DNA of 64,000 bases from Porticoccaceae bacterium (GCA_041655035.1 JBAZCN010000002.1:2577-66576), one strand, 5' to 3'. Shown: positions 1 to 64,000, counted from the stretch's first letter. Numbers and translations: made by a program. The notes: a model not told the origin generated them from the sequence alone.

Positions 1-543
1 GACAGGCAGTATGTCCGGGTTGCGGCACGGGGCAGCTTCGACAATGACCGGTCCATTCTGCTCGACAACCGTATCCGGCAGGGACGAGCCGGCTACGAGG
101 TGGTGACGCCCTTCGAAGCGACCCCCTCCGGAACTTGGCTGCTGGTCAATCGCGGCTGGATCGCCGCCGGGCCAACTCGCGACCAGCTGCCCGCTATTCC
201 ATCGGTCGGTGGCGAAGTGGCCATTTCCGGCTATCTCTACCAGTCTCCCGACAAACCTTTTACGCTGGGCGAGGAGCAGTGGCGGGAGCACTGGCCCCAG
301 GTGTTGCAGAACCTCGACGCCGAAGCCCTGGCCGGCCGCCTGGGCGTGGCGCTCGACGGCTATTCCCTGCGCCTCGACGACAGCGCTCCCGGCGCCCTGC
401 GGGTGGGTTGGGAACTGATCAACATCCAGCCGGAGAAACACACAGCCTATGCCGTGCAATGGTTTGCCCTGGCTGTGGCTCTTGTCGTCCTCGCATTATT
501 TGCCAATTCCAACTTGGGCGCTTTGCTGCGCCGTCGGAGATGA
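1..543 (+). CDS. SURF1/Shy1-family cytochrome oxidase assembly protein (5' end outside window)
   Basis: Frame 1 is open from base 1 (DRQYVRV...GRAGYEVVTPFEAT). C-terminal TM helix AVQWFALAVALVVLALF. Lies upstream of the COX15/CtaB/SCO genes. Confidence 0.8.
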   Translation, partial: DRQYVRVAARGSFDNDRSILLDNRIRQGRAGYEVVTPFEATPSGTWLLVNRGWIAAGPTRDQLPAIPSVGGEVAISGYLYQSPDKPFTLGEEQWREHWPQVLQNLDAEALAGRLGVALDGYSLRLDDSAPGALRVGWELINIQPEKHTAYAVQWFALAVALVVLALFANSNLGALLRRRR

Positions 544-547
544 ATTC

Positions 548-1171
548 ATGAATGATACGACTTCGCGATCCAGCGCACCGTTGCAGTTTGGGCTGATGCT
601 GGGAATCATCGTCGCCACCCTCGTTGCCGGCTTCGTGATGTTTCCCAGCGATCAGGCCGAGCGCGACGCCCTGCTCGGCCGGCTGGGCACAACCAACCAC
701 GGCACGCTGCTGCAGCCGGCGCTGCCGGTTGACGGGCTCCCGTTGCGCGATGACAAGGGTAATCCCTGGCGGTGGACAGAGCACAAGCCGAAGTGGCGGC
801 TGCTGATCCCGGCCGGCCGCGAATGTGACGAAGAATGCCGTGAACTGCTGTACGTCAGTCGCCAGGTCCACCTGCTGCTGGGCAAGTACACCGGCCGTTT
901 CGAGCGGGTCTACATCAATCTGGAGGACTCGCTCGACGTTGCCACGGCGCAGTATCTCGAGCAGGAACACCACTACGCGAAAGTGCTCGCTGCCGATCGG
1001 GCTGCTTTCGACACCTGGACCGAGGACAGCAACCTGCCCTGGGGGCAGGGTACAATGCCGGCCATCCTGGTCGATCCAGCGGGTCTGGCGATGATGTTCT
1101 ATACCGTCGATATTGCCGGCAATGACATGCTGGAAGATATCAATCACCTTCTCAGATATTCCCCGGAGTAA
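548..1171 (+). CDS. Membrane-anchored protein of the cox-assembly cluster, function unknown
   Basis: ATG 548 lies 4 nt after the SURF1 stop. N-terminal TM helix FGLMLGIIVATLVAGFVMF. Occupies the slot between SURF1 and COX15 seen in Pseudomonas-type clusters. No catalytic motif recognised. Confidence 0.6.
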   Translation: MNDTTSRSSAPLQFGLMLGIIVATLVAGFVMFPSDQAERDALLGRLGTTNHGTLLQPALPVDGLPLRDDKGNPWRWTEHKPKWRLLIPAGRECDEECRELLYVSRQVHLLLGKYTGRFERVYINLEDSLDVATAQYLEQEHHYAKVLAADRAAFDTWTEDSNLPWGQGTMPAILVDPAGLAMMFYTVDIAGNDMLEDINHLLRYSPE

Positions 1172-1183
1172 GCGAGACTAGCT

Positions 1184-2230
1184 ATGGCGCTGTTCAACCC
1201 GCCGTTACTGCGCAAACCAGGTTTCAAATTGGTCGGTGTCAGCTTTTGCCTGGCGTTCGTCGTTGTGGTGCTGGGCGCCTTTACCCGGCTTGCGGATGCC
1301 GGTCTCGGCTGTCCCGACTGGCCAGGTTGTTACGGGCATCTGCTGTGGCCCATCCAGGAGCACAATGTGGTTCGCGCCAACGAAGCCTGGCCCGACATGC
1401 CCGTCGACCACACCAAGACCTGGCCGGAAATGGTCCATCGCTACTTTGCCGGTACCTTGGGGATCTTTATCGTGCTGATCGTCGCTACCGCCTGGAAGCG
1501 GCGCGAAGACAATGGCTACCCCTTCCGCCTGCCGCTGTTCCTGCTGTTCGCGGTGGTCTGGCAGGCGCTGTTCGGGATGTGGACGGTGACGCTGAAACTG
1601 TGGCCGCAGATCGTCACGCTCCACCTGCTCGGCGGCATGACCGTGCTGTCCCTGCTGTGGCTGCTGCTGGTGCGCCTCGACAACCAGGCATGGCGCCTGC
1701 CGGCGGCCACTTACGCCAGGGCGGCAAGGCTCAAACCCTGGGTGCTGCTGGGCATCGTCCTGGTGGTTTGCCAGATCCTCCTCGGAGGCTGGACCAGTTC
1801 CAACTACGCCGCTTACGCCTGCCATGATTTTCCCACCTGCCATGGCGAGTGGTGGCCGCCCATGGATGCGAAGATGGGCTTCAACGTCTTCCAGACCATC
1901 GGGCCCAACTATCTTGGCGGGCTGCTCGAAAGCGATGCCCGGGTCGCCATCCATTTCACCCACCGGCTGGGCGCGATCGTGGTGACCCTCTACCTGCTGA
2001 TGCTGGTCGGGCGCGTTGCGATGCTGGGCAGCGCAAGGCTGAGAAAAGTGGGCCTCGCAGTGCTGGCTGCCCTCGTTCTGCAACTGGGGCTCGGGGTGAC
2101 CAATGTGTTGCTGCACATCCCGCTGTCGGTGGCGGTGATGCATAACGCCGGCGGTGCTTTACTGCTGTTGACACTGATTACCCTGGCCTGCAGGCTGTGG
2201 ATGGCGAAGGGGGAGGAAAACCCGGCGTGA
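1184..2230 (+). CDS. ctaA: Heme A synthase (COX15/CtaA family)
   Basis: Polytopic membrane protein with Cys/His motifs [22 protein letters not shown] and HFTHR, typical of COX15/CtaA. Confidence 0.85.
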
Positions 2231-3147
2231 CGGAATTGACTACTGAAGACAAAGCCAGCTGGAGGGATTATCTGGAGCTCACCAAGCCCAATGTGGTGGC
2301 CCTGATGATTCTTACCGCCTTGATCGGCATGTTTCTCGCCGTGCCGGGCATGGTGCCCCTCGACGCGCTGATCTGGGGCAACCTGGGCATCGCCCTGTGC
2401 GCCGGCTCCGCCGCCACCGTCAATCATCTGGTGGATCGCCATATCGACACCAAGATGGCGCGCACTTTCAATCGGCCGGTAGCCACCGGCCGCGTCGACC
2501 CTACCCATGCCATGCTGTTTGCCGGCTTGCTGGGTATCGCCGGTATGGCCGTGCTGGTGTTGTTCGTCAATCTTCTCACCGCCTGGCTGACCCTGGCGTC
2601 GCTGGTGGGCTACGCGGTGATCTACACCCTGTTCCTGAAACGGGCGACGCCGCAGAACATCGTCATTGGCGGCCTTGCCGGCGCCGCGCCGCCGCTGCTC
2701 GGCTGGACGGCGGTGACCGGCGAGGTCCACGGTTATGCGCTGCTGCTGGTGCTCATCATCTTTGCCTGGACACCACCCCACTTCTGGGCGCTGGCGGTAC
2801 ATCGCCGCGAGGAATACGCGAAGGCCGAGGTGCCGATGCTGCCGGTTACCCATGGCGACCGCTATACCCGTCTGCATATCCTGCTCTATACCATCATCAT
2901 GGTGGTGGTGACGGTGCTGCCTTTTGTCACAGGGATGAGCGGCTGGCTCTATCTGCTGGGCGCGCTGGTGCTCGGCGCCGGATTCCTGTACTGGGCCATC
3001 GTGCTGATGATCGGCAAGGATCCCGATGCCGGCATGGATACCTTCAAGTATTCCATCCTGTACCTGATGCTGCTGTTTATCATCATGCTGATCGATCACT
3101 ACCTGGTGACCGTGCCGGCCTTTCTGAGAGTGGGGTATGGGACATGA
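2227..3147 (+). CDS. ctaB: Protoheme IX farnesyltransferase (heme O synthase)
   Basis: UbiA-type motifs [19 protein letters not shown] and [17 protein letters not shown]. An in-frame GTG at 2227 overlaps the ctaA stop; the track ORF begins at 2197, so the start is uncertain. Confidence 0.85.
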
Positions 3148-3788
3148 ACACCAAGCGCAACATCTGGTTGACCGTCGCGGCCTGCGTCGCTTTCGCCCTG
3201 CTGATGGTGGCGGGCCTGGTTCACAAGCTCACCCAGCCGCGCATTCTCACCCCTTTCGAGATGCATGAATACGGCGCCATGCTGCTGGACAAGCCCCGCC
3301 AATTCAGCGACTTCGAGCTGGTCAGCCACCAGGGCGCGCCCTTTACCCGCGAGTCCCTGGAGGGCAAGTGGACGCTGATCTTCTTTGGCTTCACCCACTG
3401 CCCGGATATCTGCCCGACCACCCTCGCCACCCTCGACCGGCTGGTGAAAGTGCTCGATGACAAGGAAAAGGCCAGTATTCAGGTGGTGATGCTGAGCGTC
3501 GACCCGGAACGGGATACCCCGGAAAAACTCGCTGCCTATGTGCCCTACTTCAACCCGGACTTCGTCGGCGTGACGGGCAATCCCTATCAGATCCTCAATC
3601 TCGCCACCCAGCTGAACGTGATCTACACCAAAGTGCCCATTTCCGCCGATGACTACACCGTCGACCACAGTGGCAACGTGGTGATCATCAACCCCCGCGG
3701 CGACTACCATGGCTTCTTCCGGCCGCCCTTCGAGGAAGGCGCGATGCGGGTGGCGTGGCGTTCGCTGGTGCGCACTTTCAAGGGTTGA
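3144..3788 (+). CDS. SCO1/SenC copper chaperone for cytochrome oxidase
   Basis: ATG 3144 overlaps the ctaB stop (ATGA). Signal anchor, Cxxx[12 protein letters not shown] and a distal DHS His ligand. The upstream part of the 463-aa track ORF is out-of-frame ctaB. Confidence 0.85.
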
Positions 3789-3813
3789 TGCGAAGGGAAC
3801 GGCCCCCGTAGAG

Positions 3814-3960
3814 CCTGCTCAACCAAGAAGCATCGAGAGCCCCCCACAGGGTGCGTCGACGAAGGAAACGCACCAGCGGCTGACATCGATCCCCCGGTGC
3901 GCTTCGTGCCTCAGCACACCCTATGCAGGGGGGCATCGCCCGTCAGAAAGACTTTGAACA
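3814..3960. repeat. REP/BIME-like composite palindromic element (inverted copy of the 63096-63359 unit)
   Basis: Contains AGGGTGCGTCGACGAAGGAAACGCACC (3848-3874) and GGTGCGCTTCGTGCCTCAGCACACCCTAT (3896-3924), plus flanks AAGAAGCATCG and AAAGACTTTGAACAGG shared with the 63-kb copies. Confidence 0.8.
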
Positions 3961-3964
3961 GGCT

Positions 3965-4750
3965 CTAAGCCCGCTGGCGGCGCAACAGGGAGGCGGCAAA
4001 CAGCAGCCCGGCACCGAGCACGATGGAGGGTCCCATGGGGGTATCCCACCACCAGGACGCGGCGACGCCGAGGCACACTGCAAGAGCGCCGGCGACACTG
4101 CCGAGCATGGCCATGCTCGACGGGCTCGAGGCGAAGCGCCGCGCCGTGGCTGCCGGGATGACCAGCAGCGCGGTGATCAGCAGCACTCCCACCACCTTCA
4201 TGGCGATGGCGATCACCAGCGCCAGGGTCAGCATCAGCGCAGCTTTCACCCAGCCGACATTGATCCCTTCGACCCTGGCCAGCTCCTCGTGCACGGTGAT
4301 CGCCAGCATCGGGGTCCAGAGGCGGTAGATCAGCGCCAGCACCACCCCCGCCGCCACCCAGATGCCGAGGGTTTCGAGCGGCGTGACGGCGAGCAGATCG
4401 CCGAACAGCAGGGCTTCCAGATCGACCCGGGCGCCGGGAATCAGATACATGGCGATGATTCCGAGCGCCAGGGAACTGTGCGAGAGAATCCCCAGGAGAG
4501 TGTCGGTAGCGAGGGTGTGCTGGCGTTGCAGGGCGAGCAGGCCGAGGGCGATCAGCAGGCAGATCAGGATCACGGCGAGCCCCGGGGCGATGCTGAGCCA
4601 CAGCCCGGCGGCGATACCCAACAGGGCCGAATGGGCGAGAGTGTCGCCGAAGTAGGCCATCCGCCGCCACACCACGAAGGCGCCGAGGGGCCCGCTGACC
4701 AGTGCGACCCCGAGGCCGGCGAGCAGCGCCAGCAGCAGGAAATCAGTCAT
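3965..4750 (-). CDS. znuB: Zinc ABC transporter permease
   Basis: 261-aa polytopic protein with [16 protein letters not shown], typical of ZnuB/ABC-3 permeases. 8-nt overlap with the znuC stop. Confidence 0.85.
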
Positions 4751-5480
4751 GGCGACCTCCGCAGTGCTCCACTCCGCCGTGCAGATCGTGCTGGTGATCG
4801 TGACGGTGGGTGTAGAGCGCGGTGCGCACCCCGAACAGCTCGGTGTAGGCCGGGCTTGCCGATACCGCTTCCGGCGTGCCGTGACAGCAGACGTGGCGAT
4901 TGAGGCAGATCACCTGGTCGGTGGCGGCCATCACCAGATGCAGGTCGTGCGAGACCATGAGGATGCCGCACCCCGTTTCCCCGCGGATGAGGCTGATCAG
5001 CCGGTACAGGGCTTCCTGGCCGTTGATGTCCACGCCCTGCACCGGTTCGTCGAGTACCAGCAGCTCGGGCTTGCGCAGTAGGGCGCGGGCGAGCAGCACC
5101 CGCTGGGTCTCGCCGCCGGACAATGCGGTGACCGGGCGCTCCAGCAAATGCGGAATCTCGACCCGCGCCAGGGCATTCCGGCAATGCTCCGGATTGCGAT
5201 CCGCGAGGGCGAGAAAACCGCTCACCGACAGCGGCAAGGTGGTGTCGATATGGAGTTTTTGCGGCATGTAGCCGATGCGGATCGGGCGCGGAAACACCAC
5301 GTTGCCGGCGTCGGGCTTGAGCAGGCCGAGAATGATGCGCACCAGCGAAGTCTTGCCGGCGCCGTTGGGGCCGATCAGGGTCAGGATCTGGCCGGCCAGC
5401 AGATCGAGGCTCACATCGTCGAGGATGAGCTTGTCGCCGAGGCTCAGGCGTAGGTTGCGAGCATTGAACAGAGTGGTCAT
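4743..5480 (-). CDS. znuC: Zinc ABC transporter ATP-binding protein
   Basis: ATG 5480 ([10 protein letters not shown]). Walker [10 protein letters not shown], signature LSGGETQR, Walker B LLVLDEP, His-rich C-tail. The rest of the 484-aa track ORF is upstream read-through. Confidence 0.85.
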
Positions 5481-5575
5481 CGAGCAGGGTTCCTGGTTGC
5501 GGCGGTCGGTGCACGCGCTGGTGGCAGATCGCCCAGATCGCCCAGATCGCCGGGCAACAGGTATCCCGCGTAGCC

Positions 5576-5599
5576 GAAAAGATATAATGTACCATTTTC
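5576..5599. promoter_or_regulatory. Candidate Zur box overlapping a perfect TATAAT (5583-5588) in the znuC/znuA divergent promoter
   Basis: GAAAAGATATAATGTACCATTTTC is an imperfect palindrome (GAAAA...TTTTC). It resembles the gammaproteobacterial Zur consensus GAAATGTTATAnTATAACATTTC. Confidence 0.4.
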
Positions 5600-5669
5600 G
5601 ATGGTGTCGCCAGAAGATACCAGCGGCGCGGCCGGGAACAGGGCTTGCGCCGTTCAACCGGGAGAGAGG

Positions 5670-6644
5670 ATGAAAGACGACATCACCGCACGCCGGGCAA
5701 GTTCGGCACGCCGCCATCTGTGGCCCTGGCTGCTGGCCGCCATTCTCTGTGCCGGGACGCCGCTGTCTGTCGCCGCTGGGCCGGTCACCGCCGAGTCCGC
5801 CGCCGTCGAGTCGGGCCGGCACAGCGAGCCCGAGCGGCCGCTGGTGGTGGCCACCATTCATCCCCTGGCGCTGATCATCCACCAACTGGCCGGCGATATG
5901 CTCGATACCGTCGGGTTGCTGGCGCCGGCTCAGGATCCGCACCACGCCTCCCTGAGCCCTTCCCAGCGCCGGCTGCTGGGGCGCGCCGACCTGGTGGTAT
6001 GGGTCGGACCGACATTCGAGAGCTTCATGGCCAGGCCTGTGGCGTCGCTGCCGGAGGATCGCGTGCTCACCTGGCTTGCCGGCGACAAGAATGGCCATCA
6101 CCACGACAGCGGCGGCCATTCCGCAACTGCGGGTGTCCATGGCGCCGACCCCCACATCTGGCTGGACATCGATGCAACCCGGGGATTCAGCCGCCAACTG
6201 GTGGCCCGGCTCGCCGCCCGCTATCCCGATCTCGCGCTACCGTTGGCGCAACGGCTGGTGGATTTCGAACGCCGCCTCGATGCCAGTGCGGCGCTGCTGG
6301 CAGGCCGCCTGCAACCCCTGCAGAGCGCCGCTTTCATTGCCGAACATGCCGCCTATGGCCCCTTCGTCGACCAGTTTGCCCTGCGGCTGGTCGGCAGTCT
6401 CAGCGACAGCTCGGGGGTAGCGCTCGGCGCAAGGAACCTGTGGCAGCTGAAAAACCACCGCGATATTGCCTGCGTGGTAGTGGAGCGGCCGCCGGGATCG
6501 AAGCTGGCGCGCCAACTGGCGAGGGGCCTGGATGTGCCGGTCGTCGTCATCGATCCGCTGGGTCTGGAGGTCGGTCTCGAGCAGGGCTACAGCGCCCTGC
6601 TCGAGACCGTGGCAGAGGGCTTCGAGCGCTGCCTAGGAGAGTAG
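5670..6644 (+). CDS. znuA: Periplasmic zinc-binding protein
   Basis: ATG 5670 follows GGAGAGAGG. Signal peptide. His-rich loop [25 protein letters not shown] is characteristic of ZnuA. Confidence 0.85.
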
Positions 6645-7589
6645 CGCACCGGGCAGCGCCGGAGCGCCCTGGCGCAGGTCCAGCAGCTTGGCGCGGTATT
6701 CCCCGGGGTCCTTGTGGCCGCCATGGCCACCGGCGGCGAGCAACCGGGACAGCCAGAAGCGGGTGGCGGCGATGGCCAGCACCTCCGGCCAGTGGTGGAT
6801 CTCTGCGGCGCTGAACGGGCGAACCTGCCGATAGGCGCCGACCAGGGCGGCGAAGCGATCCGCGGCGATGGCGCCGGCCTCGCCCCGGCACCAGTCGTTG
6901 ACCGCCACGGCCACATCCAGCAGCAGCCAATCGCTGCTGGCGTTGTAGAAATCGATGACCGCCGCCAGCCGCCCGTCCGCGAACAAGCTGTTGTCATGGA
7001 ACAGGTCACCGTGGATGGCGCCCCGGGGCAGTGCCGGCCGCTCGGCCAGCAACTGCCGATACCGGCTCAACTGGCCGGCCAGCAGGGCGCGATCGCCGGC
7101 GCCGAGCAGCTTTTCGACTCCCTCGGCGGCAGCCATCATCCAGCCGAGGCCGCGACGGTTGTCGAGCGTTGCCGGCCAGTCGGCGGCGGCGAGATGGGCG
7201 CGCGCGAGAAAATCACCAATGGCGGCGCAATGCTCATTCTCTACGGGATCGGGATGGCGGCCGGCGATACGGTCGAACACCAGGGCCGGCTTGCCGGCCA
7301 GCCTGTGGATGCGCTCGCCGCTGCCGGCCGCCAGGGGCGCCGGGACCGGCAGCCGGCACTGGTGGAGGTGGGTGGCGAGACGGGCGGCAAAGTCGATCTG
7401 CTGGGCATCGGCGGTCTCCACCAGGGTGAGCACATAGCCACCTGCGCCGCCATTCCGGATGGCGCGGAAAAAATAGGTGGTATTTTCGACGCCTTCCGCC
7501 ACCGCCGTCAGTTCCCCCGCCAGTTCAAGGCCGAGGGTTGCCGCGAGGGGACGGAAGTCGCCGGGAGTAACCGGGGTGTAGGCAGCCAT
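6633..7589 (-). CDS. thrB: Homoserine kinase, APH-fold (Pseudomonas type)
   Basis: ATG 7589 (MAAYTPVTPGD). Kinase motifs AIHGDLFHDN and VIDFY. Adjacent to polA as in Pseudomonas. Confidence 0.8.
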   Translation of the reverse strand: MAAYTPVTPGDFRPLAATLGLELAGELTAVAEGVENTTYFFRAIRNGGAGGYVLTLVETADAQQIDFAARLATHLHQCRLPVPAPLAAGSGERIHRLAGKPALVFDRIAGRHPDPVENEHCAAIGDFLARAHLAAADWPATLDNRRGLGWMMAAAEGVEKLLGAGDRALLAGQLSRYRQLLAERPALPRGAIHGDLFHDNSLFADGRLAAVIDFYNASSDWLLLDVAVAVNDWCRGEAGAIAADRFAALVGAYRQVRPFSAAEIHHWPEVLAIAATRFWLSRLLAAGGHGGHKDPGEYRAKLLDLRQGAPALPGALLS

Positions 7590-7648
7590 TGAGGTCTCCG
7601 CTGGCAAACCCATAGTGTATCCTTGTGCCATTACAACAGGGACTTTCG

Positions 7649-10366
7649 ATGACGACAGACAATTTTCCTCTGGTATTGGTGGATGGCTCATCCTACCTTT
7701 ACCGCGCCTTTCACGCCCTGCCGCCGCTGTCCAACACCAAGGGGCAGCCCACCGGGGCCATCAAGGGTGTCATTGCCATGCTCAAACGGCTCGGCAAGGA
7801 CTACCCCGACAGCCATCTGGTGGTGGTTTTCGACGCCAAGGGCAAGACCTTTCGCGACGAAATGTTCGAAGAGTACAAATCCCATCGCCCGCCGATGCCC
7901 GACGACCTGCGCCGTCAGATCGAACCGATCCACGCCATCGTCCGCGCGATGGGCCTGCCGCTGTTGATCATCGACGGGGTCGAGGCGGATGACGTGATCG
8001 GCACCCTGGCCCGGCAGCGCGCCGAACAGGGGCTGCCGGTGGTGATTTCCACCGGTGACAAGGACATGGCGCAACTGGTCGACGACCACATCACGCTGGT
8101 CAATACCATGACCGACATCCGTCTCGACAGCACGGGGGTGGCGGACAGGTTCGGCGTCGGTCCGCAGCTGATCATCGATTACCTGGCCCTGGTGGGCGAC
8201 AAGGTCGACAATATCCCCGGTGTCCCGGGAGTGGGAGAAAAAACCGCTGTCGCCATCCTGCAGGGGCTGGGCGGGCTCGATGCCATCTACGCCGATCTCG
8301 AAGCCGTGCGCGGCCTCGATTTTCGCGGCGCCAAGAAAATGCCGGAGAAACTCCAGGAGTTTCGCGATCAGGCCTACCTGTCCTACCGGTTGGCGACGAT
8401 CAAGACCGACGTACCCCTGGAGATGGCGGGCGAGGCGCTGAGGCCCCAGCCGCCGGACAAGGCGAAACTGCTGGAGCTGTTCGTCGAGCTCGAATTCAAG
8501 GCCTGGAGCGACGAGCTGCTGCGCGACGACGAGGCGATCGTCGACCAGCCCGCGACGGAAAAATCCTGGCAGACGATACTCGACCAGAAGGATTTCGACA
8601 TTTGGCTGGCCCGGCTCGAAAAAGCCGAACTGTTCGCTTTCGATACCGAGACCACCAGCCTCGATTACATGGAGGCCGAGCTGGTGGGCCTGTCCTTCGC
8701 CATCGAGCCCCACGAGGCCGCCTACGTGCCGCTGGCCCACGACTACCTGGGGGCGCCGGCACAGCTGGACCGGCAGGCGGTTCTCGATCGCTTGAAGCCG
8801 TTGCTCGAAGACCCGGGCAAGAAAAAACTTGGCCAGAACCTCAAGTACGACATGAGCGTACTGGCTCGCCACGGCATTGCCATGCAGGGCGTGGCGTTTG
8901 ACACCATGCTCGAATCCTACGTCCTGGACTCCACCGGTTCGCGCCACGACATGGACAGCCTGGCGCTCAAATACCTGGGTGAGAAAACCATTAAGTTCGA
9001 GGAGATCGCCGGCAAGGGCGCGGGTCAGCTCAGCTTCAACCAGATCGACCTGGCCCAGGCGGCACCCTACGCCGCCGAGGATGCCGATGTCACCCTGCGC
9101 CTCCACCAGGTGCTGTGGCCACAGGTGGCGGCGATGCCCGCTCTCAAGTCCGTGTTCGAAGCCATCGAGATACCGCTGGTGCCGGTCCTGTCGCGCATCG
9201 AGCGCAATGGCGCCAGGGTGGATGCCGTGCTGCTCAAGGAGCAGGGCAAGGAAATCGCCGTGCGCCTCGACGAATTGGAGCGCGAAGCGCACGAGCTGGC
9301 GGGCCAGCCGTTCAATCTCGCCTCACCCAAACAGTTGGGGGAAATCCTCTTCGACAAGCTCAAGATCCCGGTGTTGAAGAAGACCGCCACCGGCGCCCCG
9401 TCCACCAAGGAGGAGGTGCTCCAGGAGCTCGCCCTCGACTACCCCCTGCCCCGGGTGCTTCTCGAGCACCGGGGGCTGGCCAAGCTCAAGTCCACCTACA
9501 TCGACAAGCTGCCGCGGATGATCAACGGCCGCAGCGGGCGGGTGCATACCTCCTACCATCAGGCGGGCACCGCCACCGGGCGACTGTCATCCTCCGATCC
9601 CAACCTGCAGAATATTCCGGTGCGCAGCGCCGAGGGACGGCGTATCCGCCAGGCATTCGTGGCGGACAAGGGGGCGCGTATTCTCGCCGCCGACTATTCG
9701 CAGATCGAACTGCGGATCATGGCCCATCTGTCCGCTGATGCCAGCCTGGTGCAGGCCTTCCGCGACGGCCTCGACATCCACCGCGCCACGGCCGCGGAAG
9801 TGTTCGACACCCCGCTCGACAAGGTCACCCAGGAGCAGCGACGCAGCGCCAAGGCCATCAACTTCGGGTTGATCTACGGCATGTCCGCCTTTGGCCTTGC
9901 CCGCCAGTTGCACCTGGGGCGCAACCAGGCTCAGCAGTACATCGATCTCTATTTTGCGCGCTACCCGGGCGTCGCCGCCTACATGGAAGGAACGCGCCGC
10001 CAGGCCCGCGAGCAGGGCTACGTGGCGACCCTGTTCGGCCGCCGCCTGTACCTGCCGGACATCAACGCCGGCAACGGCCAGCTGCGCCAGGCGGCGGAAC
10101 GCACCGCCATCAATGCCCCGATGCAGGGCACCGCTGCCGATATCATCAAGCGCGCGATGATCACCGTGGATCACTGGCTGGCCGCTAATGGCCTGGCGAC
10201 GCGGATGATCATGCAGGTGCACGACGAACTGGTATTCGAAGTTCCCGAGGGCGAGCTCGACCAGGTGCGCCAAGGAGTGGTCGAGCTGATGGCGGGAGCG
10301 GCTGAACTGGATGTACCGCTGGTGGTGGACGCAGGCGTGGGGCTGAACTGGGACGAGGCTCACTAG
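7649..10366 (+). CDS. polA: DNA polymerase I
   Basis: 5'-nuclease N-terminus [14 protein letters not shown], 3'-5' exonuclease [10 protein letters not shown], polymerase motifs [22 protein letters not shown] and QVHDEL. Confidence 0.95.
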
Positions 10367-10387
10367 CGGGGCGTCGTCTTGCATGGC

Positions 10388-10416
10388 GGGAACTTGTCGG
10401 GCGGCTCCGGGTCATA
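10388..10416 (+). promoter_or_regulatory. SigmaE/AlgU-type promoter candidate (GGGAACTT-N16-TCATA)
   Basis: GAACTT at 10390-10395, a 16-nt spacer, then TCATA at 10412-10416. Matches the GAACTT-N16/17-TCnnA class. Confidence 0.45.
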
Positions 10417-10419
10417 CCC

Positions 10420-10533
10420 AGTGCAGGCAGTGAGTGATGTTCTCCCATTTGCTGTTTGCGATTAGCTTGTTCCCCTTTGTTAGAGCAAATGCACCCTGGC
10501 CCCTCCCCTCATCCTTGGGCCAGGGTTTTTTTT
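10420..10533 (+). ncRNA. Candidate sRNA 1 in the polA-engB spacer (Spot 42/ErsA locus)
   Basis: Internal stem CATTTGC...GCAAATG. Intrinsic terminator CCCTGGCCC(10494-10502)/GGGCCAGGG(10517-10525) plus T8, with loop CTCCCCTCATCC. The 5' end is inferred from the promoter. Confidence 0.5.
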
Positions 10534-10605
10534 GGCTGCAACCGGCGGTTTTTCCTGGGGATTCCAAGGAATCTCAAAAAAAAGCAAATTTTTTTCGATT
10601 CCTGT

Positions 10606-10632
10606 GAACTTTGAGTTTCAGGGCCGGTCTCA
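10606..10632 (+). promoter_or_regulatory. Second sigmaE/AlgU-type promoter candidate (GAACTT-N16-TCTCA)
   Basis: GAACTT at 10606-10611, a 16-nt spacer, then TCTCA at 10628-10632. Same geometry as the promoter at 10388. Confidence 0.45.
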
Positions 10633-10636
10633 GTTA

Positions 10637-10738
10637 CCGGTTAATGTCTCCCTCTTCGTTGTGAGCAATACCGGGAATCCTCTCCCCTCTTGGCTATCCC
10701 GGTCTTTGGTTACCGGCGCGCATGCGCCGGTTTTTTTT
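10637..10738 (+). ncRNA. Candidate sRNA 2, apparent paralogue of sRNA 1
   Basis: Stem CCGGGA...TCCCGG presents loop ATCCTCTCCCCTCTTGGCTA. Terminator CCGGCGC-GCAT-GCGCCGG (10713-10730) plus T8 (10731-10738). Confidence 0.5.
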
Positions 10739-10755
10739 GCCTGGGATTTGTGTTT

Positions 10756-11358
10756 TTACTCAAGCCATTCATTTATAAAGCTTTCTAGTTCTTCCAGCCC
10801 CGTCTTTTTAAGTGATGAAAACACCTGTATGGACAGCTGCTCGATACCGGCACGGACCAGTTCATTGCGGATCCGGTGCAAGGTGCTCAGCGCCGGGCCG
10901 TGGTTGAGCTTGTCCGCCTTGGTCAACAGGATATGCAGTGGCAAGCGGCCCTGGCTCGCCCAGCGGATCATCTGCCAGTCGTATTCCTGCAGCGGATGGC
11001 GGATATCCATCAGCAGCACCAGGGCTTTCAGGGATTGGCGCTGTTGCAGGTATTCCGCCAGGTGCCGGTCCCAGTCCTCCTTGACCGTTTTGGCGACCTT
11101 GGCGAAGCCATAGCCCGGCAGGTCCACCAGGCGCCGGTCCGGCCCGATCGAGAAAAAGTTGATCAGCTGGGTGCGCCCTGGCGTCTTGCTGGTGCGGGCG
11201 AGCTTGCCCTGGCGAGTCAAGGTATTGATCGCGCTGGATTTCCCCGCATTGGAACGGCCCGCGAAAGCCACTTCCCCGCCGCTGTCCGCGGGACACAGGC
11301 GCAGGGTCGGCGCGCTTTGCAGGAAACTGGCACGGGCGAAATCGATGGTCTCGGTCAT
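10756..11358 (-). CDS. engB: Ribosome-biogenesis GTPase EngB/YihA
   Basis: G1 [10 protein letters not shown]3 DLPGYG, G4 TKADK. Confidence 0.9.
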
Positions 11359-11468
11359 AGTCCGGCAGTATAGCGTTTAAGCTTAAGGAAGGAATGGTAT
11401 ATAATCCCGCCGCCTGAACAGGCCTGCCGGGCCTTGAAACCTGTAGCGTAGCCCAGAACGGAATATCC

Positions 11469-12110
11469 ATGATGAAAACTGCAAGTGGTCTAGTCTTTAT
11501 CCTCTCACTGTTGATAGTGCCCTTCGCCACGGCGGCTGGTGATGCTGCGGCGGGCCAGGGCAAGGTAGCGGCCTGCGCCGCCTGTCATGCCAGTGACGGT
11601 AACAGCCCTGCACCCACATTCCCCAAGATCGCGGGCCTCGGCGAGAAGTACCTGCTCAAGCAGCTTCAGGATATCAAGTCGGGCGTGCGCCCGGTTCCCG
11701 AGATGACCGGCCAGCTCGACGCCATGAGCGATCAGGACCTGGCGGACATCGCCGCTTACTACAACGCCCAGACACGCCAGCTTTCCGGCTCCAAGGAAGT
11801 GAAACTGGAACTGGGTGAAAGCATCTACCGCGGCGGCAATGTCCACACCGGCGTCGCCGCCTGTATCGGCTGCCACTCGCCCAGCGGCAACGGCAATGCC
11901 CCGGCCGGCTATCCGGCACTCGGCGGCCAGTTCGCCGACTACATCGCCAAGCAGCTGCGCGCTTTCCGCACCGCCGCCCACGACGCGGAGGACCCCAGCG
12001 GGCGCAGCAACGACGGCGATGCCCAGGTCATGCGCGGTGTCGCCGCCCGCATGACCGATCAGGAGATCAGCGCCGTGGCCAACTACATCGCCGGCCTCAA
12101 GGGCGAATGA
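11469..12110 (+). CDS. Dihaem cytochrome c4
   Basis: Signal peptide and two CxxCH motifs (CAACH, CIGCH). Sits in the engB/dsbA neighbourhood, as does Pseudomonas cc4. Confidence 0.85.
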   Translation: MMKTASGLVFILSLLIVPFATAAGDAAAGQGKVAACAACHASDGNSPAPTFPKIAGLGEKYLLKQLQDIKSGVRPVPEMTGQLDAMSDQDLADIAAYYNAQTRQLSGSKEVKLELGESIYRGGNVHTGVAACIGCHSPSGNGNAPAGYPALGGQFADYIAKQLRAFRTAAHDAEDPSGRSNDGDAQVMRGVAARMTDQEISAVANYIAGLKGE

Positions 12111-12135
12111 AGCCGACGCGGCAGCGGTTCAAAAA

Positions 12136-12156
12136 GGCGGCATGAGCCGCCTTTTT
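12136..12156 (+). terminator. Intrinsic terminator after cytochrome c4
   Basis: GGCGGC-ATGA-GCCGCC followed by TTTTT, with an A-run upstream, so possibly bidirectional. Confidence 0.7.
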
Positions 12157-12277
12157 GTTGGCTGAAGCTTTCCTCTCTGCTGGCTGAGGTGCTTCTCACC
12201 AACGCGAAAAGTGGCTTGCCATCGGACCGATAAGCTGAATAATAGCCACTTCAACGGACCAACCCGGGAAAGAGAAC

Positions 12278-13006
12278 ATGTCTGTCTTGAACAAATGGAT
12301 ACTAGCACTCATGGTTGCCGTGACCCTCGGCTGCCAGGCCGAGCAGGACAATGCCCCGGCCAGCGGCGCCGCGGCGCCGGCCTCTGGCGCGGTGCAGCAG
12401 GCCGCTCCGGCGGCGTCCACGCCCACTCCGGTCGCGACCAATTATGTGGAGGGCACCCACTACGAGGTTCTGCCGCAGCAGGTCGCCACCACCGATCCCG
12501 GCACCATCGAAGTGACCGAGGTGTTCTGGTACGGCTGCGGCCACTGTTTCGACTTCGAGCCGATGCTGGAGAGCTGGGCCGAGGCCCTGCCCGATGGCGT
12601 CGTGCTGGTGCGCAGTCCGGCGATCTGGGATCAGCAGGGCATCATGGAGCGCCATGCGCGAATCTACTACACCGCCAAGGCGCTGGGGGTGCTCGATCAG
12701 CTGCACATCGCCACGTTCGAGGCGATGAACCTGCACGGGAACGAGCTGCAGACCGAGGATGCCATCGCCAAACTGTTCGAGGAAAACGGTGTCAGCCGTG
12801 AAGATTTCGACAAAACCTTCAACTCCTTCGGAGTGACCAGTGCGGTCAAGCAGGCCCAAGCGCGCCTTCGCGGCTACCGCACGCAAGGCACCCCGGAAAT
12901 CGTGGTCAATGGCACCTACCGGGTCAGCAGCCGCATGGCCGGCAGCCATCAGGGCATGCTCAACGTCACCAGCTTTCTGATCGACAAGGTCAAAAGCGAG
13001 CAGTAG
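12278..13006 (+). CDS. dsbA: Thiol:disulfide interchange protein DsbA
   Basis: WYGCGHCFDFEP CxxC and GTPEIVVNG cis-Pro loop. The N-terminus has a lipobox-like VTLGC followed by an Ala/Pro-rich linker. Confidence 0.85.
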   Translation: MSVLNKWILALMVAVTLGCQAEQDNAPASGAAAPASGAVQQAAPAASTPTPVATNYVEGTHYEVLPQQVATTDPGTIEVTEVFWYGCGHCFDFEPMLESWAEALPDGVVLVRSPAIWDQQGIMERHARIYYTAKALGVLDQLHIATFEAMNLHGNELQTEDAIAKLFEENGVSREDFDKTFNSFGVTSAVKQAQARLRGYRTQGTPEIVVNGTYRVSSRMAGSHQGMLNVTSFLIDKVKSEQ

Positions 13007-13012
13007 ATTTCT

Positions 13013-13088
13013 GCCGGCATAGCTCAGTTGGTAGAGCAGCGCATTCGTAATGCGAAGGTCGTAGGTTCGACTCCTATTGCCGGCACCA
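13013..13088 (+). tRNA. tRNA-Thr (anticodon CGU)
   Basis: Hand-folded cloverleaf: acceptor GCCGGCA/TGCCGGC, D-stem GCTC/GAGC, anticodon loop TTCGTAA, T-arm GTAGG-TTCGACT-CCTAT, encoded CCA. Confidence 0.9.
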
Positions 13089-13097
13089 CCTGACGCG

Positions 13098-13132
13098 GGA
13101 AGGGCAGCGCAAAAGGCTGCCCTTCCTGCTTT
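13098..13132 (+). terminator. Hairpin after tRNA-Thr (weak U-tract)
   Basis: GGAAGGGCAGC-GCAAAAG-GCTGCCCTTCC followed by TGCTTT. Confidence 0.5.
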
Positions 13133-13407
13133 ACCTCACATCCTCCCGGGTTCAGGCGCGACGCATTGGCGGCGCCTTCCTCGACAGCGCGATCAGCGAC
13201 ACGCAGTGTCGCCGCTGTCAGGGGCCAAGCCTTCCTGGTCGACAAACTTGCCTCTGTCCCGCAGTGTCGGCAGCAACTGCCGGGCGGTGTACGGGCAGCC
13301 GGTTGCCTCGGGGTCTGTCCGCCCGGCCGGCCGCCCTTGCGGGCTCCGTCCAGAGTCCTTCCGCCAGCCAGCGCGGAGCGGCCGGCGCGTTCAATGGATA
13401 CGCTCCC

Positions 13408-16400
13408 TCACAAGCCCTCCATAAAGTCCATGGCCCCCTGGTGGCGGATCACCCGGCGGTGGTTGGCCCAGAGTTCGGCCACCTGGTCGCGGTTGAGCTG
13501 CTGGCGATCCACCAGCACCCTGGTGTTGAGCTCGCCGAGTGGCATCGGGCTCGGCACCTTGCTGAATACGAACTGGTTGCTGACCAAGTCGAGGAACGGG
13601 CCGGCCTTGCTGGTGGGCATGATAAAGACCAGTTGCAGGCCGATGGTCTGGGTGAGGTAGCCGATGATTTCCCGCGAACGGGTTTCGTCCATGTGCATGA
13701 AGGCTTCGTCGACGATCACCATGCGCAGGTGGCTGTTGCCCTCATTGAATCGAAAGGCACTGGTGATGGCGGCGGCGCGGATTATGTAGGCCGGTGTTTC
13801 GAGCTGGCCACCGGAGCCGGTGCCGTACTCGCTGAGGCGGATCGGTGCCTTGCCCTCGGGGTGCTTGAGAATGTCGTAGCGGCGATAGTGGCGGTAGTCG
13901 CTGATCCGCTCCAACTCGCGCAGGGCCAGCTGTTCGTCGCCATCGAGCAGCAGCGCCAGCATCCGGTCGCGAACGGCGGCGGCTTTGGCGCCGAGACTGT
14001 CGTCGAACAGGCTGGTGCCGTCGCCGAGATTGGGAATGCGGATGATCTCCCGGAAGAAATCCCAGTACTCCTTGAATTCGGGCACCCAGGCCCATTCGAA
14101 CTCGAAACGCTCGCGATCGGCGCCGAAGTGATGGTGCTGGAGTTCGCTGTTCAGGTTGTCCAGAATCCGCTTGCCATCGTTGATGGCCTGGTGGATTTCG
14201 TGGCACAGGTCGCTGACGAACGTGGTGTTGAAGGTATCGCGCAGGGCGGCGAGCCGTTCCTGCTTCTCCAGCAGCACGTTGTTGCGCAGCCGGTTGTGCA
14301 GGCCGTCGAGCTGCTGGCGCAGGTTGCGGACATGGCCAAAGAAAGCGAGGCTGTGCAATTCCGCAGGACTATCGGCCACCAGGCTGTCGGCCACCAGGGC
14401 CTGCCGGTTGTACTCCAGAATGGCGCGTTCGAGAGCGATGGCCTCGCGGGTCAGCCGGCTGGTGAGCTCTTTCTCCTCGGTCTCGAAGTCGATGCTGGCG
14501 TGGGCCTGTCGCAGGCGCTCATCCATGGCGGTGGTATAGCGCTCGATGTCGAGTCCCGGCCAGTGGTCGGCGGCGTCGAGCAGGGCGGCCTCGGCCCGCT
14601 CCTGGCGTTCGCGGAGCTGGTCACTGGTGTCGGCGAAGCGCCTGATGCGCTGGTCGAGCTCCTTGAGCAGCGCGCCGAGGCGACCGTTTTCTTCGTTGAG
14701 CTGGCGCTGGTGCTCCTCGAGGGTCTGGTAGTGGCCGCGCAGCCGTTGTTGCTCCTGTTCCAGGTCCTGGTGGGCGCTGAGATCGAGGCGCTCGAGTTGT
14801 TCCTCGACCTCGCGCAGGCGGCGCTGGATATCGAGCAGGCCGGCGACGGCAGCGGCCTGGGCGAGGGGTTTCAGACGCTCCACTTGTTCCGCCAGTTGCC
14901 TGGCTGCCTGATAGTCGCGGTTGGCCGACTCGTAGTGTCCACGCAGTTCCCGCTGTGCCAGGCGCTGCGCCTGGAGGTTGCGTTCGCGCGCGGTTTCGCC
15001 GAACACCAGTTGGCTGTCGTCGATGTCGCAGCGAAACAGTGCGTAGTTGCCGGAGCCCATGCCGTCGGCGGTGATGCCGCGCCGGGTGCGGCGCAGGGCC
15101 TCGGCGTCGGCGACGCGCACCACGTTGCCATAGGAGGCGCGCAGATAATGTTCGGCGGTGCGGTGGCTGAAACGCAGCGCGTGGATGATGGAGTCCGCCG
15201 GCAGGGTCTGCTTTTCGGTATCGCGCCGCGCCTGGTCGCCCTGGATCACCCGCGCGCGGTTGCGTTCGCGTCCGCCCAGGCGGCGGACCACGCGGATCGC
15301 TTCCGCCTCGAACGCCGGTTCCACCAGGATCGCGAAACGGCCGCCGCCGATATAGCCCTCGATGGCCATCTGCCACTCGGGGTCCATCACTTCCACATGG
15401 TCGCACAGCACCCGCGGGTCGGCGCCGGGGCACTGCTGGCGGATGGCTGCCAGCGCGGCCTGGACATCCGCGGGGTAGGTGATTTTGTGGGCTTCCAGGG
15501 CGGCGATCTGCTGTTCGCTCTGGTTCAGCCGGCGCTGCAGGTCGGCGAGGGCTTTCTCGCTGTCGCTGACCAGCAGTTGAAGGCGCCGGGCCGGGCTGGG
15601 GGCCTGATCGTCCCCGGCGGGGGACGCGTGGAGCTGCTCCACCAGGCGGTTGTGTATTTGCTGGTCGGCGCGGAGGCGGTCGAGGGCGCTGTCCAGGGGG
15701 CTGAGGTCGATCCAGTCCCGGGCCAGCAGTTGATTGAGATCGGGCAGCCGCTGGTCGCCGCCGTCGAGAAGCGCAGCGCTGTCGGCCCGCCAGCTGCGGC
15801 CGGCCAGTTCCGGCAGCGCCTTGTCGAGATCGTGGCGCGCCAGGGCATCGCGGATATTGCGCAGCGCGGTGAGGTTGCTTTCGCGCTGGTGATCCTGTTC
15901 CAGCAGCGGAGGAACGCCCTGGTGGAGCTGTTCGTTGAGGCCGTCGCGCTGGCGCTCCAGGTCGTCCTTGGTGTGCAGGGCGGCGATGCCCTGGCGCCGG
16001 GCCTCGAGGGCGATCAGGTCGCGGTGGGCCTGGTCGAGGCGCTCGCGGCCGAGGCGCTTGTCTTCATCGAGGCTGGCCAGCTCGCCGTTGAGGCGCAGTT
16101 GTTCCTCCTTGGCGGCGAGGTAGTCCCGCTGGTTGTGGCGGTATTGCCCGGCGGCGGCGCCGTAGGCGAGCGCGGTGCGTTCCAGCCAGTGCTCGAGATA
16201 GCGGTCGGCGCCGTCGCGGGCCAATTCCAGCTGTACGGCGCTGGCGCGGATGCGGCTGGCTTCCTGCTCCATGCCGTGGACGGTGCGCAGCAGGTCGCGG
16301 ATGCGGCGGATGGTATCGCCGAGATCCCGGGCCTCGAGCACCTCCTCGGCGACGAACTGGTCGATCGAGCGGACCGGCTTGTAGGCCATGAAGCTGGCGA

Positions 16401-17049
16401 AGGCGCGGGCGGCATTCTTGGCTTCGCGGGTCGAGACGGCGTCGGACTTGCCGCGCAGGGCGCCGTACAGCCGCGCCAGATAGGCGCTTTTCTTGTCGTA
16501 GATCTCGACGGCTTTCTTGCCGAACTCCTGGCGCAGCAGGGTGGCCAGTTCGGTTACGGGGACCACATGCCGGCCGTCGGCATAGTGGCGGAGGAAGTGC
16601 GATAGCGACAGCCTTTCGCCCGCCACGATCATCATCAGCAGTTCGTCCTGGCGCGCCTGGGGGCTGCTGCCGGCGCGGTCGAGGTGGGCGCGCACCCCGA
16701 TCACCGCGGTGAACGGCTCGCAGCTTTCGCCCTTGGTCGGCTCGAATACCCCGGCGATGTAACCGTCGCTGTCCCAGGGGCGGGCGAAGGCGCCGTCGTC
16801 GCAGCCGAGGATATAGGACGCCAGGGTGCGCACCTGCTTGCCACCGCGGCCGCGCTGGGTGGTTTCGTCCTGGCCCGGGTTGTAGTTGAACAGGTTGTCG
16901 TGGGCGGCGGTCATCAAAGTTTGCAGGGCGTCGGCGGCGGTGGTCTTGCCGGAGCCATTGCCGCCGGAGAACAGGTTGACCGGGCCGTAATCGAATTCCT
17001 GGGGAGGCAGGTTACCCCAGTTGACGGTGATGGAACGTTTCAGGTACAT
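13408..17049 (-). CDS. SMC-like ATPase of the JetC/MksB family
   Basis: Walker A GGNGSGKTT (residues ~29-37), then RTLASYILG. Long Leu/Arg/Glu-rich coiled-coil arms. Central hinge EWQMAIEGYIGGGRFAILVEP...FRCDIDDSQLVFGETARERN. Signature GSGGQ, Walker B MVIVDEAF. The ATG overlaps the upstream stop (TGATG). Confidence 0.8.
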   Translation of the reverse strand: MYLKRSITVNWGNLPPQEFDYGPVNLFSGGNGSGKTTAADALQTLMTAAHDNLFNYNPGQDETTQRGRGGKQVRTLASYILGCDDGAFARPWDSDGYIAGVFEPTKGESCEPFTAVIGVRAHLDRAGSSPQARQDELLMMIVAGERLSLSHFLRHYADGRHVVPVTELATLLRQEFGKKAVEIYDKKSAYLARLYGALRGKSDAVSTREAKNAARAFASFMAYKPVRSIDQFVAEEVLEARDLGDTIRRIRDLLRTVHGMEQEASRIRASAVQLELARDGADRYLEHWLERTALAYGAAAGQYRHNQRDYLAAKEEQLRLNGELASLDEDKRLGRERLDQAHRDLIALEARRQGIAALHTKDDLERQRDGLNEQLHQGVPPLLEQDHQRESNLTALRNIRDALARHDLDKALPELAGRSWRADSAALLDGGDQRLPDLNQLLARDWIDLSPLDSALDRLRADQQIHNRLVEQLHASPAGDDQAPSPARRLQLLVSDSEKALADLQRRLNQSEQQIAALEAHKITYPADVQAALAAIRQQCPGADPRVLCDHVEVMDPEWQMAIEGYIGGGRFAILVEPAFEAEAIRVVRRLGGRERNRARVIQGDQARRDTEKQTLPADSIIHALRFSHRTAEHYLRASYGNVVRVADAEALRRTRRGITADGMGSGNYALFRCDIDDSQLVFGETARERNLQAQRLAQRELRGHYESANRDYQAARQLAEQVERLKPLAQAAAVAGLLDIQRRLREVEEQLERLDLSAHQDLEQEQQRLRGHYQTLEEHQRQLNEENGRLGALLKELDQRIRRFADTSDQLRERQERAEAALLDAADHWPGLDIERYTTAMDERLRQAHASIDFETEEKELTSRLTREAIALERAILEYNRQALVADSLVADSPAELHSLAFFGHVRNLRQQLDGLHNRLRNNVLLEKQERLAALRDTFNTTFVSDLCHEIHQAINDGKRILDNLNSELQHHHFGADRERFEFEWAWVPEFKEYWDFFREIIRIPNLGDGTSLFDDSLGAKAAAVRDRMLALLLDGDEQLALRELERISDYRHYRRYDILKHPEGKAPIRLSEYGTGSGGQLETPAYIIRAAAITSAFRFNEGNSHLRMVIVDEAFMHMDETRSREIIGYLTQTIGLQLVFIMPTSKAGPFLDLVSNQFVFSKVPSPMPLGELNTRVLVDRQQLNRDQVAELWANHRRVIRHQGAMDFMEGL

Positions 17050-17747
17050 CAGTCGCGGCTCTCTTCATCATCATCGCTGTCGTCGCGGCAATCGCCATCG
17101 TCCACCAGCGGCTCGCCGCCGGCGAGTTGTGCCAGCACGGTATCGGTCACCAGGCTGGTGATGCCGGGGCGGATGGTCAGCCAGGCCTCGCCTTCGTCGA
17201 GGTCGTCGTCGCTGGCACTGCGAATCAGGCGCAGCTGGCGCAGGCGGCGGAACAGCGCGCGGCGTTCAGTGAGCGCCTCGGGGAGAGGGCGGCCGAGCAG
17301 GTTCTTGCTGGCCAGATTGAGGGCTTCCAGCGGCAGCTGGACCTGGCCGTCCTCATCGATCCGCCCTTCGCGCAGGGCCTTGTCGTACTCGGCGCGCAGT
17401 ATCAGGATCGCCGCCACTTCCTGCTGGTTGAGGCGCTCCCTGAGGCCGCTGTTGAAGCCGTCGTCGCTGTCGATGAGGCCGGGGACGTCGGCGCCCGGCG
17501 GGAACAGGCGCAGGGTATTGAAGCGCGGCTCGTGGAGCAGGCGGATCCGCAGCACGGCCAGATAGTCTTCCACCAGCTCGGGGACCCGCAGGTAGCGGTC
17601 GTAGAGTTCGGCCTCCACCTTGCTTTCGTCGCGGCACAGCACGCCGTGGTCGAGAAGCCTGATCATCAGTTCGGAAAACGCCGCCGGGTCGAGGCCGCGG
17701 GCCGCCAGGCTCGTTTCGAGGGCGTCGCGGATTGTGGTCTCGGGCAT
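17049..17747 (-). CDS. JetB/MksE-like (DUF4194-type KITE) subunit
   Basis: [14 protein letters not shown]...LYDRYL...[16 protein letters not shown] pattern and an acidic tail. Start ATG 17747 is preferred because third-position GC is high only downstream of it. The track ORF extends to 17840 and another ATG lies at 17807. Confidence 0.65.
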
Positions 17748-17802
17748 TCTTTTCTCAGAAAGAGTCGTCTTGGGAAGAATCGTCTCGGGAAGTGTCGTCT
17801 CA
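17728..17802 (-). repeat. Five head-to-tail 15-nt repeats at the A/B gene junction (three good copies, two degenerate)
   Basis: Minus strand reads GAGACGACACTTCCC / GAGACGATTCTTCCC / AAGACGACTCTTTCT / GAGAAAAGAATGCCC / GAGACCACAATCCGC. The first copy starts inside the TGA of the upstream gene. Confidence 0.75.
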
Positions 17803-19236
17803 AACATTCTCGTCGTGTTCCAGTTCAAGCAGGTAGCCATCGCGGCGGGCGAAGTAGTGCTCGCCGGTGACGGGCTCGGTGGCTTCTAGGTGCAGCCGGA
17901 AGCCCGTCGCGGCATGATCGGCGCCGCCCAGTTCGATGATATGACTGAGGGCGAGCAGGTCTTTGGCGTCGTTGATCGGCAGGTCGCGGTTGTCGATGCG
18001 GCGGCCGGCGCCAAGGGCGCGGCGCAGGTAGTCGCGCAGTGCGCCGCCATTGATGTTGAACGCCTGCTCCAGCAATTGCTGGACGGCAAGGTCGCGGCGG
18101 GTGGCGCCGTCGGGCTCGCCCGGCTCCATCATCTGGCTGTTTACCGGGGGGCGCTGGCGGCGCTCGCGGAGGCGAATCTGGCCGGGGTCGACCAACGCGA
18201 GGCGGGTGCCGGCCATGATTGCGCCGGCCGCCGCGAGGCGGCGGCTGAACTCTTCGTCATCCTGCCCGGCCAGGGTACGGCACAGGCCGACGATATCGCT
18301 GTGCTTCTGGCTGTGGAGATAGCTCAACTGGCGGATGATGATATCGGCGCGGCGGGTGAATCCCTGGAGCGTTCGCCGCAGGGCGGGCAGCATGATCTCG
18401 GAGGCGTTGCGCAGGCGTGTTTCGATGCTGTCCAGCAACTGCCAGAGTACCGAGGCGTGCTCGTCGACGACCAGGTCCGGCGCCTGGCGGCGCAGTTCCC
18501 GCTCGGCGGTCTGCTTCCAGGCCCTGGGTTTGCGGCGGATGCGATCTATCACTTCCCGGATCCTGTCGCGATGCTTTTCGACGCTGTCGGCAGAGAGGCG
18601 GATCGCCACATCGGGCTGGAATCGGCGCTCCATGAACTCGAAAAACTGATCGCTTGCCTGCTGGACCAGTTGCTGGGCTTCCACGGCCCTCACCAGTTCC
18701 CGCTTGCGTTCTTCGAGTTCGGCGATGATGTCGGTGAAATCCGCGATGATGCGCTCGGAGTGCTCGTGGGCATCGATCAGGTCGTAGGCCTCGCCGCGCT
18801 CGAGGAAGGCGGCCAGGGAGTTCAACGTATTGCGGGTGTTGCGGTGGCGAGTGCGGATACTGCGGCCATCGGCCTCCACCAGGGTTTGGGTGAACAGCCG
18901 CCCGGTGCGGCTGAACGGATAGGTGGACTGGAAGGTCGCCTGGTCGACCTGGCGCTCCAGCCAGCCGTGCTCGACCAGGTTGTTGAGAATCCACCCGGCC
19001 TGCTCGCGGGTGTGGCGGAATCGCCCGCCGTCCTCATCCTCGCCTTCGAGCAGGGGCGCCCGCTCGAGCGCCTCGGCGAAGATCTCCAGTACCTGCTCGC
19101 GCTTGAGGGATTCGCCATAGTCGGCGCTGGCGCTGTAGAGGCGCTCGTGCAGCAGCCGCAGGCATTCCACCACCTGCTCGCGGTACTTGCCGGTGAGAGG
19201 CTTGAAGAGCTGGGCGCGCTCGTCTGTAAAGAACAT
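17800..19236 (-). CDS. JetA/MksF-like kleisin-type subunit (tentative)
   Basis: 478-aa helical protein in first position of a three-gene SMC operon. The length matches the 479-499 aa I recall as typical for DUF3375. Putative winged-helix-like ends ([16 protein letters not shown]; [13 protein letters not shown]). Family assigned by context, not by a recognised motif. Confidence 0.5.
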
Positions 19237-19304
19237 GGAATCTCGGTGGACTGGCGTGAAAAGCGCGTATTAAAACAGGTTTGCCGGCGACACGGCAGCT
19301 TTGC

Positions 19305-21203
19305 TCACCGGGCGCCGTAGTGGAGCTTGCCCTGTGCCGAGAAACAGGTGCGGTTGCGCCCGGTCTGTTTGGCGAGGTAAAGCGCGCGGTCCGCTGCCTT
19401 GACCAGGCTGTCGGGGTCCGCCACGCCCTCTTCCCGGGTGGCCACGCCAATGCTCACGGTCGTCCGTATCACCGCATCCCCGATGGTCAATTCGAGATTC
19501 TCGACCATGTTTCTCAAGCGCTCGGCGGCCTGTACGGCAGTCTTCAGGTCGGTGTTCTGGCAGCTCATCAGGAACTCTTCGCCGCCCATGCGACAGATGC
19601 TCTCATTCTTGCGCACCGAGCGCTGCAGGGCTTCGGCAATGTCCTGCAGCGCCTTGTCGCCGGCGGCGTGGCCGTGGCTATCGTTGATGTCCTTGAAGAA
19701 GTCGATGTCGAGCACCAGCGCTGAGAGGGGCTGGCCAGAGCGCTCGGCGGCGCTCCAGGCCATGGCCAGCGAGTCCATGCCCGCGCGGCGGTTTGGCAGG
19801 CTGGTCAGCAGGTCGGTCATCGCCGCGTGACCGAGCTGGCGATTGCTGGTTGCCAGCTCGGCGGCAAACTGTTTGAGCTGATGCCGATCCTGCTCCCAGG
19901 CGTCGAGTAACTGTACATAGCGCCATGCGGCCCGCAGATGAGCGCTGAGGCCGCCGAGGTTGAGCGGCCGCGACAGCACGTCGTTGGCGCCGGCCTCGAA
20001 GGCGGCGTTGATTTCATCATCCGCCTCGGATGTGGTCAGCATGATGAGGTAGATCTTCCGGCCCCATTCGGTTTCCCGCAGCAAGTGGCACAGTTCGATC
20101 CCTTTCATGTCCGGCAGCATCCAGTCGACGATGACGACCTGGGGCTGGGTCTCGAGGGCCATGGCGCAGGCCTCGTGGCCGCGGGCGGTACACACGGTGC
20201 CGAGCCTGAAGAGGTTGTTCAGCACCGCCTTGAGCAGGTCGAGGGTGCCGCTATCGTCCGTCACCATCAGGGTTCGCGGAGCGGCGCCATCGCTGCCCGC
20301 GGGCTGGGGCGCGGTGCCGGACATCTGCGCAAAGGAAGGCAGCGCCGAGGCGGGCACCTTGAGCAGCGCGCCCCACTCGTGCCACTGGGAAACGAGCTGG
20401 TCCACCGCATGGCCGAGATCGTCGGCGTCCAGGCCGATCTTGCTGCCCAGCAGGAGCAGCTGCGCCGTCTGGTCGTCGCGGTGGGTTTCGTCGGCGATAC
20501 CGAGGTCTGCCACGCACTTGGCCAGATAGAACAGATGGGCCAGCTGGTAGGGACGGGAGCCCGGGGCGAAACCCGAGTCGCTCGGGTTCTCGTGGTGGTA
20601 GACCGGCTCGGCCAGGGCGCTGGGCAGGCCCCATTCCAGCAGCAAGGCCGCGGTCAACTCGTTGTGATTGGTGTGCAGGAGCTCTTGTTCGCGTTGCGCC
20701 AGTGGCGTCGCATCGTCCCGGGCCGCCAGTAGCTGCGCGTATTCAACGGGGTAGAGCGTCGCCAGCGCCAGGCAGCCGATACGGGACATCAGCCCGCAGG
20801 CAAACAGCTCGTCCGGGGAACCTGCCCCGGTGAGCAGGGAGAAATGCTGCATCGCCAGCGCCATCAGCAGGGAGTGCGACCAGAACGACTGGTAGTCGAA
20901 GGTCTGGCAGGGGCCGTTGCGGTACTGGTCGACCAGTGAGAATCCCAGTGCCAGGTTGCGCACGGTGGTCAACCCCAGGCGAGTGATGGCTTCGACCACC
21001 GAGGCGACCGGGCGGTGCCTGCTCACCGCGGCGGAATTGGCCTGGTGGATCAGCCTGCCGGTGAGGGCGGGATCGAGCTGGGCGATGCGCGCCAGATCGT
21101 GGTGGCTGGCTTCAGCGCTGTTGCACAGCTTGAGGATAGCCAACGCCACTCCCTTGGGGCTGGGCAGCTCGTTGGTGACGGGGATATGTTCGAGCTGTTT
21201 CAT
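19305..21203 (-). CDS. HDOD - receiver - GGDEF diguanylate cyclase
   Basis: HDOD: LPSPKGVALAILKL...DPALTGRLIHQANSA. REC-like: MVTDDSG...VIVDWMLPD...MLTT...SRP. GGDEF: RMGGEEF, with RKNE in place of the RxxD I-site. Confidence 0.8.
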   Translation of the reverse strand: MKQLEHIPVTNELPSPKGVALAILKLCNSAEASHHDLARIAQLDPALTGRLIHQANSAAVSRHRPVASVVEAITRLGLTTVRNLALGFSLVDQYRNGPCQTFDYQSFWSHSLLMALAMQHFSLLTGAGSPDELFACGLMSRIGCLALATLYPVEYAQLLAARDDATPLAQREQELLHTNHNELTAALLLEWGLPSALAEPVYHHENPSDSGFAPGSRPYQLAHLFYLAKCVADLGIADETHRDDQTAQLLLLGSKIGLDADDLGHAVDQLVSQWHEWGALLKVPASALPSFAQMSGTAPQPAGSDGAAPRTLMVTDDSGTLDLLKAVLNNLFRLGTVCTARGHEACAMALETQPQVVIVDWMLPDMKGIELCHLLRETEWGRKIYLIMLTTSEADDEINAAFEAGANDVLSRPLNLGGLSAHLRAAWRYVQLLDAWEQDRHQLKQFAAELATSNRQLGHAAMTDLLTSLPNRRAGMDSLAMAWSAAERSGQPLSALVLDIDFFKDINDSHGHAAGDKALQDIAEALQRSVRKNESICRMGGEEFLMSCQNTDLKTAVQAAERLRNMVENLELTIGDAVIRTTVSIGVATREEGVADPDSLVKAADRALYLAKQTGRNRTCFSAQGKLHYGAR

Positions 21204-21432
21204 CAGGCTCCTGTGACAGAGTATCTATCCGCTCCCGCCGAGGCCGTCCGCGAATGGGGAAGCGGCCCGGTAGTCGGAGAGTATCCCTGTTTGTCCAGTA
21301 CGACTCAACTGGCAGAATGTCAGTACTTTCGTTTTTGTTCTGGCCGGCAGCGTCCCGCCAACTGCCGCTGGCTGTTTAGGTCACCAACGCTCCGCGGCAC
21401 GCGTTCAGCGCGATGAGCGGCAGCGTCCGTAC

Positions 21433-23808
21433 TCATAATGGCCACTTCCACTCGGTGATTTCGGCGGCGTCGATACCGTGCTTGTGGGCGTGATGGCGAC
21501 AGGCGATGCGCATGTCCCGCAACTTTTCCTTTACATGGGCGCCGCTGGTTTGCAGTGCCGGCACCCGGTCGATGACGTCGATGGCGAGGCTGAAGCGGTC
21601 GATATTGTTGTCGATGGCCAGTTCCATGGGGGTGTTGATGTTGCCGCGCTCCTTGTAGCCGCGCACATGCAGGTTCTTGTGGTTGGTGCGGCGGTAGGCG
21701 AGGCGGTGGATCAGCCAGGGGTAGCCGTGGAAGTTGAAGATCACCGGCTTGTCGGTGGTGAACAGGCTGTCGAAGTCGCGGTCGGACAGGCCGTGGGGGT
21801 GGGCGTCGGACGGCGCCATGCGGAACAGATCGACCACGTTGATGAAGCGAATCTTGAGGGCGGGGAAGTGCTCCCGCAGCAGGGCGGTGGCGGCCAGCGC
21901 CTCCTGGGTGGCGATGTCGCCGCAGCCGGCCATCACCGCATCGGGCTCCGCGCCCTGGTCATTGCTGGCCCAGTCCCAGATGCCGATACCCTTGGTGCAA
22001 TGGATGGTGGCGGCCTCCATGTCCAGGTACTGCAGGTGATTCTGCTTGTCGCAGACGATGACGTTGATGTCGTTGTGGCTGCGCAGGCAGTGATCGGCGG
22101 TGGACAGCAGGCAGTTGGCATCCGGCGGCAGGTAGATGCGGGTGACCGCCGGATCCTTGTTGACCACCACGTCGATGAAGCCCGGGTCCTGGTGGGTAAA
22201 GCCGTTGTGGTCCTGACGCCACACCGTGGAGGTGATCAGCAGGTTGATGGAGGCGATGGGCGCCCGCCAGGGCAGTTTTTCACAAATCGCCAGCCACTTG
22301 GCATGCTGGTTGTACATCGAATCGATGATGTGGGCAAAGGCTTCGTAGGTGGCGAAGAAGCCGTGCCGGCCGGTGAGCACGTAGCCTTCGTACCAGCCTT
22401 CGAGGGTGTGTTCGGACAGCATCTCCAACACCCTGCCATCGGTGGCCAGTTCGCCGCCGTCATCGTCCTCGGGCAGGCGCTCCGCCAGCCACAGCTTCTT
22501 GCTGACCTCGTACACCGCGTCGAGCTTGTTGGAGGTGGTTTCGTCTGGCCCGAACAGGCGAAAATTGTCCTGGTTGAGGGCCATGATGTCGCGCAGCAGG
22601 GCGCCGAGGGGCCTGGTGTTCATGGCGCGACCGCTGCCTGGGCTCGCCACCTCCACGGCATAATCGTGAAAATCCGGCAGGCGCAGGTCGCGGCGCAACA
22701 GCCCGCCGTTGGCATGGGGGTTGGCGCCCATGCGCCGCTGGCCGGTCGGCGCCAGGGCGCGCAGTGGCGCGATCAGGCGGCCGGTTTCGTCGAACAGTGT
22801 TTCCGGCCGGTAGCTGCGCAGCCAATGTTCGAGCTGTTGCAGGTGGCCCGGGTTGTCGCGGGCGCCGGGCAGCGGCACCTGGTGGGCGCGCCAGGTGCCC
22901 TCCACCTGGTGGCCGTCGACGGTTTTCGGCCCGGTCCAGCCCTTGGGGGTGCGCAGCACGATCATCGGCCAGCGCGGCCGCTCCACCACACCACTGGATC
23001 TGACCCGATGCTGGATGGCGCGGATTTCCTCCACGCAGCGGTCCATGGCCGCGGCCATCGACTGGTGCATGACCTGTGGATCGTCGCCTTCGACGAACAC
23101 CGGCGTCCAGCCGTAACCGCGGAACAGGTTGTCCAGCTCCTCGTGGGAAATGCGCGCGAGGATGGTGGGGTTGTTGATCTTGTAGCCGTTGAGATGGAGG
23201 ATCGGCAACACCGCGCCGTCCCGCAACGGGTTGAGGAATTTGTTGGAGTGCCAGGCGGTGGCCAGGGGCCCGGTCTCGGCCTCGCCGTCGCCGACGGCGG
23301 TAAAGACGATCAGTTCGGGGTTGTCGAATGCCGCACCGAAGGCGTGGGACAGGCTGTAGCCCAGCTCGCCGCCCTCGTGGATCGAACCCGGCAGCTCCGG
23401 TGTGCAATGGCTGCCAAAGCCGCCGGGGAAGGAAAACTCCTTGAACAGGGCCTGCAGGCCGTGGCTGTCCTGGCTCATGTTCGGGTAGACCTCGGAGTAG
23501 CTGCCCTCCAGGTAGACCGGGGCGAGCACGCCGGGAGCGCCGTGGCCGGGCCCGGCGACAAAGATCGCATCGAGGTCGAAGCGCTTGATCAGCCGGTTGG
23601 CGTGAACATACATGAAGGAGAGCCCGGGGCTGGCGCCCCAGTGCCCGAGCAGGCGCTGCTTGATGTGCTCGGGTTTCAGGGGTTCGCGCAGCAGCGGGTT
23701 GTCGCGCAGGTAGATCATTCCCGCCGCCAGGTAGTTACAGGCGCGCCAGTAGGCGTCGATGGCGTCGAGGTCCGCGGCGGAGAGAGGCTGATGGCTGGCT
23801 GAAGTCAT
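21433..23808 (-). CDS. xfp: Xylulose-5-P/fructose-6-P phosphoketolase
   Basis: ATG 23808 ([10 protein letters not shown]). Motifs [11 protein letters not shown] and EGGELGY. ~791 aa, typical of this TPP enzyme. Confidence 0.9.
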
Positions 23809-23920
23809 GGCTGCTTCCTGATGATTGTGAGGCTCGGTTGCGCCTCGCCCGGGAGTGTCCAACAACAGCCTATCCTATCGGGAGGGAAAGTGATAATGCG
23901 CCAACGCAAGATGCCGGCAC

Positions 23921-25117
23921 TCAGCCGGTGCTTATCAAGTCGCTGAGCTGGCGGGCGATTTCCAGTTCTTCATTGGTGCGGATCACCAGGATCCTGGGGT
24001 TCGCGCCGGGGTGCTGGATCTCGGCGATCTCGCCGGTGGCGGCCGCGTTGCGGGCCGGATCGATGGCGATACCGAGGCGGTCGAGTCCCTGGCAGGCGAG
24101 GGCCCGCACCTGCGGGTGATTTTCACCCACCCCGGCGGTGAAGATCAGGGCGTCGACACCGCCGAGGGCGGCGAAGTAGGCGCCGATGTACTTGCGGATC
24201 CGGTAGCCGTAGATGTCCAGCGCCAATTGCGCCTGCGCGTCGCCGGCTGCCGTCCGGGTGCGGATCTCGCGCATGTCGCTGGCGCCGCACAGGCCCTTGA
24301 GGCCGCTCTCGGCAAGCAGCAGCTGTTCCACCGCCGCCAGGTCATCGCCCCGCTCCCGGGCCAGGTGGAAGATCACCGCCGGGTCGATATCGCCACAGCG
24401 GGTGCCCATCACCAGACCTTCCAGGGGCGTCATGCCCATGGAGGTGTCGATACACTGACCGCCATCGATGGCCGCGGCGCTGGCGCCGTTGCCCAGGTGC
24501 AGGCTGATCAGCTTGAGAGCGGCCAGCGGTCGCTGTAGATAGGTGGCGGCGCGGCCCGCCACATGGCTGTGCGAAATGCCGTGGAAGCCGTAGCGGCGCA
24601 CCTGGTGGCGGCGATACAGGGTGTCCGGCACAGCGTAGCGCCACGCCCGTTCGGGGAGTGTCTGGTGATAGGCGGTATCGAATACCGCCGCCTGGGGCAG
24701 CCGGGGAAATTCCCGGCGGCACAGGCGGATCACCGCCAGGCTGGCCGGATTGTGCAGCGGGGCGAGCGGGATCAGCGCTTCGATGGCGGCTTCGACGCGA
24801 TCGTCGATGGTTGCCGGTGCGCTGAAATGGTCGCCGCCGTGAACGACGCGGTGGCCGATGGCGGCTATCGCCAGGCCGTCTGCAGCCTCCGCCAGGTGCC
24901 GGCGGATAAGGGCGAAGGCCGCGCCGTGGTCGGCCACGGCAAGGTTTTCGGTGGTCGCTTGCCAGACGCCTTCGCCGTCGCGCCAGTGGTGGCTTTGGTG
25001 AGCGGAGGCCAGGCCAATGCGGTCGACCGTGCCGTGGCCGCTGTCGGCCAGCCCGTCGGCACTGAACAGCCGGTATTTGAGAGACGAACTCCCGGCGTTA
25101 AGGATCAGCAGGTGCAT
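23921..25117 (-). CDS. ackA: Acetate kinase
   Basis: [16 protein letters not shown]-terminus and RYGFHGISH. Directly upstream of xfp. Confidence 0.9.
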   Translation of the reverse strand: MHLLILNAGSSSLKYRLFSADGLADSGHGTVDRIGLASAHQSHHWRDGEGVWQATTENLAVADHGAAFALIRRHLAEAADGLAIAAIGHRVVHGGDHFSAPATIDDRVEAAIEALIPLAPLHNPASLAVIRLCRREFPRLPQAAVFDTAYHQTLPERAWRYAVPDTLYRRHQVRRYGFHGISHSHVAGRAATYLQRPLAALKLISLHLGNGASAAAIDGGQCIDTSMGMTPLEGLVMGTRCGDIDPAVIFHLARERGDDLAAVEQLLLAESGLKGLCGASDMREIRTRTAAGDAQAQLALDIYGYRIRKYIGAYFAALGGVDALIFTAGVGENHPQVRALACQGLDRLGIAIDPARNAAATGEIAEIQHPGANPRILVIRTNEELEIARQLSDLISTG

Positions 25118-27206
25118 CGTGTCGCTCCTCCGTGCGCTCCGACAGGGCGCGGGCAATGTCCGCCACCACCAGGCGCGAACCTTCGAGGCTCAGATGATCT
25201 TCGTCAAAATACAGGGGCTTGCCATCGCGGGCCAGCAGGCAGCGGCCGGGGATCGAGGTATTGCACAAAAGCGCCGCGGGCCGGATGCGCAGCAGCGCGG
25301 GATGGTCGGCCAGCGCATCCAGAACCTTGTTGGCCGCCCTGTTGCGCGCTTCGAATACCCGGTAGTCGGTGGAGAACTCCGGCGCCGGGGACTCTCCCCG
25401 GTCGAGAACGCGGGCCATCAGATTGGGCACGTGCCATCCGGCTTCCGGTACCGGGTAGACCACGACCACGGTTTTGCCGGCGGCGAGATAGTGGCTGACG
25501 GTATCCTGGACGCGGGCGGCAATCAGGCGGCGGCGCGCGGCATCGTCGTCGCGCCAGCCGTCATCGCCGACCGGGGCCAGCAGGGACTGGTTTTCGTCCG
25601 GCTCGACGCCGCCCTCCTGGTTGTCGAAGGGCGTGTTTTCCATGTACAGGGTCCAGCGGGCGGCGAGGATCACCGTGTCGATGGCGGGTTGGTCGTCGAG
25701 CAGCGCCCGCACCGCGTCGTTGTAGGCGGCACAGCGGTGGGCCTCGTCCTTGTCGGCGCGGTACACCCCGGCCACCGGCGGGCAGCCGCTGTAGGTGAGC
25801 AGGGTGGCGTTGCGACCCGCGCTGGCAAAATAATTGCCCAGCTCCGAGTAGAGCGCTTCGGCGTGGCTGTCCCCCAACACCGCCACGGACACCGGGGCGC
25901 CGGGATCGCCGGCGTTGCAGACATCGACGGCGGGGGGTAGGTCGCGCTTGCTTTCCTTACCGCACAAATCTTCCTTGGTGTGGCGCAAGCCCTCGAACAG
26001 TTGGCGCACCTGCTGTCCGGAGCGGTCGGCGAAGCCGTGGTTGAGATGCAGGGTGGCGCCGATGGCAATCAATGCCAGCGAGCCGGCCGCGGCAAAGCCG
26101 AAAATGGCGCGGCGCGACACCCGCCGGCGATCGCGAAAAGGCTGCTCGACAAAGCGCCAGCTGAGCCCGGCGAGGGCCAGGGCGGCCAGGCAAAGCGCCG
26201 CCAGCACCCCGGTGTCCGGCTCGTTGGGCTGGTACAGCCGGGCAAAGGCGAACAGCGGCTGGTGCCACAGGTAAGCGCTGTAGGATACCAGGCCGATGGC
26301 CACCAGCCAGCGCCGGGATAACAGGCTGCCGACCCAGGTATCGCGGTGGCCGAAACCGATGATCAGCGCGGTGCCGACGGTGGGTAGCAGGGCGGCGAGG
26401 CCGGGGAAGGGCGTCGCCCGGTCGAAGGTGGCCATCGCTACCAGGATCAGCCCGAGGCCGGCGGCGGCGAGCCCGTTGCCGGCCATCCCGCCGGCGCGGT
26501 CGCCGGGGAGGAGTCCGGCGGGGTTGCCGATGAACCGCGCGGCCAGCAGGCTGCCGATCAGCAACTCCCAGGCACGGGTGTGGGGCAGGTAGAAGCTGGC
26601 GATGGCGTCGCGCCCGGTGGTCCACTCGCACATCAGCAGCGAGGCGGCGGTGAGCAGCGCGACCAGCAGGGTCAGCCGGCGCAGGCCCAGCGGCCACAGC
26701 AGCAGGAGCAGCAGGGGGAAAAACAGGTAATACTGTTCTTCGACGCCAAGGCTCCAGGTGTGCAGCAGGGGATTTTCCTCCGCCGCCGAGGCGAAGTAGT
26801 CGCTGGTGCGCCAGAACAGGACGTTGGCGCCGAACAATGATACCGCCACTAGGCCGAGGCCGAACTCGCGGAGCTGTTGCGCGGTCATCCACAGCCAGGC
26901 GAAGGGCAGGCAGGCGGTCAGCACCAGGAACAGCGCCGGCAGGATGCGCCGCGCGCGGCGCTCGTAGAAGCGCAGCAGCGAGAAGGTGCCAGCGGCTTTT
27001 TCGCGCAGGATGATGGTGGTGATCAGGTAGCCGCTGATGACAAAAAAGATATCGACGCCGACGAAGCCCCCCGCCATCCAGTCGAAACCGGCGTGAAACA
27101 GGATGACCGGCAGTACCGCGAGGGCGCGCAGGCCGTCGATTTCCGCCCGATAGGCCAGCGCCGGGTGGGGTGATCGGGGTTCCGTGGCGGGGCTGGCTGG
27201 TGGCAA
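25098..27206 (-). CDS. Acyltransferase-3 family membrane protein with C-terminal SGNH-like domain (OafA/YrhL type)
   Basis: [22 protein letters not shown], about 10 TM helices, distal [12 protein letters not shown]. Apparent TTG start at 27206. The stop overlaps the ackA start by 20 nt. Confidence 0.75.
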
Positions 27207-27364
27207 GATCGGGTCTGTCGGCGACTATCGTTGGCGGCAGTATAAACGAGGGTTTGCCAAACACTGAACCGTGCCGTCCGTCGTTCCGCCGGCGCAGCCC
27301 TTTATTTGGCGGCCAGAGGCCAGTAAAATTGCCCCCTTTTCCCCAAGCTCCCCAAAGGACCCCT

Positions 27365-28489
27365 ATGAAACCGTCGCTCAAGCCGGCCAACCCCAACTTT
27401 TCCTCCGGACCCTGCAGCAAGCGCCCGGGCTACGATCTCGCCAGCCTGGACACCCGGAGCCTGGGGCGCTCCCACCGCGCCGCGATCGGCAAGGATCTGC
27501 TCGGCAAAGCCTGTTCGCTGACCGCGGCGATCCTCGGCCTGCCGGAAGGTTACCGGGTGGGCGTGGTGCCGGCCTCCGATACCGGCGCGGTGGAGATGGC
27601 GCTGTGGTCACTGCTCGGGCCGCGCAAGGTGCAGATGTTTGCCTGGGAATCCTTCGGCGAGGGTTGGGTCACCGACGTGGTGAAGCAGCTCAAGCTCGAC
27701 GACGTCGAGACCATCAAGGCCGACTACGGCCAACTGCCGGACCTCGGCCGCGCCGATCCCGCCGCCGACGTGGTGTTCACCTGGAACGGCACCACCTCCG
27801 GAGTCAAGGTGCCCGACGGCGACTGGATCGCCGACGACCGCCATGGCTTGACCATTTGCGACGCCACGTCGGCGGTGTTCGCCATGGACATGCCCTGGGA
27901 GAAGCTCGACGTCATCACCTACAGCTGGCAGAAGGTGCTGGGCGGTGAAGGCGCCCACGGCATGTTGATCCTCGGCCCGAGGGCGGTGGCGCGGCTCGAG
28001 TCCTACACGCCGCCGTGGCCGCTGCCGAAAATCTTCCGCATGACCAAGGGTGGCAAGCTGATCGAGGGCATCTTCAAGGGCGAGACCATCAACACCCCGT
28101 CGATGCTTTGCGTGGTCGATTACCTCGACGCGCTCGACTGGGTGCAGGACATCGGCGGCGTTGCCGCGACCATCGCCCGCTCCGAGGCCAATCTCGCGGT
28201 GATCGAGGAGTTCGTCGCCGGGCGCGAATGGATCAGCTTCCTCGCCGCCGACAAGGCGGTGCGCTCCAATACCAGTGTCTGCCTGACCCTGGATCTCGAT
28301 GCCGATCAGGTCAAGGCGGTCGTCAAGCTGCTCGATGCGGAGGGCGTGGCCTACGACGTCGGCGCCTACCGGGACGCTCCCGCCGGACTGCGTATCTGGT
28401 GCGGTGCCACGGTGTCCAGCGACGACCTGCAAAAACTGATGCCCTGGATCGAATGGGCCTATCTTGAGGTGAAAAACCGGCAGGCTTGA
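27365..28489 (+). CDS. serC: Phosphoserine aminotransferase (short SerC type)
   Basis: ATG 27365. [24 protein letters not shown]-terminus. PLP-Lys context [11 protein letters not shown]. Confidence 0.85.
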
Positions 28490-28559
28490 GGTGAAAACCC
28501 AGCGGGTCGACGACGCCGGGCCGGGCGCTACCAATTCATTCACTTACTGAGGCAATGCC

Positions 28560-29729
28560 ATGTTCAAGGTGCGAACCTACAACCAGATATCTCCCCTCGG
28601 CCTCGACCGCTTCGATGCCGGTCGCTACCAGGTTGGCCCGGAGGTGGCGGAGCCCGACGCCTTTATCCTGCGCAGCCACAAGCTCCACGGCGAGGCGGTG
28701 CCCGGCAGTATCGTCGCGGTGGCCCGCGCCGGCGCCGGCGTCAACAATATTCCGGTACCGGACTACACCGCCAAGGGCATCGTCGTGTTCAACACCCCGG
28801 GCGCCAACGCCAATGCCGTCAAGGAGCTGATCGCCGCGGCGCTGCTGCTCAGTTCGCGGGATATCTTCGGCGGCATGAACTACGTCCAGGGGCTCACCGA
28901 GATGACCGATGCCGGCGAGATGTCGAAGCTGCTGGAGAAGGAGAAAAAGCGTTTCGCGGGCTTCGAGATCCAGGGCAAGACCCTGGGGGTGGTGGGGCTG
29001 GGGGCCATCGGTTCGATGGTGGCCAATATGGCCCTCGAGTTGGGCATGAATGTCGCCGGCTTTGACCCGGCACTGTCGGTGGAAGCGGCCTGGCGGCTGT
29101 CCAGCCGGGTCGAAAAGGTCGATACCCTGCAGGCCCTGCTCGCCAAATCCGACTATGTGACGCTCCATGTGCCGGCGATCAGCGCCACCCGGCACATGAT
29201 CAACGCCGAGACCTTCAAGTACTTCAAGGCCGGCGCCAAGCTGCTCAATTTCGCCCGGGAGGAGATCGTCGAGCCGCAGGCGCTGGTCGAGGCCCTCGAT
29301 AACGGCACCCTGGGCGGCTACACCGCCGATTTCCCCACCCCGGCGCTGCTCGGCCGCAGGAACGTGGTGCTGATGCCCCATATCGGCGCGAGCACCGAGG
29401 AAGCCGAGGAAAACTGCGCGATCATGGCCGCCGATCAGCTGATGGATTTCCTCGAGTACGGCAATATCCGCAATTCGGTGAACTTCCCCACCACCGCCAT
29501 GGCGCGCAATGGTGGTCACCGCATCACCTTCAGCAACGACAACGTGCCCAAGGTGCTCGGCAACGTGCTGGCCATCCTGGCCGACAGCAACAACAACGTC
29601 ATGGATCTGGTCAACAAGAGCCGGGATAACGTCGCCTACAACATCATCGATGTCGAAGACGCGCCCAGCGCCGAGATCATTACCCGTATCGCCGCGGTCG
29701 AAGGCGTGATCCGCGTCCGGGTCCTGTAG
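28560..29729 (+). CDS. serA: D-3-phosphoglycerate dehydrogenase
   Basis: NAD motif GVVGLGAIGSMVA and catalytic HIGASTEE. C-terminal ACT-like segment. Confidence 0.85.
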   Translation: MFKVRTYNQISPLGLDRFDAGRYQVGPEVAEPDAFILRSHKLHGEAVPGSIVAVARAGAGVNNIPVPDYTAKGIVVFNTPGANANAVKELIAAALLLSSRDIFGGMNYVQGLTEMTDAGEMSKLLEKEKKRFAGFEIQGKTLGVVGLGAIGSMVANMALELGMNVAGFDPALSVEAAWRLSSRVEKVDTLQALLAKSDYVTLHVPAISATRHMINAETFKYFKAGAKLLNFAREEIVEPQALVEALDNGTLGGYTADFPTPALLGRRNVVLMPHIGASTEEAEENCAIMAADQLMDFLEYGNIRNSVNFPTTAMARNGGHRITFSNDNVPKVLGNVLAILADSNNNVMDLVNKSRDNVAYNIIDVEDAPSAEIITRIAAVEGVIRVRVL

Positions 29730-29879
29730 CCGTTCCGGGGGCAGTCGCGCGACTGCCCCTGCTCCTTCCTTCTGGCTCCCTTCCGGGAGCCCGTCCCATT
29801 CCGCGAAGGCGACAGCGGCCGCGCCCGGCGCTGGCTTTGCCGCGCGACGAGGGTGGGCGGCGACCCATCCAGCGGGCGA

Positions 29880-32543
29880 TCAGATCATGGTGCGGCGCAG
29901 CTGCTCCACCTCCATCACCAGGGTGTCCATCGCCGCGCGGGTCTTGTCCTCGTCCTGTTCCTTTGCCGCGCTGTGCAGGGCGCGCACCGCCCTCTCCAGA
30001 TAAGTCATCTTGAACACGCCGGCGATCCCCAGCAGCTGGTGGATGCTCTCCCGCAGATTGTGCGGATCCCTGGCTTCGATGGCCTGCTGCGCGCTCTGGG
30101 TGAGCTTTGAAACCTCCTGGACAAACAGCCCGAGGTCGACGTTGAGCGGAGCCCGGGCCAGGTACTCGACATCGTTCGCCGGGTTTGCGGGAATTCGCAG
30201 GTGGCGCTGGAGAGCGGCGATCAGCTTGCTCTCGTCGAACGGCTTGAACAGCAGGTCGTTGGCGCCGGCATCGAACAGGGCGTTCTCCTCCTGCTGGAGG
30301 ATATCGGCGGTCAGCATCACGATGGGTGTGTCGCGATTGGGACCGTGGCCGGAGCGGATGGCTTTCACCGCGGTGATACCGTTCACTTCCGGCATATGCA
30401 CATCCATCAGAATCAGGTCGAACCGCTGCTGGTCGCAGATGGCGATGGCCTGCTGGCCGTTGGCGACGGTGGTGAGATCACTGCCCAGCTTGTCGAGGAA
30501 GGTCGACAGCAACAGGCGGGTGAATTCGTTGTCTTCGGCAATGAGGATGCTGGCGGGCAGGCTGGGCCCGGCGTCGGCGGCCTTGCCATCGTTGTCCTGG
30601 TTGGTTTCAGTGAATATCGCCGCCAGTTCCTTGATTGCCGGCGGCTTGTCGATGAACAACACCGGCGGGGAATCGCCGCTATCGCTGCCATGTACCGCGG
30701 CGGTGAAGTTGTTGAGAGGGGAAATGATCACGATCGGGCAGGAGAAGCGGTTTTTCAGGTACTCGATATGGTGGTCGAGAGTCCCCGGCGCCTGGCTGAC
30801 CGGCACGGAGTAGAGAATGATGTCCGGCGGCTGCACCCCGCCGCCGATTTCGAGATCGCTGGTGGTTTCGCAGGATTCGATATTGTCGACAAAGTTGGCC
30901 AGCAGCCGCTCGAGGGCCTGGCGGCTGTGGGGGTGGGGGTCGAACAGCAGCGCACAGGTGTAACGGGAGGGCGCATGGCTGTGGAACGAGGCGACCCGCA
31001 GCGGCAGTTCCACGGTAAAGGTGGAGCCTTTACCGGCCATGCTGTCGATGTGGACGTTGCCCTCCATCAAGATGACCAGGTTGCGCACGATGGTGAGCCC
31101 GAGGCCGGAGCCGCCGAAGCGGCGCGAGATGGAATTGTCCGCCTGAGAGAACGGCTCGAAAATCTGCAAACGCTGTTTTTCCGGGATGCCGATGCCGGTG
31201 TCGATCACCTGGATCAGCAGGGACACTTGCTCCCTGTTGTCGCGGCGGGCATTGACGCGCACGATGACCTCGCCGCTCGAGGTGAACTTGATGGCGTTCG
31301 ACACCAGGTTGTAGACGATCTGGCGGATGCGCAGATTGTCGCCGATCAGCGCCTGGGGCACGTCGGGGGCGACGTCGAGGATCAGCTCCAGCCCCTTCTG
31401 GTGGGCGGTCGGCGCCATCAGCGACAGGGGAATCTCGACGCAGTCCATGACATTGAAGGGCGCGGTCTCCAGGGCGATACCGCTCGACTGCAGGCGGGTG
31501 ATGTCGAGAATGTCGTCGATCAGCTGCAACAGCTGCAGCGAGGCTTGCTGGATGATTTCGCAATAGCGCTTCTCGCCGGGGTTGAGGTGTGATTCGCTGA
31601 GCAGCCGGACGAAACCCTGGATGGCGGTGATCGGCGTGCGCAATTCGTGGCTCATCTGGGCGAGAAAATCCGTTTTGGCCTGGTTGGCCGCCTCCGCTTC
31701 CTGGCGCGCGTTGTCCAGCTCCTGGTTCTTCTGCTGCAGGTCGTCGAGGATGTTCTGCAACTGGCGGGTGGCGTCGGCGACCTTGCGTTGGAGGTTTTCA
31801 CGGCTTTCCGCCACGGTCATCGCCAGGTGGTTGATACCCTGGGCGAGAATCGCCAGTTCGTCGTTGCTGGTGGGCACCAGCTGGGTGTAGAAATTGCCCT
31901 GCTCGAGCTCCCGCACGGTGCGGGTCATGGCAGTGATCGGCTGGACCACGGTATTGCTGAGGAAATAGGTGAGCAGTGCGGCGCCGCTCAATACTACCAG
32001 GCTGATCAGCAGGTGGGTGATGAGAATTTCCTTGGACAGAACTTCCATCGCCGACTTGTCGGCGCTGACCACCACCCAGCCGAGCAGATCGCTGTCGCTG
32101 GCGGCATTGCTGTCCTCGGCATGGTAGTCGCTGACGTTGGTGTTGGTGAGATGAACCGGCAGCTCAACCACCAGTACATCGCTGCCGGCACTACTGTAAT
32201 CGCCCCGCGCGTAGGCCTGGATGCTGTCCTGGGTCGGCGTATGAGTGGCAAACAGCAAGGTCCGGTCGTAGTCGAGAAAGACCACCGAGAGGATCGACGG
32301 AATCTTTTCCGCGGTGGTGGCCAGGGTGCGCAGCAAATCCTTGCGACCGGTGTAGAGCGCGAAATCCGAAATACTGGCCAGGTTCTCGGCGCTCAGGTGG
32401 GCGGTCTTGAACAGGTTTTCCTCGACTTCCGCGCGCCGGGTGTCGATGGTATGCCAGGTGATGATCGCGGTGACGATGACCACCGGGATGATGCTGAGTA
32501 AAAACAGCTTGGTGCGGATGCCTGTAGCCAGATAGGGCCTCAC
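29880..32543 (-). CDS. Hybrid sensor histidine kinase (periplasmic domain-HAMP-HisKA-HATPase-REC-Hpt)
   Basis: H-box SHELRTPITAI, G-boxes DTGIGIP and GGSGLGLTIV, REC ILIAEDNEF...LILMDVHMPE, C-terminal Hpt HQLLGIAGVF. GTG start overlaps the upstream stop (GTGA). Confidence 0.85.
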   Translation of the reverse strand: MRPYLATGIRTKLFLLSIIPVVIVTAIITWHTIDTRRAEVEENLFKTAHLSAENLASISDFALYTGRKDLLRTLATTAEKIPSILSVVFLDYDRTLLFATHTPTQDSIQAYARGDYSSAGSDVLVVELPVHLTNTNVSDYHAEDSNAASDSDLLGWVVVSADKSAMEVLSKEILITHLLISLVVLSGAALLTYFLSNTVVQPITAMTRTVRELEQGNFYTQLVPTSNDELAILAQGINHLAMTVAESRENLQRKVADATRQLQNILDDLQQKNQELDNARQEAEAANQAKTDFLAQMSHELRTPITAIQGFVRLLSESHLNPGEKRYCEIIQQASLQLLQLIDDILDITRLQSSGIALETAPFNVMDCVEIPLSLMAPTAHQKGLELILDVAPDVPQALIGDNLRIRQIVYNLVSNAIKFTSSGEVIVRVNARRDNREQVSLLIQVIDTGIGIPEKQRLQIFEPFSQADNSISRRFGGSGLGLTIVRNLVILMEGNVHIDSMAGKGSTFTVELPLRVASFHSHAPSRYTCALLFDPHPHSRQALERLLANFVDNIESCETTSDLEIGGGVQPPDIILYSVPVSQAPGTLDHHIEYLKNRFSCPIVIISPLNNFTAAVHGSDSGDSPPVLFIDKPPAIKELAAIFTETNQDNDGKAADAGPSLPASILIAEDNEFTRLLLSTFLDKLGSDLTTVANGQQAIAICDQQRFDLILMDVHMPEVNGITAVKAIRSGHGPNRDTPIVMLTADILQQEENALFDAGANDLLFKPFDESKLIAALQRHLRIPANPANDVEYLARAPLNVDLGLFVQEVSKLTQSAQQAIEARDPHNLRESIHQLLGIAGVFKMTYLERAVRALHSAAKEQDEDKTRAAMDTLVMEVEQLRRTMI

Positions 32544-33535
32544 GGTCGCTCGTCTTTGTCGATGCGCTCGACAAGTTGTTGGTAAATGGCTTCCTCATGG
32601 GGAATCGCGATGCCCAGGGCCCGCGCCACGGAAGGGTTGATTTCGACAGTGAAATACCGCGGCCGGAATTCCCGCCACAGGTTCTCATCGTCGTCGCGAA
32701 AGTAGTCAGCGACCCATTCACCGCCTTGCCTGCCGATATTCTCGGGCGACGAGAACAGTGATGCCAGCGCTCCCGCCTGGGTATACGAACGGGAAAAACC
32801 GACCAGGGGAATCTTGTATTTGAAGCCGAGGTACAGCGCCCAGCGGGCGACGGTGCGGTTGAACAACCCCTGGTCAGGCAGCGCGACAAAGATATCGGCG
32901 TTGTTGAACAGCGGGGTCAGGGTCGCCACCGGGTTGGCGTCGATGTTCATGGTGCGGCTGATCAGTTGCAGGCCCTGATGCTGTGCCTGGGCGGCGAAGG
33001 CTTGCCGCTGCCGTTTCGATGCCGGGCCAAAGACGGTGGCCAGGGTCTCGCTTTGCGGTTTGAGCAGAGTGGCGAGATAAATGAAGCGATCGAGAGGCTG
33101 ATTGATGAAGATCACCGCCCTGCGGCCGGTATGGCGATGGGGCCGGGCCATCAGGTTGCGCCACGCGGATTCGGTGACGAACAGGCTGAGCAGCGGCGAC
33201 TCGGGGAACTCGGCCAACACTTTGGCGGTTGCCTCGGTGCCGATGGCGACCACCAGCCGGTCGGCCGGAACCTCTTCGCGGGCGAGCTGGTCCGCCTTCA
33301 GCAGGCGCACATCGACCCGGCTCTGTCCGGCTGCGAGGGTGTTGCGAAAGGCATCGGCGACCTCGAGGTAGTAGTCGGTGTTGCCCGACAGGACGACGGT
33401 GAGGTCGCTGTCGGCCAGGGCCGGCCAGGGATACAGGCCGATACAGAGAGCGAGCCAGCAGAAGGTTTTCTTCAGCCGGGCGGGAAGCAAAAAAACAGCT
33501 TTGTGGTCGACAGCCTTCCTGCTGGCCCGGTTCAT
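32540..33535 (-). CDS. Periplasmic ABC-substrate-binding-like protein (PF04392-like), probable kinase partner
   Basis: Signal peptide. KIPLVGFSRSYTQAGALASLFSSPENIGRQGGEWV resembles the SBP at 49271. Translationally coupled to the kinase gene. Confidence 0.65.
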   Translation of the reverse strand: MNRASRKAVDHKAVFLLPARLKKTFCWLALCIGLYPWPALADSDLTVVLSGNTDYYLEVADAFRNTLAAGQSRVDVRLLKADQLAREEVPADRLVVAIGTEATAKVLAEFPESPLLSLFVTESAWRNLMARPHRHTGRRAVIFINQPLDRFIYLATLLKPQSETLATVFGPASKRQRQAFAAQAQHQGLQLISRTMNIDANPVATLTPLFNNADIFVALPDQGLFNRTVARWALYLGFKYKIPLVGFSRSYTQAGALASLFSSPENIGRQGGEWVADYFRDDDENLWREFRPRYFTVEINPSVARALGIAIPHEEAIYQQLVERIDKDERP

Positions 33536-33581
33536 TTCATGGGGTCCTTAGCTGCTAAGCAATCCTTTTGGGTTGACTGCA

Positions 33582-35714
33582 TCAGGGCAGGGTTACCTCT
33601 ACAGAGAGAAAAACCCGGGTTTCAAACAGATTATGAGTATCGAATTCAGCATAATTGCTACCCAGGTTCTGCGCCACCAATTTCAGGGCGCCGGTGCTCG
33701 AGCCGAGGGCAAACCGGTAGGCCAGCTGGGCATCGACCCGGGTAAAGCTGTCGATCATGTCGCCGTCATCCCAGCGCAGTCCGGACTGGTAGTAGGTGAA
33801 TACGGATGCTGACCAGGCGTCCGTCAGGCGCTGACCGACCAGCAGGCCGGCATTGTGGCGGGCCATCCGGTTGTCCCTGTCCATGAACACCGGCACCGGA
33901 AGGCGCTGGCGCAGCATGCGGCTGTCCATGTCGGTGTTGGTGTAGTGGAAGCGGACGAAGGTGCTGTCGGTCACCTGGGCGTCGAGTTGCAGCTCCGCCC
34001 CGGTGAATCGCCAGTAGCCGTTGTTTTCAAACCGTCGCAGATAGTTGTCGAAGAGCGATGTCGGCGGTTCATTGGGCTCGCGCAGGTCGTCGATCACATC
34101 GCTGACGCGCTCGTCGAACAAGCGCAGGTCGAAATTGAAATCCGCATCGGCACTGCGAAACAGATAAGCCGCTTCAAAGCTCTCCAGCCGCTCTTCGTGG
34201 AGATTGGGGTCGGACAGCCGCAGAATAGCGAACACCAGGCCGTTGACGGTGGCGATACTCTCTTCGTTGGCCTCGAGAAGCGAGGGGGCGCGGTTGCCCT
34301 TGGCATAGCCAAAGCGCAGAAAGTTGCGTTGATCGATGGCGATATTGGCGGATCCGCGAGGCGAGATCAGGGTGCCGACGAAGGTGTCCTCGACCATCAC
34401 TCCGCCGTTGAACGTCAACCACCGGTTGGCCTGCCATTCGCTGTGGGCAAACAGGCGCAGGTAGAGTTCATCCACTTCGGCATTGAAGCCAAAAGGATGG
34501 GCGGCCTTGAAACGTTCGTAGCGCGAACCGATGCCCCAGGCGCCGCGCAGCGAGGGCGACAGGGAGAAGTGATGCTTGATCTCGGCGTCGTAGCGCTCCG
34601 ACATGAGGTTGCCAAAGCCGCTGGATACCTCGACATCGAGGGCGCCGATCAGTTTCAGGGCATTGGCGTCGTCGAGGCCGGTCATCCCGGTCACCAGGTC
34701 GATGATCGGCTGAGGCGGGGGCTGGACGGCGGTGAGGAGGTCGGCGGTGGCGCGGTCCAGCCCGAGCAGGGGATAGAGGGGGCCGTGGGGGACGAAGTTG
34801 CGGGCCTTGAAACGGTTGTGGTAGAGATTCACTTCCAGTTCATTGCCGGAATCCAGGCTGCGGGTCCAGCGGCCCGCCTGGAAATGGCTGGAAAACTGCC
34901 CTTCGGAAAACTGCGATGCGCTACTTTCATCCCAGGCGACGCGGTCCTCGGCATAGCCCAGCCGCAATTCCACGGTGTCCCGCAAGGTCGGGGTATAGAT
35001 GGTGCTGAGGTTGCCGTGGAACAGTTCACGGTTATCGTTGAGGCGCCCCTCGGTGCCCCCGGTGGGAAAGCCGTGGTTGTGCTGATAACCCAGCGAGACC
35101 CGGTAGTCCATGGCGCCGAGGCTGTCGTTGTAGCGCAGGCTGGCGTTGCGGGTGCCGAGGTCGCCGACGGTGCTGCGCAGCGACAGGCCGCTGTCCTGTA
35201 CCGGTTTGCGGGTGACGATGTTCACCGATCCCATGAACGCGTTGGAGCCCTGGGCCGCGGCGTTGGAGCCGCGGATGATTTCAATGCGCTCGATGTCGGC
35301 AAGCTCGATGCCGAGGGTACCCCAGTTCACCGTGGAAAAAATCGATTCGTACACCGAACGGCCATCCACCATCACTTCCATCTGGTTGGGGAATTCGCGA
35401 CCGATGCCGTGGTAGCTGATGCCGTAGCGATTGTTGCTCACATGGTAGGACTGGAAGCCGGGCACCAGGCGGAAGATATCGACAAAGTTCTGGGCCCCCG
35501 ACATATCGATAAGCTGGCGGCTGATCAGGGTGACGCTGGCGGGCGCCTGCTCGAGGCGTTGCTCGAACCCGGATACCGCGCTGACCCGCGGAATGTCGGC
35601 CAGCAGGTCGTTCTCGGTGGACATCGGCTCGGCGGCGAACGCGGGCCCGGCGAGCACCGCCAGCCAGGCGGCTGCACCGCGTGTCGTTTGTGCTGTCAAA
35701 CGCCGTGACGGCAT
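33582..35714 (-). CDS. TonB-dependent receptor
   Basis: ATG 35714 and signal peptide AAWLAVLAGPAFA. Plug motifs VTLISRQLIDMSGAQNFVDIFRLVPG and IEIIRGSNAAAQGSNAFMGSVNIVT. The rest of the 942-aa track ORF is antisense to pdxH. Confidence 0.85.
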   Translation of the reverse strand: MPSRRLTAQTTRGAAAWLAVLAGPAFAAEPMSTENDLLADIPRVSAVSGFEQRLEQAPASVTLISRQLIDMSGAQNFVDIFRLVPGFQSYHVSNNRYGISYHGIGREFPNQMEVMVDGRSVYESIFSTVNWGTLGIELADIERIEIIRGSNAAAQGSNAFMGSVNIVTRKPVQDSGLSLRSTVGDLGTRNASLRYNDSLGAMDYRVSLGYQHNHGFPTGGTEGRLNDNRELFHGNLSTIYTPTLRDTVELRLGYAEDRVAWDESSASQFSEGQFSSHFQAGRWTRSLDSGNELEVNLYHNRFKARNFVPHGPLYPLLGLDRATADLLTAVQPPPQPIIDLVTGMTGLDDANALKLIGALDVEVSSGFGNLMSERYDAEIKHHFSLSPSLRGAWGIGSRYERFKAAHPFGFNAEVDELYLRLFAHSEWQANRWLTFNGGVMVEDTFVGTLISPRGSANIAIDQRNFLRFGYAKGNRAPSLLEANEESIATVNGLVFAILRLSDPNLHEERLESFEAAYLFRSADADFNFDLRLFDERVSDVIDDLREPNEPPTSLFDNYLRRFENNGYWRFTGAELQLDAQVTDSTFVRFHYTNTDMDSRMLRQRLPVPVFMDRDNRMARHNAGLLVGQRLTDAWSASVFTYYQSGLRWDDGDMIDSFTRVDAQLAYRFALGSSTGALKLVAQNLGSNYAEFDTHNLFETRVFLSVEVTLP

Positions 35715-35831
35715 GGAGGAGTTCCTGTGGACATTGCGCAACAGGCGACATTCTAGCGTTTGGCGTTGATAAAACCAGCTATGATTCCCGCTCAAAACCG
35801 CCTTGTCGCCGCTGACCACCGGAGAACCACC

Positions 35832-36473
35832 ATGAGCCTCGAAGACCTGCGCCGGGAATACCGCTACGGCCGTTTGACCCGGGAAACCCTGCGCGATAGC
35901 CCGATCGATCAGTTCCGCCACTGGCTCGAGCAGGCGGTGGTGTCCGGTGCCGTGGTCGACCCCACGGCCATGTGTGTGGCCACGGTGGATGGCGAAGGCC
36001 GGCCCTGGCAGCGGCTGGTGCTGCTCAAGCATGTCGACGAGCGCGGCCTGGTGTTCTATACCAACCTGGGCAGCCGCAAGGCCCGGCATATTGCCGCCAA
36101 TCCCCGGGTCAGCCTGCATTTTCCCTGGAATGCGATGGATCGCCAGGTCATCGTCGGCGGTGTAGCCCGGCGGCTCGGCGCGGCCGACGTGCTCAGCTAT
36201 TTCATCAGCCGGCCCCGCGACAGCCAGTTGGCGGCCTGGTCGTCGCGGCAGAGCAGCCGGATCAATTCGCGCCAGGCCCTGGAGGCGCAGTTCGCGCAGA
36301 TGCGCGACAAGTTCCGCGACGGCGAAGTTCCGCTGCCGGATTTCTGGGGCGGTTTCCGGGTGGAGGCGGACGAATTCGAGTTCTGGCAGGGGGGAGAACA
36401 CCGTCTCCACGACCGTTTCCAGTATTTGCGGCTGGAGAGCGGCGGATGGGAGATCGCGCGGTTGGCGCCTTGA
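35832..36473 (+). CDS. pdxH: Pyridoxamine 5'-phosphate oxidase
   Basis: [38 protein letters not shown] and WGGFRV. Confidence 0.9.
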
Positions 36474-36542
36474 GTTTCAGGTTTCGCCCGACAGCGGGCG
36501 GTACCGACCGGCGGCACCGGGCTTTTCGGTGAAACCCGAAGC

Positions 36543-37538
36543 TCAGGAGGTAAACAACTTCGCCCGCACCGTTTCCCGGTACTTTCCCGGTGTGGTCTGG
36601 AAGAACTGGCGGAACTGGCGGGTGAAATAGCTCACTTCCTGGTAGCCGCACAGGGTGCAGATCTCCTGCAGGCTGAGATTGGTCTGCTGAAGCAGGTCGC
36701 GGGCGCAGCTGAGGCGCAATTCCTGCAGATAGTCCACCGGCGTCTTGCCCAGTGCCGCCTTGAAGCGGCGGTTGAAGGTGCGGGTGCTCATGCCGAACTG
36801 GGCGGCCAGCTGGGGAGTGCTGACCCGCTTGGCGAAATTGTCCTGGAGCCAGATCTTGGCCTGGAGGATATCTTCGTCGTAGTGAAATTCGACGTGTTCG
36901 GCAAAGTATCGGCTGGGCTCGAAGGTGCCGCGGATCTCGTGGAAGAAGTTGCGCTCGACATTGTTGGCCACGGCGCGGCCGAACCACAGAAAGATGATAT
37001 GCACCATCAGTTCAGCCAGGGTGTTGACGCTGGCGGCGCAATACAGGTTCCCCGCCTGGGTGATGAAATACTGGCGCTTGAGCTGGACCTGGGGGTAATC
37101 CTTCTGGAACTGGTCGAAGTAATGCCAGTGGGTGGTGGCGGGCTTGCCGTTGAGCAACCCCGCTGCGGCGACGAAACAGACGCCGGTACCCACCGAGGTG
37201 ATCGCCGCCCCGCCCTGGTGCTGGGCTTTGAGCCAGTCCGCGTGCGTGGGATTGTGGGCGATGGCGCGGCGCGGGTTGCGCCACTGCCCCGGGACATGGA
37301 CCAGATCGAGCTGGGGCGCGTCCTCCAGCGCGGTGGTGGTGGCGAGAGTGAAGCCGGATGCCGAGCGGGTCGGCACCGCGCCGCTGCTGATGGTGAGGAT
37401 CTCGAGGCGCTGGGTGGCCAGATGGAGACCGCGCGCCGTGGCTTCCGCGGTATAGAGCATCTCGATGGGCAGGGTGGCGCTGGTGGCCAGTACGTTGTCG
37501 CACAGCAGGATGCCGACGCGGCGGCTGGGTGGATCCAT
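36543..37538 (-). CDS. GlxA-family AraC transcriptional regulator (DJ-1/PfpI-like N-domain)
   Basis: N-terminal amidotransferase-like fold and C-terminal AraC HTH (YQEVSYFTRQFRQFFQTTPGKYR). Divergent from the fabY-like gene. Confidence 0.8.
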   Translation of the reverse strand: MDPPSRRVGILLCDNVLATSATLPIEMLYTAEATARGLHLATQRLEILTISSGAVPTRSASGFTLATTTALEDAPQLDLVHVPGQWRNPRRAIAHNPTHADWLKAQHQGGAAITSVGTGVCFVAAAGLLNGKPATTHWHYFDQFQKDYPQVQLKRQYFITQAGNLYCAASVNTLAELMVHIIFLWFGRAVANNVERNFFHEIRGTFEPSRYFAEHVEFHYDEDILQAKIWLQDNFAKRVSTPQLAAQFGMSTRTFNRRFKAALGKTPVDYLQELRLSCARDLLQQTNLSLQEICTLCGYQEVSYFTRQFRQFFQTTPGKYRETVRAKLFTS

Positions 37539-37662
37539 GGTAATCCCCGATGGGCCGAAGCTTGTGTCTTAATAGTTAAACTATATGGCCGAAAAAGCCA
37601 TTAAGCAAATACCCGGCCCTGCCTACACTGTGTCATCGCTAGCACAGTTATGGGGCAAGAGG

Positions 37663-39516
37663 ATGACAGCATTACCGGTGATCGTCAGCTATGGCGGCGT
37701 CAATGCCGCTGGCCGCAGCTCCTTCGACCAATCCTACCGGCGCATGGTGCTGGAAAGCCTGGGTGAGGCCGACCGCAAGCGCACCATCGCCGGGCTCGCC
37801 GCACTGATGGGGCTCGATGCCGCCAACTGGACTCCGGCACTGGAACAGGCGGTGATCGCCGGCACCCTGATCCGCCGCATCGAGGACCGGGTCTTCGATC
37901 CCGACCGGGCGCCCTGGAACCAGAGCATGAAGGTGGTCGGCGGCGAGGGCGGCGACCTCAGCTTCGAGCTCAGTCGTCGCAACCTGCCCGAACAGGTGCC
38001 CGCCAACTGGCAGGTGGCGGACCTCGGCGCCGGCCGGGTTGCGGTTGCGGTGCGCGGCGAGCAGCAGATGCTGGTGCCCGATACCAAGGATTTCCCGGTC
38101 AAGGCCGCTGGCCAGTTGCCGAGCGGCTTCGACCCCGGCGCCGGCTATGCCTCGCGCTCCCATCCCCGGGGCCTGCAAATGGCTGTGACGGGGGCGTCAG
38201 ATGCCATCAATGCGCTCGGTATCGACTGGCAGCGGGTCTGTCTGCGGGTCCGCCCCGACGAAATCGGCATGTATGCGGCCAGCTGCCTCGGCCAGCTCGA
38301 CGACGACGGCTGGGGCGGCGTGCTCAAGTCCCGTTGGGCGGGCAGCCGGCCCACGTCCAAGCAGTTGCCCCTGGCCCTCAACAGCATGCCGGCGGATTTC
38401 ATCAACGCGTATGTGCTCGGCAGCGTCGGCCACACCGAGGCCATTGCCGGCGCCTGCGCCAGCTTTCTCTACAATCTCCAGGCGGCGGTGCGCGACATCA
38501 CCGCCGGCAAGCGCCGGGTGGCTATCGTCGGCGGCAGCGAGGCGCCAGTGACTCTGGAGTGTATCGAGGGCTTCATGAACATGAGCGCCCTGGCCACCGA
38601 GCAGGCGATGGCCAGGATCGACGGGGTGGAAATGGCGGACCCGCGGCGTTACAGCCGGCCGTTCTGCGATAACGCCGGCTTCGTGATCGGCGAGTCCAGC
38701 CAGTACCTGATCCTCATGGACGACGCTCTTGCCGTCGAGCTCGGTGCCGAGATCCACGGCGCGGTGCCGGGGGTGTTCATCGACGCCGACGGCGTCAAGA
38801 AATCCATTTCGAGTCCCGGACCCGGCAACTACATCACCGTCGCCAAGGCGGCGGGCCTGGTGCGCTCGGTGCTCGGCGAGGACGCCATCCGCCGCCGCAG
38901 CATGATGATGGCCCACGGCTCCAGCACGCCCCAGAACCGGGTCACCGAGTCGTTGATCTTCGACCGGGTGGCCGCCGCGTTCGGTATCGACAACTGGCCG
39001 GTGTGCGCGGTCAAGGCCTATGTCGGCCATTCCATTGCCACCGCCAGCGGCGACCAGATCGTCGCCGCGATCGGTACCATGCGCCATGGCATCATGCCCG
39101 GGGTCAAGACCGGCGGGGCCATTGCCGACGATGTTCATCGCCGCCATCTCGACATTCCGCTGGCGGATCTCGAGCTCGGGGCCGGCGTTTTGGACGCGGC
39201 GCTGATCAACGCCAAGGGCTTTGGCGGCAATAATGCCACGGGTGTGCTATTGTCCTCCGCTCGCGCCGAAGCGATGCTCGCCAAGCGCCACGGCCGGCAA
39301 TGGCTGGAATACCAGAAGCTGCGCGAGCAGACCCGGGAGCAGGCCGCCGGTTATGCCGAGGCGGCCGAGCGCGGCAGCCTGCGCGCCATCTATCGCTTTG
39401 GCGACGGGATGATCGAAGACGAGGCCCTCGACATCACTGCGACCCGCATCCGGGTGCCCGGATACGGCCAGGCGATCCCCCTGGATGAACCCAATCCCTA
39501 CGGCGATATGAGCTGA
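37663..39516 (+). CDS. fabY: FabY-like beta-ketoacyl-ACP synthase
   Basis: ATG 37663 follows GGGGCAAGAGG. N-terminus MTALPVIVSYGGVNAAGRSSFDQSYRRMVLESL closely resembles my recollection of P. aeruginosa FabY. KAS fold with AIAGACASF active-site Cys and two His contexts (MMAHGSSTP, YVGHS). Confidence 0.75.
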   Translation: MTALPVIVSYGGVNAAGRSSFDQSYRRMVLESLGEADRKRTIAGLAALMGLDAANWTPALEQAVIAGTLIRRIEDRVFDPDRAPWNQSMKVVGGEGGDLSFELSRRNLPEQVPANWQVADLGAGRVAVAVRGEQQMLVPDTKDFPVKAAGQLPSGFDPGAGYASRSHPRGLQMAVTGASDAINALGIDWQRVCLRVRPDEIGMYAASCLGQLDDDGWGGVLKSRWAGSRPTSKQLPLALNSMPADFINAYVLGSVGHTEAIAGACASFLYNLQAAVRDITAGKRRVAIVGGSEAPVTLECIEGFMNMSALATEQAMARIDGVEMADPRRYSRPFCDNAGFVIGESSQYLILMDDALAVELGAEIHGAVPGVFIDADGVKKSISSPGPGNYITVAKAAGLVRSVLGEDAIRRRSMMMAHGSSTPQNRVTESLIFDRVAAAFGIDNWPVCAVKAYVGHSIATASGDQIVAAIGTMRHGIMPGVKTGGAIADDVHRRHLDIPLADLELGAGVLDAALINAKGFGGNNATGVLLSSARAEAMLAKRHGRQWLEYQKLREQTREQAAGYAEAAERGSLRAIYRFGDGMIEDEALDITATRIRVPGYGQAIPLDEPNPYGDMS

Positions 39517-39687
39517 CCGCCGGACCCCTCGCCGGCGGTGGGCGGACCTGGCTAAAAAATCGCCAGGGAACTGTCATAATATCTTCCATCTAAAAGTGTA
39601 AATAGGGACAATAGCGCCCCTTTTCCGGGCCGGGCAATTTTTTGTCCGGCCCGCTGCCATTTAACCCCACGGCCGGAGGATTCTCTG

Positions 39688-41604
39688 TTGACTGACAAAG
39701 ACGAGCGCACCTGGACACCGGATGACGCCGCCAGGCAATACGGTATCCGCGAATGGGGATCGGGATTGTTCGATGTCTCCGATCGCGGCGAAGTGACCGT
39801 CACCGTCAACGGCGGTGCCAGCAAGCACAGTGTGTCCCTGCTCGATATCGTCGAGGCGCTGCGCCAGCGCGAGTTGACCATGCCGGTGCTGCTGCGGGTC
39901 GAAAATCATCTCGACACCGCCATTACCCAGATCAACGAGGCTTTCGCCCAGGCCATCCGCAGCACCGGCTACGGCAACGTCTATCGCGGCGTGTTCCCGA
40001 TCAAGGTCAACCAGCAAAGCCATATCATCGAGGAGATCGCCCGTTTCGGCGAGCGCTACCACCACGGGCTTGAAGCCGGCAGCAAGGCTGAGTTGCTGGT
40101 GGCGATGGCCATGCTCCGCGACCGCGACAGCCTGATCGTCTGCAACGGCTACAAGGACGAGGAATTCGTCGAGCTCGGCCTGCGCGCCTGCCAACTGGGC
40201 ATGCCCTGTATCTTCGTGGTCGAAACGCCGGAAGAAATGTCGCTGATCATCGAGCGCAGCCGCAAGCTCGGTGTCGAGCCGATGATCGGCGCCCGGCTCA
40301 AGCTCGGCACCAAGGTCGATGGCCACTGGAGCGAGGACAGTGGCGACAGGAGCCTGTTCGGCCTCAACACCCAGCAACTGATCGAAGCGGTGGACCTGCT
40401 CAAGGCCGCCGGCATGCTCCACTGCCTGCGCCTGGTGCACTTCCACCTGGGGTCGCAGATCCCCAACATCCAGAACATCCGCGCCGGCATCCGCGAAGCC
40501 TGCCGCTACTATATCGACCTGGTCGAAGAGGGTGCCCCCCTGGGCTACCTGGATATCGGCGGCGGCCTCGCCGTGGACTACGACGGCTCAAGTGGTGGCA
40601 GTCAACAGAGCCGCAATTACAGCCTGCAGGAATACTGCGTCGACGTGGTGGAAGCCATCCAGGAATCACTCGATCCCGAGCAGATTCCCCACCCCATCAT
40701 CGTCAGCGAATCCGGTCGCGCCACCGTGGCCTATACCTCGGTGCTGCTGTTCAACATTCTCACCGTCAGCAAGTTCGAGCCGGGCCCGCTGCCGGAGGCG
40801 CCGCCGGAGGACGCCCCGGACGAAGTGAGGAATCTCGCCGCCCTGGTCGGCAGCCTTTCGGCCAGGAATATCCAGGAATGCTACAACGATGCGGTGTACT
40901 ACCTGGAGTCTCTGCGCATGCAGTTCAAGCGCGGCGAGATCCGCCTGCGGATGCGCTCCATCGGTGAAAACTATTACCTGGCGGTGCTGCAGAAGATCGC
41001 CCGCCTGCTGCCCGAGCTCGACCGGGTGCCGATGGTGCTGGAAAACCTCACCGAGCAGCTGGCCGACATCTACTACGGCAATTTCAGCGTGTTCCAGTCG
41101 CTGCCGGATTTCTGGGCCATTGGCCAGACTTTCCCGGTGATGCCCATCCATCGTCTCGACGAGGAGCCGACCCGGGAGGCCATCATCGCCGACCTCACCT
41201 GTGACTGCGACGGCAAGATCGACCGCTTCGCGCACCCCGAGGGCGAAAAGCCCACCCTGCGGTTGCACCCGGTCTCGGTCGACAACGAATACTACCTGGC
41301 GGTATTCCTGGTGGGCGCCTACCAGGAGACGCTCGGCGATCTCCACAACCTGTTCGGCGACACCAACGTTGCCAGTGTCCGGATCAGCGGCGACGGCAGT
41401 TTCGACGTCGTCCACGAGATGCAGGGCGATACCATCGCCGACGTGCTCAGCTACGTCGAGTACGAGCCGGACAACCTGTTCCGCCGTTTCCGCAACACCG
41501 CCGAGAAGGCCGTGCGCGAAGGGCGCATCTCGGTGGCGGAACGCCAGCAGATGCTGGGGGCTTTCTCCGAGAGCCTGCGCGGTTACACCTATTTCGAGCG
41601 TTGA
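39688..41604 (+). CDS. speA: Biosynthetic arginine decarboxylase
   Basis: TTG start. YGIREWGSGLF N-terminus, PLP-Lys FPIKVNQQ. 638 aa. Confidence 0.9.
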   Translation: MTDKDERTWTPDDAARQYGIREWGSGLFDVSDRGEVTVTVNGGASKHSVSLLDIVEALRQRELTMPVLLRVENHLDTAITQINEAFAQAIRSTGYGNVYRGVFPIKVNQQSHIIEEIARFGERYHHGLEAGSKAELLVAMAMLRDRDSLIVCNGYKDEEFVELGLRACQLGMPCIFVVETPEEMSLIIERSRKLGVEPMIGARLKLGTKVDGHWSEDSGDRSLFGLNTQQLIEAVDLLKAAGMLHCLRLVHFHLGSQIPNIQNIRAGIREACRYYIDLVEEGAPLGYLDIGGGLAVDYDGSSGGSQQSRNYSLQEYCVDVVEAIQESLDPEQIPHPIIVSESGRATVAYTSVLLFNILTVSKFEPGPLPEAPPEDAPDEVRNLAALVGSLSARNIQECYNDAVYYLESLRMQFKRGEIRLRMRSIGENYYLAVLQKIARLLPELDRVPMVLENLTEQLADIYYGNFSVFQSLPDFWAIGQTFPVMPIHRLDEEPTREAIIADLTCDCDGKIDRFAHPEGEKPTLRLHPVSVDNEYYLAVFLVGAYQETLGDLHNLFGDTNVASVRISGDGSFDVVHEMQGDTIADVLSYVEYEPDNLFRRFRNTAEKAVREGRISVAERQQMLGAFSESLRGYTYFER

Positions 41605-41716
41605 CTACAGTGTTGGCCGCGCTTCTTTCCCGGCGCAGCCAATGTGAACAGGCCCCGAGAGCGATAGGGTGTGCCGACGAAAGAGGTGCACCGCTGACCC
41701 AAGAAGGAGTGAAACC

Positions 41717-42916
41717 ATGGCAAAAGTCATCATCATTGGCGCCGGCGGTGTCGGCGGCGTCGTCGCCCATAAATGCGCGCAGCTGCCCGCGGTGTTCAGC
41801 GATATCCTGCTGGCCAGCCGCAGCGAGGACAAGTGTGTCGCCATCGCCGCGGATATCGAGAGGATGCAGGGCCGCGTCATCCGCACTGCGCAGGTGGATG
41901 CCGACAATGTGCCGGAGCTCACCGCGCTGCTCGAGGCCGAAAGGCCCGATCTGGTGATCAACGTCGCGTTGCCCTACCAGGACCTGCACATCATGGATGC
42001 CTGTCTCGCCGCCGGTGTCGACTACCTCGACACCGCCAACTACGAACCGCTGGATACCGCCAAGTTCGAGTACAAATGGCAGTGGGCCTATCGCGAGAAG
42101 TTCGAGCGGGCCGGCCTGATGGCACTGCTCGGCTCCGGCTTCGACCCCGGCGCCACCAACGTCTTCACCGCCTGGATCGCCAAGCACCATTTCGACGAGA
42201 TCCACACCCTGGACATCATCGACGTCAACGGCGGCAACCACGGCTACCCCTTCGCCACCAACTTCAATCCGGAAATCAACATCCGCGAAGTCACCGCCGA
42301 ATGCCGCCACTTCGAAAACGGCGAATTCGTCGCCACTCCCGCGATGTCGGAAAAAATGGAATTTACCTGTCCGGAAGGCGTCGGCACCTACAACATCTAC
42401 CGCATGTACCACGAAGAGCTGGAATCCCTGGTGGTGAATTTCCCCACCTTGAAAAAGGCCCAGTTCTGGATGAGCTTTGGCGACAGCTACCTCAAGCACC
42501 TCGAAGTGCTTGGCAATGTCGGCATGACCGGTATCGAACCGGTGGAATTCCAGGGCCAGCAGATCGTGCCGATCCAGTTCCTCAAGGCTCTGCTCCCCGA
42601 TCCCGCCAGCCTCGGCCCACGCACCGTGGGCAAGACCTGCATCGGCTGCGTGGTCACCGGCATCAAGGACGGTGTGGAAAAAACCGTGTATGTCTACCAG
42701 GTGAAAGATCACCAGGACTGCTACAAGGAAGTGCAATCCCAGGCCATTTCCTACACCACCGGCGTGCCGGCGATGATCGGCGCCAAGATGATGCTGGAAG
42801 GCATATGGAAAAAGCCCGGTGTGTGGAACATGGAACAGATGGACCCCGATCCGTTTATGGCAGACCTGAATAAATATGGGCTGCCCTGGACGGTGATCGA
42901 AGACTACAAACTGTAG
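41717..42916 (+). CDS. Carboxynorspermidine dehydrogenase/synthase (saccharopine dehydrogenase family)
   Basis: ATG 41717, MAKVIIIGAGGVGGVVAHKCA Rossmann N-terminus. ~399 aa, next to speA. Confidence 0.75.
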   Translation: MAKVIIIGAGGVGGVVAHKCAQLPAVFSDILLASRSEDKCVAIAADIERMQGRVIRTAQVDADNVPELTALLEAERPDLVINVALPYQDLHIMDACLAAGVDYLDTANYEPLDTAKFEYKWQWAYREKFERAGLMALLGSGFDPGATNVFTAWIAKHHFDEIHTLDIIDVNGGNHGYPFATNFNPEINIREVTAECRHFENGEFVATPAMSEKMEFTCPEGVGTYNIYRMYHEELESLVVNFPTLKKAQFWMSFGDSYLKHLEVLGNVGMTGIEPVEFQGQQIVPIQFLKALLPDPASLGPRTVGKTCIGCVVTGIKDGVEKTVYVYQVKDHQDCYKEVQSQAISYTTGVPAMIGAKMMLEGIWKKPGVWNMEQMDPDPFMADLNKYGLPWTVIEDYKL

Positions 42917-42986
42917 AGAAAATCGCTGCCTGGGAATTTTCTGCGCTATATTTCCTGCACTATGAAGTCGCGCGAGAAAAGGACAG

Positions 42987-43010
42987 AACGCCGGGCTTGC
43001 CCGGCGTTTT
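42987..43010 (+). terminator. Intrinsic terminator
   Basis: AACGCCGGG-CTTG-CCCGGCGTT followed by TT. Confidence 0.65.
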
Positions 43011-43080
43011 GGTGTCCAGTTCAAAACCTTCGGCCTTGTCAATGGTCACAGTCGTAGCGGGCGGCTGAGGAGCGGGTGTC

Positions 43081-43293
43081 ATGAGTCAGAAATTCAAGGT
43101 CAACGATCATGTCAGCTGGAACTCGGAAGCGGGGCGAGTCAGCGGGACCATCATCAAAGTGCATACTTCGGATACGACCTACAAGGGTCACCCGCGCCGG
43201 GCGAGCAAGGACGAGCCCCAGTACGAGATCAAAAGCGACAAGTCCGATCACATCGCCATGCACAGGGAAGAAGCCCTGAGAAAGATCCACTGA
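43081..43293 (+). CDS. DUF2945 (HVA-type Tudor-like) small protein
   Basis: 70 aa. VNDHVSWNSEAGRVSGTIIKVHT...PQYEIKSD pattern. Confidence 0.6.
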   Translation: MSQKFKVNDHVSWNSEAGRVSGTIIKVHTSDTTYKGHPRRASKDEPQYEIKSDKSDHIAMHREEALRKIH

Positions 43294-43295
43294 GC

Positions 43296-43913
43296 ATGGC
43301 CCAGGCCGGCACCATCTGGACGATCGGGCACTCGACGCACTCGATCGAGGCGTTCGTCGCCCTGCTCAAACACTACCAGCTCGAAGCCGTGGCCGACGTC
43401 AGGCGCTTTCCCGGCTCACGGCGCCTGCCGCAGTTCGGCGAAGAGGCACTGCGCTCAGGCCTGCGCAAGCAGGGTATCGATTACCTGCTGATCACCGAAC
43501 TGGGCGGCCGCCGGCGGCCCGCGGTGGACTCGGTCAACACCGCCTGGAACAATCCCTCGTTTCGAGGTTATGCCGACCATGTCGGGAGCGCGGAATTCCG
43601 TATCGGTCTGGAACGCTTGCAAGGGCTGGCTGCACAGCGCAGAACCGCGATGATGTGCGCCGAAATCCTCTGGTGGCGATGCCACCGCTCATTGATCTCC
43701 GATGTGCTGACGGTCAGCGGGATCAAGGTGATACACATTCAAGACGAGAGGCACAGCGAAGAACATCCCTTTACCAGGCCCGCACGACTTTATCGGGGCG
43801 TGCTGACCTACGATGCGACCAAAGGCGAGCCGTTGAATGACAAGGAGCGCCGCCATGGGATCCAGGCCCAACCGGATTTCCGGGCAACACGGTCGGGCGA
43901 CCGCCGTCCTTGA
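43296..43913 (+). CDS. DUF488 family protein
   Basis: IWTIGHST, VADVRRFPGSRR and MCAEILWWRCHR motifs. The start lies 2 nt after the DUF2945 stop. Confidence 0.7.
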   Translation: MAQAGTIWTIGHSTHSIEAFVALLKHYQLEAVADVRRFPGSRRLPQFGEEALRSGLRKQGIDYLLITELGGRRRPAVDSVNTAWNNPSFRGYADHVGSAEFRIGLERLQGLAAQRRTAMMCAEILWWRCHRSLISDVLTVSGIKVIHIQDERHSEEHPFTRPARLYRGVLTYDATKGEPLNDKERRHGIQAQPDFRATRSGDRRP

Positions 43914-44027
43914 CTTTCGTCGGCGGTATCCCCCAGCGCCGGCTCCAGCTTTTCCCCGTAGGCCGATGTTGGCCTCAGGACTCCCCGGCGGCGTTGGCCG
44001 CCGGGGGTGCCGGAAGGGGCGGATCTC

Positions 44028-46577
44028 CTAATGGCCGTTATCCTCGCCAAAGCGGTAGCGCAGTTGCAGGCCATAGGTTCTGGGTTCGTTGTAGGTGCCC
44101 GTCTGTATTCCCAGCGCCGTGATCAAGCTGTTTGAGCCCACCAGCCATTCGTCGTTCAGCGCGTTACGCACGAAGACACTCAAGTCGAGAGGTTTGCCCA
44201 GCACGTTCGCCCAGTCGATGCGCAGGTTGACGTTGTCGTAGCCTGGCTGATAGCCGAACTTGTCGGGGAAGCTGGCCAGGGCGGTGTCATCCAGCCAGAT
44301 GCCGCTTTGACGGTAATACTCGGCATAAAACGACAGTTGGCCAAGGGCCGGATCAAGCGGCGCCAGGTAGCGAAGACCCACGGTGCCCTGGTGTTCAGCG
44401 ACCCCCACATAGGGCGACTTGCTGTTGGCGTAAACTGTGCCGTCGATGGCGGTGGTCGTCCCTGGCCAGCGGGTATTCCTGGCATCCGTCCAGGCATAGT
44501 TGAGCATAACCTGGATATTGCCGTTGAACAGCAACTGGTTTTCCAGTTCGAGGCCGGAAATCTCCGCCTTGGCAATATTGTTGGTCTGGGTCACCACATT
44601 GAAGGGTGGGTTGGGGTTTGGCAAGGTTTCCGAACGCTGGATGTCCTGGTACCAGCTGCGGTAGACCGCCAAGTTAGAGCGCACCATGGTCTGACCCAGT
44701 TGCCAGTCGGCCTTCACGCCAAGTTCGATATCGTCGAGGGTCTCGGGGGCATAGGTCAGCTTGAGTCCCGGGACATCGTTTTCGAACCCGACGGCGCTGG
44801 CGTTGATGCCGCCAGGCTTGAATCCACGCCGGTGGGCGATGTAGATCAGGGTGTCTGGGTTGATTTGGTAGTCCAGGCTCAGTGTCCAGCTGTTGGCGGA
44901 CTCGTCCATTTTCAGTGTGTTTGCCGTCGTGCCGAGAGTGGAGCCTTCAGCACCGTGAATGATGGGCACGGACGTTTGGGTCAGCTCGCTCTTGGTGCGG
45001 CGGTATCCGGCGGTGAGGCTCAGGCCCTCTGCGGCGATAGTGGAAAGATCCAGGGTGATCTGGCCGAAAATGCCCGACTGTTCGTTGCGCGTTTTGCTGT
45101 CCACGGGATTCAGAAATGTCAGGTTGTCCAAGGGAACGGAAAAGGCGTTGTTGAAATTCGGGAAAATGGGCACGCGATCATAGGGTGCCTTCACCCGCTC
45201 AGTGAAGTATCCCAGTATCCAGCTATGGCCACCCTCCATGTCGCCGATAATCTGAAATTCTTCCACCAGGTCGTCGCTGAAAGAGGTGCGGCCAAATTCG
45301 CGGGGACGATAGGGTCGCGATGGGGTCCCCGCCAAGTCATAGCCGGCGGCATAGGTGATGCCATGAGGGTAGCGTGTCGCGCCAAATTCCCTGACGATGT
45401 TGGACACCCGGTTGCGGTTGACGGCAAAAATATTCTTGATGCTGACATCGCCGAACAGAGAGTAATGGCCGATATCCACTGTGGTGATGTTGAAAATCTG
45501 CTGGTTTCGACCTCGGGAATGATTCATCTCGGCAGTGAGGTTGCGGCGCACGGAGCCGCCTCCGGCGACCCGGTCCCGCTCGTCACGCAAGTCCTGCACC
45601 AGGCTGTCGATACGGCCGATACGCTCATCAATACAGGCCTGGCGTGCCATGCCGGCGGGAGCGATGGCGCCGCACAGGCCGGCTGCCGCCTCCCAGCCGG
45701 CCCCTGTGCCGGGGCTGGTATTGAACATTCCCAGGTCGTCGTTGATGGCCATCAGCACGGCGCCGGTCGGGGTTTCGTCTACATTGTTCTGTTGCAGAAG
45801 GGTGTAGCTTTCGAGCCAGTCCGTCGGCGTGAAATTGATACCGAGGCGATAGGATTCCCGCTCTCGGCTGTCCAGCCACTGCCCGGTACTCCGGCTTTGG
45901 GTGAAGCCGTCGCGGCGCTGGATGTTGACGGCCGCCCGGGCGCTCAATACGCCTTCAACCAGCGGTAGATTGGCGACGCCAGTGGTTTCCTGCAAATCGT
46001 AGTTGCCCAGCTTGATGTCCAGGTATCCTCCCGGCTCGTCGCGGGGTTTCTGGGGGGCATACAGGACAGCGCCTCCCGTGCTGCTCCGGCCGAACAGGGT
46101 TCCCTGTGGCCCCTTCAATACCTGCACCGAGGCGAGATCAAAAAACTGCACGGTCGAACCGGCGGCACCGGTGGGCTTCAGCGGCACTTCGTTGAAGTAG
46201 ACCACGACCCCAGCGGGGGTGCCGTAGGAGGCGCCTTGTCCGCGAATGAAATAGTCCGGCTGACCCCGATTCGCCTGGCCCTGGCGAACCACCAGGCCGG
46301 GGACGTGGAACGTCAGGTCGTAAGGGTTTTCGACGTTTTTTTCGCGGATGGCTTCGGAACCCAGGGCGGTAACAGCCACGGGTACCGATTGAATATCTTC
46401 CTCGCGTTTACGGGCGGTCACCACGACCTCTTCCAGGATCATCTGGGAAGTTTCATTGGCCTGGGCGTGTATCGGGGTGGTGACGGATGACACCAGGATC
46501 GTGAAACCGGCGGCCACTGCGGGTGGCAGATGTTTTATCGAAACTTGTATACGTGAGTGCTTTCGGATTGTTTTCAT
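44028..46577 (-). CDS. TonB-dependent receptor
   Basis: ATG 46577 with signal peptide. Plug motifs EEVVVTARKREEDIQSVPVAVTAL and VQVLKGPQGTLFGRSSTGGAVLY. C-terminal barrel ends near LQLRYRF. Confidence 0.85.
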   Translation of the reverse strand: MKTIRKHSRIQVSIKHLPPAVAAGFTILVSSVTTPIHAQANETSQMILEEVVVTARKREEDIQSVPVAVTALGSEAIREKNVENPYDLTFHVPGLVVRQGQANRGQPDYFIRGQGASYGTPAGVVVYFNEVPLKPTGAAGSTVQFFDLASVQVLKGPQGTLFGRSSTGGAVLYAPQKPRDEPGGYLDIKLGNYDLQETTGVANLPLVEGVLSARAAVNIQRRDGFTQSRSTGQWLDSRERESYRLGINFTPTDWLESYTLLQQNNVDETPTGAVLMAINDDLGMFNTSPGTGAGWEAAAGLCGAIAPAGMARQACIDERIGRIDSLVQDLRDERDRVAGGGSVRRNLTAEMNHSRGRNQQIFNITTVDIGHYSLFGDVSIKNIFAVNRNRVSNIVREFGATRYPHGITYAAGYDLAGTPSRPYRPREFGRTSFSDDLVEEFQIIGDMEGGHSWILGYFTERVKAPYDRVPIFPNFNNAFSVPLDNLTFLNPVDSKTRNEQSGIFGQITLDLSTIAAEGLSLTAGYRRTKSELTQTSVPIIHGAEGSTLGTTANTLKMDESANSWTLSLDYQINPDTLIYIAHRRGFKPGGINASAVGFENDVPGLKLTYAPETLDDIELGVKADWQLGQTMVRSNLAVYRSWYQDIQRSETLPNPNPPFNVVTQTNNIAKAEISGLELENQLLFNGNIQVMLNYAWTDARNTRWPGTTTAIDGTVYANSKSPYVGVAEHQGTVGLRYLAPLDPALGQLSFYAEYYRQSGIWLDDTALASFPDKFGYQPGYDNVNLRIDWANVLGKPLDLSVFVRNALNDEWLVGSNSLITALGIQTGTYNEPRTYGLQLRYRFGEDNGH

Positions 46578-46687
46578 GATTATTCCTGCTGCTTCGACGT
46601 GTCGGCCTGTGTCCAATGCCGGACACGGCTATGGGGGCGCGCCGTGGCCGGCGCGCCAAGGTTTATTCCAGTGGGTGGGTGAGGCTG

Positions 46688-48238
46688 CTAGATTGCCAAC
46701 TGAGGGTGGTGGTCCATCCACGGCTGGATCATGGAAAACGCCTGGGCTGCCCGCATGACCTTCACATCGGCAAAACGCGGGCCGATGATCTGCAGGCCGA
46801 CAGGCATGCCATCCACAAAGCCGCAGGGAACGGACGCTGCCGGCAGACCCAGGATATTGGCGAGATAGGTGTAGCAGGTGCTGATATGGTTCGCGTAGTA
46901 AGGGTCGGTGTAGGGCTGATCCCATTCTCCCGCCGGCACCTCGGGGGCGATGATGCCGAGGGTCGGTGTGCAGATCAGATCATGCTCGGCAAAAATACCC
47001 TCTATCCAGCGAAGCACGTCCGCTCGATCCTCAAGCATGCGGATTTCGTCTTCCTTGCCGATGGCGGGGCTGTTCCTTGCGGTTTCGAGCAGTTTCCTGA
47101 GCGGCGGAGTCAGTTGTTCCTGTTCCTCCGGGCTGTAAGCCATAAGGACCTCGCCAACCCGGTTTGAGGATTGATTCACCGTCATGAAGACGCGCCATGC
47201 TTTTTCATCCGGGAGGAGTATGTTGGGAGCATCCACGATGGCGCCGGCTTCCGTAAACCGGGCCGCTGCTTTCTCTACCTTGTCGACTACCCGGGCGTCG
47301 AGAATGGGGATCAGGCCAAAGTCGCGGGTCCAGGCGATGCGATAACCGGCCACACCGTTGTCCAGATCGCCGAGAAAGTCCGGGGCCGGCCTCTCGATGG
47401 AGCTGGGGTCCAGAGGGTGGAATCCAGCCATGACCTGGAGAATCGTGGCGGCATCCCTGACATGTACCGCCACTGGCCCTGTGGAGGTGGTGTTGACGCT
47501 GCGGGGAATTCTCAAAGGGATCAGCCCGGCGCTTGGCTGCATGCCAAAAACCCCGTTATAGCAGGACGGTATGCGTGTCGAACCGCCGCCATCGCTGCCC
47601 ACGCCCATTGCCGAGATCCCGGCGGCGACGGCCGCGCCCGCGCCGCCACTGGAGGCGCCCGAAATACGTTTGATATTCCAGGGGTTGAATGTTTCTCCGG
47701 CCACCGTGTTCTTGGTGCGGGGAAACTTGCCGAATTCAGGGGTATTGGTTTTACCGAGAATGATGGCCCCCGCCTCGCGCAGCCTTTCCACCGATACCTC
47801 ATCGCGGGAGGGAATAAAGTTCCGGTAGATTTCGGAGCCATGTGTACTGCGCAAGCCCTTCGTTTCGGTCAGATCCTTGATGGAGATTGGCAGGCCATGG
47901 AGCGGCCCCAGTGGTTTTCCCTTCATGACGCGGTCTTCCGCGATTCTCGCCTGAGCCATGGCTCCTTCCGGGTCAACGGTGATATAGGAATTGATGATCG
48001 GATCAATCCGTGCGATGCGATCGAGGAAGTAGCGGGTGAGCTCTACCGGTGACAGGGCCTTGCTGGCAATCATGTCACGGAGCTCCCAGCCCGGCGTCCA
48101 GGCGAGATCGGCTGATCTGCTGGTTTTGATCGGGGCCGCCATGGCCCCGGCAGTGTTGGCTGCCAGAAGAGCCGCTGATCCCGCTTTCAGCAGGGTCCTG
48201 CGGGTGATGCCGCCATGTTTATCATCATTATTGTTCAT
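46688..48238 (-). CDS. Amidase-signature family amidase with Tat signal
   Basis: Twin-arginine TRRTLLKAG. AS motif SGASSGGAGAAVAAGISAMGVGSDGGGSTRIPS. Confidence 0.8.
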   Translation of the reverse strand: MNNNDDKHGGITRRTLLKAGSAALLAANTAGAMAAPIKTSRSADLAWTPGWELRDMIASKALSPVELTRYFLDRIARIDPIINSYITVDPEGAMAQARIAEDRVMKGKPLGPLHGLPISIKDLTETKGLRSTHGSEIYRNFIPSRDEVSVERLREAGAIILGKTNTPEFGKFPRTKNTVAGETFNPWNIKRISGASSGGAGAAVAAGISAMGVGSDGGGSTRIPSCYNGVFGMQPSAGLIPLRIPRSVNTTSTGPVAVHVRDAATILQVMAGFHPLDPSSIERPAPDFLGDLDNGVAGYRIAWTRDFGLIPILDARVVDKVEKAAARFTEAGAIVDAPNILLPDEKAWRVFMTVNQSSNRVGEVLMAYSPEEQEQLTPPLRKLLETARNSPAIGKEDEIRMLEDRADVLRWIEGIFAEHDLICTPTLGIIAPEVPAGEWDQPYTDPYYANHISTCYTYLANILGLPAASVPCGFVDGMPVGLQIIGPRFADVKVMRAAQAFSMIQPWMDHHPQLAI

Positions 48239-48521
48239 CGTGGTTCCTCATACTGAATGGAGATTGGGGTGACGGTTGGTTTTTATCGCCTGATATGCAC
48301 TGGTCATCCTGGCTGGCACCCCATGCTGTAGCGGTGTGGCTATAATATGACCAGATACCGAACCGTTTCGTGTCTTACTTGCTCCGGGCAGTGGTGTCAA
48401 CGGAGCAGTGCGGCCTCCACAAGCGTGGCCTTGACGTCTCGTGAGTGAGATGCTTCGGATGCAATAAAGTGAGGAGCTGGTTACAGTACACGGATTGTTT
48501 ATGCCGATCGCAGGGTATCCC

Positions 48522-49139
48522 ATGAATAGGAAAACCAAATCGCCCAAGGAGCTATCGCAGGAAAGACTCGGTGTTTTGTTGGCTGTGGCGGCCAATGAAT
48601 TCCTGGACAAGGGATACAGCGGTTGCTCGATCGATCACATTTCGCGGGAGTCCGGTGTTAGCAAAAGCACCATTTATCGCCACTTTTCGGGTAAGGAGGA
48701 ACTGTTCGAGGCGGTCCATGAGCAGATCGCCGATGAGCATTCGGCCCTGATCGGCGCCTTTGCCATGGATACCGAGAAGCCGGCTGAGACCCTGAAAAAA
48801 CTTGCCCGCCATATTCGCAGCAGCTGTGTCATACCCCGTTATCTGGAATTCTTCCGGCTTCTGATCGCCGAGTCGGGACGGTTGCCCGAGATGACGGAGC
48901 GACTCAGATCCCGGGGCTTTTCCACAGCGCTTGGCGATATCACCACCTATTTTGAAGAACTCATTGCCGAGGGGCGAATGGAACATCCGGATCCACGCCA
49001 GGCAGCGTTGATGTTCTACGCTCTGGCAAGGGGCAATTTTCGTCCGTTTCTTGAGAAGGACAAGGATCTCGATCAGGAGCTCCGGCGAATCGATATGGAT
49101 GTGGATGTATTCCTCAGGGGATGCCATATTCAGCCCTGA
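48522..49139 (+). CDS. TetR-family transcriptional regulator
   Basis: HTH GCSIDHISRESGVSKSTIYRHF. Start uncertain (48495 or 48522). Confidence 0.8.
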   Translation: MNRKTKSPKELSQERLGVLLAVAANEFLDKGYSGCSIDHISRESGVSKSTIYRHFSGKEELFEAVHEQIADEHSALIGAFAMDTEKPAETLKKLARHIRSSCVIPRYLEFFRLLIAESGRLPEMTERLRSRGFSTALGDITTYFEELIAEGRMEHPDPRQAALMFYALARGNFRPFLEKDKDLDQELRRIDMDVDVFLRGCHIQP

Positions 49140-49270
49140 ACAGCCTCCGGTGAACAGCCCTCCGGTTGCCAACACATCCCGCCCGGTTTATTGTCGAGCC
49201 CCTGTCAGGTCGCTATCGCCTTGCCTCCGGTGCGGGTGGTTATCCCCGCCAAAACTAAGGACCACTGCCC

Positions 49271-50242
49271 ATGAAAAACCGTCTCGCCGGTCTAGTTGTG
49301 CTCATTGGCCTGTGCCTGGCGTTGGCCGGCTGTGACAACAACCCGACCGATGTGCCGACGGTGGGTTTCGTCGACGCCTTCGAAGACAGCACCATCGGCC
49401 AGGCTCGGGAGGGCTTTCTGGAGGCCCTGCGGGAAGCTGGCCTGTCGGAGCAGGACGGCACCCTGAAACTGATCTACCGCAACGCCCAGGGCGACATCCC
49501 CACGCTGACCCAGATCGTTCGCTATCTGATTGCCGAGAAGGTCTCGCTGCTGGCCACCAGCCCGTCGCTCTCCACCATCACCGCCATCCAGAACACCCGC
49601 GACGTGCCGGTGTTCATGATGGTTGCGCCGACACCCGAGCTGATGCAGGTGCGCGACGCCGAGGGCAGGGATCCGCCCAACCTGTTCGGGGTCGGCGAGG
49701 ACCTGGCGTACATCGACACCTCGTTCGCGATGATCCCGCAACTGGTGCGCCCACGGGGAGAGAGGCTGCGCGTCGGCCTGCTCTACAATCAGTCGGAGCC
49801 GCAGTCCGTGTTCGCCTACGAGCGCCTGTCGGCGCTCGCCGGGAGTCTCGGTATCACCTTGGTGGCCAGGCCGGTGAACACCACCGCCGACGTCCATCTG
49901 GTAACCGGTGCGCTGCTCAACGAACGGATCGACGCCTTCTTCGCCAATCCCGACAACACCGTGTTCGGCGCCTTCGAAACCATCCTCAAATCCTGCAACG
50001 CCGCGGGAGTGCCGATTTTCACCAGCGAGGCGGGACTGGTGGCGCGCGGTGCGGTCGCCGCCTATGGCGCCGACATCTACCAGTGGGGCTACCAGGCCGG
50101 GCAGCAGGCGGCGCGATTCATCCGCGACGGCTCCGAGGGCCTCGGCTGGGAGATGGTCCGGTTGCGCCGCCAGGTCTACAACCCCGAGGTCGCGGAGCGC
50201 TTTGGCCTGGTCATTCCGGATGGTTTCGAGCCCATTCACTGA
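49271..50242 (+). CDS. ABC transporter substrate-binding lipoprotein (PF04392-like)
   Basis: Lipobox LALAGC. GVPIFTSEAGLVARGAVAAYGADIYQWGYQAGQQAARFI. Confidence 0.75.
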   Translation: MKNRLAGLVVLIGLCLALAGCDNNPTDVPTVGFVDAFEDSTIGQAREGFLEALREAGLSEQDGTLKLIYRNAQGDIPTLTQIVRYLIAEKVSLLATSPSLSTITAIQNTRDVPVFMMVAPTPELMQVRDAEGRDPPNLFGVGEDLAYIDTSFAMIPQLVRPRGERLRVGLLYNQSEPQSVFAYERLSALAGSLGITLVARPVNTTADVHLVTGALLNERIDAFFANPDNTVFGAFETILKSCNAAGVPIFTSEAGLVARGAVAAYGADIYQWGYQAGQQAARFIRDGSEGLGWEMVRLRRQVYNPEVAERFGLVIPDGFEPIH

Positions 50243-51111
50243 TGACCTTTTATCTTTCGGCACTGGTTCTCGGCCTCTGCCTGTCGGCGATGGGCCTGGG
50301 CATTTTCATCACCATGAAGATTTTCCGCATTCCCGACATCACCACCGACGGCAGTTACACCCTCGGCGCGGCCGTTACCGCCGTCGCCCTGGTCAATGGC
50401 TGGCCGCTGCCCGCCACCCTCGCGGCCAGCGTCGCCGCGGGAGCGCTGGCGGGAGTGGCCACCGGACTGGTACACACCCGCCTCCACATCGAGGCCCTGC
50501 TGGCCGGCATTCTGGTGATGACCGGCCTCTACTCCATCAATCTCAGCGTCCTCGGGCGCTCCAACATTCCGCTGGTCAGTGTCGACACCATTTTTGGCCG
50601 GCTGGGGGTGTTCGAGAGTACCGTCTACAACGAACTATGGGTCGGGCTGGTGTTCATACTGGTGCTCGGCAGCCTGGTGGCGTACTTTCTGCGCACCGAT
50701 TTCGGCATCGCCATGCGCGCCACCGGCAGCAGTGAATCCATGACCCGCGCCATGGGCGTCGACATCCGCCGCATGAAGGTAATCGGCCTCGCCGTTGCCA
50801 ACGCCCTCACCGCCCTCAGCGGATTTCTCGTCGCCCAGTACCAGCATTTCACCGATATCAACATGGGCATCGGCATCGTGCTGGTGGGCCTCGGCTCGGT
50901 GCTGATCGGCGATGCGGTGATCCGCTGGTTCGGCATTCGCGGCATCGGCTGGCAGCTGCTCACGGTGGTGGTCGGCTGCATTCTTTTCCAGATGGTGCTG
51001 GCCGCGGCGCTGTCACTCGGTGTGAATCCCAATTTCCTCAAGCTGGTCACCGCGGTATGCGTGCTGGCCATCGTCGGCCTGCCCCGGCTATTGCAGCGGG
51101 AGGTGCGCTGA
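50242..51111 (+). CDS. ABC transporter permease
   Basis: ATG overlaps the SBP stop (TGATG). Polytopic hydrophobic protein. Confidence 0.75.
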   Translation: MTFYLSALVLGLCLSAMGLGIFITMKIFRIPDITTDGSYTLGAAVTAVALVNGWPLPATLAASVAAGALAGVATGLVHTRLHIEALLAGILVMTGLYSINLSVLGRSNIPLVSVDTIFGRLGVFESTVYNELWVGLVFILVLGSLVAYFLRTDFGIAMRATGSSESMTRAMGVDIRRMKVIGLAVANALTALSGFLVAQYQHFTDINMGIGIVLVGLGSVLIGDAVIRWFGIRGIGWQLLTVVVGCILFQMVLAAALSLGVNPNFLKLVTAVCVLAIVGLPRLLQREVR

Positions 51112-51861
51112 ATGATAGCCCTGGAGGGTGTCGGCAAGACCTTCAACGCCGGTGGGGCCGCCGAAGTCCGGGCGCTGCAGCCCACCGCGCTGTACCTTGC
51201 CGCCGGCACCTTCCTGGTGTTGGTCGGCGGCAATGGATCGGGGAAGACCACGCTGCTCGACATCGTTTCGGGGGCATTGCCGGCCAGTGGCGGGCGGGTG
51301 CTCATCAAGGGGGTCGACGTCACCGCCCTGCCGGAACACCGTCGCAGCCGCTGGGTCGCCCGGGTGTTTCAGAACCCGCTGGCGGGCACCGCCTCCGATC
51401 TGACCGTGCTCGACAATTTTCGCCTCGCGGCGCTGCGCACCCGCGCCAAGAGGCTGGTCATCGGCGTCGACGAGGCATTTCGTCGCCAAGTGCGCGAGCG
51501 GATCGCGGAACTCGGCCTGGGCCTGGAGGACAAGCTGCACCAGCCCATGGGCGCGCTCTCCGGTGGCCAACGCCAGGCCCTGACTTTGTTGATGAGCGTG
51601 ATGGACCACACCGATATCCTGCTGCTCGACGAACCGACGGCGGCCCTCGATCCCCATTCCGCGCGGATGGTGCTGCGCCTTGCCGACCGCCTGATCGCGG
51701 AGCGGAAACTCACCGCGATTTTCATCACCCACAATCTGAGCGAGGCGATGGCGCTGGGCAGCCGCCTGATACAGCTCGACCGCGGCCGCATCGTCCGCGA
51801 CCTGGACGGCGCCGCAAAGCGCGCGCTGCGGCTGGAGGAGATGCAGCGCTGGTTTGGCTGA
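51112..51861 (+). CDS. ABC transporter ATP-binding protein
   Basis: Walker A GGNGSGKTT, signature LSGGQRQ, Walker B ILLLDEPT. Confidence 0.85.
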   Translation: MIALEGVGKTFNAGGAAEVRALQPTALYLAAGTFLVLVGGNGSGKTTLLDIVSGALPASGGRVLIKGVDVTALPEHRRSRWVARVFQNPLAGTASDLTVLDNFRLAALRTRAKRLVIGVDEAFRRQVRERIAELGLGLEDKLHQPMGALSGGQRQALTLLMSVMDHTDILLLDEPTAALDPHSARMVLRLADRLIAERKLTAIFITHNLSEAMALGSRLIQLDRGRIVRDLDGAAKRALRLEEMQRWFG

Positions 51862-52124
51862 GGCGCTGTCCGGCGTCGGCCGGGGGCGGTCACTCGCCGG
51901 ACCGGCGCAGCCGTTCCAGCGGCGTTAGCTGGTTGAAATCCGGCAGCCGTGAGGCCGCCGCGTCGGGGCGCAGCACTGTTTGACAACGTCGGGTTGAGCG
52001 TTAAAAATGACCGGGCTCCCTCAGGACGCCTGCTGCGACCGGTTCCCGGCGAGTGGGACACTATCTGTCTGTTTTTCGCCGCAACAATAACAGAAACCGC
52101 GAAATGACTAGCGAGGACACTGGA

Positions 52125-55100
52125 ATGTTCAAAGGACGCAGCGGTGGCAGGCGGATTCGGTTTTCCATCCGGGTCACGGTGGTGGGCATGTTTCTGGTGG
52201 CGACGACGATAACCGCAGCCGTCGCCATTGGCCTCCAGTATTTTTTCAGCCGCAACCTGGCGACCGAATCGACGCTGACCGTATACCAGCACGCGGCGGC
52301 CAGCACCAGCGAACACCTCGACAAAGTGGATGCGGCGGCAACCCAGGCCGCCAGCCTGCTGGCGGAATATCCCGGGCTCACCGACGGCGGCTGGGTCGCC
52401 GCCCACACCCGCCGGATATTTGCCGATACCCTCAGTCGCACACCGCTCTTTTACGGCATTTACATCGGCTTTGACAACGGCGACTTCTTCGAGCTGGTGA
52501 ATCTCGACACCAGTGTGGCGGTGCGCAACCAGCTGCGGGCGCAGCCGCAGGACCGCTGGGTCGTCATCGAGGTCCGCGGCGAGGGCGAGCGGCGCCGGCG
52601 CTGGTTCCATTATCACGATGCCGATTTCAACCTGAGGGCCAGTCGCGAGGAGGCCACTGACTATCTGGCCAACGAACGACCCTGGTTTACGGCCGCCAGA
52701 ACGGGGGAGGTCTTCAGGACCGCACCCTACCAGTTCCGGCATCTCCAGGCGCCGGGGCAGACTTACTCGACCCGTATCGCCGGCGGTGCCGTGCTGGCGG
52801 TGGACATCGCCCTGTCGTCCATCTCCCACTACCTGTATCAGCAGATCATCCATGTCGACAGTGAGATATTTCTCTATCAGGGCAGCGGTGAACTCATCGC
52901 ATCGAGCCTGCCCGAGCAGGGCATGGCGGATATTCCGCAGAGCGCTCCCCTGGAACTGAGTGCCGAGCAACGCGCCCTGATCGCCGGGCATCCGCTGCTC
53001 ACCGTCGCCAATGAGCTGGATTGGCCGCCTATCGATTTTGCGGTGTCGGGCCGGCCTTACGGCTATGCCATCGATACCCTGGCGCTGATCGCCGAGATGA
53101 CGGGCCTGCGTTTCGACTATGTCAACGGCTACCCCTGGCCCGATCTCGTGGCACTGTTCGACGCCGGCCAACTGGATGTGCTCCAGCCGGTGTTCGGCAC
53201 TCCGGAAAACGCCGGCAGGGGCGCGTTGAGCCAGTCGCTGCTGGATGTGCCCTACGGCGTCGTCACCCGCCCCGACAGCGAGGTGATTACCGATCTTCGC
53301 CAACTGGCCGGCAAAGTGGTGGCGATTCCCAGGGGCTGGTCGATTGTCGGTATCATCGCCACACAGTTCCCGGACATCACCGTGCTCGAAGTGGCATCGG
53401 TGCGGGGCATGCTCGAAGCGGTGCGTGCCGGGCGGGCGGACGCCGGGCTGGATGCCGCCGCCGTCCTGCGCTACACCATGCGCCAGTTTTTCATCGACGA
53501 TGTGCGCCTCCACCAGCCGCTGGTGTTTTCCGACGGGGAGTTGCCCGGGCACCTGCACTTTCTGCTCGGCCGCGACAATGCGGCACTGGTGGAGATCTTC
53601 GACCTGGCCCTGGCCAATATCAGTGACGCCCAGAAGCTGGCGCTGCAGGCCAAATGGCTTGGTGAACCACCGAAAAGCATGGGCACCGTGCCCTATCCGC
53701 AGCTGGTGACGCTGGCCGCCGACAGCGCCGGGCAGGAACGCCTCGCCAGGATTTCCATTGCCGGTCGGGATCATTTCGCCTATGTGCAGGCCGTAGGTGG
53801 CGAAGGTCGGGAGCCCGATTATTTCGCGGTGGTGACGCCGGTGGCCGCGGTGCTGGCGCCGGCGGCGGCGCGGGTGACGGCGGCGCTGTGGATCACCGCC
53901 CTGTGCCTGTTGCTGTTGCTGCCGGTCTCCTTCTGGCTGGGGGGCTTCATCGTCAGGCCGGTCAGGCGGCTGGCGGATGAAAATCGCAAGATCGGCCGCC
54001 GCGATTACGATGCGCTGGTGCCGGTGAACAGCCGCATCGTCGAGATCGACGAACTCGCTTCTTCGCTGACCACCATGGCCCATGCCATCGAACGCCACGG
54101 CGAACAGCAGGAGCGGCTGATGGAGTCGTTCTTCCGCCTGATCGCCGAGGCGATCGACGACAAATCCCCCTATACCGCCAAACACTGCGCACGGGTGCCC
54201 GAGCTCGCGATCATGCTGGCGGAACGGGCGCAGGACGCCAGTACCCCGCCGTTCGACGAATTCCATTTCGACACTGAGCAGCAGTGGCGGGAGTTTCGTA
54301 TCGGCGCCTGGCTCCACGACTGCGGCAAGATCACCACGCCGGAACATATCATCGACAAAGGCACCAAGCTGGAGCTCAATTACAACCGCATTCACGAGAT
54401 TCGCACCCGCTTCGAAGTGCTGTGGCGCGACGCCGAGGTCGATTACTGGCGCGGACGGCTGGCGGAGCCCGGTCGGGCCGCCGCGCTGGAAGCCGAGTTG
54501 CAGCGGCGCCACCGGCAATTGCGCGATGATTTCGCCTTTATTGCCGCCTGCAACCTGGGCAGCGAATCCCTCGATCAGGCGGTGATTGCCCGGCTGCACT
54601 CCTTGGCGGGGATCGTCTGGCAGCGCCATTTCGACGACCGGCTGGGGTTGTCCCGCGTCGAGGCCGCGCGCTTCAGCGGTGCGCCGCCGGCCCTGCCGGT
54701 TGCCGAGACCCTGCTGGCGGACCGGCCTGAACACCTGATTCCCCGTGCGGGAGAGCGCGAATATCCGCCGCACCTGGGGATCCGGATGGAGGTGCCGGAA
54801 CATCTCTACAACCAGGGCGAGCTGTACAATCTCTGTATCCCCCGGGGGACCCTGACTCCCGAGGACCGCTTCAAGATCAACGAGCACATCATCAGCACTA
54901 TCAAAATGCTCGATAGTCTCCATTTCCCCGAAGAGCTGGCGCAGGTTCCCCGCTATGCCTCGACTCATCACGAGGCGCTCGATGGCAGCGGCTACCCGCG
55001 CAAACTTACCGCCGAGGAGCTGTCGATGCCGGAGCGATTCATCGTGCTGGCGGATATCTTCGAAGCATTGACCGCCGCCGACCGGCCCTACAAGCCCGCC

Positions 55101-55283
55101 AAGACCGTGAGCACCGCCATCGAGGTGCTCTACAGCATGGTGGTCAAGGGCCATGTCGACCGGGATGTGTTCGAACTCTTTCTCACCAGCGGCGTATACC
55201 GCGAGTTCGCCTCCCGGTTCCTGCCCGAGGAGCAGATCGACGAAGTGAACATCGAGCGCTATCTCCGTCCCGCCCACGGTTAG
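52125..55283 (+). CDS. Multi-sensor HD-GYP domain protein (periplasmic sensor + SBP_bac_3-like domain, HAMP, HD-GYP)
   Basis: TM, periplasmic region including a PBPb-like segment (ELDWPPIDFAVSGRPYGYAIDTL), second TM and HAMP. HD WLHDCGKITTP and GYP HHEALDGSGYPRKL. Start could be 52053, 52104 or 52125. Confidence 0.8.
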   Translation: MFKGRSGGRRIRFSIRVTVVGMFLVATTITAAVAIGLQYFFSRNLATESTLTVYQHAAASTSEHLDKVDAAATQAASLLAEYPGLTDGGWVAAHTRRIFADTLSRTPLFYGIYIGFDNGDFFELVNLDTSVAVRNQLRAQPQDRWVVIEVRGEGERRRRWFHYHDADFNLRASREEATDYLANERPWFTAARTGEVFRTAPYQFRHLQAPGQTYSTRIAGGAVLAVDIALSSISHYLYQQIIHVDSEIFLYQGSGELIASSLPEQGMADIPQSAPLELSAEQRALIAGHPLLTVANELDWPPIDFAVSGRPYGYAIDTLALIAEMTGLRFDYVNGYPWPDLVALFDAGQLDVLQPVFGTPENAGRGALSQSLLDVPYGVVTRPDSEVITDLRQLAGKVVAIPRGWSIVGIIATQFPDITVLEVASVRGMLEAVRAGRADAGLDAAAVLRYTMRQFFIDDVRLHQPLVFSDGELPGHLHFLLGRDNAALVEIFDLALANISDAQKLALQAKWLGEPPKSMGTVPYPQLVTLAADSAGQERLARISIAGRDHFAYVQAVGGEGREPDYFAVVTPVAAVLAPAAARVTAALWITALCLLLLLPVSFWLGGFIVRPVRRLADENRKIGRRDYDALVPVNSRIVEIDELASSLTTMAHAIERHGEQQERLMESFFRLIAEAIDDKSPYTAKHCARVPELAIMLAERAQDASTPPFDEFHFDTEQQWREFRIGAWLHDCGKITTPEHIIDKGTKLELNYNRIHEIRTRFEVLWRDAEVDYWRGRLAEPGRAAALEAELQRRHRQLRDDFAFIAACNLGSESLDQAVIARLHSLAGIVWQRHFDDRLGLSRVEAARFSGAPPALPVAETLLADRPEHLIPRAGEREYPPHLGIRMEVPEHLYNQGELYNLCIPRGTLTPEDRFKINEHIISTIKMLDSLHFPEELAQVPRYASTHHEALDGSGYPRKLTAEELSMPERFIVLADIFEALTAADRPYKPAKTVSTAIEVLYSMVVKGHVDRDVFELFLTSGVYREFASRFLPEEQIDEVNIERYLRPAHG

Positions 55284-55392
55284 CATCCGTCGAGACAAGG
55301 GTATCGCCCGAACCTCGACAGACGCTGGGGAAGGGCAGGGCTTTTGGGTGTATCATCCGCGGCTGAACCCCCGGTAGATATCTGGAGCACCT

Positions 55393-56040
55393 ATGCCCTC
55401 CCCGCAACCACACTTCGACCACCAGCAGTTTGCCGCCCTGGTGGCCCGCCTGGGCATTGCCGACCAGGTACTCGACTCCCAGGCCTTGTCGGGCCTCGCC
55501 CTGGCGGTCCTCTCCGCGCCCGACCTGATCGAGACCAGTGAATGGTTTCCCCTCGCCTTTCTCGATGCCAGCGGTGAAGTGGCGGAGCCGGCCTTCGAGT
55601 CCGCGGCGGATGCCGACGCGTTTTACGACCAGTTGCACCAGCTGGTCGGCGTGTGGAACGCCATTCTGGCGCAAGACGCCGACATTCCACTGCCCGAAGA
55701 CTGCGGCCTGGACGCTGACGGCCAGCCTTCCGCCGCACTGAGGGATTTTTGTGACGGCGTGCTGGTCGGCTTCGACTGGCTGGATGAGGTCTGGAGCGAG
55801 GTGCTCGACGAGGTGGCGGAGATCAACAGCGATCTCGGCGAGGTGTTCGATTCCACCGTCACCGCCTGCATGTTGCTCAACGATCCGCAGGCCACCCGCG
55901 CCAGCCTCGAGCAGAACGACGGCATGGCCATCGACGAGCAGATGACCTGCGCCGAGGCCATCGAGGTGTTTCGCTCGGGGATGAGGATCCTGGCCAATTT
56001 CGGCCGGGACGTAGCGGCGTTGCTGGAGGAAGAGGGCTGA
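55393..56040 (+). CDS. UPF0149 (YgfB/YecA N-domain-like) family protein
   Basis: Acidic 215-aa protein with LSGLALAVLSAPDLIETSEWFPL, which resembles the UPF0149 core. Confidence 0.55.
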   Translation: MPSPQPHFDHQQFAALVARLGIADQVLDSQALSGLALAVLSAPDLIETSEWFPLAFLDASGEVAEPAFESAADADAFYDQLHQLVGVWNAILAQDADIPLPEDCGLDADGQPSAALRDFCDGVLVGFDWLDEVWSEVLDEVAEINSDLGEVFDSTVTACMLLNDPQATRASLEQNDGMAIDEQMTCAEAIEVFRSGMRILANFGRDVAALLEEEG

Positions 56041-56114
56041 CGCCCAGTTCGGACGCCACTGCTGTTTCAGCTGGCACGCAAAGGCATGTCGCGCCGCTGC
56101 GGGGTAAAGCCTCC

Positions 56115-56289
56115 GGTGCGCTTCGTGCCTCAGCGCACCCTATGGAAAGCGCGTCGCAGTGCGCTTGGGGACGACCCCGAGGGGGCCAATAGGGTGTGCT
56201 GAGGCACGAAGCGCACCGCAGCAACTACAGGTCTGGGAAGGTGCCTTTATCTATCGGAGCATAGGGTGTGCTGAGGCACGAAGCGCACC
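56115..56289. repeat. Cluster of three REP copies (one forward, two inverted)
   Basis: GGTGCGCTTCGTGCCTCAGCGCACCCTAT at 56115-56143. ATAGGGTGTGCTGAGGCACGAAGCGCACC at 56189-56217 and 56261-56289. Confidence 0.85.
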
Positions 56290-56351
56290 GCGGGAACGCG
56301 GCGATATATCCTGTTATCTATCAATGGATCGAATATAGCCTTCGCCAGACC

Positions 56352-58169
56352 CTAACCGCCGTAACACTGCTTCACCGCCTCCCGTCCCTCCTTGCCAATG
56401 ACCTGGTACTTCTTCCAGAACGCGCTGTCGATACCCTTCAGGTTATTGCTGGTCCCGGTGCTGCGGTAGCGGGCCAGGTGGCGCGGCCCGCCGTTGTACA
56501 CCGCATAGGTGGCCCGCGCCAGGTTGTGCACGTCGCCGTTGATCTCGTGCTCCTTGCGCTTGATGGCATAGTCCACCAGGTAGTGGGCGAGGATTTCGTT
56601 GCCGGCGCGGGCGTTGTAGCCGACATTGCCCTGCAGGGCGTCGAGGTCGTAGATGCCGCGCCACACATGTTTGTTGATCTGCATCAGCCCCACTGATCCC
56701 GCCGTCGACAGGATGGGCTGGACCTGGCCATTGCGCTCGACGAACTGCCGCCAGCAGGTTTCCTGCCAGGCCGTGGCCCGCACCAGGTTTTCGTAGACGG
56801 CGAAGAACGCCGGCGGCACTTTGCCCCGCTCCCGCTCGCCACGGATACTTTCATCGATGAGCTGTTCCATGGTGCTCAGGTAGTGGTCGAGTTCATCGGG
56901 CGCCGGCACCCAGCCGGTCAGGGTCTTGACCAGGGCGGGATCGACGGTGGCGGCTTCGACCCGGGGAACCACCCAGATAAACGGCAGGGCGGGGGTGGTC
57001 TCCTCCTCGAAGTCGGGATCCAGCCCCAGCAGGCTGCGCAAGCGGGGGTCGATGACGGTATCGTACTTCAACTCCTCGTCCGTTACCGCGGGCGACAGCG
57101 TTCGGGCAAGGTTTCTCAGGGTGTTGCTGTCGAGACGCAGGCCGAGGTGGGGAGCGGCGTGATCGAGTGTTTGCAGGGCATTGGCGGCGCTGATGAAGGT
57201 GGCAAGGTGAATGGCTTCAGCACCGGGCAGGTTCAGGTCGCTGTCCCGCAACAGGGGCGCCAGTCGCGACCAGGTGTCGAGAAACAACGCGCGCACCGGG
57301 TCACCCTTGCGGTGGTCTGCGGCGAGGGCGTCGCGCAGATCGTGGCGGGCCTCGATCAGGATATCGGCGAGAGTGGCGCGCAGCTCCGGCGCCGCCGGCA
57401 TCGCCAGGCCGATGATCAGCCAGGTGGCGAAGGCGTCCCACGATTGCCAGGCGGCATCCCAGGCGGCCAGCTCCGCCCGGGTCAGTACCGCTTGCGGGGC
57501 CGGCGTCCAGTCGGCAGGGCGTGGCGGGGTGTCGAGAGTGAATACGATGGTGAGCCCGTCCGATGTCGCCGTCGCTGCCTTGAGGGCAAGCGACTCGGCG
57601 ACACCCTGCCGCTCCGGCAATTCCCCCGGCAAGGCGTCGCGGATCAGGGTCTTCAGTTCGGTCAACGCCGGGGCAAAACCGACGGTGACGGCGCCGAGCC
57701 GGGGGTGGACGTAGCCCTTGATCCAGTTCCACAGGATGCCGGGCATCGAGCGGCTCTGGTCGCCGCTGAGAATATTCGAATCGATGACACGGAAGGCGAT
57801 GGTGGTACCATCCTCGGATACCTGCGCCTCTTCCAGGGTCTCGATGGTGCCCTGCCATTCAAACGGCAGCAGGCAGCGTCCGCCAAGGGGCGTGCCACCA
57901 CGGGCGATGGCCCGGGTCGTTATCCGCAGCTGGCCTTCGGCACCGCCCGCCACCCGGGGATCCGAGAGCAGCAGGGAGTTGCAATCGAGGCCGTCGGAAA
58001 AAACCTCGGCGGAACCGTCCGGGCCGAGAAACAGCTGCTGGGCCAGGGCCTGGCCGACTATTTCGTAATCGAGGGTGACCGGCAGGTCGAGCACCTCGCC
58101 GGCGACGCCAGGTGACAGCAGGCCCAGGGCCCCGGCAAACAACAGCGAATGAAGAAGGCGGTCACGCAT
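56352..58169 (-). CDS. Lytic transglycosylase domain protein with large N-terminal periplasmic region
   Basis: ATG 58169 with signal peptide. C-terminal SLT motifs AWQETCW, GLMQI and AVYNGGP. Confidence 0.75.
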   Translation of the reverse strand: MRDRLLHSLLFAGALGLLSPGVAGEVLDLPVTLDYEIVGQALAQQLFLGPDGSAEVFSDGLDCNSLLLSDPRVAGGAEGQLRITTRAIARGGTPLGGRCLLPFEWQGTIETLEEAQVSEDGTTIAFRVIDSNILSGDQSRSMPGILWNWIKGYVHPRLGAVTVGFAPALTELKTLIRDALPGELPERQGVAESLALKAATATSDGLTIVFTLDTPPRPADWTPAPQAVLTRAELAAWDAAWQSWDAFATWLIIGLAMPAAPELRATLADILIEARHDLRDALAADHRKGDPVRALFLDTWSRLAPLLRDSDLNLPGAEAIHLATFISAANALQTLDHAAPHLGLRLDSNTLRNLARTLSPAVTDEELKYDTVIDPRLRSLLGLDPDFEEETTPALPFIWVVPRVEAATVDPALVKTLTGWVPAPDELDHYLSTMEQLIDESIRGERERGKVPPAFFAVYENLVRATAWQETCWRQFVERNGQVQPILSTAGSVGLMQINKHVWRGIYDLDALQGNVGYNARAGNEILAHYLVDYAIKRKEHEINGDVHNLARATYAVYNGGPRHLARYRSTGTSNNLKGIDSAFWKKYQVIGKEGREAVKQCYGG

Positions 58170-58335
58170 AATGGTGATGTCCAGCTCGGGCTTTGCGAGT
58201 AGTGCTGTGTCGGGGAGTGGATCATAGCAAAATCCCGGCGGTGGCCCACAGGGAACTTCGCGACAGCCGGCTTCTCCAAAACAGAGTGTCACATCGCATT
58301 CAACAACGATCCTGTAGACAACAACCTAAGCGACG

Positions 58336-58401
58336 ACAACCAACGTCAATACAACCAAAGTCAACACAACCAAAGTCAACACAACCAAAGTCAACAACAA
58401 C
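58336..58401 (+). repeat. 15-bp direct tandem repeat, about 4.4 copies (ACAACCAAAGTCAAC)
   Basis: ACAACCAACGTCAAT, then 3 exact ACAACCAAAGTCAAC, then AACAAC. Ends 14 nt before the start of the small gene at 58416. Confidence 0.9.
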
Positions 58402-58415
58402 AGAGGAAGTGCAAT

Positions 58416-58604
58416 ATGGATATTCAGGTAGGGGGCTTGCTCGGTCTGTTGATCCTGGCCGCCGACATCTGGGCCATTATCAACGTATTCCAATCCGGCA
58501 CCAGCAATGTCAGCAAGTTGCTGTGGATTCTTTTGATTCTGCTGCTGCCGGTCGTTGGCCTGATCATCTGGTTTTTTATCGGGCCGCGCGGGGGTAGGAT
58601 ATAG
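58416..58604 (+). CDS. PLDc_N-type small two-TM membrane protein
   Basis: 62 aa. LILAADIWAIINVF...KLLWILLILLLPVVGLIIWFFIGPR matches the PLD-N-terminal small membrane protein pattern. SD AGAGGAAG. Confidence 0.65.
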   Translation: MDIQVGGLLGLLILAADIWAIINVFQSGTSNVSKLLWILLILLLPVVGLIIWFFIGPRGGRI

Positions 58605-58673
58605 GGCATTACACATGCGCCGGGGGCGTCCAGCCCCTGGCGAAATAACAAGCCCTCAGCGAGAAATAGCCGA

Positions 58674-59327
58674 ATGCGACTGTTCTACTATCCGGGCGCC
58701 TGCTCGTTGGTGCCACATATTGCCCTGGAAGAAATCGGTGCGCCCTATGAGGCGGTCAAGGTGGATTTTGCCCGCGGAGAACAGCGGACGGAGCAATATC
58801 TGCGCCTCAATCCCGGTGGTCGGGTGCCGGTGCTGGTTACCGACCGGGGTGCGATCAGTGAAATACCTTCCATCCTGGGCTACCTGGCCCGGACTTTCCC
58901 CGATTCCAAATTGATGGACACCGGTGACCCGTTCGAATTCGCCCAGATGCAATCCTTCCATATGTACATCGCCACCACGCTCCATGTGTTGTTCAGGCAG
59001 ATTTCACGGCCAGACGCCTATGTGGATGGCGACGATTGCCGGGGCGCCTTGAAAGCCAAGGTGCCGGAGATGGCCGACCACTACTTCGAGCCGATCGAGC
59101 AGCGCATGGCGGACGGACGCCCCTGGGTCCACGGCGACAGCTGGTCCGCTTCCGACATTTACCTGTATGTGTTTTCCAGCTATCTCAACATGGCGGACCG
59201 CGGCGACCCCGCACGGGTGCCCGCGGTCATGGCGCACCGCCGGCGAGTGCGTGCGAGGCCGGCGGTGGCCAGGGCTCTCGATCAGGAAAGTGGCGGCGGG
59301 CTGGTGGCGATGACGATCTTTGATTGA
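58674..59327 (+). CDS. Glutathione S-transferase
   Basis: MRLFYYPGACSLVPHIALEE...LNPGGRVPVL, a beta-class GST N-domain. Confidence 0.8.
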   Translation: MRLFYYPGACSLVPHIALEEIGAPYEAVKVDFARGEQRTEQYLRLNPGGRVPVLVTDRGAISEIPSILGYLARTFPDSKLMDTGDPFEFAQMQSFHMYIATTLHVLFRQISRPDAYVDGDDCRGALKAKVPEMADHYFEPIEQRMADGRPWVHGDSWSASDIYLYVFSSYLNMADRGDPARVPAVMAHRRRVRARPAVARALDQESGGGLVAMTIFD

Positions 59328-59351
59328 TGGCGGCCGGCGCGCCAGAGGGCG

Positions 59352-60434
59352 TCACCTCTGGCCGGCGTCGGCGAGAGGGGGGCGGACGGGCGCGATCCGG
59401 CGGCGGTAGCCATGACAGGCCCAGCCGCCGAAAAAGCCGATGACGCTGCCGAGCAGGATGTCGAACATCCGCGCCAGGATCAGCGCTTCCACATCGTGAA
59501 TGGGGCCGGCGGCGTCGGCGAACAGCACAGTCAGCGGCGTGATGAAGACCATGGCGAGACCGTAATTGCGCACCACCAGAACCTCGATGACGAACTGTAA
59601 CGCCATGACCACCAGCGCGATCTGCAGGTGGCTGAGGGACAGGGAAAAAATCCCCCAGGCCAGCAGCATGCCCAGGCCGGTGCCGAGAATGCGGTGGATC
59701 TTGCGCTGCCATAACAGGCGCAGGCTTGCCCCCTGCATGATCGCGGCACAGGAGATCGGTACCCAGTAGGGATTGTCGAGCCCCAGCCAGCGGGCGACAG
59801 CATAGGAGCCGCCGACAAACACCCCGACGATCACAGCCTCGCCGACGATCTGGCGAACACCCTGCGCTGGCAGGGTGATCGGCACGCTGGTGGTCGGAGA
59901 CCCGCGCATCTGGCAGAGATTGTAGGCCAGCGCCAGCAGGCAGGCCGTCAGGCTCCCCAGGGCGACCAGCCCCAGGCGCAACGGGATCAGCTCCGGCGCG
60001 AACGCGGCGGTGCTGCCGAGGGCGGTGATCATGATAAAAAAGAAGGTGCCCGGCGGCGGCAGCGCCCAGAGCCGGCACAGCGCTGTCGCCAGGGCGGCGG
60101 TGATGCCGAGGGTCAGCGCCGAGATCCAGGGATTGAAGCTGGTGCCGGCTCCCAGCGCGAAGCAGAGTACAAAGCCGCATCCGCAAGCCGCCAGGGTCGA
60201 GATGCCGCGCCTCATGGTGCGGCCCTGAGGCATATAGAGAATGACCAGGGCGCCCAGGCAGGTGGTTATGCCGAAGCCGAAATGGCCGAGCCAGGCCGCG
60301 GTCAGCAGCGGCAGGCCCACCGCCAGGGCGGCGAGCAGGGGAATCTGCCACGGCCTCTGCTGAGGGTTGACCAGCAGCAAGAAGCGCAATTCGGCGCCGA
60401 TGCTGTCCCGCAGGCGCATCCGCCGCCCCTTCAT
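59352..60434 (-). CDS. FUSC/YccS-like membrane protein
   Basis: Polytopic protein with the FUSC-like pattern YWVPISCAAIMQGASL. Start uncertain (60419, 60434 or 60599). Confidence 0.6.
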   Translation of the reverse strand: MKGRRMRLRDSIGAELRFLLLVNPQQRPWQIPLLAALAVGLPLLTAAWLGHFGFGITTCLGALVILYMPQGRTMRRGISTLAACGCGFVLCFALGAGTSFNPWISALTLGITAALATALCRLWALPPPGTFFFIMITALGSTAAFAPELIPLRLGLVALGSLTACLLALAYNLCQMRGSPTTSVPITLPAQGVRQIVGEAVIVGVFVGGSYAVARWLGLDNPYWVPISCAAIMQGASLRLLWQRKIHRILGTGLGMLLAWGIFSLSLSHLQIALVVMALQFVIEVLVVRNYGLAMVFITPLTVLFADAAGPIHDVEALILARMFDILLGSVIGFFGGWACHGYRRRIAPVRPPLADAGQR

Positions 60435-60477
60435 TGTCGACAGTCCTGCATCTTGCCGATCGTACGCGCGCCCGACC

Positions 60478-61620
60478 CTATGGCTGGCTTTCCTGCCCGG
60501 CCGATATCGGCTCGCTGGCCGGCACGTCGGGGGGCGGGATCTCCACCGTCGAATGTCCCGGCGGCTGGAAATCCCGGCAGAAGATCTGCCAGAACACAAT
60601 GAACAGCGCGGCGATCAACGGGCCGATGACGAACCCGTTGATCCCGAACAGCACCAGGCCGCCGAGGGTGGACAGCAGCACCAGCCAGTCCGGCATTCGG
60701 GTGTCGCGGCCCACCAGGATGGGGCGCAGGATATTGTCGGCCAGGCCGATCACCAACACCCCGTAGAGCACCAGCACCACCGCCGATACCGCTTCGCCAG
60801 TGGCGAACAGGTAGACCGCCACCGGTGCCCAGATCAGTCCGGCACCAACCGCCGGGATCAGCGACAGCACGGCCATCAATACCCCCCACAGCAGCGCGGC
60901 GGGGATGCCGAGAATGGCGAAGATCAGCCCGCCGAGAGCGCCCTGGACGATCGCCACCACCAGGTTGCCCTTGATCGTCGCCCGGGTCACCTCCGCAAAC
61001 TTGCGGAACAGCAGACGTTCCCGTTCATCGCCGAGGGGCAGGGCGCGAACCAGCATGTCGAGCAGCAGCGGCCCGTCGCGCAGCAGGAAAAAGGCGACAT
61101 ACAGCATCAGGCAGAGATGGAGGAAGAACTGAAAGGTACTTTGTCCCAGCGACAGGGCATTCTTCGCCACGAACCGGCTGGCCACCACGGCGGCGTTGGC
61201 AGCCTGCTGCTTGACGGCGTCGGCATCGATTCCCAGCCGGTCCATCAGCGACTGCAGCTGCGGCAGGGCATCGCGTATCTTGTCGATATAGCTCGCCGGG
61301 TTGATTTCACCGGAGTCGATCTGTTGGTAGAGGTTGGCGCCGCTTTGGAAAAAGGAGGCGAGCACCGCCAGTGACGGGAGCACCACCACAAATACGCAAA
61401 TCACCAGCGTGGTGAGGGCGGTGGTGTTGGGACGTTCGCCCCAAACCCTCGTCAGCCTGTGCTGCAGCGGGTAGAACAGCAGGCCGATGGCGCAGGCCCA
61501 GAACAGCGGTGTGAAAAATGGCTTGAGGAGATAGAAGAAGAGCCCGGTAACCACCACCAGTAACAGCAGGAAGGTGCGTTGCTCCATTTTACTGGCGAAC
61601 TTGGGGTCTTGCACTGCCAT
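60478..61620 (-). CDS. AI-2E family transporter (PerM/YhhT-like)
   Basis: ATG 61620. Eight-TM pattern with GLIPAVGAGLIW-like segment SLIPAVGAGLIWAPVAVYL. Confidence 0.8.
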   Translation of the reverse strand: MAVQDPKFASKMEQRTFLLLLVVVTGLFFYLLKPFFTPLFWACAIGLLFYPLQHRLTRVWGERPNTTALTTLVICVFVVVLPSLAVLASFFQSGANLYQQIDSGEINPASYIDKIRDALPQLQSLMDRLGIDADAVKQQAANAAVVASRFVAKNALSLGQSTFQFFLHLCLMLYVAFFLLRDGPLLLDMLVRALPLGDERERLLFRKFAEVTRATIKGNLVVAIVQGALGGLIFAILGIPAALLWGVLMAVLSLIPAVGAGLIWAPVAVYLFATGEAVSAVVLVLYGVLVIGLADNILRPILVGRDTRMPDWLVLLSTLGGLVLFGINGFVIGPLIAALFIVFWQIFCRDFQPPGHSTVEIPPPDVPASEPISAGQESQP

Positions 61621-61741
61621 CGAGGTATCCCTGGGTCGGAGGATTCTGCCGACTATAAGGATTCCGCCGTCGGTCAACAATAGCAGCGGCTGCTACCGGC
61701 CTTTGGAAGCAGCCGCTGCCAGATGAAGGCGGTGTGCACAG

Positions 61742-62209
61742 TCAATGGAACTGGCGGCTCGGTGCGGTGGGTTCGCCGTCCTCCGGAAGCAGGAAATCCA
61801 GTTCCCCCAGCTCACCGGTCAGGCGGGTCATCAAGTCCTGGGCGGTGGTGACGAAGAGGATGAATTGCTCGCTGCTGATCCCTGCCCCGGTAAGCGCCGT
61901 GGCCCCGGCCACCAGCTGGGGCATGGCATCGTCGACGATATCGAGAAACAGCTTGAGGGTCGGATAGTTGGCGTTCAGGCGGCCGAGATCCGTCGCCAGG
62001 GGCAGGATGGCGGTCGGGCGAACCAGGTACTCGGTGCTGATCAGCAGGCCCCAGTCCTCCATGAACAGCCGGCTCTCGACCACGCCGGCGAGGCCCTGGA
62101 TGCTGCTCAGGTGCAGGCCGTTGCACTGGTTGCACAGGTAGTATTCGATATTGGCATCCCGCAACCACTGATGCAGGCTGTCGGCGAGAGAAGACGTCTG
62201 GTCGGTCAT
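61742..62209 (-). CDS. YbjN-like (secretion-chaperone-fold) protein
   Basis: 155-aa acidic protein with a YbjN-like pattern (LHQWLRDANIEYYLCNQCNGLHL). Low-specificity call. Confidence 0.45.
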   Translation of the reverse strand: MTDQTSSLADSLHQWLRDANIEYYLCNQCNGLHLSSIQGLAGVVESRLFMEDWGLLISTEYLVRPTAILPLATDLGRLNANYPTLKLFLDIVDDAMPQLVAGATALTGAGISSEQFILFVTTAQDLMTRLTGELGELDFLLPEDGEPTAPSRQFH

Positions 62210-62490
62210 GTGTCAGTCCACTGGCGGGCCGGTGCCGCAAATGCCGGCACCGGCGAAGAAGGGCAAGGATTGTAACTCAGGCGGCAGGGCGGCCCAAGCG
62301 GCAACAGCGGGTAGCGAGAGCCCGGCGGCGCCGCGCCGGCACACAGAAGTGCGGTACACGAGCGCCCGATGAAAGAGCCCGGTGGGTTGCAGCGGCCACG
62401 CTTGTGGCCTACTCTATGGCAACAAACGTCGCGGTGGAGTGGTCTGGATACTACGGCACTGGTAGACGCCATAACTATAAGGAGCTGCCC

Positions 62491-63054
62491 ATGTTCAGAT
62501 CATTGCTGTTGGCATTGCTGCTGCCCCTGGCGGTCCAAGTTCAGGCTGGCGGAGGCGAGCGCTGTAACGCAGGCGAGGCCCTCGACAACCTGGTGGGGCT
62601 TGTTCACCAACGCCTGAACCTGGCCGAGGACGTGGCCCACTACAAGTGGAATCGTCAGCTGGCCATTGAAGACTTGCCTCGCGAGCAGGCCATCATCACC
62701 AGCCTCGGGCGCCGCGCCGCGGAGCAGGGATTGCCGGCCGCCTGGGCCGAAGCCTTCTTCCGGGCCCAGATTGAAGCCTCGAAGGCCGAGCAGCGAATCC
62801 TCTTCGCCCAGTGGCGCGAGCAGGGCATTGTCGCCTTTCACGACGCCCCGGACCTGATCACCGTCACCCGGCCGAAACTCGACGACCTGACACCCCATTT
62901 GATCGCCACGCTGGCGGCGGTATGGCCCCATCTGACCGACCCCGCCTGCGGCACCCTGGTGCTCGAACAAGTGGCGGCGCTCGGGGTTGCACCTTCCTGG
63001 CACGCTCCCGACGCCATGAAGCTTGCCACCGCGCCACTGGGGGCACTCCCTTAA
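62491..63054 (+). CDS. Periplasmic chorismate mutase (AroQ-gamma type)
   Basis: ATG 62491 and signal peptide MFRSLLLALLLPLAVQVQA. LVHQRLNLAEDVAHYKW and FFRAQIEASKAEQ. Confidence 0.75.
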   Translation: MFRSLLLALLLPLAVQVQAGGGERCNAGEALDNLVGLVHQRLNLAEDVAHYKWNRQLAIEDLPREQAIITSLGRRAAEQGLPAAWAEAFFRAQIEASKAEQRILFAQWREQGIVAFHDAPDLITVTRPKLDDLTPHLIATLAAVWPHLTDPACGTLVLEQVAALGVAPSWHAPDAMKLATAPLGALP

Positions 63055-63095
63055 GAGCCTGTTCAAGGTTTTTCTGACAGGCGATACCCCACTGC

Positions 63096-63359
63096 ATAGG
63101 GTGTGCTGAGGCACGAGCGCACCGTGGTTGCTGCCAGCCTCTGGTGCGTTTCCTCCGTCAACGCACCCTATGGAGTTTCACCCGATGCTTCTTGAAAGAT
63201 CTTGAACAGGGATAGGGTGTGCTGAAGCACGAAGCGCACCGTGGTTGCTGCCAGCCTCTGGTGCGTTTCCTTCGTCAACGCACCCCTATGGAGTTTCATC
63301 CAATGCTTCTTGAAAGACTTTGAACAGGGATAGGGTGTGCTGAGGCACGAAGCGCACCG
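63096..63359. repeat. Tandem array of a ~117-bp composite REP/BIME-like unit (2 full copies plus 1 REP)
   Basis: The unit is ATAGGGTGTGCTGAGGCACGA(A)GCGCACC, GTGGTTGCTGCCAGCCTCT, GGTGCGTTTCCTyCGTCAACGCACCCCTATGG, then AGTTTCAyCCrATGCTTCTTGAAAGAyyTTGAACAGGG. Units start at 63096 and 63212. A third REP lies at 63330-63358. Confidence 0.85.
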
Positions 63360-63667
63360 CACCGCAGGAACCGCAGTTCAAAAAAATTATTCTATATATC
63401 AATAATCTATAACTGGCGCCACCAACCTCTAGCAGGCTGTCAGCTGCTAGGGTCCACTTGCTTGGGCCCCTTTCGCCTTTCAGTTGGCGGGCATTCCACT
63501 TGGTTGTTGCGCTGACGGATTCTGTGCCATCATGGCGCCCTCAGGCGGCGTTTCGCATCATCCGCTGCCTTGCAGGCAACCGGCAGCCGGTGTTGGTACA
63601 CCGGGCCGACCTTTCAAGCGCTTTGGATATCCCGCGATAGTCGATGGCCACGCCGAACCCGACAGCC

Positions 63668-64000
63668 TCACACCCGCGATTTCACCTTCTGGTGCTGCTG
63701 GCTTTTGTGTTCCAGGTGCTGATGCCGGTAGCTTTGCCGGGTATGGCTTCCGACGCGGATCAACCCCATCATCGTGCCAGCGTTTTGCTTCTTCATCATG
63801 ATGAAGGCGGTGCCATGCTCGACATCGCTGGTCATGACCTCCACCCGCTGCCGGCCAATGCTGCCGATTGCGATCAGGCCGAATGTCACCAGGTCGGTTG
63901 CGACGAGGAATGCCAGCACTGCACCGGCTCCGCCCTGGCCGCCTCTGCGCTCGGGCCGCCGATTATTGCCCCCACTGCCGGGGTTGCGCCGCTGAGCGCC
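63668..64000 (-). CDS. Hypothetical membrane protein with His-rich C-tail (5' end outside window)
   Basis: The minus-strand frame is open from base 64000 and shows high third-position GC. TM-like AVLAFLVATDLVTFGLIAIGSIG. C-terminus HTRQSYRHQHLEHKSQQHQK. No family recognised. Confidence 0.4.
   Translation of the reverse strand, partial: GAQRRNPGSGGNNRRPERRGGQGGAGAVLAFLVATDLVTFGLIAIGSIGRQRVEVMTSDVEHGTAFIMMKKQNAGTMMGLIRVGSHTRQSYRHQHLEHKSQQHQKVKSRV

Follow-up and report, generated by a model that had tools for sequence, protein, structure and literature searches.

In Wadjet systems cleavage is carried out by the JetD subunit, and JetABC acts as an ATP-dependent sensor (PMC10586767). [quoted passage not shown] MksBEF is reported to be core to all Pseudomonas and to have no sequence similarity to MksBEFG (bioRxiv 10.1101/2020.05.18.101659). 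Here we describe a type I Wadjet (JetABCD/MksFEBG) cassette on a Porticoccaceae chromosome in which jetD is reduced to a scar, and the nuclease that defines Wadjet is therefore absent. The whole stretch of DNA analysed, 64 kb, is referred to as the window.

The genes jetA, jetB, and jetC follow one another in this order on the minus strand and are tightly coupled, with a jetA-jetB spacer of 52 nt and a jetB stop that overlaps the jetC start in TGATG (17051-17047), both read directly (Table 1). The positions claimed for the three ORFs in the first-pass annotation are correct, as is a tRNA-Thr beyond the 3′ end of jetC, and every motif that it quoted is found in the translations. The jetB start was placed at 17747 because genes are called in this way in two other assemblies, L081 and L083, and it is supported by HSPs of relatives that run across the stop codon upstream of M32. 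All three genes are intact and translationally coupled and keep the conserved residues of the family.

Table 1. Features of the jet cassette and its 3′ flank (window coordinates).
Feature	Coordinates	Strand	Product length	Basis or remark
jetA, kleisin subunit	17800..19236	-	478 aa	
jetB, KITE subunit	17049..17747	-	232 aa	start = M32 of maximal ORF 17049-17840
jetC, SMC-type ATPase	13408..17049	-	1213 aa	
jetD remnant (deletion scar)	13193..13394	-		tblastn, JetD HMM
perfect 11-bp stem-loop	13098..13126	.		sequence reading
tRNA-Thr(CGT)	13013..13088	+		ARAGORN; Rfam RF00005, 70.5 bits

Pfam and PADLOC matches far beyond chance for all three proteins bear out the earlier assignment to the SMC-KITE-kleisin operons of Wadjet/Mks type, and each protein fits its PADLOC type I Wadjet model over the full length. 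JetA matches Pfam JetA (PF18982; 7.1e-28, residues 43-450) and PADLOC JetA1 (PDLC00445; 3.8e-233, full length). HMM searches placed JetB in DUF4194 (PF13835; 9.9e-30) and JetB1 (7.2e-90), and JetC in PF13555 and PF13558 and in JetC1 (PDLC00515; 1834 bits, residues 1-1212); the JetC2 model gave a weak and partial match. The Walker A (residues 29-37), the GSGGQ signature (1078-1082), and the Walker B MVIVDEAF (1110-1117) of JetC are invariant across the family alignment, and its hinge region lies around residues 548-690; the Pfam SMC_hinge match is weak and sub-threshold (E = 0.009). The locus thus has the three protein features of a type I Wadjet, i.e., a JetA of PF18982/DUF5716, a JetB of DUF4194, and an SMC-like ATPase with its motifs and long coiled coils, and lacks the fourth, a jetD (aCAP + Toprim) directly after jetC.

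Searches for other families were negative. The type II/III families PF09660 (DUF2397) and PF11855 (DUF3375) for JetA and PF09661 (DUF2398) for JetB had no match in JetABC at E ≤ 0.01, TIGR02680 reached 31.5 bits where its cutoff is 462.85, and NCBIfam offered no usable family for JetA, JetB, or JetC. The cassette therefore lies outside types II/III, which are delimited by these Pfam families and TIGR02677-02680. The first reading had found no DUF3375 motif in protein A, and rightly so, because type I JetA belongs to PF18982 (DUF5716) and not to PF11855. The nearest solved structure to the JetC head domains, when these were searched as a coiled-coil-free construct, is that of P. aeruginosa PA14 JetC (8DK1_C; E = 6e-4), followed by a weak match to the MukB head (E = 0.096). 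Queried at full length with phmmer, neither JetA nor JetB nor JetC matched a PDB entry, and a profile built from 21 JetC sequences returned one spurious PDB match only. The IFDR-like JetD-docking motif described for the JetB N-terminus of PA14 (PMC10586767) is not evident in the present subfamily.

The spacer between jetC and the tRNA had been described as 318 ORF-free nucleotides. It does lack a long ORF, but it is 319 nt long (13089-13407) and not empty, as both tblastn and a JetD HMM detect a jetD pseudogene remnant in it. The 5′ part of this 202-nt scar consists of a TTG at 13394 and ∼15 N-terminal codons (LNAPAAPRWLAEGLW); after a junction near 13351/13350 the 3′ part continues in a different frame with ∼52 C-terminal codons (GRSPQGRPAGRTDPEATGCPYTARQLLPTLRDRGKFVDQEGL...) and ends with a stop at 13195-13193. 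About 67 of ∼375 jetD codons are kept and ∼310 are missing, including the Toprim core. The JetD proteins of nine relatives all match 13351-13223 on the minus strand by tblastn (E 2e-3 to 2e-7), and an HMM of 34 JetD proteins, searched against all six frames of the window, has a single match (13390-13196, E = 1.1e-9), which covers positions 322-364 of 365; the Toprim region (Pfam JetD_C) occupies residues 225-319 of the intact JetD of the closest relative, L001. We thus conclude that jetD was lost through an internal deletion of ∼0.9 kb with a frameshift, and the earlier statement that no nuclease is encoded in cis holds for the window, in which jetD is present as a scar and the profile finds no other JetD. 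Identity between the scar and intact JetD C-termini is 50-59%, as compared to a median of 59% among intact C-termini themselves, so the deletion is not ancient. Nevertheless, when its C-terminal part alone was aligned with hmmalign, the remnant was changed at 2 of 13 conserved columns, versus 15 of 635 in the JetABC of the window, a typical figure (Fisher p = 0.04).

The scar is present in three separate assemblies, i.e., the window (with a match to MFA5493217.1, a protein of an NCBI MAG), ENA ERZ27247346, and GCA_964556815.1. Because these contigs are 10-22 SNPs apart and yet have an identical 319-nt spacer, the deletion is real and fixed in the species. The first-pass annotation had allowed that jetD might stand beside jetC in another assembly, making this an ordinary Wadjet; the other two assemblies carry the same scar instead. 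Another recorded copy of JetC differs from that of the window by four residues.

On its 3′ side the cassette is bounded by the tRNA gene, which is convergent with the operon; in the Alcanivorax loci L030 and L072 a tRNA of this species also borders the cassette, but there on the side upstream of jetA. The stem-loop (arms GGAAGGGCAGC and GCTGCCCTTCC, loop cttttgc) lies between the scar and the convergent tRNA 3′ end and may serve as a shared terminator of operon and tRNA; a terminator scan that relies on T-runs did not pick it up. Neither a second copy of the tRNA-Thr 3′ end nor any meaningful direct repeat turned up in searches for island boundaries, and the sequence upstream of jetA yielded no sigma-70-like promoter.

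We examined 80 related loci, those without JetD over ±10 kb. JetD is adjacent in 34 and absent in 38, and three have JetD-related fragments; partial jetD remnants are present in L033 and L035. The JetC of L001 is 75% identical to that of the window, and there an intact JetD (PADLOC JetD1, 4.6e-128) begins 3 nt past the jetC stop. Pairwise distances of JetC and JetD correlate with r = 0.97, and we argue from this co-divergence that the two form a subfamily-specific partnership. Because L001 and 34 of the 80 loci have JetD and because of that correlation, we conclude that the ancestral state is four genes. The subfamily then requires at least 15 independent losses of JetD, which is missing from whole clades (16 Halopseudomonas loci and nine Bermanella loci). 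The scar, together with the intact jetD of the closest relatives, directly shows the loss of the nuclease, which had been listed among three earlier readings. No substitute effector is common to the 3′ side of jetC in the JetD-less relatives, and none there has a PADLOC match: this applies to a PAAR-Tle1 gene in Halopseudomonas, to a conserved unknown ORF in Bermanella, and to a periplasmic binding protein, a methyltransferase, and an FGE-sulfatase, all considered for this role, while ORFs in spurious frames were rejected as well.

The explanation that we favor, as somewhat more probable than all others together, is that the locus is a type I Wadjet minus jetD whose JetABC has been kept for a nuclease-independent, MksBEF-like role. 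JetA2B4C4 would still assemble into an ATP-driven SMC-kleisin-KITE dimer of motors, which would load onto DNA and extrude loops, and captured circular DNA would be left uncut without the Toprim subunit. With neither Toprim subunit nor cleavage, plasmid restriction by the locus would be lost; where JetD is missing, small circular DNA is predicted to escape ATP-dependent cleavage (PMC10586767). The retained JetABC most likely folds or otherwise handles DNA in the manner of MksBEF and independently of a nuclease, a role made likely by the repeated loss of JetD and the purifying selection on JetABC that followed.

A defense system that is dead and decaying, its jetD perhaps lost because selection favored tolerance of a useful plasmid, and with a functionless jetABC that is intact only because little time has elapsed, is an alternative that we consider unlikely but would take seriously. 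Defense systems turn over fast, partial remnants are seen in L033 and L035 also, and the similarity of the scar to intact C-termini indicates that the event is not ancient. In high-GC genomes, moreover, long ORFs stay open for a while by chance. Against decay, all 1,923 jetABC codons are open in the three assemblies, and the JetABC of the window is not altered at conserved sites more than is usual, while the scar already has some such changes; JetA, for example, is changed at 5 of 155 columns with a conservation of 90% or more (rank 30 of 76), which is typical of the family. Purifying selection on JetABC continues in clades that have lost JetD: dN/dS is 0.02-0.33 for pairs without JetD as compared to 0.05-0.29 in JetD-positive pairs, and the low values include pairs with dS above 1. 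Since old JetD-less clades thus keep JetABC intact at low dN/dS, decay of the other three genes is not the general outcome of nuclease loss. In the present species, nine synonymous and four nonsynonymous SNPs in jetC (pN/pS 0.14, p = 7.5e-4) suggest, from limited data, that purifying selection acts here too; however, 8 of the 13 are confined to 106 nt and may stem from a single recombination tract, and without this cluster (two nonsynonymous, three synonymous) the signal falls to p = 0.09, as decay would allow.

Less probable still, in our estimate, is a split system in which JetABC restricts plasmids together with a nuclease, JetD or a different one, whose gene has another place in the genome, e.g., at a second Wadjet locus. 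Such a system would account equally well for the purifying selection on JetABC, our view of the genome is 64 kb, and the JetD-less relatives were viewed over ±10 kb, so that selection on their JetABC could likewise reflect a nuclease in trans. However, there is no JetD in the window, JetC and JetD co-diverge as one cassette, and the JetD-less loci share no conserved substitute effector after jetC. Among the best 120 JetD homologs, the named species have JetD-adjacent loci or lie outside the 80 loci, and no JetD-less species is among them, which argues weakly in the same direction as only some of the matches are named.

A canonical housekeeping condensin of the nuclease-free MksBEF clade that is core in Pseudomonas, another of the earlier readings, is very improbable. 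The layout of kleisin, KITE, and SMC genes without a fourth would suit it, as would the core-like neighbors of the cassette (polA, engB, cytochrome c, and dsbA) and a GC content similar to that of the surroundings. But the scar makes the three-gene state secondary, the best models are type I JetA1, JetB1, and JetC1, JetD is present in the closest relatives and in 34 of the 80 loci, and none of the flanking genes of the window was found at any of the 80, so a nuclease-free clade with conserved synteny is not what we observe; Pseudomonas MksBEF is, in addition, the operon reported to lack similarity to MksBEFG (bioRxiv 10.1101/2020.05.18.101659). The last of those readings, a variant Wadjet with its output in c-di-GMP signaling through a co-oriented HDOD-REC-GGDEF gene, is more doubtful again. 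This gene is on the same strand and ends 68 nt upstream of jetA, but a weak terminator-like hairpin separates the two, the scar shows JetD to have been the original output, and the adjacency is not conserved beside the cassette in any related locus, since the GGDEF protein had a single match across all 80, at 22% identity. The idea that jetD is missing through an assembly artefact, or only in a minority variant, can practically be dismissed, because, although every sequence is metagenome-assembled, the scar is identical in three separate assemblies that differ by SNPs elsewhere.

The locus provides a natural case of nuclease loss, the step by which defense SMC complexes have been proposed to become MksBEF-like organizers of the chromosome. 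To our knowledge, the proposal in the SMC field of a path from Wadjet to MksBEF/MukBEF was made without natural intermediates; those supplied here are a fixed jetD scar, other partial remnants, JetD-less clades under purifying selection, and close JetD-positive relatives, and such matched natural pairs make the nuclease-loss hypothesis testable. Beyond the retention of JetABC for a nuclease-independent role at this one locus, it is a tentative suggestion, to which we lean slightly less than evenly, that JetABC without JetD is a recurrently selected, functional, nuclease-free state and not debris in a marine gammaproteobacterial Wadjet-I subfamily. If so, the Porticoccaceae locus with its scar would capture, at an early stage, the proposed domestication by which Wadjet becomes an MksBEF/MukBEF-like organizer of chromosome or plasmid DNA, and natural pairs of JetABCD and JetABC-only systems, 65-85% identical, would be available for testing the effects of nuclease loss. 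For annotation, one should look for jetD scars beside three-gene 'Wadjet-like' matches before naming these a defense system or a condensin.

With type I Wadjet (MksFEBG, EptABCD; JetABCD of P. aeruginosa PA14 and E. coli GF4-3) the locus shares the three subunit families, the gene order, and the translational coupling, and its relatives have JetD1 directly after jetC; it differs in that its own jetD is a 202-nt scar and in that the sequences of its subfamily (PDLC00515/00445/00482) are remote from those of the systems with studied structures. Like P. aeruginosa MksBEF (PA4686-PA4684), it is a nuclease-free kleisin-KITE-SMC operon on a gammaproteobacterial chromosome; JetD loss has been proposed to end in MksBEF (PMC10586767), which is likely the functional analog of the present JetABC. 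Unlike in MksBEF, the nuclease-free state here is recent and secondary, relatives have JetD, and synteny is not conserved; the PADLOC type I models and the published description (bioRxiv 10.1101/2020.05.18.101659) speak indirectly against its membership in the PA4684-PA4686 clade. It has in common with MukBEF the dimer-of-SMC-dimers class of architecture with kleisin and KITE, but the lineage is different, and the MukF, MukE, and MukB Pfam families have no match in JetABC. Natural or spontaneous inactivation of Wadjet is another point of likeness, having been described in laboratory strains for an EptC mutation in M. smegmatis mc2155 and for deletions in Clostridium cellulovorans (PMC10586767; PMC12287153). 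In those cases the SMC subunit is reported to be mutated or chromosomal segments to be removed, whereas here the nuclease gene only has been lost and jetABC kept.

The three minus-strand ORFs reported in the first-pass annotation are present as described, every motif quoted there was found in the translations, and both the TGATG at 17051-17047, where the stop of jetB overlaps the start of jetC, and a jetA-jetB spacer of no more than 52 nt could be read in the sequence. The spacer, which follows the jetA stop (TGA, 17802-17800), is 52 nt given the tabulated jetB ATG, a start also chosen in the gene calls of two other assemblies and backed by relatives' alignments that cross the stop codon upstream of this Met. 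Just 5' of the jetB start, the spacer (17748-17799) carries two imperfect direct copies of a ~15-nt motif (GAGACGATTCTTCCC / AAGACGACTCTTTCT).

Coordinates of the operon, its remnant, and features of related loci (window positions unless a locus handle is given)
Feature	Position	Strand	Description
jetA	17800-19236	minus	ORF, 478 aa
jetB	maximal ORF 17049-17840; start ATG at 17747	minus	232 aa
jetC	13408-17049	minus	ORF, 1213 aa
jetD scar	13193-13394	minus	
tRNA-Thr(CGT)	13013-13088	plus	
Bermanella conserved ORF	L053:14638-15849; L055:14478-15698; L057:14584-15813		
tRNA-Thr(CGT), Alcanivorax MAG loci	L030:7707-7782; L072:7706-7781	jetA strand	upstream of jetA

HMM searches supported the family calls for all three proteins: the kleisin (protein A) matched Pfam JetA (PF18982, 7e-28), the KITE protein (B) matched DUF4194 (1e-29), and the SMC ATPase (C) matched AAA_29 and SbcC_Walker_B, with a sub-threshold match to SMC_hinge, while the PADLOC type I models matched over their full length (JetA1 3.8e-233, JetB1 7.2e-90, JetC1 1834 bits). 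Type II/III families, Muk families, and NCBIfam models were unmatched in the Pfam and NCBIfam scans. The DUF3375 motif that had gone unrecognised in protein A is missing because type I JetA belongs to another family, PF18982/DUF5716. Full-length proteins gave zero matches in PDB searches, and a head-only JetC construct matched P. aeruginosa PA14 JetC (8DK1_C, E = 6e-4), with MukB next (0.096). By sequence the locus is a type I Wadjet, probably outside the Pseudomonas MksBEF clade, and its subfamily is distant in sequence from the structurally studied systems.

The nuclease gene jetD has been lost from this locus through deletion. Nine JetD proteins of relatives, used as tblastn queries, all matched one site (13351-13223, minus; E 2e-3 to 2e-7) over the last ~40-50 JetD residues. 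An N-terminal piece begins with TTG at 13394, 13 nt past the jetC stop, and continues as LNAPAAPRWLAEGLW, which fits the conserved JetD N-terminus (...P.WLAEE.WL...); a C-terminal piece in a different frame, GRSPQGRPAGRTDPEATGCPYTARQLLPTLRDRGKFVDQEGL... up to a stop codon, fits the JetD C-terminus (GH.P.QAGK..QTDP..TGCPYAD..LLPALR..G.F.DQE), and the two meet near 13351/13350. When all six-frame fragments of the 64-kb window were searched with a profile HMM of 34 JetD proteins, a single significant match emerged (13390-13196, E = 1.1e-9), with no second match beyond the scar. Because this match is limited to HMM positions 322-364 of 365, ~310 codons (roughly 0.9 kb) are gone, including the Toprim-containing Pfam JetD_C (residues 225-319 of JetD in L001, the closest relative). 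The stretch between jetC and tRNA-Thr had been described as ORF-free; it indeed encodes no nuclease in cis, but it is not empty DNA, and of the explanations first offered, a Wadjet derivative with a lost nuclease is the one borne out.

JetC of the window is identical to NCBI protein MFA5493217.1 (Porticoccaceae MAG), and the locus and its neighbours also occur in two further assemblies of the species, ENA ERZ27247346 (L081; 22 differences from the window) and GCA_964556815.1 (L083; 10 differences). Since all three assemblies, for all their SNPs elsewhere, agree at every base of the 319-nt spacer, an assembly artefact can for practical purposes be set aside, and the deletion is, on this comparison, real and fixed in the species.

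To place the loss, 80 related loci were fetched (one genome per species; JetC 44-75% identical to that of the window). In many, an ORF of ~375 aa beginning a few bases past jetC is JetD (Pfam JetD_C), that of L001 matching PADLOC JetD1 at 4.6e-128. JetD is adjacent in 34 loci and absent from 38, each with at least 1.2 kb of downstream sequence; five stop at a contig edge, and three hold JetD-related fragments. Two of these, with ~29 (L033) and ~148 (L035) N-terminal JetD codons directly 3' of jetC, read as further independent remnants whose deletion end points are unlike the window's; the third (L064) has just a JetD-like stretch, 30% identical, on the opposite strand. The JetD-less state is scattered over a neighbour-joining JetC tree, on which no fewer than 15 losses are needed under irreversible-loss parsimony, JetD-less clades of Halopseudomonas (16 members) and Bermanella (9 members) among them. 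Pairwise JetC and JetD distances are correlated (r = 0.97), which indicates that the genes are inherited together as one cassette and that change runs toward loss.

No replacement effector common to the JetD-less relatives was found 3' of jetC. In seven JetD-less Halopseudomonas loci (L012, L014, L016, L019, L020, L023, and L024), an ORF of ~630-675 aa occupies the jetD position, ~20-160 nt past jetC; the two scanned (L012 and L014) are of the PAAR-motif / Tle1-like phospholipase, T6SS effector type, and although the position is striking, the ORF probably belongs to a neighbouring island. JetD-less Bermanella loci share an ORF of 403-409 aa ~1 kb 3' of jetC (64-78% identity between loci) that was unmatched by Pfam, PADLOC, and the JetD HMM.

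For jetA, jetB, and jetC, dN/dS was 0.02-0.33 in pairs both lacking JetD, some with dS >1, and in the same range (0.05-0.29) in pairs both having it. Downstream synteny is common to the Bermanella loci and to the Halopseudomonas loci examined, and Microbulbifer loci have a similar downstream ORF pattern, so much of the divergence probably post-dates one loss per clade. At columns at least 90% conserved, the window deviates at 5/155 (JetA), 1/75 (JetB), and 9/405 (JetC), ranks typical of the family and conservative save a few, whereas the scar deviates at 2/13 (Fisher p = 0.04 vs JetA/B/C); its median identity to intact JetDs is 50%, as against 59% among intact JetDs. Across the three scar-bearing assemblies, jetC SNPs (9 synonymous, 4 nonsynonymous) gave a pN/pS of 0.14 (p = 7.5e-4 vs neutrality), but eight of the 13 lie within 106 nt (14368-14473; codons 859-894, coiled-coil arm), and significance is lost once these are removed (p = 0.09). 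This cluster may mark one recombination tract, or else a segment that evolves fast locally; jetC takes 13/22 SNPs of 23.6 kb (enrichment p = 3e-6). Overall, these comparisons favour continued constraint on JetABC, inconclusively for the window species.

The operon is flanked on one side by dsbA, cytochrome c, engB, polA, APH-family kinase, and znu transporter genes and on the other by HDOD-REC-GGDEF, phosphoketolase, acetate kinase, and acyltransferase genes. None of these flanking genes is present in the 80 related loci; the cassette thus occupies differing contexts in different genomes. tRNA-Thr(CGT) also adjoins the cassette in two Alcanivorax MAG loci, though there upstream of jetA and on its strand, while in the window it is downstream and convergent, and L073, another related locus, has tRNA-Arg(CCG) just 5' of jetA. 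These placements hint at tRNA-associated insertion; no att-like repeat was detectable in the window. Elsewhere in the window, 44028-49139 has reduced GC and GC3 (about 0.59-0.60) and appears ordinary; its ORFs include one of 516 aa bearing an amidase-like GGSSGG-type motif, together with a TonB-dependent-receptor-like ORF and a TetR-like regulator, both putative and recognised by eye in the translations.

JetABC senses small circular DNA as an ATP-dependent loop extruder, and the Toprim nuclease JetD cuts that DNA (PMC10586767; bioRxiv 10.1101/2022.10.04.510915). Now that only a scar of jetD remains, plasmid restriction by cleavage would be impossible at this locus unless a nuclease acts in trans. 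The best-supported reading, which we consider somewhat probable, is that JetABC without the nuclease would continue to bind and extrude DNA and be retained for an MksBEF-like role; that JetABC alone is a recurrently selected functional state is a possibility we raise tentatively. A recently inactivated system that is yet to decay seems unlikely. A split system with JetD encoded elsewhere is rather improbable, and it is weakly opposed by the named JetD homologues among the best 120, which came from species with JetD adjacent or outside the 80 loci and never from JetD-less species. A housekeeping MksBEF, as first proposed, is very improbable given a type I Wadjet sequence whose three-gene state is a secondary deletion. 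Output through the GGDEF gene, also suggested, is hardly credible, that gene being absent from the flanks of related loci.

Already the original definition of the family (Petrushenko 2011, as cited in bioRxiv 10.1101/2022.10.04.510915) covered Mks operons that have the fourth gene and others that lack it, so the concept of a fourth-gene-free operon is known. The advance here, though modest, is concrete: an apparently fixed jetD deletion scar, together with a subfamily in which JetD has been lost many times while ABC was kept. Pseudomonas MksBEF, noted to lack sequence similarity to MksBEFG (Lioy et al., bioRxiv 10.1101/2020.05.18.101659), probably falls in a different sequence clade from the window locus, whereas type I Wadjet is alike by sequence, and the window locus lacks its defining JetD only because of a secondary deletion.
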